Shown here: piece by piece, positions 1 through 41,059 of the stretch
How the letters are laid out: each line of letters begins with the position of its first letter
How positions within the stretch are numbered: position 1 is the stretch's first letter
IMG/VR virus record: IMGVR_UViG_3300029247_000012
Coordinates: 1 to 41,059 of that record
Strand: one strand, 5' to 3'
DNA length: 41,059 nucleotides
From: a virus
Translations under genes and position numbers: made by a program
The notes under the pieces: generated by a model
The model's database searches: none
The model's input: only the letters and a program-made list of their open reading frames with translations
Told to the model about the DNA's origin: nothing

Positions 1-99
1 CGCATCTGCCGGATACTCCATGCCGGAGCAGGTCGTCGACGACGAATTTGTGTCGCAGGACAACTACGCAACGCTTGAGCTTAATCGCTGGACGCTCGA
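1..99. repeat. Terminal overlap, copy 1 (identical to 40961..41059)
   Basis: Read directly: cgcatctgccggatactccatgccggagcag...gacgctcga occurs at both ends. This is typical of assembly overlap on a circular or concatemeric molecule. Confidence 0.95.
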
Positions 100-1450
100 C
101 GGGTCCTTTGAAATCGCGCCGGACAGCGCCGAAAAAGAGGTCGGATATATCGGCGCGGCGCTCTCCGGCACGGACGGGACTTTTGAGACCGCGCAGACGG
201 TGACGATAAATTTTTCCGGCGTCGAGACGCTCCAAAGCGTGACGCTCTCCTTCTCGGATAATTTTTACGACGGCGTCGCCGAAGACTTTACCGTGACCGT
301 CGGCTCGACCGTGAAAACCATCACCGGAAACCGGTCGGCGCGAGTGATCATCGGAGACTTTACCGAAAACTCGCCGACGTCAATCACCCTCTCGGTGACA
401 AAATGGTCTATGCCTGGGCGGCACATGCGCATCATCGAAATCTTCCCCGGACTACACGAGGAGTGGAGCGGGGACGATATCTATTCGCTCTCGATAAATC
501 AGCAGGCGAACCTCGCAGCAGTCGCTCTGCCGTACGGAACCGCCACACTGGCTGTGGACAACACCGACCGGAGATTCGAGCCGACCTCGCCGACCGGCAT
601 TTTTAAATCGATCGAAGACCGGCAGGGCATCGACATCTCGCTCGGCGTGATGCTGCCTTCCGGCGCTGTCGAATATAAAAAAGTCGGGCGGTACTATCAG
701 TACTCCGGCGGCTGGAAAACCGGACAGAACGCGATGACCATACAGTGGTCACTCGTCGACGTCGTCGGTATGCTCTCGGCACGTGAGTATATCCTCCCCT
801 CCACACTTCCGACTACTGCTTCCGGCTGGATTGCGTCGGTCGTCGCTCAGCTCGGGGCGAATTTCGCGGCTCAGTATATCGTCGATCAGACACTCGCGTC
901 GGTCGCCCTCTCTCCGGACAGTCGCGAAAATATCACCGGCAAAAAGTGTGCGGACATCCTGTCATGGGTGGCTATGGCAGTTGGCGGATACATCGTCGCG
1001 GACGCCTCGACCGGGAAGCTGGCACTGAAAGCTGTCGGGAACTCCGGTGGAAACGTCTCGCTCGACGACCTCGAAAGCTTTCCGACCGTCTCGGCAAACG
1101 AAGACGTCGCCGCGCTGATTTTTACGATCCATAACGGCGCGTCAGAGCTTCCACAGCACACCGTCGCCGGAAACGCTCCCGCGTCGTCGAATACGCTGTC
1201 GATAGATAATCCTTTTATCAAGTCGACAACGGCGGCAGATGCTGTCGCCGCCCGGATACTGAAATTTTACGGCGGAAACGCCTTTGACTCCACAGGGCGC
1301 GGAGACCCCTCCGAAGAAATCGGCGACGCCGACACGCTTGAGATCGCAGATGGGCAGACCGTATCCGCGAGACGCTACGCTCAGAGCTTTGCTTTCGGGA
1401 ACGGTGTTCTGTCCGGCTGTAAATCGCAGTATATTGAGGTGAAAGCATGA
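2..1450 (+). CDS. Phage tail protein (distal tail/baseplate-type), C-terminal part of a junction-spanning gene
   Basis: The frame is open from the window start and continues the ORF that begins at ATG 40842 (position 40962 equals position 2). The joined length is 1569 nt, or 522 aa. The gene sits directly after the tape measure and a small tail gene. The ATG at 20 in the ORF track is internal. Confidence 0.8.
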   Translation, partial: ASAGYSMPEQVVDDEFVSQDNYATLELNRWTLDGSFEIAPDSAEKEVGYIGAALSGTDGTFETAQTVTINFSGVETLQSVTLSFSDNFYDGVAEDFTVTVGSTVKTITGNRSARVIIGDFTENSPTSITLSVTKWSMPGRHMRIIEIFPGLHEEWSGDDIYSLSINQQANLAAVALPYGTATLAVDNTDRRFEPTSPTGIFKSIEDRQGIDISLGVMLPSGAVEYKKVGRYYQYSGGWKTGQNAMTIQWSLVDVVGMLSAREYILPSTLPTTASGWIASVVAQLGANFAAQYIVDQTLASVALSPDSRENITGKKCADILSWVAMAVGGYIVADASTGKLALKAVGNSGGNVSLDDLESFPTVSANEDVAALIFTIHNGASELPQHTVAGNAPASSNTLSIDNPFIKSTTAADAVAARILKFYGGNAFDSTGRGDPSEEIGDADTLEIADGQTVSARRYAQSFAFGNGVLSGCKSQYIEVKA

Positions 1451-1944
1451 ACTTAATCTATGATCGCACCGAAGCCGACGTGACGGAAGCCGTGCGGATC
1501 GAGCGAAAGCTCCACAAAGGCGAAGCTCTGAGCGCCGCCGAAACCGCCGCATGGAACGCCGGCATGAAAGGCGGATACAACACGTCGGACATGAATCGCG
1601 TCGAATCTGCGGTAAAAACCCTCGCCGCAGAGCTGAACTCCGCGGGATACCCTGTGGAGATCACCGAAACCGCGGACTGGCTTCCCGGCGACACCGTCAC
1701 CCGCGAGCAGTGGGAGATATATCTCGAAAACGTCCGGCGTCTCCGCGCCGCGTACTACACACTCGCGGAGACCGGGGAGCTGCCGAAGCCGGGGGACAAG
1801 CTGGGCTACGTCGGTGCGAACAACATCGAGAAGGTGCTCGCGGATATCGACTTGCTGCTTGACGGGATGAAATCTGTTTACCGACGAGCCGGAACCTTTA
1901 CTGCTGGTGGCAGCTATACAAGACAGATGATAAGGAGCGTATGA
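1447..1944 (+). CDS. Hypothetical tail-module protein (165 aa)
   Basis: GAGGTGA RBS lies 5 nt upstream. The ATGA start overlaps the upstream stop. The gene sits inside the tail fibre cluster. Confidence 0.7.
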   Translation: MNLIYDRTEADVTEAVRIERKLHKGEALSAAETAAWNAGMKGGYNTSDMNRVESAVKTLAAELNSAGYPVEITETADWLPGDTVTREQWEIYLENVRRLRAAYYTLAETGELPKPGDKLGYVGANNIEKVLADIDLLLDGMKSVYRRAGTFTAGGSYTRQMIRSV

Positions 1945-1945
1945 A

Positions 1946-3205
1946 ATGGCGATAAAAAGACAAGATGAAGTGCTCGCGAAAGCAGTGTCGACCGACGCGA
2001 CGGTCATACCGCGATATGATATCAAGCGTCCGGATGGGACGAAAGTCGCGGAAAACGTTGCGCTGGAGCTGAAAAACACCGTCGTGAATGAAGGCACGGC
2101 GGTGAACAAACAGCTCCTCGACGAAATTCTTGCGGCATCGGGAACAGCGGGCGGAACGGCTTCCGCACTGACTCTCGCGCAGGAGGGGTTTGCGCTGGTG
2201 GATGGGGCGGAGGTGCGGATTAAGTCCACATATAACCTCGCGGGCGGCGCGACGCTTAACGTCAATGGAACCGGGGCAAAGACTATTTGCACAGCATCCG
2301 GGCAAGAAGTAAAAGGCGGCATAAAAGCCGGCGTGTGGATGATACTGGTGTATTCATCTACACTTGACGGTTATGTGATCCTCAATATGACAGCGAAACC
2401 GGTGACTAAGATATTTACACAGTCCGGCTCGTGGGAGTGCCCACAGGGTGTCACCTCCGTTCACATCCTGCTATTCGGCGGCGGCGGCGGTGGAGGTGGC
2501 AACGGCGGCACAGCCGGTGGAGGCGGAGGCGGCGGGCACATGGTGTCTAAAGTGTTAACAGTCTCTCCAGGCCAGGTGTATCCAATCACTATAGGTGCCG
2601 GAGGTAATGGCGGCTCCGCTGGATATAACAGCGGCACTGACGGAGGTAATGGTGGAGCTACGTCTTTTGGCACGCTCGCTTCCGCCAATGGCGGCAGTGG
2701 CGGCACGGCGGGTCGTGCTTCTAGCAGCACCAATTATGCTGGCAATGGCGGCTCTGGCGGTACCGGTGGTGGTGGAGCCGGAGCCAAAAGCACTAGCGGA
2801 ACAGTGTCTGGCGGCACCGGCGGTTCTGGCAGCTATGGCGGGAGCGGTGGAAGAGGACTATCAAACTCTTCTGCCGCTGGCAACGGCGGGAATGGCATAG
2901 CCGCCGCAGGAGGAACGGGTGCTGGTGGCGCTGGATCCGGTGGCGGCGGCGCTGGCGGCGGATATGGCGGCAAAGGCGGAGACGGCGGGAAACCCAACTT
3001 CGGCGGCGGCGGCGGTGGAGGCGGCTACGGAGCCTATGGCAACGGCGGTCGCGGCGGGAATAACACCCCCTCGCCGTATTGGGGTGGCGATGGCGGCACA
3101 GCTGCTGGTGGAGGCGGAGGCGGCAGCCCAGGCAGCGACAGTGGCACCGGCGGCAAGGGCGGAGACGGCATTGCCGTGATCACATACAACATCATGGAGG
3201 CATAA
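1946..3205 (+). CDS. Glycine-rich tail fibre / receptor-binding candidate (419 aa)
   Basis: TAAGGAG RBS. A normal N-terminal ~170 aa is followed by ~240 aa dominated by G, with GGGGGG runs, NGG and SGG motifs. This resembles glycine-rich domain proteins seen in phage tail modules. Confidence 0.75.
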   Translation: MAIKRQDEVLAKAVSTDATVIPRYDIKRPDGTKVAENVALELKNTVVNEGTAVNKQLLDEILAASGTAGGTASALTLAQEGFALVDGAEVRIKSTYNLAGGATLNVNGTGAKTICTASGQEVKGGIKAGVWMILVYSSTLDGYVILNMTAKPVTKIFTQSGSWECPQGVTSVHILLFGGGGGGGGNGGTAGGGGGGGHMVSKVLTVSPGQVYPITIGAGGNGGSAGYNSGTDGGNGGATSFGTLASANGGSGGTAGRASSSTNYAGNGGSGGTGGGGAGAKSTSGTVSGGTGGSGSYGGSGGRGLSNSSAAGNGGNGIAAAGGTGAGGAGSGGGGAGGGYGGKGGDGGKPNFGGGGGGGGYGAYGNGGRGGNNTPSPYWGGDGGTAAGGGGGGSPGSDSGTGGKGGDGIAVITYNIMEA

Positions 3206-3207
3206 TT

Positions 3208-3573
3208 ATGAAAATATTTCAGATAGTCGACAATTTCTGCTACTACGACGCGACGCCGGTGCATCCGACACTCGCCGACACGGAAGGCAAATACCCTCCG
3301 GACGTCCTCTTCGTCGAAGCGCCGGATAATGTCTTCGAGGGCTGGGGCTACGACAGCGCGCAGGAAGGCGACGCCCGCTTCATCAAGCCCACGCCGCCGG
3401 AAGGCTGGCTGTATGACGACGCGACCGGAACTTTTTATCCGGCAGACGGGGAGAAGCCGAAGCCGCCGACGCAATCAGGCGACGTCTCCGAACTCGCCGC
3501 GAAGGTCGCGAACCTCGAGGAGCAGCTCGCGACGATCGAGGCCGTCAACAAAACCATTTTAGGAGTTGAATGA
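3208..3573 (+). CDS. Hypothetical tail-module protein (121 aa) with C-terminal coiled-coil segment
   Basis: GGAGG lies 7 nt before ATG 3208. The upstream part of the 3079..3573 ORF overlaps the glycine-rich gene and is rejected. Confidence 0.65.
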   Translation: MKIFQIVDNFCYYDATPVHPTLADTEGKYPPDVLFVEAPDNVFEGWGYDSAQEGDARFIKPTPPEGWLYDDATGTFYPADGEKPKPPTQSGDVSELAAKVANLEEQLATIEAVNKTILGVE

Positions 3574-3574
3574 T

Positions 3575-3994
3575 ATGGACGAAAAACTTATCGCAAAGGC
3601 ACGGCAGTTCCGGGCAGTAATCGAAGAAATGACTGCGAGCGCATCGGACGCCGTTGTGTCGAAAGCGCCGTCGGCGTGCCCGAGGCTGAAACAGGACGGC
3701 TCGCTCGTCCGCGCGGGAACCAAAATCAACTGGAACGGCGTCGTGAAGAAAGCCGGAAGTGACCTGTGGGACACCGAAGCGAACGACCCTGATCACGCGC
3801 CGAACCTATGGGAAGATCTGCTGTACAAGGACGGCTATCGCATCATCCCTGAGAACATCACCGTGACCGGAGCTTTCAGCAACGGCGAAAAGGGCTGGTG
3901 GAAGGGGCAGCTGTGGGAGTCCATAGTAAGCAACAACGTTTACACCCCGGAGCAGTACGCGCCTAACTGGAAGCTGGTGAAAAATGATAATTGA
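3575..3994 (+). CDS. Hypothetical tail-module protein (139 aa), aromatic-rich C-terminus
   Basis: AGGAG at 3561..3565 is 9 nt before ATG 3575. The TTG at 3566 abuts the RBS, so it is unlikely to be the start. The W/Y/N-rich C-terminal segment is reminiscent of small carbohydrate-binding modules (weak). Confidence 0.6.
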   Translation: MDEKLIAKARQFRAVIEEMTASASDAVVSKAPSACPRLKQDGSLVRAGTKINWNGVVKKAGSDLWDTEANDPDHAPNLWEDLLYKDGYRIIPENITVTGAFSNGEKGWWKGQLWESIVSNNVYTPEQYAPNWKLVKNDN

Positions 3995-4319
3995 CAAGAT
4001 AATCGCATGGGCAATCCCTTTTATCTGCGGCGGTGTGATCACCGGGCTGATCACATATGTAAAATCCTTAAAGCGAAAGAACGACGCCGTCGAAGACGGA
4101 GTGCAGTGCCTGCTCCGTGCGGAGATCATCCGGAGCCACGAAAAATACATGGAAAAAAGCTACTGTCCAATCTACGCGAAGGAAGCCTTGAAGCGGGCAT
4201 ACAGCGCATATCACCGACTCCACGGAAACGATGTCGCGACCACGCTTTACAAAGAGACCATGGCGCTTCCGACAGACCCGCCAAAGAAATTATTAACGGA
4301 GGGAAACACATATGATTGA
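3984..4319 (+). CDS. Small membrane protein (111 aa) with a single N-terminal TM helix, inside the tail fibre cluster
   Basis: The hydrophobic stretch IIAWAIPFICGGVITGLITYV is followed by a charged soluble domain. The gene overlaps both neighbours by a few nt. Confidence 0.6.
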   Translation: MIIDKIIAWAIPFICGGVITGLITYVKSLKRKNDAVEDGVQCLLRAEIIRSHEKYMEKSYCPIYAKEALKRAYSAYHRLHGNDVATTLYKETMALPTDPPKKLLTEGNTYD

Positions 4320-6453
4320 AATTACAGCCGTCCCCGGCAAAGTGCTCATGCTCGGTCGACAGGGCGAAAACCTTGCCCGGAAAGTGATCTTTTCCGTATC
4401 CGATGTCCGGGCGGAATTCGGCGACGGCGCTTTCCGGCTCTCAGCTCGCCGCGCCGGAGAATCCAACGTCTACCCCGCGACAGTGACGGAAAACGGCGAC
4501 ACCGTCGAATGGTCGCTCACCTCCGCCGACACCCAGAACGCCGGGCGCGGATCGTGCGAACTCGCATACTACGCGGGAGATGTGAGGCTGAAAACGTGGG
4601 TCTACGACACTGCGGTCGCGAAGTCGCTGACCGGATCGCCCAAAACCGATCCGTACGACGAGTTTTTAGACGAGGTGAACCGGCTCGCCGCCGAGGCGGC
4701 AATCTCGCAGCGGGAAGCGAAAAACTCGGAAAACGCTGCGAAAAACTCGGAAGAAAATGCGAAAGCATCCGAGGACGCCGCGAAAAACTCTGAAGACAAC
4801 GCCGCCGAGTACGCGCGGGCAGCCCTCGCCGCTGAATCGAAATCTGAACAGAACGCCGAACATGCCGCTTCCGCCGCGACGTCCGCCGGGCAATATGCAC
4901 AAAACGCCGCGACGTCCGCGACGAACGCAGCCAACAGCGCGAGCGCAGCCGAAACCCACGAAAAAGGCGCGAAAGCCGCCGCTACCGCCGCCGCGAAATC
5001 CGCCGAAGGGCTTGCGGATGCCGTAAAACGCGCCGAGGACGCCGCGACGAACGCACAGGACAACGCCGGGAAGACCGCCGCTGACCGCGAAGCCGTTGCC
5101 GAAATGAAAACCGCCGCCCAGACCGCACAGGGCAGCGCGGAGAAAGCCGCCACTGCCGCCGCCGGGTCCGCGACCTCTGCCGGGGAATCCGCCGCCGCCG
5201 CGGAGACGTCGAGGACGGGCGCGGCAGAGATCAAAGCGCAGATTGACGACATCAAAGCCGGAATCGACACGACGAAAGGCGAAATCGATCAGGCGAAAGC
5301 TGATATTGACCAGACCAAAATCGATACGCTCGCCGCGAAAACCGCCGCCGAAACCGCCGCCACGACCGCGGCCGAAAAAGCCGCGGAAATCGCGGACAGC
5401 GCGGCACAGATCGCGGAGAACACCAAAAATATCGGGAAGAACGCGACGAACATCGAAACCAACGCCACAGACATCGACCTCCTCCGACGCGAGAACGTCG
5501 AGCTTAAGGCGAAGACCGACGCGCTGTGGAAGCTATCGGAGGGCAAGAGCTATGATTTTGTCGAGGACAGCGCGGAGGCGTACAGCAAGAACGTGCCGTC
5601 CGGGTGTAGGTTTGCACAGATAGAAAAGATCGGCGGGAAGACCGTGGCGCGGAATGCCGGGGAGCTTGTCAGCGCGGCGGTGGAGGATGTGGAAGTGCAG
5701 GGGGCGAATCTTATCCCATATCCAGCTAACAGCATGAAATTCCCGATTACGAGAAACGGAATTACTGTGACGGCGAATGACGACGGAACTTACCTCGTCA
5801 ATGGCACAGCGACAAATGACATCTATGTCTCTGTATGTAACCTTAACGCCGCGGGTATGCGCATCAGCAATATCGGGGATGTCGTTCTCAGCGGTTGCCC
5901 TACCGGCGGAGACACGGCGACTTACTATCTCGGCATATACTTCGGTCAATGGCATGCTGATACCGGGGCAGGGGCAACGGCGACAATCGGGACGATTCCG
6001 GACACCGCCAGAATTGAGATCACAATCCGAAAAGGTTATACAGCGAACAATTTGATTTTCAGCCCGCAGCTAAGAAGAGGGACAACCATCACGGGATACT
6101 CTCCCTACTTCCTCGACACCTACCCCATCCCCGACGCCGTGAAGGCTCTGCCCGGATATGGCTGGTCCGCAGGAAACGTCTGCAACGAAATCGTCCGGCG
6201 CGCGGACGGATGGGATTATGTACAAAGGGTCGGACTGCCCGCGACGACGGACGGGTATACCGCCCTCGACGCTCCAACGACCACAGACATCACCAACCTT
6301 ATGACCGGCGCACTGCCGGTCATGGCGACGGAGCCGGGCGGCACGATCACGATGCACCACGCGCTCGAAGACGACGGGCTGACGCTCGATGTGCCGAACA
6401 CTATCAAATATATTCGCAACCTGAAGGAGGTGGCAAGCAGTGGCACTGAGTGA
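4312..6453 (+). CDS. Tail fibre / baseplate upper protein-like (713 aa)
   Basis: GGAGGG RBS. The N-terminal ~100 aa resemble BppU-type N-domains. A ~300-aa Ala/Glu/Lys-rich coiled-coil shaft carries reiterated AAKNSE(E/D)NA-type units. The C-terminal domain is globular. Confidence 0.8.
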   Translation: MIEITAVPGKVLMLGRQGENLARKVIFSVSDVRAEFGDGAFRLSARRAGESNVYPATVTENGDTVEWSLTSADTQNAGRGSCELAYYAGDVRLKTWVYDTAVAKSLTGSPKTDPYDEFLDEVNRLAAEAAISQREAKNSENAAKNSEENAKASEDAAKNSEDNAAEYARAALAAESKSEQNAEHAASAATSAGQYAQNAATSATNAANSASAAETHEKGAKAAATAAAKSAEGLADAVKRAEDAATNAQDNAGKTAADREAVAEMKTAAQTAQGSAEKAATAAAGSATSAGESAAAAETSRTGAAEIKAQIDDIKAGIDTTKGEIDQAKADIDQTKIDTLAAKTAAETAATTAAEKAAEIADSAAQIAENTKNIGKNATNIETNATDIDLLRRENVELKAKTDALWKLSEGKSYDFVEDSAEAYSKNVPSGCRFAQIEKIGGKTVARNAGELVSAAVEDVEVQGANLIPYPANSMKFPITRNGITVTANDDGTYLVNGTATNDIYVSVCNLNAAGMRISNIGDVVLSGCPTGGDTATYYLGIYFGQWHADTGAGATATIGTIPDTARIEITIRKGYTANNLIFSPQLRRGTTITGYSPYFLDTYPIPDAVKALPGYGWSAGNVCNEIVRRADGWDYVQRVGLPATTDGYTALDAPTTTDITNLMTGALPVMATEPGGTITMHHALEDDGLTLDVPNTIKYIRNLKEVASSGTE

Positions 6454-6622
6454 AACTGAAAAAGCGATGATCGAGGCGGCGGGGCTGACCGAAGCCGATT
6501 TTACCGGGGAAAAGAGCGAAAGCCCTGAACCGGGCGCCGTCACAGACACGGAACTCGAAAGGCGCGTCGCGACGGTCGAAGAAACCGTTGAGGCGGTGAA
6601 GATTATACTTATAGGGGAGTGA
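6440..6622 (+). CDS. Small hypothetical protein (60 aa) downstream of tail fibre
   Basis: GTG start lies 7 nt after GAAGGAGGTG. The product is an acidic helical peptide. Confidence 0.5.
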   Translation: MALSETEKAMIEAAGLTEADFTGEKSESPEPGAVTDTELERRVATVEETVEAVKIILIGE

Positions 6623-6626
6623 TAAA

Positions 6627-7424
6627 ATGCGAGGAATTGACATCTCCAAGCACAACATAATCCGATCTTTCCCGGCGCTGAGAGCCGAGGGCATCGAATT
6701 CTGTATCGTCCGCGCGGGGTACGGCACGTCCGTTGACCCGAAATTCGCTGGGTACATAAAATCGGCGAAGGACGCTGGAATGCTCGTCGGCGTGTATTGG
6801 TTCTGCTACGCCCGCGATACCGTCGAAGCACGGCGCGAGGCTGAGGCCTGCGCGAACACGCTGAACGGGTACAAGCTCGATCTGCCGGTGTTCTACGACC
6901 TTGAATACGACACCGAAAGATGCGCGGCGAAGACACAAGTGAAGTACACAACAAAGTTACGGACGGACATTATCGAAACATTCTGTACCGAAATCACGAA
7001 GCACGGGTACAAAGCGGGCGTGTATACAAACCCCGACTACTGGCTCTACAAGCTCAATTCCGACCGGCTCGCAAAGTGGGCACTGTGGATTGCCGCTTAC
7101 CGGCAGTCTGACTGCAAGGCATCCTTCGCGACCACCTCGCCGTCCGACCTCCCCGCCGCTTACAGTAACGCCATAATATGGCAGTTCGGCAAGTGTAAAT
7201 TCACGAAAGCCGTCGGCGACGTGGATATCAACTACGGGTATGGCATCAAGCCCGCCGCGGCGAAGACCTACAAAGTCGGCGACACCTACACCGTCAAGGC
7301 GGGCGACGTCTACACGACCGGGCGCAAAGTTCCGGCGCGTGTCGTCGGAAAGACGTACACCGTCCGACAGGTCCGCTCCGGCGCGGTGCTGCTCGCGGAA
7401 ATTAATTCCTGGGTGACGGTGTGA
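6627..7424 (+). CDS. Endolysin, GH25 muramidase with C-terminal SH3-like cell-wall-binding region
   Basis: N-terminal motifs GIDISKHN...GIEFCIVRAGYG...GVYWF...DLEYD are typical of glycoside hydrolase family 25. The C-terminal repeat KVGDTYTV...GKTYTVRQV resembles SH3b. Confidence 0.9.
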   Translation: MRGIDISKHNIIRSFPALRAEGIEFCIVRAGYGTSVDPKFAGYIKSAKDAGMLVGVYWFCYARDTVEARREAEACANTLNGYKLDLPVFYDLEYDTERCAAKTQVKYTTKLRTDIIETFCTEITKHGYKAGVYTNPDYWLYKLNSDRLAKWALWIAAYRQSDCKASFATTSPSDLPAAYSNAIIWQFGKCKFTKAVGDVDINYGYGIKPAAAKTYKVGDTYTVKAGDVYTTGRKVPARVVGKTYTVRQVRSGAVLLAEINSWVTV

Positions 7425-7777
7425 GATACTTAAAGCGGCTGATACTCGCGGTGCTGATATACCTCGCCGTATATCTCCCGTTTATCGCCGTCCTGCAAGC
7501 CCTCACCGGCACCGACCTGACCGCCGCCTTTTCGGTCGGCGGGATTGTCGGGGCTGTGGAACTCGCTCTCGGCAGTGTCATTAAAATCACCGAAAACAAA
7601 GAGATAAGCAAGAAAGGATTTATCGAACATGGACAAGATGAATATAACACCGATACTGGAACTGGCGGTGAAGCTGATCTTCGCGGCAGTGACGATTTTC
7701 CTGATCCCGAAGATCAAGGAACTTCTGACGGCGAAAGTCTCGGAGGCGGATCAGAAGAAGATCATCCGCTGGACTGA
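7421..7777 (+). CDS. Two-TM small membrane protein, holin/antiholin candidate (118 aa as drawn)
   Basis: The GTGA start overlaps the endolysin stop. Two hydrophobic helices lie in the first ~65 aa. The last ~50 aa are an acidic low-complexity tail encoded out of frame over the next gene. Confidence 0.5.
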   Translation: MRYLKRLILAVLIYLAVYLPFIAVLQALTGTDLTAAFSVGGIVGAVELALGSVIKITENKEISKKGFIEHGQDEYNTDTGTGGEADLRGSDDFPDPEDQGTSDGESLGGGSEEDHPLD

Positions 7778-7982
7778 ACTCGCAGTCCAGGCGGCTGAGG
7801 AAGCGGAGCGTTCCGGGCTGATCGACAAGAAAGCGAAGTATCAGTACGCAAAAGATTTCCTCGAAAAGCGCGGCGTGACCTTTGACGCCGACGCCATGCA
7901 GGCGCTGATCGACTCCACCGTGTGGGAGCTGTTTAACCAGTTCAAAGAAGATTCCGACTCGGGCGCCGAAAGCGAGGCGTGA
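7629..7982 (+). CDS. Holin, LL-H-like family (117 aa)
   Basis: A single N-terminal TM (LAVKLIFAAVTIFLIP) is followed by a helical soluble domain, matching the architecture of LL-H type holins. The gene is adjacent to the endolysin. Confidence 0.6.
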   Translation: MDKMNITPILELAVKLIFAAVTIFLIPKIKELLTAKVSEADQKKIIRWTELAVQAAEEAERSGLIDKKAKYQYAKDFLEKRGVTFDADAMQALIDSTVWELFNQFKEDSDSGAESEA

Positions 7983-7983
7983 T

Positions 7984-8196
7984 ATGAGAGCTGACGACGT
8001 GGCTGACCTCACGCGATCCGAATGGACGCGAATTATCGACGAGTGCATCCATGATCGGAAATGGCGAGATATTTTTAAGCGCCGCTGGCTCGATGGGATC
8101 AAGTTCGAGCCCCTCGCGGAGGAATTTGGGCTTTCCGTCCGGCAGACTCAACGAATCGTCAAAGCCTGCGAACAGAAAATCAAATCACGTATATAA
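7984..8196 (+). CDS. Small sigma-70 region-4-like HTH protein (70 aa)
   Basis: The segment LAEEFGLSVRQTQRIVKACEQKI is a classic region-4 type helix-turn-helix. This is the last gene before a terminator. Confidence 0.6.
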   Translation: MRADDVADLTRSEWTRIIDECIHDRKWRDIFKRRWLDGIKFEPLAEEFGLSVRQTQRIVKACEQKIKSRI

Positions 8197-8206
8197 ATGT
8201 CATGAA

Positions 8207-8233
8207 ACCGTCGCGAAAGCGGCGGTTTTTCTT
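8207..8233 (+). terminator. Rho-independent terminator ending the late/lysis operon
   Basis: Stem ACCGTCGC / GCGGCGGT (one G-U pair), GAAA tetraloop, then TTTTTCTT. Confidence 0.7.
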
Positions 8234-8235
8234 CG

Positions 8236-8264
8236 TTCACTTTGCACAAAAATCGTGCTATAAT
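8236..8264 (+). promoter_or_regulatory. Sigma-A type promoter of the first accessory unit
   Basis: -35 TTCACT (8236..8241), 17-bp spacer, and TGc extended -10 TATAAT (8259..8264). Confidence 0.6.
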
Positions 8265-8301
8265 ATATACGCCGGATGATAAATCCGAGTATATATACAG
8301 G

Positions 8302-8883
8302 ATGGTGAAATCCATGGCAGAATTCGCAACAAACGGCAAGGCGAACGCGGCGCTGACTACCGGCATTATCGGTACGGCGGGCGTCGGTCTGGGACTGCTT
8401 AACGGCGGGCTGAACGGACTTTTCGGCGGCTACCGGAACGGCGGCTGCAACGAAGATCACGTCGTCGACCGCTACGAGGCAGGACAGGCGGCGAGAATCG
8501 CGCAGCTGGAAACCGAAGTCAAGCTGAGGGACGCGAACACGTACACCGACCAGAAAATGCTCGAGATGTACAAATACTTCGACAGCAGGACCCGTGCGCT
8601 TGAGGCGTCCGACGCGGCTCAGGCAGTCACTAATCAGCGCGTCGCTGACAGCTTTGAGGCGGTGCACAACGATATCGTCTGCACTAAGAACGAGCTCTAC
8701 TCGGCAATCCGCAACGAAGCTGAGAAGCGCTGCTGCGGCGACAACTCGATCGTCACCTACGCGAACGCGACATTTTATCCCAAGATGGTCGCGGACGTCA
8801 CGACCGGCACGGCGACCACCGCGCAGAGCACGTACAACCCGATCCCGCAGTGCGGGTGCGGGTGCGGGTGCGGCTGCAACTGA
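8302..8883 (+). CDS. Hypothetical protein with Gly-rich hydrophobic N-terminus, coiled coil and C-terminal CGCGCGCGCN tail
   Basis: ATG 8302 (alternative 8314) lies downstream of the predicted transcription start. ATG 8242 lies upstream of the -10 box and is rejected. Confidence 0.65.
   Translation: MVKSMAEFATNGKANAALTTGIIGTAGVGLGLLNGGLNGLFGGYRNGGCNEDHVVDRYEAGQAARIAQLETEVKLRDANTYTDQKMLEMYKYFDSRTRALEASDAAQAVTNQRVADSFEAVHNDIVCTKNELYSAIRNEAEKRCCGDNSIVTYANATFYPKMVADVTTGTATTAQSTYNPIPQCGCGCGCGCN
8851..8877 (+). repeat. Hexanucleotide tandem repeat (TGCGGG)x3 then TGCGGC TGC, encoding the (Cys-Gly)n C-terminus
   Basis: Read directly at the 3' end of the 8302..8883 gene. Confidence 0.9.
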
Positions 8884-8921
8884 CGGCAGGGGCGGCAACC
8901 GCCGCCCCATGAGGTGATAAA

Positions 8922-9260
8922 ATGGTAACTCTGGCACAGGTGCAGGCGGGTGTTGAGAAGTATCTCGAGACCGAAATACTGTCGAAAATCCCCGGCTGGC
9001 AGAAATGGGTCCTCGGCGCGGCGGCGGCGCGTATGCTGTCGCGGTCGGGAGAAATTTTTAATACATTGAAAAATAACCCCGTCGTCTCGGCGATGGGCGT
9101 CATAGACGAGCAGGATCAAATCGACATCGACGCGGTTTACCGCGAATTCGCGGCTCAGGCACAGCGCGGAGCAGTCACTTTCGACGTGCCGCTTGTCGGC
9201 GCGCTGACTCTGACCGCCGCCGATGTGGACAAGCTTTACGGATATATCATAGGAGGCTAA
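8922..9260 (+). CDS. Hypothetical protein (112 aa)
   Basis: GAGGTGA RBS. Preceded by a perfect 8-bp GC hairpin (8889..8908) with no T-run. Confidence 0.65.
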   Translation: MVTLAQVQAGVEKYLETEILSKIPGWQKWVLGAAAARMLSRSGEIFNTLKNNPVVSAMGVIDEQDQIDIDAVYREFAAQAQRGAVTFDVPLVGALTLTAADVDKLYGYIIGG

Positions 9261-9261
9261 A

Positions 9262-9546
9262 ATGAAAGACGAGGTAATGCGCGGCGTCATCTGGATGACG
9301 ACCGACGGCATCAAGGACGCGGGGATGGCGTACGACTACGCCGAAGACGCGAAAGAAGCAGGAAAGCCCGAACTCGCGGCGCTTTTTATCGAAGACGCGA
9401 AGTACCGGCTCGGGAAGGTCAAAGAGTGGTATGACAGGGCGATGACCATGCACGGAGCTGTCGACGGAGTGACCGACGAGCTGATCGAGTGGCATCGGCA
9501 GGCTTACCGGGAACTGCTGGACAGGGTCATGAAATTCAAGACTTAA
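9262..9546 (+). CDS. Hypothetical helical protein (94 aa)
   Basis: AGGAGG lies 6 nt upstream, and the start is 1 nt after the upstream stop. Confidence 0.65.
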   Translation: MKDEVMRGVIWMTTDGIKDAGMAYDYAEDAKEAGKPELAALFIEDAKYRLGKVKEWYDRAMTMHGAVDGVTDELIEWHRQAYRELLDRVMKFKT

Positions 9547-9551
9547 GCCGG

Positions 9552-9579
9552 AGGAGCGGAAACGCTCCTTTTTTCTTTT
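9552..9579 (+). terminator. Rho-independent terminator
   Basis: Stem AGGAGCG / CGCTCCT with GAAA loop, followed by TTTTTCTTTT. Confidence 0.8.
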
Positions 9580-9605
9580 ACGTTCATAAATCCTTTACAA
9601 ATATT

Positions 9606-9646
9606 ATTTGATGTTTTCTCGAAAACCCCTTGACAAAACATCAAAT
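9606..9646. promoter_or_regulatory. Operator candidate: perfect 12-bp inverted repeat bracketing the -35 box
   Basis: ATTTGATGTTTT (9606..9617) and AAAACATCAAAT (9635..9646) are exact reverse complements. The right arm abuts the -35 hexamer (sharing position 9635) and fills the first 11 nt of the promoter spacer. Confidence 0.6.
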
Positions 9647-9658
9647 CTGTGGTATAAT
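9630..9658 (+). promoter_or_regulatory. Consensus sigma-A promoter of the accessory island
   Basis: TTGACA (9630..9635), 17-bp spacer, and TGg extended -10 TATAAT (9653..9658). Confidence 0.8.
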
Positions 9659-9719
9659 ATATACATCAAAGGGAAAGCGGGAAGCCGATCGGAAAGAACC
9701 GCGGAAAGAGAGAACAAAA

Positions 9720-10064
9720 ATGAAGCTTACAAATGAAATGATCGAAAAGGCAATAGCAGCAATCGAGGCTGACGAAACTCACGAAATCTTCGGAATCCGC
9801 ACTCAGGACGTCCCATTCGTGATGGGCGAAATCGATCACAAGTCGCTCGTCTGGGTCGACGGTGAGATGACCGACGAAGAGCTGGACGGTGTCTGCGCGA
9901 CGGTCATCGATACAAACGATATCGAAAGGTCTCTGAACCGTCACAATCGCGAAGGCTACTACGGCGAACACATCGCGATCCTCGCTGGTGGCTACTCAAT
10001 GTCCGGCGAGGACGCCGGCGAAATCATCATGGAGACCCCCGACGTCATCGCGATCCTCGCGTAA
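9720..10064 (+). CDS. Small acidic hypothetical protein (114 aa)
   Basis: ATG 9720 lies downstream of the predicted transcription start (the ORF-track start at 9630 is the -35 box itself). By my count there are about 25 D/E versus 7 K/R. Confidence 0.65.
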   Translation: MKLTNEMIEKAIAAIEADETHEIFGIRTQDVPFVMGEIDHKSLVWVDGEMTDEELDGVCATVIDTNDIERSLNRHNREGYYGEHIAILAGGYSMSGEDAGEIIMETPDVIAILA

Positions 10065-10069
10065 ATCAA

Positions 10070-10147
10070 CCGCTCCTGAGCCGTCGAGCGCATCGGCGGT
10101 ATCCCAAAAATCAAGCTGACGCACCGGCTACACGGCGAGAAAGAGAA
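10070..10147 (+). repeat. Conserved intergenic leader element, copy A
   Basis: About 85 percent identical to 10487..10564. The shared string is CCGCTCCTGAGCCGTCGAGCG.ATCGGCGG.ATCCCAAAAATCAAGCTG....ACCGGCT..ACGG.GAGAA.GAGA. Confidence 0.85.
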
Positions 10148-10151
10148 AATT

Positions 10152-10481
10152 ATGGAGTACAAAGCAAGATTGACGGTTAGTGAATGGACAAACGGTTCCG
10201 GATGGGACTACGAAAACGATGAGGTCAAAAGCTGGGACATCAGCGAAGGTGCTCTTGACAGCTGGAAGCAGCTGTTCAAAGACCGTGACAGATCACTTTT
10301 CGATTACGTGGTCGACGGTCTCAACGATCGCGACGATGACTACGACGAGGATCCGGACGACGAGGAAGGCGACACCAAGTGGACAATGCAGCTCGTCGAA
10401 ATCGACGACGAGGGCGATGAGAAGGTTCTCGCGTCGGTCTCCTACTGGGGGTCGGAGCTGACACACCGCGACGAAGAGTGA
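10152..10481 (+). CDS. Extremely acidic small hypothetical protein (109 aa)
   Basis: About one third of residues are D/E, including DRDDDYDEDPDDEEGD. Preceded by leader copy A. Confidence 0.65.
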   Translation: MEYKARLTVSEWTNGSGWDYENDEVKSWDISEGALDSWKQLFKDRDRSLFDYVVDGLNDRDDDYDEDPDDEEGDTKWTMQLVEIDDEGDEKVLASVSYWGSELTHRDEE

Positions 10482-10486
10482 AGTCC

Positions 10487-10564
10487 CCGCTCCTGAGCCG
10501 TCGAGCGAATCGGCGGCATCCCAAAAATCAAGCTGTCCTACCGGCTCGACGGGGAGAAGGAGAT
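10487..10564 (+). repeat. Conserved intergenic leader element, copy B
   Basis: See copy A. It contains a perfect 9-bp stem CCGTCGAGC (10498..10506) / GCTCGACGG (10544..10552). CTCCT (10490..10494) is complementary to the AAGGAG SD (10557..10562). Confidence 0.85.
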
Positions 10565-10570
10565 AGAATC

Positions 10571-10924
10571 ATGAAAATCTTAAGCTTCTGGGGCTGGGAG
10601 TCCAACCCATTCGCAAACCCCGATCTCGCAAACAACGGCGGCGGCTACTCGCAGCCGGAGGGTGGCGCACTTGTTGAGCTTGCCAATGGCGAGCTTGTTG
10701 TGGTCGACTACTTCGACCACAATTGCGGCGACTTCGGTCGCGACGCTCACGTCACTGTCGAGCTGCTCGACGGTCGCTCCTGGGGATTTTCCTTCGGGAG
10801 CAACAGCGCAGACGACTTCGGTGAGGTCGCTCCGAGCTTCCGCCATGCCACCGGCGCAGACCTCGGCGAGGTCGCCGATCTGGTCATCGACGCAGTGACC
10901 GCTGCCATGGGCGTAGCTTGCTGA
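10571..10924 (+). CDS. Small acidic hypothetical protein (117 aa)
   Basis: AAGGAG lies 8 nt before ATG 10571. The ORF-track start at 10478 lies in the preceding gene and leader and is rejected. Confidence 0.65.
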   Translation: MKILSFWGWESNPFANPDLANNGGGYSQPEGGALVELANGELVVVDYFDHNCGDFGRDAHVTVELLDGRSWGFSFGSNSADDFGEVAPSFRHATGADLGEVADLVIDAVTAAMGVAC

Positions 10925-10936
10925 GAGGAGCGACAC

Positions 10937-11842
10937 ATGGCAGGAATAATCTCATACAAGCGGCTCTCAAGGCTGCCTCGCGTCGTGCTCGAGGGAACCA
11001 TGCTGCACAAAATCCGGGCGTGGTTTGAAGAAAACCGCCTATCGCCGCTCGTCCCGCCGATTTTTAATCGTTTTGTTATTGAGTACCCGGCGAGTATCAA
11101 ATCCTCCGTGCCGGTAAGCGACGTCCCGCGCTTCCTTGCAAACGGCTTTGAGCGGCTGCGGGACGATGAGCTCGACCAATATGCCGAAATGAAAATCCCG
11201 GCTGAGTACGACCGTCTCGAGCCGCACGAGTGGCTCAAGTGGACGGTGAAAACGGAACTGCTGGTCGAATACGATCCGTCACTGACCAAAGCAATAGTCA
11301 CGGTGTACGATCAAGAAAAGCGACGGTACACCATCGACCTCGATTACGACGACCTCGACACCAAGACCGGCATCTGGCGTGCCGGGGTGACCGCCGACGA
11401 GGCGACCGAGGAAGAAGCGCTCGCAGCCGTGCAAGAGAACCAAGAGCACGCCGAAACGGTCATCCGCGGCATTGTCGCAGTGCAAAGCTACGTACTCTAC
11501 CATCGCTCGGAGCTGATCGCCGCTCCGAAGGTGATCAAAGTGAAGTCAAAGCCCGCCACAGCTGCTACCGGCAAAAAGCAGAAAAGACAATCGCCGGACA
11601 AGACTGCTGTGATGCTCAAACACCGGAAGCGACAAATCATACTGATCCGCGAATCCGATCCTCTCCCGCGCAAAGAGTACAACTACCGCACCCTGGCGTG
11701 GAATGTTCGCGGGCACTACGCCCGACGCGGAGCCGACAAGCATCTGACCTACATCGCGCCGTACATCTGCCGACGCGGAGACGAGAAAAAGAAACCCCGA
11801 GCGGCTGAGTACCGCATCACGGAAGGAGATAAAAAAGAATGA
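10937..11842 (+). CDS. Hypothetical protein (301 aa) with a basic C-terminal region
   Basis: GAGGAG lies 7 nt upstream. No motif was recognised. The C-terminal K/R-rich segment carries WNVRGHYARRG. Confidence 0.7.
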   Translation: MAGIISYKRLSRLPRVVLEGTMLHKIRAWFEENRLSPLVPPIFNRFVIEYPASIKSSVPVSDVPRFLANGFERLRDDELDQYAEMKIPAEYDRLEPHEWLKWTVKTELLVEYDPSLTKAIVTVYDQEKRRYTIDLDYDDLDTKTGIWRAGVTADEATEEEALAAVQENQEHAETVIRGIVAVQSYVLYHRSELIAAPKVIKVKSKPATAATGKKQKRQSPDKTAVMLKHRKRQIILIRESDPLPRKEYNYRTLAWNVRGHYARRGADKHLTYIAPYICRRGDEKKKPRAAEYRITEGDKKE

Positions 11843-12264
11843 AAAAAGTCATTAAAGGCGCCGTCTGCGACACGGAGACAGCGACCAAACTCGGGACGTG
11901 CGACCACGACATCACCAACCGGTTATGTTGGTGGTCAGAAACGCTTTACCGGACAAAATCCGGGAAGTACTTCATCCACGGCGAAGGAGGACCCGGCAGC
12001 CGATATGCCAAAGCCGAAGACGACGGGCACTGGAAGAGCGGAGAGCAGATCGACGTGGTTTCCCGCGAAGCCGCTGAAGGGTGGGCGGAGGAGCATCTGG
12101 ACGGAGACGGATATATCGCCGCCTTCGGCGTGCCGGATGAAGTGCCGCGGATCACCGTCGCACTGACTCCGGAGAACCGGAAGAAGCTCGAAGGTGTTCG
12201 GGCGGAGAACGGAATGACGTTCGTTGAAATCATCAACGACGCGATTAAAGCATATAAGAAATAA
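11839..12264 (+). CDS. Hypothetical protein with C-terminal ribbon-helix-helix-like domain (141 aa)
   Basis: The ATGA start overlaps the upstream stop. The C-terminal ~40 aa (ITVALTPENRKKLEGVRAENGMTFVEIINDAIKAYKK) fit the CopG/RHH strand-helix-helix pattern. The N-terminal domain is seen by eye in other mobile-element proteins. Confidence 0.65.
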   Translation: MKKVIKGAVCDTETATKLGTCDHDITNRLCWWSETLYRTKSGKYFIHGEGGPGSRYAKAEDDGHWKSGEQIDVVSREAAEGWAEEHLDGDGYIAAFGVPDEVPRITVALTPENRKKLEGVRAENGMTFVEIINDAIKAYKK

Positions 12265-12274
12265 GGAGAATATC

Positions 12275-12613
12275 ATGAAAAATTATCGTACTTACGAAAA
12301 ACAATTCATCGGGGAAAGCAACTGTGCGGCTCTGGTCGCGGTCGGCATGAAGCCCGAAGCGGAACGGGCGGAAGGTGCTCACTGGATGAAAACTCAGCCG
12401 ATTGCATTCGGCGAAGATGGCGCATATATGGCGCGTGTCGTCGACGAAGAGTGTGAAATCCCGAGCCATTACAAGCTCGAAGCCACCTTCGCACACTGGC
12501 TGAAAATATATGACGACAACGAGATGGCTTTCAGCGCCCGCGCGAAGGAAATTCGCATTTATCAGGCGGGATCAATGGGGACAATCATTCAGCTAATCGG
12601 AGCGCGTGAATGA
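12275..12613 (+). CDS. Hypothetical protein (112 aa)
   Basis: AAGGAG lies 7 nt before ATG 12275. This is the last gene of the island. Confidence 0.65.
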   Translation: MKNYRTYEKQFIGESNCAALVAVGMKPEAERAEGAHWMKTQPIAFGEDGAYMARVVDEECEIPSHYKLEATFAHWLKIYDDNEMAFSARAKEIRIYQAGSMGTIIQLIGARE

Positions 12614-12618
12614 GTAAC

Positions 12619-12648
12619 AAAAAACCGAGGGGCTATCCCCTCGGTTTT
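12619..12648. terminator. Bidirectional terminator between the accessory island and the integrase (also an attP candidate)
   Basis: AAAAAA, stem CCGAGGGG / CCCCTCGG with loop CTAT, then TTTT. It lies between convergent genes. Confidence 0.75.
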
Positions 12649-12650
12649 CG

Positions 12651-14186
12651 TTATTTTGTCGCAAGCGAGACCATAAAGATGATATATGGTGTTCGCCTGA
12701 GACCGATGTGGTGGGGCAAATCGGAGCTCAGGCGAACACCGTCGCCCTCGCTCTCGATCTCGCCGAGGTCGTCCAGCGTGACGTCGACCTCGTTTTTGCC
12801 GCTGCCGAGCGGATCGAAGATCACCTTCAGCCGGTCATCGAAGACGAAGACCTTGACCAGGAAGGTCTGGAAAAGCTGCGCTCGGTACTTTTTGTCCTCG
12901 ATGTCCCCGCCGCGGAAACTCTTCAGGTATCCGACCACCTGATCCCGCGTCACGTCTATCTGACTCGTCGTCAGCATCGCCAGCTGCTCCGTGATCCTCG
13001 TGTTTTCCGCCTCGAGCTCCATCAGCCGCGCCTTCGTCGATTCCGTAAAAATCCCCGCCTCAATCGCCGCGAGGATATTTTTTATCGCCTTCGCGTTCTC
13101 CGCCTTTTCCGCCTCGAGCATCTTTATCTCCGGCTGGTCCTTATGCTGACGCTGAAACGCCATCACCTCGTCCGCGATCTGGTCGATGATCTTGTCACTC
13201 ATGATCCGCTCCGCGAGTGCCTTCGCGACCGCGTCCTCGATCTGACGCCGACCGACGTGCTCTTTGTCGCAGCCGGTTCCCGTCTTCCGACCGGCACACG
13301 CATAGTAATGATAAACCGTGCCCGCTCGACCCGTGCCGCACACGCCGGTCATCGCGTGTCCGCATTTTCCGCAGTACAGTTTGCCCGTCAGCTGATAATC
13401 AGCCGAGGGGCTTATTTTTTTTCGCTTCATCGCCATCATCGCCTCCGTGTAAAGCTGTCTGTCTAAAATCGGCGGCATCCCGCCCTCAGTGCGGACGCCG
13501 TCGAAAATATAAATTCCGAGATATCGCTCATTTCCGAGGATTGCGCCGTAACTGCTCCGCCCCCACTTGCCGCCGGTCCGGGTCTTCAGCCCGCGGGCGT
13601 TAAGATCCATCGATATCGACGCGATGGTCTCTCCTGACGCTACTCGCGTGTATATCTCGCGCACGATCTGCGCCCGGGGCTCGTCGATCTCAAAGCGACC
13701 GTCCGCGCCGGACTGATAACCGAAAGGCGCAGGACCGTTTGATTTACAGCTCTGCGCGTTGTCCGCCTGCGTCCGCTTGATGTCCTCGCCGAGATTTTCC
13801 GAGTAGAACTGGTTCACGGACATCATCGTCCGGAGCGCGAAGCGACCGGCGGCTGTGTTGCCGAACTCTTCCTTCGCGTACAGGACGTTGACCTCGTTTT
13901 TAGTCATCTCGACTTCAAAATTTAACGCGTTCAACATATTTCGCGCAATTCTGCTCGATTTATATGCTATAATTGTATCAAAGATTTTTTTACCGGCGTC
14001 CCGGCGCAGGCGCTGAAACTGCGGGCGGCGGTCTGAGCGACCGCTTATCGCCGCGTCGGCGTAAACGTCAATGACCGTCAAGCCGTTCGCCGCCGCGAAA
14101 GCCCGGCACTCCGCGACCTGCTGCTCTATCGACTCCTCGCGCTGATTGTGCGATGAAAAACGGGCATATATTACGGCTCTGCTCAT
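12651..14186 (-). CDS. int: Large serine recombinase (phage integrase), 511 aa
   Basis: The N-terminal resolvase motif VIYARFSSHNQ carries the catalytic Ser. A recombinase domain, the zinc ribbon CGKCGH...YYAC and a C-terminal coiled coil follow. Confidence 0.92.
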   Translation of the reverse strand: MSRAVIYARFSSHNQREESIEQQVAECRAFAAANGLTVIDVYADAAISGRSDRRPQFQRLRRDAGKKIFDTIIAYKSSRIARNMLNALNFEVEMTKNEVNVLYAKEEFGNTAAGRFALRTMMSVNQFYSENLGEDIKRTQADNAQSCKSNGPAPFGYQSGADGRFEIDEPRAQIVREIYTRVASGETIASISMDLNARGLKTRTGGKWGRSSYGAILGNERYLGIYIFDGVRTEGGMPPILDRQLYTEAMMAMKRKKISPSADYQLTGKLYCGKCGHAMTGVCGTGRAGTVYHYYACAGRKTGTGCDKEHVGRRQIEDAVAKALAERIMSDKIIDQIADEVMAFQRQHKDQPEIKMLEAEKAENAKAIKNILAAIEAGIFTESTKARLMELEAENTRITEQLAMLTTSQIDVTRDQVVGYLKSFRGGDIEDKKYRAQLFQTFLVKVFVFDDRLKVIFDPLGSGKNEVDVTLDDLGEIESEGDGVRLSSDLPHHIGLRRTPYIIFMVSLATK

Positions 14187-14189
14187 TGC

Positions 14190-14930
14190 TCAAAACTGCA
14201 TCTGCATGCCGGGATACGCAATAACATCATAGTGGTCGATATCCGCAAGTGCGACCTTGTTCGCGTCGCCGATATTTGACGTCTTAAACGTCCCCTTCGC
14301 GCCCGCCACGATCTCATCGGTATATGTCTTCATCACGCCGAGGACTTTTCCGTCGGCGTCATACATAATCACCGCGACCTCGATCATGCTCTGGTCCTCT
14401 ACGTCGATGTTCTCGACGCGCCCGACCACCTCGAGCGTCCCCATGACGTCATCCTCGCTGAACGAAACATCACTGACCGGGTAGCGCATGTTCGGGATTT
14501 TCGCCTCGACCGCCTTATAGGTCGGGACGACTTTATAGTCTCCCTCCGCCGAAACCGTCTGCTCGCCGTAGATGACCGCCGTCTCGCCCGGCGACAGCAC
14601 CGTCGGCGTCACAGCCGGCAGCGTCATCGCGTCGACGAGCTTACCGTCCGACGTCTCAATGTCCATGTTGATGTTTGACAAATACAGATCGCAATTGCCG
14701 GTATTTTTGACCGTCGCGATTCCGACCACCCACACCGTGCCGATAGAATTCGTAAACACCTTCGTCGTCACGTCGGTCAGCTCCGACGCCGCTTCGCTCT
14801 TTTCAGCCGTCGTCCCTTCCTTGCCGTCCCACGATCCAGTGCCGACCGCAATGTCGGAGGACGCGCAGCCGGTCGCCGCGAGCATCGCAAGCAGCAGCAC
14901 CGCGGTCACAGTTTTTTTCATCATCATCAT
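14190..14930 (-). CDS. Secreted lipoprotein with two tandem beta-rich domains (superinfection-exclusion candidate)
   Basis: GGGAGAGG RBS precedes the MMMMKK start at 14930. The signal peptide has lipobox LAATGC. Two similar ~90-aa segments follow. The longer ORF-track start has no RBS and is rejected. Confidence 0.8.
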   Translation of the reverse strand: MMMMKKTVTAVLLLAMLAATGCASSDIAVGTGSWDGKEGTTAEKSEAASELTDVTTKVFTNSIGTVWVVGIATVKNTGNCDLYLSNINMDIETSDGKLVDAMTLPAVTPTVLSPGETAVIYGEQTVSAEGDYKVVPTYKAVEAKIPNMRYPVSDVSFSEDDVMGTLEVVGRVENIDVEDQSMIEVAVIMYDADGKVLGVMKTYTDEIVAGAKGTFKTSNIGDANKVALADIDHYDVIAYPGMQMQF

Positions 14931-14971
14931 AAAGCCTCTCCCTTTTAGAGTTTTTTCAGCCCCTCGCCGCG

Positions 14972-15442
14972 TCAGCCGCGAAGCCATCCCACCGACGGGT
15001 TTACCACGTCGATCGTCAGCCACGCACACATCAGCGCCACCAAAGCCACAACAAACACCATCACCCGGTGCTTCTCCTGCCGCTCCCGGTATAAAAGCGT
15101 CCGCAAGTCAGTGATCCTCTGGGTCAGCATCTCGATCTGCGCCACATATGACGCTATCAACCGCTGCGTCGACACATCCATGTCGGCGTCGGGGCTCGTC
15201 GTCTGGTCATCACCGCTCGCGTCCGGCTCGTCGTCATGATCCGGCTGCGCCGTCAGCCACTGCATCGGCACATCCAGCGCGTCCGCCACCAACGTCAAAG
15301 TCATCCCGCTCGTCGACTCCCCGCGCATAAGGCGCTTGATAGTCCCTTCGGAAACTCCCGCCGCGTCAGCAAGCCGCGCGTTCGTCAGTCCCTTCTCGTC
15401 CATCTTCGCGCGCAGCCGCGCCGGATCGACCGTGATGCTCAT
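14972..15442 (-). CDS. Membrane-anchored XRE-family HTH regulator (156 aa)
   Basis: N-terminal HTH (LTNARLADAAGVSEGTIKRLMRG), an acidic linker, a coiled coil, and one C-terminal TM helix (VMVFVVALVALMCAWLTI). Confidence 0.8.
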   Translation of the reverse strand: MSITVDPARLRAKMDEKGLTNARLADAAGVSEGTIKRLMRGESTSGMTLTLVADALDVPMQWLTAQPDHDDEPDASGDDQTTSPDADMDVSTQRLIASYVAQIEMLTQRITDLRTLLYRERQEKHRVMVFVVALVALMCAWLTIDVVNPSVGWLRG

Positions 15443-15507
15443 ATATGATCTGCCCCTTTTTGACCGAGATTGCCCTCTTTTTTACCCCAAATGTCCCGCT
15501 TTTGCCC

Positions 15508-15536
15508 TTGCGGTTTTGGCTGATGTGCTGTATAAT
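15508..15536 (+). promoter_or_regulatory. Rightward promoter candidate facing the lysogeny-operon promoter
   Basis: TTGCGG (15508..15513), 17-bp spacer, TATAAT (15531..15536). Confidence 0.5.
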
Positions 15537-15567
15537 AAACTTAAACACAGCGAAAGCCTGTATCTAT

Positions 15568-15596
15568 ATTATATCACCATAGGAGTCGAATGTCAA
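15568..15596 (-). promoter_or_regulatory. Consensus leftward promoter of the XRE-TM / lipoprotein / integrase operon
   Basis: On the minus strand: TTGACA (15596..15591), 17-bp spacer, and TGa extended -10 TATAAT (15573..15568). Confidence 0.75.
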
Positions 15597-15659
15597 GGTT
15601 TTTGCAGATTTTTATACATTTTACCGAAAAAAATATCAAAGAAAAGGAGATCACCAATT

Positions 15660-15761
15660 ATGGCAAACTTACTCGACGTCATCATCGCTCAACTCCGGAA
15701 AATGTCCCGGGATCAGCTGTATGAAATCTACATCTACATACGGAGAATGAAAATCAAATGA
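15660..15761 (+). CDS. 33-codon ORF (MANLLDVIIAQLRKMSRDQLYEIYIYIRRMKIK)
   Basis: AAAGGAG lies 9 nt upstream of the ATG. An amphipathic helical peptide is predicted, and a hairpin plus T-run follows. It is short, so the call is tentative. Confidence 0.45.
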   Translation: MANLLDVIIAQLRKMSRDQLYEIYIYIRRMKIK

Positions 15762-15765
15762 GAAA

Positions 15766-15798
15766 GGAGCGGTCTTTCGACCGCCCCTTCGCTTTTTT
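15766..15798. terminator. Terminator hairpin between the micro-ORF and the convergent XRE gene
   Basis: Stem GGAGCGGTC / GACCGCCCC (one mismatch), loop TTTC, T6 run at 15793..15798. Confidence 0.55.
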
Positions 15799-16222
15799 AC
15801 TCGTTGTCCCATCGAATCTTGTCTTCGGCTTTCTTAAACTCCCGGATCACCTCCCGGAGCTTCTTCCACCCGTCGTCGCTCAGCGCGGACAAGGTCAGGA
15901 TGAACTCCGACTTAAAGCCGTCCGATTCGTCAGCCAGCGCTTCGCTGACGAAACTCGCGATCTTCTCGCGCCGGGTCATCTTCCGGAACATCTCCCCCGC
16001 GCCGGTCTCGAGCCAGACGATGTCGACCCCGCAAATCTCCGCGATCTGCTCGATATAGCGCGGGTTCGGTTCGGTCAGGCTATACTCGATGTTTTTGATG
16101 GTGCCGATTCCGAGCTTGACTTTTTCCGCGAATTTTGCCTGCGATAAACCGAGCGTTTCACGCACTTGCTTCACGCGAGCATTGGTTTCCATGCCGGCTT
16201 CGGAAATGTTCGTCTCTCCCAT
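15797..16222 (-). CDS. XRE-family HTH repressor (CI-like), 141 aa
   Basis: HTH LSQAKFAEKVKLGIGTIKNIE. AAAGGAGGTG lies 6 nt before ATG 16222. The ATG at 16240 lies at or above the predicted transcription start and is rejected. No S24 peptidase-like C-terminal domain was recognised. Confidence 0.85.
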   Translation of the reverse strand: MGETNISEAGMETNARVKQVRETLGLSQAKFAEKVKLGIGTIKNIEYSLTEPNPRYIEQIAEICGVDIVWLETGAGEMFRKMTRREKIASFVSEALADESDGFKSEFILTLSALSDDGWKKLREVIREFKKAEDKIRWDNE

Positions 16223-16245
16223 TTGATCACCTCCTTTCATATACT

Positions 16246-16274
16246 ATTATACCACACTCGACCGGTATTGTCAA
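16246..16274 (-). promoter_or_regulatory. Consensus promoter of the repressor gene
   Basis: Minus strand: TTGACA (16274..16269), 17-bp spacer, and TGg extended -10 TATAAT (16251..16246). Confidence 0.75.
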
Positions 16275-16278
16275 TATC
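16264..16278. promoter_or_regulatory. Operator O1 (GGTATTGTCAATATC)
   Basis: Near-perfect 7-1-7 palindrome (consensus GGTATTG N CAATACC). It overlaps the -35 box of the repressor promoter. Confidence 0.65.
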
Positions 16279-16309
16279 AAAAATATAAATATTTTTTTGA
16301 AAAAAGGTC

Positions 16310-16338
16310 TTGACAAAACCAAGAAAGTATGGTATAAT
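16310..16338 (+). promoter_or_regulatory. Consensus early (lytic) promoter
   Basis: TTGACA (16310..16315), 17-bp spacer, and TGg extended -10 TATAAT (16333..16338). Confidence 0.8.
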
Positions 16339-16353
16339 AGTATCGTCAATACC
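16339..16353. promoter_or_regulatory. Operator O2 (AGTATCGTCAATACC)
   Basis: 12 of 15 positions match O1. It lies immediately downstream of the early -10 box, covering the predicted start site. Confidence 0.65.
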
Positions 16354-16370
16354 AGATGGGACGCAAGAAT

Positions 16371-16385
16371 GGTATTGATGGTACT
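16371..16385. promoter_or_regulatory. Operator O3 (GGTATTGATGGTACT), half-site quality
   Basis: The left half GGTATTG is perfect and the right half is degenerate. Confidence 0.45.
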
Positions 16386-16411
16386 AAGATAATATCAAGG
16401 AGACAACAAAA

Positions 16412-16762
16412 ATGACTGACATATTCACCAACCCCGAATTCACGATCGAAACCGTCGCTACCGGATCCTTCCTCGACTCCCCCGGCGGTCTCGAGAACAC
16501 GACCTACCGTGTCGAGACGCGAACCGTCCGCTTCAACCACATCGCGCTCGATGAGTGGTACGAAAGCCAGCCCACGAAGCTCTTCGAGGAGTTCGACACC
16601 GAGGACGAGCGGAGACGCGACCGCGCGGAAAGGGACGCCAAAAGAGAGCGCCTCACAGACAAAGTCCGCCGAGCGCTCGGGTTCGACGACAAAGGAAGCT
16701 TCGCTCTCGCCCACGTCGTCGGCGAAATCTTCACGGCAGTTTACGTCACTAAAGCAGAGTGA
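16412..16762 (+). CDS. First early protein, hypothetical (116 aa), no HTH evident
   Basis: AAGGAG RBS. First ORF downstream of the early promoter. Confidence 0.7.
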   Translation: MTDIFTNPEFTIETVATGSFLDSPGGLENTTYRVETRTVRFNHIALDEWYESQPTKLFEEFDTEDERRRDRAERDAKRERLTDKVRRALGFDDKGSFALAHVVGEIFTAVYVTKAE

Positions 16763-16846
16763 CGGAGACCACGGTCTCCGGTAATGCGGTCAGGCAGACG
16801 GTCACAAACCCCGACAGCCGCATAAAACCAGAAAGGAGAAACAAAA

Positions 16847-17023
16847 ATGGCAAACACAAACCTCGACAAGGAAACAAAATTCCTCGCCGAAATGATCCAG
16901 GAACTGAAGACCATCAAGAGCGAAACGGCGCGCCGCGATATCCTCAATATCGCGAAGGGCATCGTGATCGGCGAAACCCCAAGAAAGGAGACCGCAGAAA
17001 ATGACGCTCTCAGCTCTCAGTAA
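16847..17023 (+). CDS. Small hypothetical protein (58 aa)
   Basis: AAAGGAGAA lies 7 nt before ATG 16847. Below the ORF-track cut-off, so translated by hand. Confidence 0.5.
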   Translation: MANTNLDKETKFLAEMIQELKTIKSETARRDILNIAKGIVIGETPRKETAENDALSSQ

Positions 17024-17153
17024 AGAAGACCGCGAGCTGCTCGCAAGGGCAACGCTCGACGCCGTAAGGCGGCACATCGAAAAACAAAAACAGGAGGAGA
17101 CCAAAAATGACAACACAAACCACGGACAACAAAGATCGGCTCGCAACGATTAA
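17001..17153 (+). CDS. Small hypothetical protein (50 aa), overlaps both neighbours
   Basis: AAAGGAG lies 10 nt before ATG 17001. The 47-nt overlap with the next gene makes it uncertain. Confidence 0.35.
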   Translation: MTLSALSKEDRELLARATLDAVRRHIEKQKQEETKNDNTNHGQQRSARND

Positions 17154-17412
17154 AAGCGCACAGAACGCGCTGGTATACGACCTCATCATGCAGGCGCTCA
17201 GAGCCGCGACAGCATCAAAAGCCCATCTCAGCGTCTGGGCGGACAAAGACGGCGACCTGATGGTCAACGCCGATAACAAGCGCAAAAGGTCATATGTCCG
17301 GTTCGGCGACGACATCAAAAACGAGGACATCGACGACCTTATGGGCATCGTCGAGTGGCTACTGAACGGAGCGCCGGAGGAAAAAGACGAGGAGGAAACA
17401 GACGATGAGTGA
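17107..17412 (+). CDS. Hypothetical protein (101 aa)
   Basis: CAGGAGGAG RBS. Confidence 0.65.
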   Translation: MTTQTTDNKDRLATIKSAQNALVYDLIMQALRAATASKAHLSVWADKDGDLMVNADNKRKRSYVRFGDDIKNEDIDDLMGIVEWLLNGAPEEKDEEETDDE

Positions 17413-17665
17413 AGTCACCTACGAAAAAATGCTCGAGGTCCAGACCGACATCATCCGCCGGCAGGATCGCAAAATCGACGAGCTGACCGCGGCAAAAAAA
17501 GCCCTCGAGGTCACCGCGCAGACCCTCGCCGAAGCCCTCGTCCGGGAGCTCGACCGCGAAGGACGCGACCGGGCTTTCGTCCCGGCAAAGGAAATCAACC
17601 GCGAAGACGTCCGTTTCCGCGTCGAACAGACCATCGGCGGCGACATCCTGCTCGTCAGGATATGA
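17405..17665 (+). CDS. Hypothetical coiled-coil protein (86 aa)
   Basis: Overlapping start, with a heptad-like sequence. Confidence 0.6.
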   Translation: MSEVTYEKMLEVQTDIIRRQDRKIDELTAAKKALEVTAQTLAEALVRELDREGRDRAFVPAKEINREDVRFRVEQTIGGDILLVRI

Positions 17666-17760
17666 AAAGGTCCGCCCGGAACTGCAACTTCCGCGCGGAC
17701 CTCAAAAAAAGGAGACCTTTATGACACCAACATTATACCACAGAAAAGGAGATTTGTCAA

Positions 17761-18348
17761 GTGTTACTGCAAAAAGCAAAGCGAATCTGTAAAGCCGGAA
17801 CGACGGTCATCGTCAACCGGCTGAACGGCGACCAGTGGCTCGGAACCACCGGAGCTATTTACCCCGTCTTCGGCGGAATCGACCTCACCGAATCATCGGT
17901 CCGCACACTCTTCGACGTCCGGTCGGACGACGAGAGCTTCGCCGTCCGCACCCTCTCAGAGGAGGTTTTCACCGATCGCGGCTACTCCCTCAAGGACGTC
18001 GCCGACGAGGAGCACGCGCTCACGACCACATCATGGACGCTTGAGTACAGGGGGCGGAGCTTCATCCCCCTGACCGCCATGTCGGACACCTCGACCATAG
18101 CTTTCATCGACGCCGACCACCTCGCGCCGCTCAAAGACTGTGATGCGCTGTCGCTCTGGCTCCGGTTCGCGAACAACGGCACATACGTCGTCGCGAAAAG
18201 CGGATTCTTCGTCGTCGCTCTGATCTCGGTCGAAAAAATTCCGGACGTCGCGCGGCTATCCCTCGCGATGATCGCGTCGAACGCCGACAGCGTCGGCAAC
18301 GACAAATACAAAAAAGCGGAGCTTGTCCCGCTGGAGGAGATCAAATGA
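17761..18348 (+). CDS. Hypothetical protein (195 aa)
   Basis: GTG start lies 9 nt after AAAGGAG. Confidence 0.65.
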   Translation: MLLQKAKRICKAGTTVIVNRLNGDQWLGTTGAIYPVFGGIDLTESSVRTLFDVRSDDESFAVRTLSEEVFTDRGYSLKDVADEEHALTTTSWTLEYRGRSFIPLTAMSDTSTIAFIDADHLAPLKDCDALSLWLRFANNGTYVVAKSGFFVVALISVEKIPDVARLSLAMIASNADSVGNDKYKKAELVPLEEIK

Positions 18349-18551
18349 ACGACCTCAGAGATCATCCGGACATCGAACGGACAGAGCGGACAGGGTACGC
18401 CGAAGAGCCGGAGCCGCCGCTCCGGTGCCCTGGATGCGGCGAGGAGCTCTCGGTTTTCGACACGGTTTACGTCAATCGCAAAACCGCCGAAATCATCGGC
18501 TGCCGCCACTGCATGATGGCGGTTGAGGCAGGAGCGGTGGAAATGAGATGA
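18345..18551 (+). CDS. Small zinc-ribbon protein (68 aa)
   Basis: CPGCG...CRHC motif pair. The ATGA start overlaps the upstream stop. Confidence 0.6.
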   Translation: MNDLRDHPDIERTERTGYAEEPEPPLRCPGCGEELSVFDTVYVNRKTAEIIGCRHCMMAVEAGAVEMR

Positions 18552-19156
18552 ACACTTACATATCCACCGTCGGCATGAGCCGCGCCGACTGGCTCAAAGC
18601 CAGACAGTCAGGCATCGGAGGAAGCGATTCCCCCGCCCTCGTCCTCCCGCGCGAGGTCTACAGCTGGTCGCGCCCGAAGGACATCTATAAATCAAAGGTC
18701 AGCGAGCCGGACGAAACGTCCCCGCTCGCCTGCCGAGTCGGAAGCTTCCTCGAGCCCTTCGTCGCCGATCTCTTCACCGAGGCGACCGGGCTCCGGGTCC
18801 ACCGGCTCAACAAAATCATCGTCTCCGGCGAAAATCCGTTTATGTTCGCCAACATCGACCGGAAGCTCTACGGCGTTGACTACGGGCTCGAGATAAAAAC
18901 GACGACCGTGTACAACGACCGCAAATTCACCGAGGACGAATACCCCGCCAACTACTACGTACAAATGCAGCACTACATGGCGGTGACGGGGTGGAAAAAA
19001 TGGTATCTTGCCGCGCTGATCGGAAATCAGAAATTCGTCTGGTACGAAGTGCCACGAAACGACGAAGATATCGCCGAAATCATCGCGACCGAGAAAAAAT
19101 TCTGGAACGACGTCGTCGTCCCAAGAAACACGGAGGAACTTGAAAGATGGGGATGA
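18548..19156 (+). CDS. YqaJ-like recombination exonuclease (lambda Exo / PD-(D/E)XK fold)
   Basis: Motifs W...R..GIGGSDSPALV, ANIDR and LEIKTT are typical of YqaJ viral recombinase-type exonucleases. Confidence 0.85.
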   Translation: MNTYISTVGMSRADWLKARQSGIGGSDSPALVLPREVYSWSRPKDIYKSKVSEPDETSPLACRVGSFLEPFVADLFTEATGLRVHRLNKIIVSGENPFMFANIDRKLYGVDYGLEIKTTTVYNDRKFTEDEYPANYYVQMQHYMAVTGWKKWYLAALIGNQKFVWYEVPRNDEDIAEIIATEKKFWNDVVVPRNTEELERWG

Positions 19157-19914
19157 GTTTACAACTCTTCAAAAATCCCGAACCCGTCGCCGAGCTGAAT
19201 TTCGACCTCGAGTCCATCAAACGGGACTACGCCGAAATCGCCGCCGCTCAGAGCGAGGTCGGAGGAATCGCGACATTCCGCGCGAAAGTCGCGACCGGCG
19301 GCGGAAAGAACTTTGAAATCGACACCGGCGACGAGGACACCAGCACGAGCGTCCCGAACTTCTCGGGCGTCATCGTCTACAACCACAACTGCAACGCCTA
19401 CTTCGACGAGGATTCGAGCGGCAACACTCCGCCGGTCTGCTCATCGATGGACGCTGTTACCGGCGTCGACACGATATCCGGAGAATGCGCCTTCTGCGAG
19501 CAGTGCCCGCGAAACGTCTTCGGGTCCTCGAGCAAAGGACCCGGTAAGGCTTGCAAAAATATGCACCGGCTCTACATCATGGTCGAGGGCTCGGCAATCC
19601 CGCTGATACTCTCGCTCCCGCCGACTTCACTCAAAGCCTTCCGCAACTACCGCTTATCGACGCTCGCGTCGAAGCATCTCAAACCCTGCGAGGTGGTCAC
19701 CGAATTCTCACTCACGCCGCAGATGTCGCAGAGCGGGCAGAAGTACTCCGCCGTGAAATTCAAGCTTCTCGGAAAGCTCGCCCCCGCCGACGCACAAGTC
19801 GCCCGGTACTTTAACGAGCAGATGAAGAACGCCGCCGGAAAGGCGCCGGAAATCACCGCCGAGGACTACGACCGCGGCGGAGCGGAGACAGGCCATGACG
19901 CTGTGGAGGAATGA
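19147..19914 (+). CDS. Cys-cluster protein in the position of the single-strand annealing partner (255 aa), function unassigned
   Basis: Sits directly after the exonuclease. It carries CAFCEQC and GKACKN. It does not look like RecT, Erf or Rad52 types by eye. Confidence 0.6.
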   Translation: MGMSLQLFKNPEPVAELNFDLESIKRDYAEIAAAQSEVGGIATFRAKVATGGGKNFEIDTGDEDTSTSVPNFSGVIVYNHNCNAYFDEDSSGNTPPVCSSMDAVTGVDTISGECAFCEQCPRNVFGSSSKGPGKACKNMHRLYIMVEGSAIPLILSLPPTSLKAFRNYRLSTLASKHLKPCEVVTEFSLTPQMSQSGQKYSAVKFKLLGKLAPADAQVARYFNEQMKNAAGKAPEITAEDYDRGGAETGHDAVEE

Positions 19915-20245
19915 GTCTCAGCTGCTGAACGCCATCATCCGGATCCTTTATCCGCACTGCGTTCTCCATCGGGTCAACGTCGGGCGCGTCCGGACCCCGG
20001 ACGGAAGATACTTCTCAACCGGCGTCCCCGCAGGCTACCCGGACCTCTCCGGATACCGGAAGAGCGACGGAAAAGCCGTCTACATCGAATGCAAGGTCAA
20101 GCCCAACAAGCCGACGCCGAAGCAAATAGATTTTATCACCAAAGCACAAGCCGCCGGATGTCTGGCTGCTGTGTGCTACAGCCCGGAGGAAGCACTCCGA
20201 CTGGTCATCCCTGTCGCCGAGGGTATCGACGAGAAAGATTTTTGA
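19895..20245 (+). CDS. VRR-NUC domain nuclease (116 aa)
   Basis: GYPDLSGY...AVYIECKVK...PKQIDFI matches the D...E.K core and Q motif of VRR-NUC proteins. Confidence 0.8.
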   Translation: MTLWRNESQLLNAIIRILYPHCVLHRVNVGRVRTPDGRYFSTGVPAGYPDLSGYRKSDGKAVYIECKVKPNKPTPKQIDFITKAQAAGCLAAVCYSPEEALRLVIPVAEGIDEKDF

Positions 20246-20253
20246 GGTGAGAG

Positions 20254-21273
20254 ATGGCAAGACCCGCACGAAAAGGGCTTGCGTACTTTCCGAAAGATGT
20301 TGACTTTTATCAGGACGAGAAGATCGTGGACCTTGCCTTAAAGTACGGTCCGCTCGGTCTCACGGTCTTCGACGTCCTGCTAACACTCGTCTACCGCGAG
20401 GGCTACTATCTGGAGCTGCCGCTGTCTAAAGTCGGACAGTTAATCGTCCGCACAGTCGGTGAAAGTTGGTTTAGGAAAACGGGGATGAGTGCCACGGACC
20501 TTAGTGTTGAGGTTATTCTTTACTGCGCCGAGATCGGGTTAATCAATGCACCCCTCGTGAGGCAGAACGTTATAACCTCCGTCGCAATCCAGACACGGTA
20601 TGCCGCCGTCACACGGAGGAATAAGGTCAATTTAACAAAGTACTGGCTTCTCGACAACCGTAGAGTCGATGAGGCTTTGGAAAGTGCGCCCAAAAACGGA
20701 GTTTCTGTTACAGAAACCCGAGTTTCTGACGCAGAAACCCCCGTTTCTGTCGCAGAAATGCCACAAAGTAAAGTAAATAAAAGAAAAGAGAATGTATCTA
20801 CAGTCTCTGCGGGAGTTTCTGTTACAGAAACCCCTGAATTATCCACAGAATCCACAGTTCCCACAGGGACGGACGACGCGGACGGAAAAGTCGGATACAT
20901 TATCGAGGAATACCGACGACTCCTTCCGTCACTCCCCCCTCCCGAAAAGGACGCAAAGCTCATGGTCAATCTCTTCAAAGTCGACCGACCGCTCGCGGAC
21001 TACACGGCAGTCTTCGAGAGGGCAGCATCGAGCCGCTTCCTCAGCGAGCCGAAAAGCGGATGGCGATGCACCATCGGCTGGCTCACCGATCCGGTCAACA
21101 TGGACAAGGTCCTCGCCGGGAAGTATGACGACTACCAAAAAGCGCGGAGCCGGAAAAACAATCCGCCGACCATCGGAGACGATAACAGCGGCTTCGACAC
21201 CGAGGAGTTCTTCCAGGCGGCTCTCCGGCGCGGTATGAAAGGCATGAAAAATGGCGAATCTGAATCTCAATAA
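20254..21273 (+). CDS. Replisome organizer / replication initiator (DUF4373-type N-domain, DnaD-like C-terminus)
   Basis: The N-terminus GLAYFPKDVDFYQDEKIVDL...YGPLGLTVFDVLLTLVYREGYY is typical of the Lin1244/DUF4373 phage replisome organizer N-domain. The gene contains iterons internally. Confidence 0.8.
   Translation: MARPARKGLAYFPKDVDFYQDEKIVDLALKYGPLGLTVFDVLLTLVYREGYYLELPLSKVGQLIVRTVGESWFRKTGMSATDLSVEVILYCAEIGLINAPLVRQNVITSVAIQTRYAAVTRRNKVNLTKYWLLDNRRVDEALESAPKNGVSVTETRVSDAETPVSVAEMPQSKVNKRKENVSTVSAGVSVTETPELSTESTVPTGTDDADGKVGYIIEEYRRLLPSLPPPEKDAKLMVNLFKVDRPLADYTAVFERAASSRFLSEPKSGWRCTIGWLTDPVNMDKVLAGKYDDYQKARSRKNNPPTIGDDNSGFDTEEFFQAALRRGMKGMKNGESESQ
20701..20831. repeat. Putative origin of replication: four 17-bp palindromic iterons plus an A/T-rich block inside the initiator gene
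   Basis: GTTTCTG NNN CAGAAA(C/T) occurs at 20701, 20722 and 20743 (21-bp phasing) and at 20815. The A-rich stretch 20761..20803 lies between them. Confidence 0.75.
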
Positions 21274-21685
21274 AGTCATCCTCGGTGGCAGGCTCACCGC
21301 CGCCCCCGAACTCAAGCAGACAGCGAGCGGAACTTCCGTCATGTCATTCACCGTCGCGGTCGGCAGAAAGTACGCCGCGAAGACGGACGGAGCGCCGCAA
21401 ACGCCGCAGTCAGACTTCGTGAACTGCGTCGCGTGGAGGTCAACGGCTGAGTTCATCAGCAAATACTTCCACAAAGGCTCGAGCATCTGCGTCATAGGCC
21501 GCATCCAGACGCGGAGCTTCACCGACAGCGCCGGGAACAAAAGATACGTCACCGAGGTCGTCGCCGACGAGGTGAACTTCGTCGATTCAAAAGGCGACAA
21601 AGCAGGAGACACAACCGCCGGCGCTCCGAGCATGAGCGCGCCGGAATTTGAAGTCCTCAGCGATGAAGAAGAGCTGCCGTTTTAA
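21251..21685 (+). CDS. ssb: Single-stranded DNA-binding protein
   Basis: OB-fold SSB motifs (NKVILGGRLT, FVNCVAWR, GRIQTRSF) and the acidic C-terminal tip DEEELPF. Confidence 0.92.
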   Translation: MANLNLNKVILGGRLTAAPELKQTASGTSVMSFTVAVGRKYAAKTDGAPQTPQSDFVNCVAWRSTAEFISKYFHKGSSICVIGRIQTRSFTDSAGNKRYVTEVVADEVNFVDSKGDKAGDTTAGAPSMSAPEFEVLSDEEELPF

Positions 21686-21703
21686 GGCTGAAAGGAGACC
21701 GAT

Positions 21704-22051
21704 ATGAACAAAGAAATCAAAACAGAAAACGCCGCCAGCACCATAGGAGAGTTTGTCACGGCGCAGACCGATCAGCTCGTGGAGCTCATAGGCACTGACG
21801 TCGATATGATGCTCGGGTGGCTTGTCCACCGCGCCGGGAATATGGAGCTGATTGACAGCCGCGAGCTCGACAATCTGCTGATGACCATCGACAATCACCG
21901 CATCACGCTCGAGTTTACGGACAACTGCGCCGATGTTGTCGCCGACGAGGTGGAAATCAACGTCGAGAACTTGCAGAAAGCCGTTCGCCGTATCGTCGCG
22001 CACGACTACGAAAGTGTGTGGACGACAAAGCCGAAAGGAGACCGGGCATGA
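21704..22051 (+). CDS. Hypothetical protein (115 aa)
   Basis: AAAGGAGA RBS. Confidence 0.65.
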   Translation: MNKEIKTENAASTIGEFVTAQTDQLVELIGTDVDMMLGWLVHRAGNMELIDSRELDNLLMTIDNHRITLEFTDNCADVVADEVEINVENLQKAVRRIVAHDYESVWTTKPKGDRA

Positions 22052-22344
22052 ACAAAAGGCAAAAGAAGAAATACAACGATCTCGTTTGCTCACTCGTAGC
22101 ACAGGTCAGCGTTTTCACTCAGGATGGAAGATGCTACACCGACCTCTATCCCGAGGCAATCCGACTGAACGCCAAAACGTTCCGCCGGTGCTGGAACTGG
22201 ATAGTGAAGAACGATATTTTCTCCACGAATGGGTGCTCGCCACGGGGTCTGAATCCGGATTTTTGGTACAACATAACGATTCTGCACCGCAGCGGTGAAA
22301 GACCCTGCGCCTACTGGGTACCGTGGAGGGAGAAGAACGCATGA
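22048..22344 (+). CDS. Hypothetical protein (98 aa)
   Basis: The ATGA start overlaps the upstream stop, with GGAGA 6 nt upstream of the ATG. Confidence 0.6.
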   Translation: MNKRQKKKYNDLVCSLVAQVSVFTQDGRCYTDLYPEAIRLNAKTFRRCWNWIVKNDIFSTNGCSPRGLNPDFWYNITILHRSGERPCAYWVPWREKNA

Positions 22345-22559
22345 AGAAAGCCGATTTCGTCCACTCCCGCCTGTCCCCGCTGCTTCGCGCGCTGGACGAC
22401 GATATCCTCGCGGTCTCATACGGCAAGGTGGGCACAAAGGAGCACGTTTACATCATCTTCGGCGGCGGATACCTCGCCATTGACGTCTCCGGCCTCGACA
22501 ACGCCGGAATCACCGAACTTGTAGTCAGGAGGTTGATCAGAAATGGGCAGACACGCTAA
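22341..22559 (+). CDS. Hypothetical protein (72 aa)
   Basis: The ATGA start overlaps the upstream stop, with GGAGGGAG upstream. Confidence 0.55.
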   Translation: MKKADFVHSRLSPLLRALDDDILAVSYGKVGTKEHVYIIFGGGYLAIDVSGLDNAGITELVVRRLIRNGQTR

Positions 22560-22851
22560 GTGGACACCAGACAAAATCGACGAGATCGTCGAGCGGCTGA
22601 AAAAAGGCGAAAGGTACAGCGACATCGCCGCCGATTACGGCGTGACCGTCAAATCGCTGTACGGCGCCACACGCAGATACCCTCGCGCGTCGATAATCGT
22701 CAGGGACACCCGGGTCCTCACGATGGCTGAAAGATGGAAGCAGGGCGTCCGCGTCAAGCAAATTGCCGAAGAGTTTCACATCAAGCCCGCGACCGTCTAC
22801 GCCACGGCAAGCGCCTTTCGCGACATCTTTCCGAGGAGGTGCAAAAAATGA
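22543..22851 (+). CDS. DNA-binding protein with two Myb/SANT-like HTH repeats (102 aa)
   Basis: Two ~45-aa modules. The second ends in FPRR, as do the modules in the next gene. Confidence 0.6.
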   Translation: MGRHAKWTPDKIDEIVERLKKGERYSDIAADYGVTVKSLYGATRRYPRASIIVRDTRVLTMAERWKQGVRVKQIAEEFHIKPATVYATASAFRDIFPRRCKK

Positions 22852-23393
22852 TCACCAAAGACGAAATCCTCGCCGAACTCGAAAACACCCCCGAGCCGGA
22901 AAAGAAGCTCCACGAAATCGCTGCCCGGACGAAGCTTCCGGTCATGGTCATCCGGAAAATCCTGAAAGGTCTCGTCACCGTCGTTCCGCCGGAGCGCGGA
23001 CACGACAACACCGACCGCGTCGCGGAAAGCCACATCGAAAAAGGCGTCAACCGCGGCAGATGGTCGGACGAGGACATTCAGTACATGGCAGAATGCTGGA
23101 ACCGGGGCGCGGACATCTGCGAAATCGCCGAAGCCGTCTGCCGGTCGGAGAAAGCCGTTCGCGGCGTCATGCAGCGGAACCGCGAACTCTTCCCCCGCCG
23201 CCACGAGCGCGGGAGAATCTGGTCGCCGGAGGAAATCGCCCGCGCCGCCGACATGTGGTCGGACCGCGATATCACCGAATCAGAAATTTGCAACGCCCTG
23301 CACAGGTCGCGGAGCGACTTCTATCAGCTCCGCGCCGAAAACCGCAAGCTCTTCCCGCCGAGGCGGAACAACTACAGGAGGGTTGAACCATGA
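22848..23393 (+). CDS. DNA-binding protein with an N-terminal wHTH-like segment and two Myb/SANT-like repeats (181 aa)
   Basis: ATG 22848 overlaps the upstream stop. The repeats are RWSDEDIQYMAECW...ELFPRR and IWSPEEIARAADMW...KLFPPRR. Confidence 0.6.
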   Translation: MITKDEILAELENTPEPEKKLHEIAARTKLPVMVIRKILKGLVTVVPPERGHDNTDRVAESHIEKGVNRGRWSDEDIQYMAECWNRGADICEIAEAVCRSEKAVRGVMQRNRELFPRRHERGRIWSPEEIARAADMWSDRDITESEICNALHRSRSDFYQLRAENRKLFPPRRNNYRRVEP

Positions 23394-23731
23394 AAGCACG
23401 AATGTCCCCCGCCACAGCGCGGCAGAACCTCCCGCCGTGGGCAAACGAAGCCGTTCACACGATGGTCAATGCCGAGTTCGCGGAGCGGCAGAAAATCTAC
23501 GCGAACCGGATTTTACTCGCCACCTGCCTCGCGCTCAACGACATCGCGGGGTTCGGCGACAAAAGACTGCTGTATATCCTGAAAGGGATCGAGGACATCA
23601 CCACCGACTACGCCGAAAGAGCCGGGAAAGACTACTACCCCCGATCCGCGGAGGAAGATCAGGTGTCGCGGATGATGCAGGAAGAGCTCCTCAGCCGGAG
23701 AAACCTGCATGTGGTTATCAAATCAAAATAA
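23390..23731 (+). CDS. Hypothetical protein (113 aa)
   Basis: The ATGA start overlaps the upstream stop. Confidence 0.6.
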   Translation: MKARMSPATARQNLPPWANEAVHTMVNAEFAERQKIYANRILLATCLALNDIAGFGDKRLLYILKGIEDITTDYAERAGKDYYPRSAEEDQVSRMMQEELLSRRNLHVVIKSK

Positions 23732-23742
23732 GGAGAACGATT

Positions 23743-24198
23743 ATGAAAAAAGAAGACGAGAAGCTGCGGGAAGCCGCAAGGATGCTGAGCGTGAACTGTG
23801 AGGGATACCGCGACGGGTGCGAAGGTTGCCTGTTCTGCCGCGACAACCTGAGCTGCAAGATCGACGGAATCCCGATGTGGTGGGACAGCGATTTCGGACT
23901 TGACAAGCATATTGTTGACGCCAACAAAAAGGTCAGTACACCAACCGATACACCAATTGAGACTGATGCACCAACTGATACACCAACTGATACGGTTGCA
24001 CCAACTGATGCACCAACCGCGAGCAAAACCCGGCAGGAAAGGTTCCTTGAGATGTTCCCGCGCGCCGATGCGCATACGGGTGTACTGGAAGTTTGCCCGG
24101 GCGATATAGATGTGCGCTACACGTGCCACGGGCCGAAAGATTGCGCCGATTGCAAGAAAGAATACTGGCTCGCCGCTGAGAAGGAGGAGAAATCATGA
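23743..24198 (+). CDS. Cys-rich two-domain protein with (PTD)n linker (151 aa)
   Basis: AAGGAGAA lies 6 nt before ATG 23743. The 271-aa ORF-track extension overlaps the previous gene and is rejected. The C-terminal module is shared with 26071..26454. Confidence 0.65.
   Translation: MKKEDEKLREAARMLSVNCEGYRDGCEGCLFCRDNLSCKIDGIPMWWDSDFGLDKHIVDANKKVSTPTDTPIETDAPTDTPTDTVAPTDAPTASKTRQERFLEMFPRADAHTGVLEVCPGDIDVRYTCHGPKDCADCKKEYWLAAEKEEKS
23938..24021 (+). repeat. Imperfect 12-nt tandem repeats (RCACCAACTGAT) encoding a TPTDTP...APTD linker
   Basis: Read directly. About six to seven units. Confidence 0.8.
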
Positions 24199-24515
24199 TT
24201 GACGAAAAGACACGGAAGCAGATCGAAGCCTATATCCCCTCGCCGCGGGACAAGTCGCTGGGTTTCAACGAATATTACGTAAACCAGAACGGCCGCGTGA
24301 AGCGCGGCTACGTGCGGGAGCTGTTCGAGACAGACGACGGCGATGACCTGCTCGGTCTGGTCGACGACCGCGGACGGCAGATTCACGGTCTGTGGGAGTT
24401 CGACAGCTTCAGACGCTGCGAGCTTTACGACAACGAGACTGACTGCCGGAATCAGACGCACGGCGCGTATGATGGCTGGGAGCGGCTCAGGAGGATGCAG
24501 GAGGACGATAAATGA
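24195..24515 (+). CDS. Hypothetical protein (106 aa)
   Basis: The ATGA start overlaps the upstream stop. Confidence 0.6.
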   Translation: MIDEKTRKQIEAYIPSPRDKSLGFNEYYVNQNGRVKRGYVRELFETDDGDDLLGLVDDRGRQIHGLWEFDSFRRCELYDNETDCRNQTHGAYDGWERLRRMQEDDK

Positions 24516-24826
24516 AAATCTTAGTTGATAAAATGCCGAAAACGCCAGAGGACTGCCTGTGGGCACATCGAAGCGAATGCGGGTATGTCTGCTATGCCAG
24601 CGGCAATGGCGAGTGGAGTTCGCAAGGATGCGCGATTTATTATGGCGGCGAGTGTCCGCATCTGAAAGAGCTACCGGAGGAAAAGAAAGCGGAAGAGGCG
24701 AAGCGTGTCACAGTGTGGCAAGCCGCTGCCGAATTTGGTCGCTCCGCAAGTGAGACATGGGAAAATGCGAATAGTGCGACCAAGGCCTTGGCTGACGCAC
24801 TGTACAAACCGGAGGAGGAAGAATGA
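24512..24826 (+). CDS. Cys-rich hypothetical protein (104 aa)
   Basis: The ATGA start overlaps the upstream stop. There are five Cys in the first 50 aa. Confidence 0.6.
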   Translation: MKILVDKMPKTPEDCLWAHRSECGYVCYASGNGEWSSQGCAIYYGGECPHLKELPEEKKAEEAKRVTVWQAAAEFGRSASETWENANSATKALADALYKPEEEE

Positions 24827-25002
24827 AAACGTTCGAAAAACGCTCAATGGCGTTTATGAACTGCCCGTGGAAATCCACTGCCGGATGCAATTATATCTGC
24901 GCAGAGTGCTTCCGCAGTGATCCAGATGAGTTTAGGACATTGCTTGATGATTTCAACAGACTGGGGAGACGGATAGAAACAAAGGAGGACGAAAATGGCT
25001 GA
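24823..25002 (+). CDS. Cys-rich small protein (59 aa)
   Basis: The ATGA start overlaps the upstream stop. Translated by hand: MKTFEKRSMAFMNCPWKSTAGCNYICAECF... One residue below the ORF-track cut-off. Confidence 0.5.
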   Translation: MKTFEKRSMAFMNCPWKSTAGCNYICAECFRSDPDEFRTLLDDFNRLGRRIETKEDENG

Positions 25003-25327
25003 GTGGATAAGCGTTAAGGATAGGCTTCCAGAAGTCGAAACCGAGGTTTTGATACGCGCACAGTGGAGATGCGGTAATGATACGCACTCAACAACTGCCA
25101 CCGCGTTTTACGAAGACGGAACGGTGCTTGAAGATAACAGTCGCTGGAATTGGTCTGAAATCTGGGAATGGGGAATATACGATGAAGAAAAAGACGGGTA
25201 TAAAATCCCCCAAGGATGGTGGGAAAGCAGTCACTACATCCACGATGACCATTACAACAATGTTGATGACGAGGTGACACACTGGATGCCGTTGCCGAGA
25301 CTGCCGGAAGATGAGGACGAAATATGA
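24995..25327 (+). CDS. DUF551-like phage protein (110 aa)
   Basis: Start motif WISVKDRLPE and end motif THWMPLPRLP are characteristic of the DUF551 family. Confidence 0.7.
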   Translation: MAEWISVKDRLPEVETEVLIRAQWRCGNDTHSTTATAFYEDGTVLEDNSRWNWSEIWEWGIYDEEKDGYKIPQGWWESSHYIHDDHYNNVDDEVTHWMPLPRLPEDEDEI

Positions 25328-25506
25328 CACCTGAAGAAGAGAAAGCGCTCGAAATAAAGCGGGACGTTTGCAGCAAATACAAAAACTGTGCAATATTTCC
25401 AAAGAGCAAAGAATACGAAGGCAAGTGCTATATACAAGTTCATGCACCGTGGATTTGGCTATGGAGTATAGACGAGTGGATTGGGGATGACGAAGATGAC
25501 ACCTGA
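25324..25506 (+). CDS. MTPE-family small Cys protein, paralog 1 (60 aa)
   Basis: Shares MTPE..KALE.(I)K..C...C...C...PW.W.IDEW with the two paralogs downstream. Confidence 0.6.
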   Translation: MTPEEEKALEIKRDVCSKYKNCAIFPKSKEYEGKCYIQVHAPWIWLWSIDEWIGDDEDDT

Positions 25507-25669
25507 ACTTAAACAAGCGCTTGAAACAATAAAAAACACGTGCAGAGGAAGAAACTGTGACGATTGCCCATTAGACGACCCACACGGAGATGCTTGCTAC
25601 ACATGGCACAAAGAGCCGTGGGAGTGGAAAATTGACGAATGGGCTAAGGAGAAGGAGGATAAACAATGA
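25496..25669 (+). CDS. MTPE-family small Cys protein, paralog 2 (57 aa)
   Basis: Start chosen by paralog alignment (MTPELKQALE). Alternative upstream starts at 25481 and 25487. Confidence 0.55.
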   Translation: MTPELKQALETIKNTCRGRNCDDCPLDDPHGDACYTWHKEPWEWKIDEWAKEKEDKQ

Positions 25670-25851
25670 ACGACAAACACGCATCATACGGAACCAGCTT
25701 CGCCAGTCTGCTGACGATAGTCTTTATCATCCTGAAGCTGTGCGGCATTATCGCATGGTCGTGGTGGTGGGTACTGTCTCCGCTGTGGATATCAGCGATA
25801 TTCTGGGTGATTTTAGTGATCATCGTGCTATTGATAGGAGGGAAAAAATGA
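25666..25851 (+). CDS. Small two-TM membrane protein (61 aa)
   Basis: Two hydrophobic, Trp-rich helices. The ATGA start overlaps the upstream stop. Confidence 0.6.
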   Translation: MNDKHASYGTSFASLLTIVFIILKLCGIIAWSWWWVLSPLWISAIFWVILVIIVLLIGGKK

Positions 25852-26084
25852 CGAGGGAAAGAATGACACCTGAACTGAAACACGCGCTCGAAGTGATAAA
25901 AAGCGAGTGCAAGAAAAACGTCCGTCTGTGTTCGAGATGTCCGCTCGCCGCATGGCGGCTTCGCGGGGAGAGACAGTGCCGGATTACAGGCGCAAACATC
26001 GAAAATGTTCGCCCGTGGCCTTATAGCCCTTGCGATTGGGACATTGACGCATGTGCACAGGAGGACGAAAATGGACGCAGTTGA
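25848..26084 (+). CDS. MTPE-family small Cys protein, paralog 3 (78 aa)
   Basis: AGGAGGG lies 6 nt before ATG 25848. The MTPELKHALE motif begins at the second Met (25863). The long ORF-track extension is rejected. Confidence 0.55.
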   Translation: MTRERMTPELKHALEVIKSECKKNVRLCSRCPLAAWRLRGERQCRITGANIENVRPWPYSPCDWDIDACAQEDENGRS

Positions 26085-26454
26085 ATTTCTCGAAAAGCGT
26101 AACAGGATGTGCGGCGCACTCAGTGATGAATGCACAGACAAGGATGGCACATTATGCCCGTTGCTTGTCGCGGCGCGTAAGGTTGGCAAGGGATGCTATG
26201 GTTATACCAAGAGTCACCCCGCCGAAGCCGTCGAAATCGTCGAACGTTGGGCAAAGGAGCATCCGAAGAAGACAAGGCAGAGCAAACTTTTGAAGTTGTT
26301 TCCGAGGGCGGAGAAAGGCGCTGACGGCATAGTTCAATTTTGCCCACAAGAGTTGGACTCGAGCCTTCCGTGCCCTCAGTGTCAGCTCGGCAGGTCTAAT
26401 TGTGACGACTGCCGGAAGAAGTACTGGCTCGAGGAGGTGGACGACGATGACTGA
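26071..26454 (+). CDS. Cys-rich protein sharing a C-terminal module with 23743..24198 (127 aa)
   Basis: AGGAGG lies 6 nt before ATG 26071. The C-terminus KTRQSKLLKLFPRAE...CP...C.DCRKKYWLEE aligns with KTRQERFLEMFPRAD...CP...CADCKKEYWLAAE. Confidence 0.65.
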   Translation: MDAVEFLEKRNRMCGALSDECTDKDGTLCPLLVAARKVGKGCYGYTKSHPAEAVEIVERWAKEHPKKTRQSKLLKLFPRAEKGADGIVQFCPQELDSSLPCPQCQLGRSNCDDCRKKYWLEEVDDDD

Positions 26455-26812
26455 ATTCAGACGATCCGGCTGGCATCGCGCCAGGAAGTCGCACAAGTGC
26501 AGCTTATGTGGCGAGACCATTCAGAGTGGCGAGTTTTATCTGCACTGCGCCGCCAAAACAGACGGCGAATTCTATGACGACTGCTACCATGAGGGCTGCG
26601 CCGATATCCTCAAGGCGTTCTGCGATTGGCATGACCACGACAGCGAATATTCCTTCGACAACGTCGAGGACTGGCTGCGAGACCAGTGCCAGGACGTGTG
26701 CAAAAAATGGCAGGATTGCCATTGCAATGTGTTCCGGTGCGACGCTATCCGGTCGATTCCGGCGATTATGGAGGTTAAGAGAAGGGCGCGAGAAATGGAG
26801 GAGTACGAGTGA
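26447..26812 (+). CDS. Cys/His-rich hypothetical protein (121 aa)
   Basis: ATG 26447 overlaps the upstream stop. CSLCG...H..C motifs are present. Confidence 0.6.
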   Translation: MTEFRRSGWHRARKSHKCSLCGETIQSGEFYLHCAAKTDGEFYDDCYHEGCADILKAFCDWHDHDSEYSFDNVEDWLRDQCQDVCKKWQDCHCNVFRCDAIRSIPAIMEVKRRAREMEEYE

Positions 26813-27045
26813 TGAAAATTCTTAGATCAACTCCCTTCGTCCTGCTGTACATCTCCGTCGCGATTCTTGTGGTGGGGTGCGTGCTTCTGGGTTCGCGCGC
26901 GATGCTCAACCCGTTCAACGCTATTCCGCTCGCGGTGACGCTGATGGCGGTCGGCGGAGCCCTGACGGTGGCATATGGGTTTGCGGCGTGGATGTTTGTG
27001 ATGGAAAAAATTGATAAAGGAGAGGTGGACGACAATGGCGATTAA
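26812..27045 (+). CDS. Small two-TM membrane protein (77 aa)
   Basis: GGAGGAG lies 8 nt before ATG 26812. Two hydrophobic helices. Confidence 0.6.
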   Translation: MKILRSTPFVLLYISVAILVVGCVLLGSRAMLNPFNAIPLAVTLMAVGGALTVAYGFAAWMFVMEKIDKGEVDDNGD

Positions 27046-27229
27046 GGTTATCAAGCCGGGCAAAAAGCCCGAACCAATTCACTTCGAGTGCAAGCACTGT
27101 GGCTGTATTTTTGAGGTGGACGCGACAGACTACGGCGCCCATATGGGCGGACCGCTTTCGCCGGACTACGTCGCGATTTGCCCGACGTGTGACAAATGGT
27201 GTTTCTCCAAAGGAGCCAAGAAAGGATAA
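27035..27229 (+). CDS. Zinc-ribbon protein, MAIKxIKPGK family, paralog 1 (64 aa)
   Basis: AAAGGAGAGG RBS. Has C..CGC ... CPTC. Confidence 0.65.
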   Translation: MAIKVIKPGKKPEPIHFECKHCGCIFEVDATDYGAHMGGPLSPDYVAICPTCDKWCFSKGAKKG

Positions 27230-27234
27230 AGATA

Positions 27235-27435
27235 ATGGCAATTAAGATTATCAAGCCGGGGAAGAAGCCCGACACGACGAAACGGTTCGAGTGCACCAGT
27301 TGCGGGTGCACCTTCGAGGGCGAAAGGGAGGACTATCGAGTTATACACGACACTGCTACCGTCTTCGCTGTCGCAATGAGATGCCCGACGTGCGGCGCGA
27401 GGTGCTACCGCTACGAAACGAAAATAAGGAGGTAA
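27235..27435 (+). CDS. Zinc-ribbon protein, MAIKxIKPGK family, paralog 2 (66 aa)
   Basis: Same N-terminal decapeptide and the same C..CGC ... CPTC spacing. Confidence 0.65.
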   Translation: MAIKIIKPGKKPDTTKRFECTSCGCTFEGEREDYRVIHDTATVFAVAMRCPTCGARCYRYETKIRR

Positions 27436-27438
27436 GCA

Positions 27439-27639
27439 ATGGCAATTAAAATCATTAAGCCGGGCAAGATCAAGAACCCGAGAGACACACGGCGGTTCAC
27501 CTGTCTCCTCTGCGGGTGCGTCTTCGACGCCGATCGCGGAGATTATGAGACATTCGATCAGTATCAAACCACCGAGTACGCGGCGATCTGCCCGACCTGC
27601 CATCATACGACGTACCGCTCCGAGCCGCTCGATGAGTAA
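27439..27639 (+). CDS. Zinc-ribbon protein, MAIKxIKPGK family, paralog 3 (66 aa)
   Basis: Same family. AAGGAGG RBS. Confidence 0.65.
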   Translation: MAIKIIKPGKIKNPRDTRRFTCLLCGCVFDADRGDYETFDQYQTTEYAAICPTCHHTTYRSEPLDE

Positions 27640-27943
27640 ACCCCGCTACATCTGGTGGGGCTATGTCAAAGCCCTCATCCGCGCCTGCGGAAACCCCCGC
27701 TCCCCGAAACGGCGATACCTCAACGACGACGAGATAAACGCCTTTCAGGTCGCCTGGAACGCCGCGGACGCCGAGCGGCGGCGGCTCGTCTCGATGGTGC
27801 TCATCCACCAAAGCCACACGATCCCCGGCGCGGCAATGAAGCTCCATGTCTCCGAAAGGACAGCGCAAAGGTGGCACGCAGAATTCATCTGCGCCGTCGC
27901 CGCGGGGCTCGGTATGAAAATTGGCATTAAAAAGCCATCATAG
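27632..27943 (+). CDS. Late-gene transcriptional regulator candidate (RinA/ArpU-like, sigma region-4-type HTH), 103 aa
   Basis: ATG 27632 overlaps the upstream stop. HTH IPGAAMKLHVSERTAQRWHAEFI. The gene sits immediately upstream of the packaging module. Confidence 0.55.
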   Translation: MSKPRYIWWGYVKALIRACGNPRSPKRRYLNDDEINAFQVAWNAADAERRRLVSMVLIHQSHTIPGAAMKLHVSERTAQRWHAEFICAVAAGLGMKIGIKKPS

Positions 27944-27945
27944 TG

Positions 27946-27988
27946 TGTTACAATAACAGCATCTTAAGGAAAGGTGCTGTTATTTTTT
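27946..27988 (+). promoter_or_regulatory. Terminator-like hairpin overlapping an extended -10 element, directly before the late operon
   Basis: TGtTACAAT at 27946..27954. Perfect 10-bp stem AATAACAGCA (27952..27961) / TGCTGTTATT (27975..27984). The loop contains the AAGGAAAGG RBS, then TTTT and ATG 27989. Confidence 0.5.
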
Positions 27989-29197
27989 ATGCGTGTTGTC
28001 GAAAAGAAACTCGATGATTTAATCCCCTATGCCAAAAACGCGAAGCGGCACGACGAAACGCAGATTGCCAATGTCGCCGAGTCAATCCGGCAATTCGGCT
28101 TCGTTCAGCCGATCGTCGTCGACAAGAACGGCGTCATCGTCATCGGTCACTGCCGCGCTCTCGCGGCAAAGCGACTCGGGATGGAGAAAGTTCCCTGCGT
28201 CGCGGTCGACGAGCTGACCGACGAGCAAGTCAGGGCTCTGAGAATCATCGATAACAAAACCAATGAATCGCCGTGGGACATGGAAATGCTCGCTGAGGAG
28301 CTGCCGGAGCTGAATCTCGACGGCTTTACCTTTGACTGGGGTCTCGAGGACAAGGTCGACGACAGCGCGAAAGAAGACGACTATGACGTCGAACTGCCAG
28401 AAAATCCGAAGGCACAGCTCGGCGACATTTATCAGCTCGGACGACACCGGCTGATGTGCGGCGATAGTACGTCCTCCGACGACTGCCAAAAACTGGCGGG
28501 GGGGGATAAAATGGAAATGTTGCTCACCGATCCGCCGTATAACGTCGACTACGAGGGGACCGCCGGAAAAATCAAAAACGACCACATGGAAGATTCGAAA
28601 TTCCGCGAATTTCTCACGACGGCGTTCCGGAACGCTGCTGCGGTTATGACCCCCGGTGCCGCTTTTTATATCTGGCACGCCGATTCCGAGGGGTATAATT
28701 TCCGCGGCGCGGCAAGGGACGCAGGGCTGCTGACAAGGCAGTGCCTGATATGGGTCAAAAGCTCGCTCGTTCTCGGACGGCAGGATTTCCAATGGAAGCA
28801 TGAACCCTGTCTCTACGGCGAACTTCCGGGAGACATTCTCGAAGAGCCCCCCTCCGGGGATCCGGAGGAATGCCAGCCTTGCCTTTATGGGTGGGTGAAC
28901 GGGAAGCACTATTTCTTCCACAATCGCAAGCAGACGACGGTGATGTATTTCGACAAGCCGATAAAGTCTGCTGAGCATCCGACGATGAAGCCGGTGAAGC
29001 TCTTCGACTATCTGATGCAGTGCTCCAGTAAGCCTGGTGAACGCGTCCTTGATCTCTTCGGCGGCTCCGGTACTACCATCATCGCGGCAGAGCAGAACGA
29101 GAGGTGCGGGTATGTGATGGAGTACGATCCGAAGTTTGTCGACGTGATCATTGATCGCTGGCAAGCGCTGACGGGAGAGAAGGCTGTGAAGCTGTGA
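27989..29197 (+). CDS. ParB-like nuclease domain fused to a DNA methyltransferase (N6-adenine/N4-cytosine type)
   Basis: The N-terminus PYAKNAKRHDE...GFVQPIVVD...IGHCR is ParB/Srx-like. The motif TDPPYN and the C-terminal SAM motif LDLFGGSGTT are present. No cognate restriction gene is found. Confidence 0.88.
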   Translation: MRVVEKKLDDLIPYAKNAKRHDETQIANVAESIRQFGFVQPIVVDKNGVIVIGHCRALAAKRLGMEKVPCVAVDELTDEQVRALRIIDNKTNESPWDMEMLAEELPELNLDGFTFDWGLEDKVDDSAKEDDYDVELPENPKAQLGDIYQLGRHRLMCGDSTSSDDCQKLAGGDKMEMLLTDPPYNVDYEGTAGKIKNDHMEDSKFREFLTTAFRNAAAVMTPGAAFYIWHADSEGYNFRGAARDAGLLTRQCLIWVKSSLVLGRQDFQWKHEPCLYGELPGDILEEPPSGDPEECQPCLYGWVNGKHYFFHNRKQTTVMYFDKPIKSAEHPTMKPVKLFDYLMQCSSKPGERVLDLFGGSGTTIIAAEQNERCGYVMEYDPKFVDVIIDRWQALTGEKAVKL

Positions 29198-29511
29198 ACT
29201 ACAATCCAGCCGATGAGCCGATAAGATTCTACAGCTCCAAAGCATGGGAAATGCTGTCGGCTGCTGTTCGCAAGTCGGACCATTATCAGTGTGTGCTGTG
29301 CGGTTCGGCGAGACGGCCGCTCATCGTCCATCATGTCAAGCATCTTAAGGACAGACCAGACTTAGCGCTGAGTCTACGTGATCCGGACACCGGGGAGCGG
29401 CAGCTGATCACGGTCTGCAAGCGATGTCACGAGAAGCTGCACCCGGAAGCATTACAGGAGACGCGAGGACGAAGCAGGAAGGACGAAGTTTCGGTGGAAA
29501 GATGGGATTAG
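29194..29511 (+). CDS. HNH endonuclease (packaging-associated)
   Basis: C..CG...HH.KH...CKRCHEKLH motif. Adjacent to terS and terL. Confidence 0.85.
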   Translation: MNYNPADEPIRFYSSKAWEMLSAAVRKSDHYQCVLCGSARRPLIVHHVKHLKDRPDLALSLRDPDTGERQLITVCKRCHEKLHPEALQETRGRSRKDEVSVERWD

Positions 29512-29615
29512 ACCCCCCGTCAGAAAAAGCCCAGAGGGGCTAAAATCGCTAATCGTGTGGGTCCTAGACAAAACAGGGATTCCCACGCGATGAGTTTTGG
29601 ATTCCGCGGCGAAAG

Positions 29616-29975
29616 GTGGTGAATGATGCCGTGGCTAAGAAAAAGATTGACTTTAATCAGAAAATTGATGATATTCTCGCCGCCGCCTCCAGAACCGGCG
29701 CCGAGACGAGCCTCTACTATGTGACAACGCTCGAGCGGTATAACACGCAGCTCAAAATCATGGAAGAGTTGAAGAAGGCTATCGCCGAGGATGGAATGAC
29801 CGTGACCAAAGAGTACGTTAAAAATCGCAAAAACATCGTTATCAACCCTGCCGTTACCGAGTACAACAAAACCGCTTCGGCGGCTAACCAGACCGTCCAG
29901 ACGTTGCTCAAAATCGTGCAAGCTTATAACGACGGGAACGACATGGCAAGCGCCACTGAGGATGATGAAATGTGA
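29616..29975 (+). CDS. terS: Terminase small subunit (P27-like family)
   Basis: The size, the position directly before terL and the motif NPAVTEYNK...QTLLKIV are typical of P27-family small subunits. The GTG start is uncertain. Confidence 0.7.
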   Translation: MVNDAVAKKKIDFNQKIDDILAAASRTGAETSLYYVTTLERYNTQLKIMEELKKAIAEDGMTVTKEYVKNRKNIVINPAVTEYNKTASAANQTVQTLLKIVQAYNDGNDMASATEDDEM

Positions 29976-31624
29976 CGGGATGCTCTTACATCGACGAGTA
30001 TATCGATGAGCTGAGATCCGGGCGGACACCCGCTTGCCGCGAAATGCTCCTCGCCTGCGACTACGTCGAAAGGCGGCTGAGTGCTGACGGCGTATACGTC
30101 GACAATGAAAAAACCGGGCGGGCTATCGCGCTGATCGAAAAGTACTTCGCCATGACGCTCTTCCCATGGGAACGATTCATCATCGCTCTCGTGCACACCT
30201 TCAACGCCGACGGCTCCATTGTCTTCTCAAAATATTTTATCGAGATGGGACGCGGCAACGGAAAAAACGGCTTTATCTCCGGGCTGGTCTGGTATCTGTC
30301 CTCCAAAGCACACGGGATCAAGGGCTACAACGTCGACATCGTCGCGAACTCCGAAGACCAGGCGAAGACCTCCTTCGAGGACGTCTACCGGATGCTCGAG
30401 CGGACACGGCAGAAGTCCCGAAAATTCTTCCGCTGGACACTCGAGAAAATAACCAACACCGACACCGGCAGCTACATCAAGTATAACACCTCAAATGCCC
30501 GCACCAAAGACGGCAAACGTCCCGGATGCCTCGTCTTTGACGAGATACACGAGTATGAAAACTATGATCGGATCAAAGTCATGCGCTCCGCTTTCGGCAA
30601 AATAGAAAACGCGCGGGAGTTCTATATCACGACCAACGGCTACGTGCGCGAAGGCGTCATCGACGAGGAGGAGCGACTCGCGCGGGACATCCTGAACGGC
30701 GTCATCGAAGACTCCCGCGAGCTGCCGCTGATCTGGAAGCTCGACGAAGAGTCGGAGATGGACGACCCCGAAATGTGGGTCAAAGCGAACCCCTCGCTTC
30801 CCTTCCGCCCGATCCTCCGGCAGGAAATCGAGGAGAGCTACAAGGAAAGCCGGATCAAAGCCGACACGCGGCTTGATATGCTGACCAAGCGCTTCAACCT
30901 TCCGCGCTCAAACCCCGAACTCGCCGTCACCGACTACGACAACATATCATCCACGAACCGACCGCTCGAAATCCGTCACGGCGCACCCTGCACCGTCGGA
31001 CTTGACTACGCCGAGTTCAACGACTGGGCGGCGGTCAACCTGCACTTCCGCGACGGGCAGAAACGGCTCGACATCAATCACGCATGGATATGCCGCGACT
31101 CGCCGACGCTCGCGCGGATCAAAGCCCCGTGGCAGGGATGGGTCGAGCAGGGGCTGTGCACCTTCGTCGACGACGTGTCGATATCGCCGGAGCTGCTCTC
31201 CGACTACATCTCGGAGATGGGGCGGCAATACACAATCCGGATGCTCGCGATGGACAACTTCCGCTGGTCGGCGATGGCTGACGCTCTGCGGAAAATCGGC
31301 TTCGACGCCAACGACAAAAAACGCGTCAAGCTCGTCCGACCGTCCGACATCATGCGCACCGATCCCGTGATCCAACTCTGCTTCGCACGGAATCTCTTTG
31401 TCTGGGGAGACAATCCCTGCCTCAGGTGGGCGACGAACAACACCAAACGCGTCCGGTCCTCTCAGCGCGTCGGGTGCGACACCGGAAACTTTGTTTACGC
31501 GAAAATCGAGGCGAAGAGCCGGAAGACCGACCCTTTCATGGCGCTCGTCGCGTCGATGACCTGCGAGGACGTCCTCGGAACCGGACGGGTCGAAATCCCG
31601 AAAATCGGGGCTATCAAGATATAG
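29972..31624 (+). CDS. terL: Terminase large subunit
   Basis: Walker A-like GRGNGKNG and Walker B LVFDEIHE are followed by a C-terminal nuclease region. 550 aa. Confidence 0.92.
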   Translation: MTGCSYIDEYIDELRSGRTPACREMLLACDYVERRLSADGVYVDNEKTGRAIALIEKYFAMTLFPWERFIIALVHTFNADGSIVFSKYFIEMGRGNGKNGFISGLVWYLSSKAHGIKGYNVDIVANSEDQAKTSFEDVYRMLERTRQKSRKFFRWTLEKITNTDTGSYIKYNTSNARTKDGKRPGCLVFDEIHEYENYDRIKVMRSAFGKIENAREFYITTNGYVREGVIDEEERLARDILNGVIEDSRELPLIWKLDEESEMDDPEMWVKANPSLPFRPILRQEIEESYKESRIKADTRLDMLTKRFNLPRSNPELAVTDYDNISSTNRPLEIRHGAPCTVGLDYAEFNDWAAVNLHFRDGQKRLDINHAWICRDSPTLARIKAPWQGWVEQGLCTFVDDVSISPELLSDYISEMGRQYTIRMLAMDNFRWSAMADALRKIGFDANDKKRVKLVRPSDIMRTDPVIQLCFARNLFVWGDNPCLRWATNNTKRVRSSQRVGCDTGNFVYAKIEAKSRKTDPFMALVASMTCEDVLGTGRVEIPKIGAIKI

Positions 31625-31662
31625 CCAACACTTAGTTTGACTTAGTTTAACGTTAAGTTTCA

Positions 31663-32934
31663 GTGATAGAAACTTTAACGCTGAAGCAAAGCGATAAATC
31701 CTTTACACAAGGAGTGATGAAAACATTGGGATTCTGGGAGTGGCTTCTCCCGAACAGGAGAAAAACAATATTCGTCGACGCGCCGGTCACCGAGCTGTGC
31801 GCGAAATCGATCGAGTACTCAGCATCAAACCTCGCTTTCATGGCGTGCGTGAACCTCATCGCGAACGCGATTTCGCGCTGCACCATCCGAACCTTTGAAA
31901 ACAATCAGGAAAAGCACGGACGCGACTACGTGCTCTGGAATGTAGAGCCGAACGCGAACCAAAATGCGGCGGTCTTCTGGCATCAGTTCGTCACGCGGCT
32001 TTTCACCGACGGCGAAGTCCTCGTCGTGCCGACCAAGCGCACCGACGGACTCAACCGCGGCGAGAGCGCCTGGTGTGTGGCAGACAGCTACACTCTGCCG
32101 GACATCTATCCGGCGCAGATGTGCAAGTACGAGCAAGTCACCGTCGGCGAGGTGACATATGACAAGGTCTTCCGCGAAAACGAGGTGCTGCATCTGGTAC
32201 TCAATCACGTCAACGTGAAGCCGGTGCTCGACGGCATTTACTCGGCGTACTGCCGGATGCTCAAAGCCGCGATGACCGACTACAACTGGGGAATGGGGCA
32301 ACACTGGAAAGTCCACGTCAATCAGCTCGCGGGCGGGCAGAATGATTTCTCGAAGAACTTCGCCACAATGATCCGCGAGCAGGTGAAAACCTTCTTCGAC
32401 ACCGACGGCTCGGTGCTGCCGGAATTTGACGGCTACACCTACGAGCGCGTCGGCGGAAACTTTAAGGACACGCGCGACGTCCGGCAGATCATAGATGATA
32501 TATACATCTACACCGCGCGCGCTCTCGGCATCCCGCCGGTGCTCGTCGCGGGAAACGTCGCCGGGATCGGGGAGGTAAACACGCAGTTCCTCACTTACTG
32601 CGTCGACCCGATATGTCGGCAGATCGAGGCGGAAATCAACCGCAAGTGCTACAGTTTCGCGCAGTTCGCTGCCGGAACGCGTGTCACCTGCGACTCGTCG
32701 ACGATCATGCACTTTGATATCTTCGGCACCGCTTCGGCGGTTGAAAAAGCCGTCGGCTCCGGCGCGTTTACGATAAACGACGTCAGGCGCGCCGCCGGTC
32801 AGCCGGTGATAGACGAGGACTGGGCAAACCAGTCCTATATGACCAAGAATCTCGGTCCTACTGTAACACAGGAGGAGGTGAAAGAAAATGAGACGAATGT
32901 GGGAAATCAAGAACCAGACGGAAACGGCGCTTGA
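31663..32934 (+). CDS. Portal protein (HK97 family)
   Basis: Position after terL, the size and the overall pattern. The start is uncertain (GTG 31663 or ATG 31717). Confidence 0.85.
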   Translation: MIETLTLKQSDKSFTQGVMKTLGFWEWLLPNRRKTIFVDAPVTELCAKSIEYSASNLAFMACVNLIANAISRCTIRTFENNQEKHGRDYVLWNVEPNANQNAAVFWHQFVTRLFTDGEVLVVPTKRTDGLNRGESAWCVADSYTLPDIYPAQMCKYEQVTVGEVTYDKVFRENEVLHLVLNHVNVKPVLDGIYSAYCRMLKAAMTDYNWGMGQHWKVHVNQLAGGQNDFSKNFATMIREQVKTFFDTDGSVLPEFDGYTYERVGGNFKDTRDVRQIIDDIYIYTARALGIPPVLVAGNVAGIGEVNTQFLTYCVDPICRQIEAEINRKCYSFAQFAAGTRVTCDSSTIMHFDIFGTASAVEKAVGSGAFTINDVRRAAGQPVIDEDWANQSYMTKNLGPTVTQEEVKENETNVGNQEPDGNGA

Positions 32935-33688
32935 CCTTTATATCTATGGTGCGGTCGAGGGCGACTCCTACAACGGGTGGACGGGCGAGGTCATCGAATC
33001 CGAGACTTCCGCGAACGCCTTCCGCGATGCGCTTGCCTCGGCGGGTGATGTGAGGACGATAAACCTCTATATCAACTCGGAAGGCGGCTCGGTGTTCGAG
33101 GGCTCCGCGATTTACTCGCAGCTTATGCGCTCAAAAGCCCGGAAAGTCGTCCGCGTCGACGGTTTCGCGTGCTCTATCGCCGCCGAAATCGCCATGGCGG
33201 GCGACGAGGTTATCATGGCTCCGAATGCGCTGATGATGATTCACAACGCATGGAGCTACGCCGTCGGAAACTCGGCGGAACTCCGGAAAGCCGCCGACGA
33301 CCTCGACGTCATCAACTCCGCGCAGCGCGGCGCATACCTCAAAAAGGCGGGCGATAAGCTCTCAGAGGACGAACTTGTCCGCATGATGGACGCCGAAACA
33401 TGGCTCAACGCCGAGGACTGCGTGAAATACGGACTTGCCGACAAAATCGGCGAGACCGCCGCGGATATCCCGAACGCCGGTGAAACCGTCGCCCGGATGA
33501 CGAACAGCCTGCAAAGCCGGATCGCGGCTTGCCGCTCCGTCGCCGCGCAGCTCCGCCAGCTCGTCACGTCCCCGCCCCCAGTGAGAACGCCGGAGCCGGA
33601 ACCGACGCCCGAGCCCGAACCCGAACCGCAGTCCAAAGAACCCGACGCCCCCGGCATCATGTCGATGCTTGCCGGGCTGAAAAATTAA
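32888..33688 (+). CDS. Prohead protease, ClpP/S14 family, with Pro/Glu-rich C-terminal tail
   Basis: INSEGGSVFEG...GFACSIAA...MMIHNAW match the ClpP-type Ser/His motifs. Confidence 0.88.
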   Translation: MRRMWEIKNQTETALDLYIYGAVEGDSYNGWTGEVIESETSANAFRDALASAGDVRTINLYINSEGGSVFEGSAIYSQLMRSKARKVVRVDGFACSIAAEIAMAGDEVIMAPNALMMIHNAWSYAVGNSAELRKAADDLDVINSAQRGAYLKKAGDKLSEDELVRMMDAETWLNAEDCVKYGLADKIGETAADIPNAGETVARMTNSLQSRIAACRSVAAQLRQLVTSPPPVRTPEPEPTPEPEPEPQSKEPDAPGIMSMLAGLKN

Positions 33689-33711
33689 ATTTGCAAAGGA
33701 GTAAAAACAAA

Positions 33712-35166
33712 ATGATCATGAATCAGATCCGCGACCGCGACGCCATCCGCGCGTCGATGCAGGAAGCACTGAAAAACAACGACACCGACGGCTTTTACAA
33801 CGCCATGGATGAGATGATCCTCTCCATCGAGCAGGCGGTCCGCGCCGACAACGACGCGTACCGCTCCGAGCAGGACACCCGCATTCTCGCCGAGCGCGGC
33901 GTGAGACAGCTCACCTCCGCTGAGAGAAAGTATTACAACAAGGTCATCGAGGCTATGCGCTCAACCGACCCGAAAGCGGCGCTGACCAACCTCGACGTTG
34001 TCATGCCGGAAACCGTCATCAACTCGGTTTTTGACGAGCTCCGCACCCGTCACCCGCTCCTCTCCAGAATCAACTTCATGGCTACCAACGGCAAAATCAA
34101 GTTCCTGATGAACACCAACGGCGAACAGAAAGCGGTCTGGGGCACTCTCACCGACGCCATCACCAAGGATCTTGCTTCCGGCTTCAAGGAAGTCGACGCG
34201 ACGCTGATGAAGCTCTCCGCGTTCCTCCCGGTCGCGAAGTCCATGCTCGACCTCGGTCCGGAATGGCTTGACAGATACATCCGCGAGGTGCTCTATGAGG
34301 CACTGGCGAACGGTCTCGAGGCGGGCATCGTCGACGGCAACGGTCAGAATCAGCCGGTCGGTATGTCCCGCGAGGCTGATGTCGCGAAGTCTTCCGGCGG
34401 TATCTTCCCGCAGAAGGCGAAGATCGTCGTCAACGAGTTCACCCCGTCGAGCATGGGCAAGCTCGTCGCGCTCCTCGCGAAAGACCCGAAAGGTCAGTCC
34501 CGCTCGGTCGGCAACTTCATCCTCATTGTCAACCCGCAGGATTATTATGAAAAGATAATGCCCGCGACCACCATGCTTCGTACGGACGGCACCTACCGTA
34601 CCGATGTCCTCCCGATTCAGGCGGATATCATCCAGTCTTCCGCGCTGAGCCGCGGCGACGCTATCTTCGGCATGGCTGACCGCTACTTTGCGGCTGCCGG
34701 TACCGACACCGACGGCAAGATTCTTTTCTCGGACGACTACAAGTTCCTCGAGGACCAGAGAATGTACCTCATCAAGGCGTACGCAAACGGTCTCCCGAAG
34801 GACAACGATTCGTTCCTCTTCCTCAACATTTCCGGTCTCCGTCCGCTCGTCCTCACCGTCCAGCAGGAGACCGCGCCGACCGCTTCGACCGACGCTACCC
34901 TCTCGTCCATCGACGGTCTGACTCTCTCCCCGACCTTCGCGGCAGCGACCACCACCTACACCGCGGCGACCACCAACGCGGCTGACGTCGTCACTGCTTA
35001 CCCGAGCGACATCAACGCCACCGTGCAGCTCACGCTCGGCGCGAAGATCATCGAGAACGGCTCCGCGGTCAAGTGGACTGACGGCACGAACACCCTTAAG
35101 GTCAACGTCGTCGCTGAGGACGGCACGACCAAGAAGACCTACACCATCACGGTGACCAAGTCGTAA
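33712..35166 (+). CDS. Major capsid protein (HK97 fold) with C-terminal cadherin-like/Ig-like beta-sandwich domain
   Basis: AAAGGAG RBS precedes ATG 33712 (the ORF-track upstream extension is rejected). An N-terminal delta-domain-like coil is followed by a capsid core. The last ~90 aa fit the pattern LS.L...G.LSP.F...TT.YT....(V). Confidence 0.88.
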   Translation: MIMNQIRDRDAIRASMQEALKNNDTDGFYNAMDEMILSIEQAVRADNDAYRSEQDTRILAERGVRQLTSAERKYYNKVIEAMRSTDPKAALTNLDVVMPETVINSVFDELRTRHPLLSRINFMATNGKIKFLMNTNGEQKAVWGTLTDAITKDLASGFKEVDATLMKLSAFLPVAKSMLDLGPEWLDRYIREVLYEALANGLEAGIVDGNGQNQPVGMSREADVAKSSGGIFPQKAKIVVNEFTPSSMGKLVALLAKDPKGQSRSVGNFILIVNPQDYYEKIMPATTMLRTDGTYRTDVLPIQADIIQSSALSRGDAIFGMADRYFAAAGTDTDGKILFSDDYKFLEDQRMYLIKAYANGLPKDNDSFLFLNISGLRPLVLTVQQETAPTASTDATLSSIDGLTLSPTFAAATTTYTAATTNAADVVTAYPSDINATVQLTLGAKIIENGSAVKWTDGTNTLKVNVVAEDGTTKKTYTITVTKS

Positions 35167-35486
35167 TGGCACGGCGGGACAACCTCCCCGCCGGTCTGCT
35201 CGACGACGTAAAGAATCATCTCGGAATCACATGGACCGATGACGCCACCGACACCCGGATCGCCGGGCTCATCGGTTCCGGGATGGCATACATCGACAGC
35301 AAATACGGCGGAGACGCGGACTATATCGAGGACGGATTTCCGCGAACCCTGCTGATGGAATACGTCCGCTACGCAAGGGACGCCGCGCTCGACATCTTTG
35401 AAAACAACTATGCCGCGCTCATTCTCGCCATGCAGCACGAAAGGCAGGTCGAACGACTTGAAGAGCTACAAATACCCGAACCGTGA
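35166..35486 (+). CDS. Head-tail connector (gp6-like / DNA packaging protein family)
   Basis: The motif LLDDVKNHLGITWTDD...D..I..LI and the position after the capsid gene. Confidence 0.75.
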   Translation: MARRDNLPAGLLDDVKNHLGITWTDDATDTRIAGLIGSGMAYIDSKYGGDADYIEDGFPRTLLMEYVRYARDAALDIFENNYAALILAMQHERQVERLEELQIPEP

Positions 35487-35820
35487 GCGGAACGTCGTCT
35501 CTCAGACCTACAACGACGGATACGCGAAAATCTACGCCGCCGAGGACGGAGCCGACCCCGGACACATGCCGGTCGAAAAGCTCACGCTCAAAGCGCAGCT
35601 CTTTTACGCCGAACAGCGCGTCGGAATCTCGCGATTTTACACTGCGCAGCAATACCACGACGACGTCGAACGGCTTATACGCGTACAACGCGCCGGAGTG
35701 ATCGCGAACCGCGATATCGCCGAGACCGAAGACGGACAGCGATATAACATCGCCATGGTGCAGACCGTCGACGGGGTCTACCCCCCGTCGCTCGATCTGA
35801 CGCTCACGAGGATAAAATAA
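35458..35820 (+). CDS. Head-tail adaptor / head closure protein
   Basis: Position and size. The start is uncertain (TTG 35458 gives 120 aa; alternative ATG 35410). Confidence 0.6.
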   Translation: MKSYKYPNRERNVVSQTYNDGYAKIYAAEDGADPGHMPVEKLTLKAQLFYAEQRVGISRFYTAQQYHDDVERLIRVQRAGVIANRDIAETEDGQRYNIAMVQTVDGVYPPSLDLTLTRIK

Positions 35821-36155
35821 TGAGCTGGGTAAATAAAATCATCGACGCGCACCTCGCCGTCACCGACCAAGTCTCGCGGTACCGGCGGCTCAAATCCGAC
35901 CGGTATTTTGTATGGTCTGAGGACAGCACCAACGATCTTGTCTCAGGCGGCGCGCACATCGAGCGGGCAATCATCGGAACGACCGATCTTTACACAAAAA
36001 CCGAGGATGATCCGTGGGCGGGTCAGCTCGAAACAGCCTTTGAAGCCGCCGGCATCCCATACTACCGAAACTCCGTGCAGTATGAAGAGGAAACCGGATA
36101 TATCCACACCGAGTGGGTCTGGGAGGTGCCGGAAGATGGCGATGATACGCTTTAG
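35820..36155 (+). CDS. Neck/tail-completion protein, hypothetical (111 aa)
   Basis: The ATG overlaps the upstream TAA. Sits in the connector cluster. Confidence 0.6.
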   Translation: MSWVNKIIDAHLAVTDQVSRYRRLKSDRYFVWSEDSTNDLVSGGAHIERAIIGTTDLYTKTEDDPWAGQLETAFEAAGIPYYRNSVQYEEETGYIHTEWVWEVPEDGDDTL

Positions 36156-36639
36156 CAAGCTCCGGGATTACGAGCTTATGCTCGGAAAACTCGGAGACAA
36201 GACGCCGGAAATATGCGGAAAAGCCATACACGAAGGCGCAAAAATCATCGCGGACGAGGTAAAGAACAACCTGAACTCGCTGAGCGTGACCACGGACGAG
36301 CTCACCATGCTTAAAGCAAGAAAAGGCGAGCCGACGTACATCACGAAGCGGGCGAAGGAAGGGCTTATCGAATCCTTCGGCGTCACCCCCATGCAAAAAG
36401 ACCGCGACGGCATCTACAACGTGAAACTCGGTTTCGACGGCTACAACGCCGTGAAAACCAAAAAATGGCCGAAAGGTCAACCGAATCAGCTTATCGCCCG
36501 CGCCTGCGAATCCGGCTCGTCCGCGATGATCAAGCAACCGTTCTTCCGCCAGGCGGTGCAGAAAAAGCGCCGGAAAGCTGAAAAGCGGATGGGCGAAATA
36601 CTCGATGAGGAAATCAAGAAAACAGGAGGATTTAATTAA
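36136..36639 (+). CDS. HK97 gp10-family tail-completion protein (167 aa)
   Basis: GGGAGG lies 9 nt before ATG 36136. The pattern L..L......I..KA...GA.II...VK is typical of gp10-like proteins. Confidence 0.7.
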   Translation: MAMIRFSKLRDYELMLGKLGDKTPEICGKAIHEGAKIIADEVKNNLNSLSVTTDELTMLKARKGEPTYITKRAKEGLIESFGVTPMQKDRDGIYNVKLGFDGYNAVKTKKWPKGQPNQLIARACESGSSAMIKQPFFRQAVQKKRRKAEKRMGEILDEEIKKTGGFN

Positions 36640-37242
36640 ATGGCTACTGTAGGCGTATGCAAACCGTACTACGCAATCTACGCAAACTCCGGCGCGACCG
36701 TGTCCTACTCGGCGGGCGGCGTCGTCGGAAAGGCTGTCACAGTCTCGGTCGACATCGAAACGTCGGACAGCAATGATCTTTACGCGGACAACGCCATCTG
36801 CGAAAGTGAAAAGACCTTCACCGGCGGCACTCTCGGTCTGACCACCGACGACTTTGAGCAGGCGGTCTCGAAGGCAATGCTCGGTCTGAAGGAGGAATCC
36901 ATCACCGGCATCGAGGGCGTCACTGACACGTCGGTCAAGGAACTTATCTACGACGACGATCAGGCTACCCCGTATCTCGGCGTCGGCTTTATCATCAAAA
37001 AGATCAAGGGCGGCGTCTCTAAGTGGCGTGCAATCGTGCTGACCAAGGTCAAGTTCGCGGTCCCTTCGGACGCCGCGAACACGCAGGGTGAGACCATCGA
37101 ATGGCAGACCCCGGAAATCTCCGGCACCATCATGCGCGACGACAGCGAGAAGCACGCATGGAAAAAGGAAGCGACCTTTACATCCGAGGCTCAGGCTGAG
37201 GCGTACATAAAGGCAAGGCTCGGAATCACGGAGGCGGCGTAA
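36640..37242 (+). CDS. Major tail protein (phi13-like family)
   Basis: The position before the chaperone and tape measure genes, and the N-terminus GVCKPYYAIY. Confidence 0.8.
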   Translation: MATVGVCKPYYAIYANSGATVSYSAGGVVGKAVTVSVDIETSDSNDLYADNAICESEKTFTGGTLGLTTDDFEQAVSKAMLGLKEESITGIEGVTDTSVKELIYDDDQATPYLGVGFIIKKIKGGVSKWRAIVLTKVKFAVPSDAANTQGETIEWQTPEISGTIMRDDSEKHAWKKEATFTSEAQAEAYIKARLGITEAA

Positions 37243-37245
37243 AAA

Positions 37246-37629
37246 ATGCGGACGGCGAAACTCAGGCTCGGTAAAAACGATTATTTACTCTGCTTCTCGA
37301 CACGCGTCGTCCGCGCCGTCAACGAGAGGTATGGCGGAGTCGACAAAATCGACTCCGTCCTCCGCGACGGCGACACCGCGAAGGCGCTCGACGAGATGCT
37401 CTGGCTCATTCACACGATGATGGATGGCGGATACCGCTACGCCAAGCATGAGGGCATCGACACGCCGGAGCCCCCCGCGCTCGACGACCTCCAGGACATC
37501 TGCGACGTCTCCGACTTCGCGGGACTTCGCGACAAAATCAACGAAACGATAACGAGCGGCGCTACTCCGGACGTCGCCGTCGAGGATAACCCAAAAAACG
37601 CCGGAAACACTCAGACGGAGAACCCCTGA
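37246..37629 (+). CDS. Tail assembly chaperone (G-like, zero-frame product)
   Basis: Lies between the major tail protein and the tape measure. Acidic, 127 aa. Confidence 0.8.
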   Translation: MRTAKLRLGKNDYLLCFSTRVVRAVNERYGGVDKIDSVLRDGDTAKALDEMLWLIHTMMDGGYRYAKHEGIDTPEPPALDDLQDICDVSDFAGLRDKINETITSGATPDVAVEDNPKNAGNTQTENP

Positions 37630-37802
37630 CCGTCGAGTGGTATATCTGGTATGGGCTGACTCTCGGGCTCGGATATGACCGCACGCTCGACCTGCCGTTC
37701 GGCGAGCTTTTAACGCTGATCGCCATCGAGCAGATCAAGCACGAGGGAGCAAAACGGAAAGGGGTATGCGATGACGAAGAAATCATCCCCGATGTGGACT
37801 AA
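37246..37802 (+). CDS. Tail assembly chaperone -1 frameshift fusion (G-T type), join(37246..37599,37599..37802)
   Basis: The -1 frame encodes ...EWYIWYGLTLGLGYDRTLDLPFGELLTLIAIEQIKHEGAK... and ends 12 nt before the tape measure start. Confidence 0.65.
37593..37599 (+). promoter_or_regulatory. Slippery heptamer A_AAA_AAC for a -1 programmed ribosomal frameshift
   Basis: In zero frame the codons read CCA AAA AAC. The -1 frame stays open from here to TAA 37800..37802. Confidence 0.7.
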
Positions 37803-37814
37803 GGCGGTGAGAAA

Positions 37815-40478
37815 ATGGCTATAGACATCGGACCGAAAATAGGGATTGACGGCGAGGCGGAATTCCGGAAATCTCTGCAAAATATCAACCAACAGCTGAA
37901 AACGCTCGGGTCCGAGATGAAAGCCGTCACCTCGGCCTTCACCGACGAAACATCGGCACAGGAGAAAAGCCGCCAATCCTCGGCGCTCCTTCGCGAGGAA
38001 ATCTCGAAGCAGCGTGAGAAAATCGAGCTGCTGAAAAAAGGGCTTGACGAGTCTGCCGCCAAATACGGCGAGAACGACGATAAAACGCTGAAATGGAAGC
38101 AGACGGTCGCCGAGGCGACATCGCAGCTGAACTCGCTCGAGGGACAGCTCAAAAAAACCGAGGACGCCGCCAAGACGGAAAAATTTGAAAAGCTCAAGAC
38201 AGTAATGTCCGGCGTCGGAAGCGCCTGCGTCGCGACGGCAAAAGCAGTGGCGGCTGTCGGAGCCGCCGCCGCCGGGATCGCCGTCTCACTCGGAAAAGAG
38301 GTCGTCTCGCAGTTCGGAGAGCTCGAGCAGAACCTCGGCGGCTCGGAAGCCGTCTTTGAGGAATACGCCGGGAAGCTTCAGAAAATCGGCGAGGACGCTT
38401 ACAAAAATCTCGGCGCGTCACAGTCTGACTACCTCGCGACCGCGAACAAGATGGGATCGCTTTTCCAGGGCTCAGGGCTCGAGGTCAAGGAGAGCTTTGA
38501 CCTGACAACGAAGGCGATGCAAAGAGCCGCCGACGTCGCGTCGGTCATGGGCATCTCGACCGAATCCGCGCTCGAATCGATCGCCGGCGCCGCTAAGGGT
38601 AATTTCACCATGATGGACAACCTCGGCGTCGCGATGAACGCGACCACACTCCAGGCATACGCCCTCGAGAAAGGTCTCGTCTCCGCGTCTGAGGTTGACA
38701 TGAGCAAAGTTGAGGCGGCACAATACAAGGTGCAGAAAGCACAGCTCTCGGTCGCGTCGGCGCAGGAAAAATACAACGCCGCCGTCGCGAAGTACGGCGC
38801 GGACTCGACGCAGGCAAGGCAAGCCACAATCTCGCTCGAAAAAGCACAGGTCGACCTCGCCGCCGCGTCGTCAAAGGTCGAAGCGGCAATGCAGCCCGCC
38901 TCCGAATCCACCACCGAGTGGTGGAACTCTCTGTCGAACGCGGACAAAGCCCGCGTCGCGATGGAAATGTTTTTCGAAAAAACCGAAAAATATGCCGGAA
39001 ACTTCGCGCGGGAGTCAACCGAGACCATATCCGGCTCGCTCGGGCTTCTGCAAGCCGCGACCGAATCGCTGGTCGCCGGTCTCGGAAACGCCGACGCGGA
39101 TATCGCCAACCTCGCGAACAATCTCGCGGACGCTTTCTCCGCCGTCGTGACCAACGTCACGCCGGTCATCGAGAACCTCGTCGCCGCTCTGCCGACCGCG
39201 GTCGGGGCACTCGCGACAGCACTTCAGCAGCTTCTGCCCACTCTGCTCTCGACATTTACCGGGCTTTTTGCGCAGATACTCGAAATGCTGACGACGCTGC
39301 TGCCTCAGCTCGCGCCGGTCGCGCTCGACGCCGTGATGACCATCGTCGACACGATCATCGAAAACATCCCGGCGCTGCTCGACGCCGGACTGCAAATCAT
39401 CCTACAGCTGGTCAACGGCATCACCGACGCTCTGCCGGAGCTCATCCCCGCCGCGGTCGACGCGGTGCTCACTGTGGTACAGGGGATCCTCGACAATCTG
39501 CCGGAGATACTGCAAGCGGGACTTGACCTGCTGCTCGCGCTCGCGGAGGGAATCCTCGACGCGCTGCCGGAGCTCATCGAGCGGCTGCCGGAGATCATCA
39601 CGTCCATCATCGACTTCCTCATCGGCGCTATCCCGCAGATCATCGACGCCGGGCTCAAGCTCTTCCTCGCGCTGATCGACGCGCTGCCGGAAATCATCGA
39701 CGCTATCGTGACGGCTCTGCCGCAGATCATCACCGCCGTCGTCGACGCGCTGACGAACCCCGACACGCTCGCGAAAATCATCGACGCCGGAATCACGCTC
39801 TTCCTCGCGCTAATCACTGAACTGCCTAAAGTGCTCATGGACATTTCCGCCGCGGCATGGCAGCTTGTCGGAGAGCTGATTAATGTACTGCTCGAGGCTT
39901 TGCCGAAACTGGCGGAAAACGGACTCAACGCCATGAAGGAACTTGTCAAACGGCTCCCCGAGGCGCTGGACGAAATCAAGAAAGCCGCCGGGGACATCAT
40001 CGACAAATTTATCGACACGATAACCGGCGCGTTCGACCGCGTTAAAGACATCGGATGGCAGCTTGTCTCCGGAATCTGGGACGGTATCAAATCCGGAATT
40101 AACTGGTTCAAGGAGAAAATCGGCGGATTCGCTGACACGGTTGTCGACAGCGTCAAAGGCGTCTTCGGCATCCACTCCCCGTCCCGCGTCTTCCGTGATG
40201 AGATCGGAAAGCAGCTCGCCGCCGGTATCGGTCTCGGCTTTACGGACGAAATGCGGACGGTCTCCGATCAGATGCAGCGGGCAATCCCGACCCCCGAGGT
40301 TGCTTTCTCAAACGCCGCCGCCGGGATGGTCAACGGCGTCTCGACTGCGGTCTCCGGCATCGGCTCGACTCAGCCGGTGACGATCATACTGCAAACCGCT
40401 GACGGGCAGGCTCTCGCCCGCTGGCTGCTCCCCGACCTGAGAGCCGTATCCAGAGCTAATCCGGAGGTAATGGCATGA
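37815..40478 (+). CDS. Tape measure protein (887 aa)
   Basis: Long, helical and Ala-rich, with a central hydrophobic segment and reiterated ALPE(I/L)I motifs. In the canonical position. Confidence 0.92.
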   Translation: MAIDIGPKIGIDGEAEFRKSLQNINQQLKTLGSEMKAVTSAFTDETSAQEKSRQSSALLREEISKQREKIELLKKGLDESAAKYGENDDKTLKWKQTVAEATSQLNSLEGQLKKTEDAAKTEKFEKLKTVMSGVGSACVATAKAVAAVGAAAAGIAVSLGKEVVSQFGELEQNLGGSEAVFEEYAGKLQKIGEDAYKNLGASQSDYLATANKMGSLFQGSGLEVKESFDLTTKAMQRAADVASVMGISTESALESIAGAAKGNFTMMDNLGVAMNATTLQAYALEKGLVSASEVDMSKVEAAQYKVQKAQLSVASAQEKYNAAVAKYGADSTQARQATISLEKAQVDLAAASSKVEAAMQPASESTTEWWNSLSNADKARVAMEMFFEKTEKYAGNFARESTETISGSLGLLQAATESLVAGLGNADADIANLANNLADAFSAVVTNVTPVIENLVAALPTAVGALATALQQLLPTLLSTFTGLFAQILEMLTTLLPQLAPVALDAVMTIVDTIIENIPALLDAGLQIILQLVNGITDALPELIPAAVDAVLTVVQGILDNLPEILQAGLDLLLALAEGILDALPELIERLPEIITSIIDFLIGAIPQIIDAGLKLFLALIDALPEIIDAIVTALPQIITAVVDALTNPDTLAKIIDAGITLFLALITELPKVLMDISAAAWQLVGELINVLLEALPKLAENGLNAMKELVKRLPEALDEIKKAAGDIIDKFIDTITGAFDRVKDIGWQLVSGIWDGIKSGINWFKEKIGGFADTVVDSVKGVFGIHSPSRVFRDEIGKQLAAGIGLGFTDEMRTVSDQMQRAIPTPEVAFSNAAAGMVNGVSTAVSGIGSTQPVTIILQTADGQALARWLLPDLRAVSRANPEVMA

Positions 40479-40849
40479 CGCAACTTATCATCAACGGCAT
40501 CCCCCTGCCGGAGACCTCCGGCGGGAAATATCAGTGCTTTGAGGGCACGCTGTCCGAGCAGATCGACATGATCTCCGGGCGGCGCGTCACCGAAGTGCGC
40601 GGGCACGTGTGGAAGATCGAGTACGCATATGACTACATGGGAAACGAACTCACTCGGCAGCTGCTCTCAGCTCTCCGATCCGGCGCGGCGCTGACGGTAC
40701 AGTATCTGCCGGACTCCGGCGACACGCTCCAGACGTCGACCTTCCTCTGTGAGGATCTGACGCCGCCCGTCTTCGCTTTTTCGCGGTCGGGTAAACCCTT
40801 CTGGCACGACATCGCTTTTACCCTCCGGGAGGTGCGACCGCATGATTGA
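40475..40849 (+). CDS. Small tail component (124 aa)
   Basis: The ATGA start overlaps the tape measure stop. Confidence 0.7.
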   Translation: MTQLIINGIPLPETSGGKYQCFEGTLSEQIDMISGRRVTEVRGHVWKIEYAYDYMGNELTRQLLSALRSGAALTVQYLPDSGDTLQTSTFLCEDLTPPVFAFSRSGKPFWHDIAFTLREVRPHD

Positions 40850-41059
40850 GTCTTCAGCTGCTTATAAGTCGGCGGTCAAAGCCGACTACAGGCGGACGCT
40901 TATCAAGGCGGTCATCGAGATCATCGATCCGGATATCGCGTATGGCTCAGTGTCCGGCTCCGCATCTGCCGGATACTCCATGCCGGAGCAGGTCGTCGAC
41001 GACGAATTTGTGTCGCAGGACAACTACGCAACGCTTGAGCTTAATCGCTGGACGCTCGA
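40842..41059 (+). CDS. Phage tail protein, N-terminal part (continues at position 2 across the circular junction)
   Basis: GGGAGGTG lies 7 nt before ATG 40842. There is no stop before the window end, and the frame matches 2..1450. Confidence 0.8.
   Translation, partial: MIESSAAYKSAVKADYRRTLIKAVIEIIDPDIAYGSVSGSASAGYSMPEQVVDDEFVSQDNYATLELNRWTL
40961..41059. repeat. Terminal overlap, copy 2 (identical to 1..99)
   Basis: Same 99-nt string as the window start. Confidence 0.95.

Follow-up and report, generated by a model that had tools for sequence, protein, structure and literature searches.

Organization of the island

The window, that is, the whole 41,059-nt stretch of viral DNA that was analyzed, carries an island of six plus-strand genes (g1 to g6) between its lysis/late genes and a large serine recombinase gene. 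We verified the six open reading frames between the promoter at 9630-9658 and the terminator at 12621-12648, each with a Shine-Dalgarno-like site. The features of the region are as follows.

9550-9571, plus strand: intrinsic terminator of the upstream lysis/late genes, 9-bp stem followed by a T-run
9606-9646, no strand assigned: putative operator, inverted repeat ATTTGATGTTTTCTC / GACAAAACATCAAAT, with arms bracketing the -35 box
9630-9658, plus strand: sigma-70-type promoter, TTGACA-17-TATAAT with extended -10 TG, 12/12 consensus matches
9659-9719, plus strand: 5' leader, its start AUAUACAUCAAAGGGAAAGCGG conserved across many related islands
9720-10064, plus strand: g1, 114 aa, pI 4.19, optional cassette
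10065-10154, plus strand: inter-cassette element copy 1, hairpin at 10080-10100, covariance model match of 111 bits
10152-10481, plus strand: g2, 109 aa, pI 4.05, 32% D+E, optional cassette
10482-10571, plus strand: inter-cassette element copy 2, hairpin at 10497-10517, covariance model match of 101 bits
10571-10924, plus strand: g3, 117 aa, pI 4.05, optional cassette
10937-11842, plus strand: g4, 301 aa, pI 9.3, optional cassette
11839-12264, plus strand: g5, 141 aa, constant gene closing the array
12275-12613, plus strand: g6, 112 aa, optional cassette 3' of g5
12621-12648, both strands: bidirectional intrinsic terminator, 12-bp stem with 7 GC pairs, flanked by A6 and T4CGTTATTTT
12651-14186, minus strand: large serine recombinase (integrase; Pfam Resolvase, Recombinase, Zn_ribbon_recom; phrog_95)

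Since the upstream genes end in their own terminator at 9550-9571, the island forms a separate transcription unit. The terminator at its other end is common to the island and the oppositely oriented integrase gene, and because an A-run precedes its stem and a T-run follows it, it can work on both strands. The first-pass annotation had described a strong regulated promoter and a bidirectional terminator enclosing six genes, and this is borne out by the full consensus match, the operator repeat and the 12-bp stem. Its view of the region as accessory cargo in a lysis-to-integrase hotspot is supported, and the island has a strong promoter of its own that carries a putative operator. The serine recombinase is a neighbor in this context and lies outside the module.

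The adjacent genes g1 to g3 make up the most acidic gene cluster in the phage, accounting for three of the five genes with a pI below 4.3 among its 64 crude genes. They had been called strongly acidic and mutually unrelated; their pI values are 4.05-4.19, and as they fall into separate clusters in an all-versus-all BLASTP comparison, they share no mutual similarity.

Promoter, putative operator and leader

Five promoters in the window match the consensus perfectly, the island promoter among them. The same promoter stands at the head of the island in all related loci, whether the backbone is of the Ser-integrase, Tyr-integrase, P22-like or Rep3-plasmid-like type. Two 15-nt arms (9606-9620 and 9632-9646), complementary at 14 of 15 positions, form the inverted repeat around the -35 box. 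This repeat is highly non-random: neither 2000 shuffles nor 906 other 91-nt segments of the phage yielded one as good. A third ACATCAAA half-site lies in the leader at 9663-9670, and the leader itself (9659-9719) showed no significant fold (fold z-score -1.0).

Exchange of cassettes among related loci

The six genes had been put forward as one composition, and a co-occurrence check across related loci revealed independent assortment instead. In about 40 related loci the island genes come and go while the order g1<g2<g3<g4 is kept, and g5 is the only constant member. The patterns that we observed were g1-g5, g1-g2-g5, g1-g3-g5, g2-g3-g5, g3-g5, g3-g4-g5, g2-g4-g5, g2-g3-g4-g5, g4-g5 and g5-g6; all six genes together occurred in no other related locus that was fetched. 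With every gene but g5 dispensable in close relatives and no second full set, a fixed six-gene composition was rejected. Over all related islands the cargo falls into 16 clusters, and elsewhere the islands adjoin tyrosine integrases, terminase genes or a Rep3 replicon. Judged from these sequence comparisons, the region represents one version of an array of exchangeable small genes, most of them acidic, that gut Clostridia phages carry.

A structured RNA element between cassettes

A 77-nt direct repeat in the g1/g2 and g2/g3 gaps had been missed by the first-pass annotation. The element found in these gaps is about 85 nt long; its two copies are 88% identical and form direct repeats on either side of g2. 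A structured RNA hairpin module (CGCUCCUGA, an 8-bp stem and a GCGNA loop) makes up the 5' half of the element and is followed by an RBS module. Copy 1 reads CGCUCCUGA, the hairpin GCCGUCGA-GCGCA-UCGGCGGU, AUCCCAAAAA, a second small hairpin and the RBS of g2.

A covariance model of the element gave 39 matches at E<=0.1, 22 of them at E<=1e-6, all on the plus strand and solely within such islands. Scans with a degenerate stem gave 155 pattern matches, of which 47 formed all eight pairs and none formed seven. Compensatory changes were found at four of the eight stem pairs; a U.G pair was retained in nine of ten distinct variants, with C-G in the remaining one, and the fourth loop base was free. 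Within this phage the motif occurs inside the island only and not after the early promoters. The element is newly described here and has no Rfam counterpart, as a search over 9400-12800, covering the leader and the inter-cassette element, returned no match at E<=1. The hairpin probably acts at the RNA level, through processing, stability, read-through or translational control of the downstream cistron.

Cargo proteins

The product of g1 matched phrog_18666 (unknown function, E 2e-12) but nothing in PDB by sequence; only a subset of islands has the gene, which has distant relatives in a Blautia phage and among the early-region genes of a Mu-like Mannheimia phage. The g2 protein, with homologues in 32 clusters, resembles Ocr and ArdA in its small size and strong negative charge, and its acidic stretch DRDDDYDEDPDDEEGD had been read as the trait of a DNA mimic of this kind. 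It differs from them in that the alignment places the acidic run in a loop of variable length within a conserved Trp-rich fold, and it had no Pfam, PADLOC, NCBIfam or PDB sequence match. Apart from charge, nothing found here favors the DNA-mimic assignment. The g3 protein carries the motif ANPDxANNGGGYSQP...CGDFG and was found in 68 IMG/VR loci, being widespread in accessory and early regions of Firmicutes prophages. Copies of g3 that are 98-100% identical occur in islands with differing g4 and g5.

For g4, the basic C-terminal region noted earlier was confirmed, the C-terminal third being K/R-rich. Its structural model (mean pLDDT 70) shows a confident N-terminal alpha/beta domain (residues 6-190) followed by a linker rich in K and R. 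At the C-terminal end, the motif WNVRGHYARRG..K.L.YIAPYICRR is invariant; it lies in the last 50 residues, where pLDDT is only 25-52. The family is small (15 clusters at 90%, 63 representatives at 50%). It matches phrog_10678 (unknown function), its best viral match is an uncharacterised protein of Bacillus phage PBC2, and we found no PDB match by fold or by sequence and no toxin-family match. The g6 gene follows g5 in loci L118-L121 and is missing from the otherwise near-identical loci L011-L013; a 46% identical protein is encoded by Fusobacterium phage phiRTG5, and searches of PDB, Pfam and PHROG gave no match.

Homology to housekeeping phage functions had been named as an outcome that would contradict a role in defence or anti-defence; profile searches gave no known domain and no housekeeping assignment for g1 to g6. 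The proposal of a cassette for either role found no counterpart among known families: PADLOC-DB, one of the checks suggested with it, yielded no defence model match for any island gene at E<=1, and none of the six genes matched a known anti-defence, defence or toxin family. When the ten further cargo families were included, Pfam, NCBIfam, PHROG annotation, PADLOC and PDB likewise gave no match to a known Acr or other anti-defence protein. Across the pan-island cargo, 10 of 16 clusters have a pI <5, several with a net charge of -14 to -53, and a known domain was present in just one of the 16, a zinc-ribbon/AP2 protein.

The constant gene g5 and its putative operator

Every island examined has g5 at its 3' end, either last or with only g6 after it, and the homologues of g5 form 426 clusters. 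The protein consists of a highly conserved N-terminal domain (aa 1-99) and a C-terminal ribbon-helix-helix (RHH, aa 104-141). The RHH domain reported in the first pass is thus retained, with the refinement that it occupies the C-terminal 38 aa of g5 and that the window's own copy scores below every Pfam threshold. Pfam RHH models matched eight of ten g5 family variants, one above the gathering score; the RHH_1 matches of the family are generic. Identity is 0.62 in the N-domain versus 0.40 in the RHH. The AF2 model (pLDDT 87) shows a beta-rich N-domain and C-terminal helices, so that g5 is predicted to couple a putative DNA-binding autorepressor domain to a second, independently folded domain. 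The N-domain bears only a weak resemblance to Pur-alpha by model comparison, and it occurs alone in other viruses.

RHH variants and promoter repeats were found in matching classes. RHH class A (RITVALTPENRKKL) is always paired with TTTGATGT/ACATCAAA arms, and class B (AMSI/VILP.K.RERLE) always with TCGAGAAA/TTTCTCGA sites; the two class C loci (L001 and L047) have both RHH type and promoter variant in common. Cargo crosses between the classes, as seen for g3 (98-100% identical) and g4 (85%). Relative to the window's copy, the upstream gene is 71-98% identical in class A and 72-97% identical in class B, and RHH class is tracked neither by this gene nor by integrase type. On the sequences compared, the g5 RHH variant and the inverted repeat change together, whereas free recombination is seen for cargo, upstream flank and integrase type; the covariation comprises two clear classes with many loci each, yet few independent events. 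It points indirectly to cognate specificity between regulator and operator, and we infer that g5 may be an Aca-like autorepressor of the island promoter.

Proposed function and alternative explanations

We propose, with a probability of roughly one half, that the region is one allele of a cargo operon, hypervariable and self-repressed, which gut-Clostridia temperate phages carry and which follows acr-aca (anti-defence) logic, the anti-defence function being suggested by analogy. As the comparison of loci shows, the consensus-strength promoter transcribes an interchangeable array, here g1-g4 and g6. In our proposal, g5 would dimerise via its C-terminal RHH and bind the repeat whose arms bracket the -35 box. 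Transcription would burst at DNA entry and be throttled as g5 accumulates, or be low in the lysogen, and the cargo proteins would act as inhibitors of host immune components. The conserved N-domain of g5 may itself be an effector or sensor, like the bifunctional AcrIIA1 and AcrIE10. The direct repeats formed by the inter-cassette element are a likely substrate for order-preserving gain and loss of cassettes. As no cargo gene in the 16 clusters is homologous to a known Acr or anti-defence protein, this is guilt by association without an anchor. Further points run against it: the covariation behind g5 repression comprises few independent events, the operator arms are placed differently from the Aca14 repeat, the window's own g5 RHH is sub-threshold, the island lies at the end of the late region and not among the early genes, the size and basic charge of g4 are atypical for an inhibitor, and autoregulated moron operons could equally hold defence or host-fitness genes.

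A reading that we consider rather unlikely, though the strongest of the rivals, is that the genes are prophage morons that benefit the lysogen (superinfection exclusion, anti-phage defence or host fitness) at a level set by g5 autoregulation, with no burst at the onset of infection. Lying between lysis genes and integrase and having a promoter and terminators of its own, the island occupies a classic moron position, negative autoregulation fits steady lysogenic expression too, and relatives carry an Mrr-like nuclease in a neighboring hotspot. However, the cargo matched no PADLOC model and has no enzymatic, NTPase, nuclease or membrane domains; small, acidic, soluble proteins fit inhibitors better than defence effectors, and the island also occurs in non-integrating contexts (terminase genes, a Rep3 element).

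We give somewhat less credence to phage-internal regulation or host takeover without a role in immunity (host transcription or replication, or the lysis-lysogeny decision), with g4 and g5 as nucleic-acid-binding regulators. The conserved Arg/Lys motif of the basic g4, the AP2 DNA-binding domain in an alternative gene at the position before g5, the RHH and weakly Pur-alpha-like N-domain of g5, and the possibly nut-like RNA motif would all suit such regulators. But all cassettes except g5 come and go among near-identical phages, which argues against core phage functions, and the RNA motif is confined to the island and absent after the early promoters of the phage.

It is very improbable that g4 and g5 form a toxin-antitoxin or abortive-infection module, with g4 as toxin, g5 as RHH antitoxin and autorepressor, and g1-g3 and g6 as unrelated passengers. 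The g4 stop does overlap the g5 start by 4 nt (ATGA), g5 directly follows g4 in all nine distinct loci whose g4 is close (>=40% identity), and autoregulation is common among RHH antitoxins; yet the g5 family numbers 426 clusters against 15 for g4 and mostly occurs without it, distant g4 homologues stand alone, the identities of the two proteins are uncoupled (65%/91% for g4/g5 in locus L010 versus 85%/51% in L007), the RHH is C-terminal to a larger conserved domain, unlike in typical RHH antitoxins, and g4 matches no toxin family. A type II pair is disfavored, as the two genes showed neither obligate co-occurrence nor co-evolution. Least probable of all, and already contradicted by the co-occurrence patterns, is a fixed six-gene system with cooperating parts, which would account for co-transcription from one promoter to one terminator but not for a full set confined to this locus among those fetched, or for close relatives in which only g5 is indispensable.

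Comparison with known systems

The inter-cassette RNA motif, which we take to resemble a nut site, offers a lead. Its 5' module CGCUCCUGA may be compared with the boxA sequence CGCUCUUA of lambda, its G-N-R-N-A pentaloop has a free fourth base as in boxB, and the element is usually found behind the first gene of the operon, the position that nutR has relative to cro. In contrast to a nut site, the island hairpin directly abuts the boxA-like sequence, the motif is absent from the early promoters of the phage, and the host is Gram-positive; no N-like protein was identified for it. The anatomy of nut sites, with a boxA and a boxB hairpin, has been described (PMC2724277, PMC2800207).

For the self-repressed anti-defence operon that we favor, several two-domain proteins provide a parallel to g5. 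AcrIIA1 is both a repressor and an Acr (bioRxiv 10.1101/787200), and like AcrIE10, AcrIF24 and AcrIF25 it is a two-domain, locus-constant protein with an autorepressor domain and another domain. As g5 does here, AcrIIA1 stays constant in Listeria while the Acrs next to it vary. The RHH of AcrIE10 is N-terminal, whereas that of g5 is C-terminal, and g5 had no PDB sequence or fold match to any of the four. Inhibitor activity of the g5 N-domain is speculative.

RHH-type Acas have been reported, namely Aca14 (bioRxiv 10.64898/2026.07.27.740549) and AcrIE10 (PMC13530269). Compared by description, the Aca14 family (WP_005725436.1) resembles g5 as an RHH protein in anti-defence operons with a promoter inverted repeat and varied regulated cargo. 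It differs in that its repeat lies over the -10 box while the island arms bracket the -35 box, in its origin from Proteobacteria (Pasteurella), and in the 100-aa N-terminal domain that g5 has.

Promoters of acr-aca operons come close to the consensus, contain an inverted repeat within their core and are repressed by the cognate Aca; Aca1-Aca13 are HTH proteins (PMC9410906). The first pass had recognized no described system, which stands insofar as no gene matches known families, but the architecture fits acr-aca operons. The island shares with them a near-consensus promoter with an inverted repeat in its core, variable small and often acidic genes beside a conserved putative DNA-binding gene, apparently cognate regulator-operator pairs (here via covariation), and an occurrence on phages, prophages and plasmids. 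It departs from them in a regulator that is RHH and not HTH and has a larger conserved extra domain, in cargo genes of which none is a known Acr, and in cassettes separated by a conserved structured element. Gut Clostridia are, to our knowledge, a host clade without a known Acr. The acr-aca-like build of the island makes it a good place to search for new phage counter-defence genes.

Genome organization and island boundaries

The window holds the whole genome of a temperate, siphovirus-like phage, in which the island of genes g1-g6 occupies 9606-12648 between the lysis genes and the integrase. The features used below are as follows.

Features of the phage genome and the island
1 to about 8000, tail genes
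about 8200 to 9546, lysis genes
9550-9571, upstream terminator, island boundary
9630-9658 (+), island promoter, perfect TTGACA-17-TATAAT with extended -10
9720-10064, 10152-10481 and 10571-10924 (+), acidic cargo genes g1, g2 and g3
10937-11842 (+), g4, basic, 301 aa
11839-12264 (+), g5, N-terminal domain plus a domain of the ribbon-helix-helix (RHH) type at the C terminus, 141 aa
12275-12613 (+), g6
12621-12648, 12-bp hairpin between A- and T-runs, downstream island boundary
12651-14186 (-), large serine recombinase
14.2-17.8 kb, lysogeny control region
29972, terminase
37815, tape measure
9630 (+), 15596 (-), 16274 (-), 16310 (+) and 17760 (-), perfect TTGACA-17-TATAAT promoters

All six + strand reading frames proposed in the first-pass annotation were recovered, each with a Shine-Dalgarno-like site. 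The products of g1-g3 are acidic as claimed (pI 4.05-4.19, three of the five most acidic among 64 crude genes) and mutually unrelated. Only five perfect-consensus promoters exist in the window, one at the island and the other four in the lysogeny switch. The -35 box of the island promoter is bracketed by a 15-nt inverted repeat, the equal of which appeared in none of 2000 shuffles and none of 906 other stretches of this phage. The leader RNA showed no significant structure and no match in an Rfam search. The relatives found for the island phage are gut Bacillota/Clostridia-like only, MAG labels being unreliable for host assignment, and among cultured phages the closest TerL is that of Clostridium scindens phage phiCs5676-1 (43% identity).

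Several further features were observed around the island. Most of the five perfect promoters carry TGG or TGA ahead of the -10 box and a T-run/CGAAAA upstream, a style that recurs in related phages. Several relatives have an extra perfect promoter about 200 nt before the island promoter (L011:3987, L014:3157, L003:4483 and L046), followed by a conserved leader and a ~45-aa ORF; this unit is not present in the window. The Rep3 plasmid-like element L002 has three near-identical island-type promoters (4389, 4821, 5448), each before one small gene, so the regulatory module itself is repeated there. The lysis-region ORF at 8242-8883 (+) ends in a Cys-Gly repeat (…PQCGCGCGCGCGCN), and the homologous position in L021 ends in …CSDCSNY. 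The gene between integrase and repressor (14190-14987, -) encodes a product with a lipoprotein signal (…LLLAMLAATGCASS…); its site and type are typical of the superinfection-exclusion lipoproteins of prophages. In relatives, a second hotspot of variation lies between the repressor and the HTH gene near the integrase (about 7373-7978 in L012, L118 and L120; 7456-8142 in L011/L013; - strand); some relatives carry an Mrr_cat/NA-iREase1 nuclease there, others a protein with a Cu_amine_oxidN1 domain. Towards its 3' side, g1 contains two exact copies of a 15-nt sequence, CATCGCGATCCTCGC (9971-9985 and 10046-10060), a direct repeat that encodes a repeated …IAIL….

Family and structure searches

Searches of all six proteins against Pfam, NCBIfam and PADLOC gave no matches, and PHROGs returned two families, for g1 and g4, both of unknown function; the source record annotates g1-g6 as hypothetical. 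PDB sequence searches with the island proteins yielded no match to a known family, the sole hit for g5 being the RHH region of MatP (E 0.44). For g4, neither a profile search against PDB sequences nor Foldseek of its AF2 model against the PDB found a match (TM at most 0.2), BFVD matches were uncharacterised phage proteins only, a Pfam scan of 51 distant relatives found nothing, and tblastn of GenBank phages with g4 and with one distant relative gave no matches. In one public annotation g4 begins at Met22 (280 aa); the 301-aa start is right, since the family-invariant K8, L13, P14, R15 and L18 lie within the first 21 residues (10937-10999). The g5 N-terminal domain has a confidently predicted fold (pLDDT 87), and Foldseek of the g5 AF2 model against the PDB returned only faint matches to Pur-alpha (E 0.3, probability 0.85), a model-based likeness that we take as a weak lead.

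Array composition across related loci

With homologues of g4, g5, g2, g1, g3 and g6 and their contigs, we fetched more than 120 loci and compared about 40 islands of the same type among them. The six-gene defence or anti-defence cassette suggested earlier did not hold up as a fixed system, as the genes assort independently and no other fetched locus contains all six. Combinations are many, but the order g1<g2<g3<g4 is constant, and g5 ends the array in every compared island, occasionally with g6 behind it. The pan-island cargo comprises at least 16 clusters, with a pI below 5 in 10 and a net charge of -53 in one; recognisable domains occur in a single cluster, as zinc ribbons and an AP2 DNA-binding domain. 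The island has serine integrases beside it in some loci and tyrosine integrases or P22-like terminase genes in others, and it also occurs on a Rep3 plasmid-like element.

In islands without g4, a basic protein of ~250 aa stands immediately before g5 and overlaps its start (L015:4242-4997, L038:4261-5004, L113:5198-5953, L115:4599-5345). It combines four zinc ribbons with an AP2 DNA-binding domain at the C terminus, and was rejected as a remote g4 relative (hhalign probability 0.4%). Separately, a Candidatus Limiplasma chromosome (L041:4596-5429) carries a tandem pair of g5-like genes, the first being the N-terminal domain alone.

Covariation of g5 with the island promoter

The C-terminal 38 residues of g5 show a beta-alpha-alpha pattern, and Pfam RHH models matched 8 of 10 family variants, one of them exceeding the gathering score. 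The comparison that weighs most is covariation, since RHH type and operator type go together. In class A (the window, L011-13, L046, L118, L120), the RHH strand RITVALTPENRKKL is paired with TTTGATGT/ACATCAAA operator arms, and in class B (L003, L007, L014, L020, L038, L050, L113, L115 and others) AMSI/VILP.K.RERLE is paired with three TCGAGAAA/TTTCTCGA sites; L001 and L047 have in common an RHH of a third type together with a third variant of the promoter. The surrounding DNA ignores these classes: g3 is 98-100% and g4 85% identical across them, the 94-aa gene upstream, compared with the window copy, has 71-98% identity among class A loci and 72-97% among those of class B, and both integrase types occur in each class. 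The match between promoter and g5 is thus kept over 0.8-2.4 kb of freely exchanged DNA, which argues for functional coupling through autoregulation, as far as sequence comparison can tell; g5 is probably the regulator of the island promoter. A third ACATCAAA half-site, in the leader, was discarded as a class-specific feature since class-B islands have it too.

The two domains of g5 are conserved to different degrees, with a mean identity of 0.62 for the N-terminal 100 residues versus 0.40 for the RHH, and the N-terminal domain is the more conserved in 986 of 1035 pairs. An archaeal virus and a Paracoccus phage each encode this domain by itself.

An inter-cassette element with an RNA hairpin

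The g1/g2 and g2/g3 spacers (10065-10154 and 10482-10571) are 77-nt direct repeats with 88% identity, and in most related islands unrelated cassettes are likewise set apart by this element. Searching with a covariance model, we obtained 39 matches at E<=0.1, of which 22 reach E<=1e-6; every match is on the + strand and inside such an island, and the entire window has only two. An island usually has one full copy, behind the first cassette, and weaker partial matches before later cassettes represent the 3' half only, a small hairpin and RBS. Being direct repeats, the elements would explain order-preserving gain and loss of cassettes; recombination between the two copies in the window would delete g2 and leave g1-g3, as in L050 and L116.

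The 5' half of the element consists of CGCUCCUGA, an 8-bp stem, a GCGNA loop whose fourth base is free, and AUCCCA. We scanned IMG/VR and metagenomes for this pattern with the stem unconstrained; most matches to the permissive metagenome pattern arose by chance, and we used these as an internal background. Among 155 matches, all eight pairs formed in 47, seven in none, and six or fewer in the other 108, and about 0.04 complete stems would be expected by chance. Compensatory changes affect 4 of the 8 pairs among the 11 distinct cores, and a U.G pair is kept in 9 of 10 aligned distinct variants, with C-G in the remaining one. Pairing holds for 100% of cells in the alignment of these variants, and the covariation score is 0.41 versus 0.19 after shuffling (0 of 500 shuffles as high); because these variants were selected for pairing, the bimodal distribution is the primary evidence. 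The hairpin lies 4-10 nt past a stop codon and 40-65 nt ahead of the next start, and an Rfam search with it and the element gave no matches.

The motif is also present in gut-phage contigs unrelated to the island (CGCUCCUGA, stem, GCGNA and AUCCCA in L124, L126/L134, L128, L135, L136, L137/L139, L161 and L172). A motif-fetched instance was counted as informative when it had g5 or when the sequence searched downstream reached at least 3 kb; of 21 such instances, 14 have g5 within 2.3 kb downstream. In L124 the hairpin has a small RHH gene upstream and XRE genes downstream, and in L139 a variant-stem hairpin stands 415 nt before a g5 homologue. An integron-like reading of the element was rejected, as the adjacent recombinase varies in type or is missing and the conservation is of the RNA type, U.G-tolerant and strand-specific. 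As a lead only, the module recalls the lambda nut site, with its boxA CGCUCUUA and a boxB hairpin with a GNRA-like pentaloop.

Interpretation and alternatives

The island combines a consensus promoter, an inverted repeat within the core promoter, shuffled small acidic genes without assigned function and a constant DNA-binding gene with a specificity that fits the operator. Since this is the anatomy of acr-aca operons, anti-CRISPR operons repressed by an Aca protein, and two-domain and RHH regulators have precedents, an autoregulated cargo operon of the anti-defence type is the best explanation, with a probability of about 0.5. We are surer of the regulator, which we rate as probable, than of an anti-defence role for the cargo; because the cargo genes have no known relatives, we put that role at slightly short of an even chance.

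Among the alternatives, morons of benefit to the lysogen are a distinctly less probable account of the cargo, and regulatory or takeover functions unrelated to immunity come lower still. A toxin-antitoxin pair of g4 and g5 would fit with g5 following directly after every close g4 copy, but distant g4 homologues are solitary in other prophages, g4 and g5 identities are uncoupled between loci, and the g4 family is small (15 clusters) while that of g5 is large (426 clusters at 90% identity); these co-occurrence data make the pair very unlikely, and we set it aside. Least probable of all is the fixed six-gene system.

Beyond the autoregulated operon, a speculative and rather improbable extension would make g5 a dual regulator, with the island as a new kind of self-contained expression platform. 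The RHH domain would set promoter specificity, and its classes would diversify like immunity groups, avoiding cross-repression by resident prophages. The N-terminal domain, far better conserved than the RHH and with a weakly Pur-alpha-like single-strand-binding fold, would recognise the post-stop-codon hairpin (CGCUCCUGA, stem, GCGNA), which is conserved to the same degree. For each cassette that follows, read-through or translation would thereby come under its control. Alternatively, the same parts might form a nut-like antitermination device of Gram-positive phages.

Significance and comparison with known systems

Anti-defence genes are mostly discovered through guilt by association with Aca regulators, and the known anchors are nearly all HTH proteins of Proteobacteria, Listeria, Streptococcus and similar hosts. 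We know of no described Acrs or other counter-defence genes for gut Clostridia. In phages of these hosts, the g5 family of 426 clusters is a candidate anchor, and the locus supplies a promoter/operator code and at least 16 candidate cargo families, making it a concrete entry point to phage counter-defence, with cargo function predicted. It also supplies a covariation-supported hairpin that lies just past stop codons in several unrelated gut-phage contexts. If this hairpin governs cassette expression or exchange, it would give a mechanical account of the order-keeping shuffling and a second handle for detecting similar arrays. Should g5 indeed be a dual regulator, gut phages would have in this hairpin a regulatory RNA motif that is both new and portable, and the 16 families of cargo would amount to a list of new proteins for anti-defence.

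In acr-aca operons, regulator specificity matches the operator (PMC9410906), and the island has the same anatomy of promoter, repeat, cargo and constant gene. The two-domain constant member g5 recalls AcrIIA1 (bioRxiv 10.1101/787200), and RHH-based Acas have just been described with Aca14 (bioRxiv 10.64898/2026.07.27.740549) and AcrIE10 (PMC13530269). The circuit proposed for g5 would be analogous to the RNA-plus-DNA control of Aca2, although its parts are unrelated to those of Aca2. What is new here is an Aca-like logic with an unrelated two-domain RHH protein as its probable regulator, together with a structured inter-cassette RNA motif outside Rfam.
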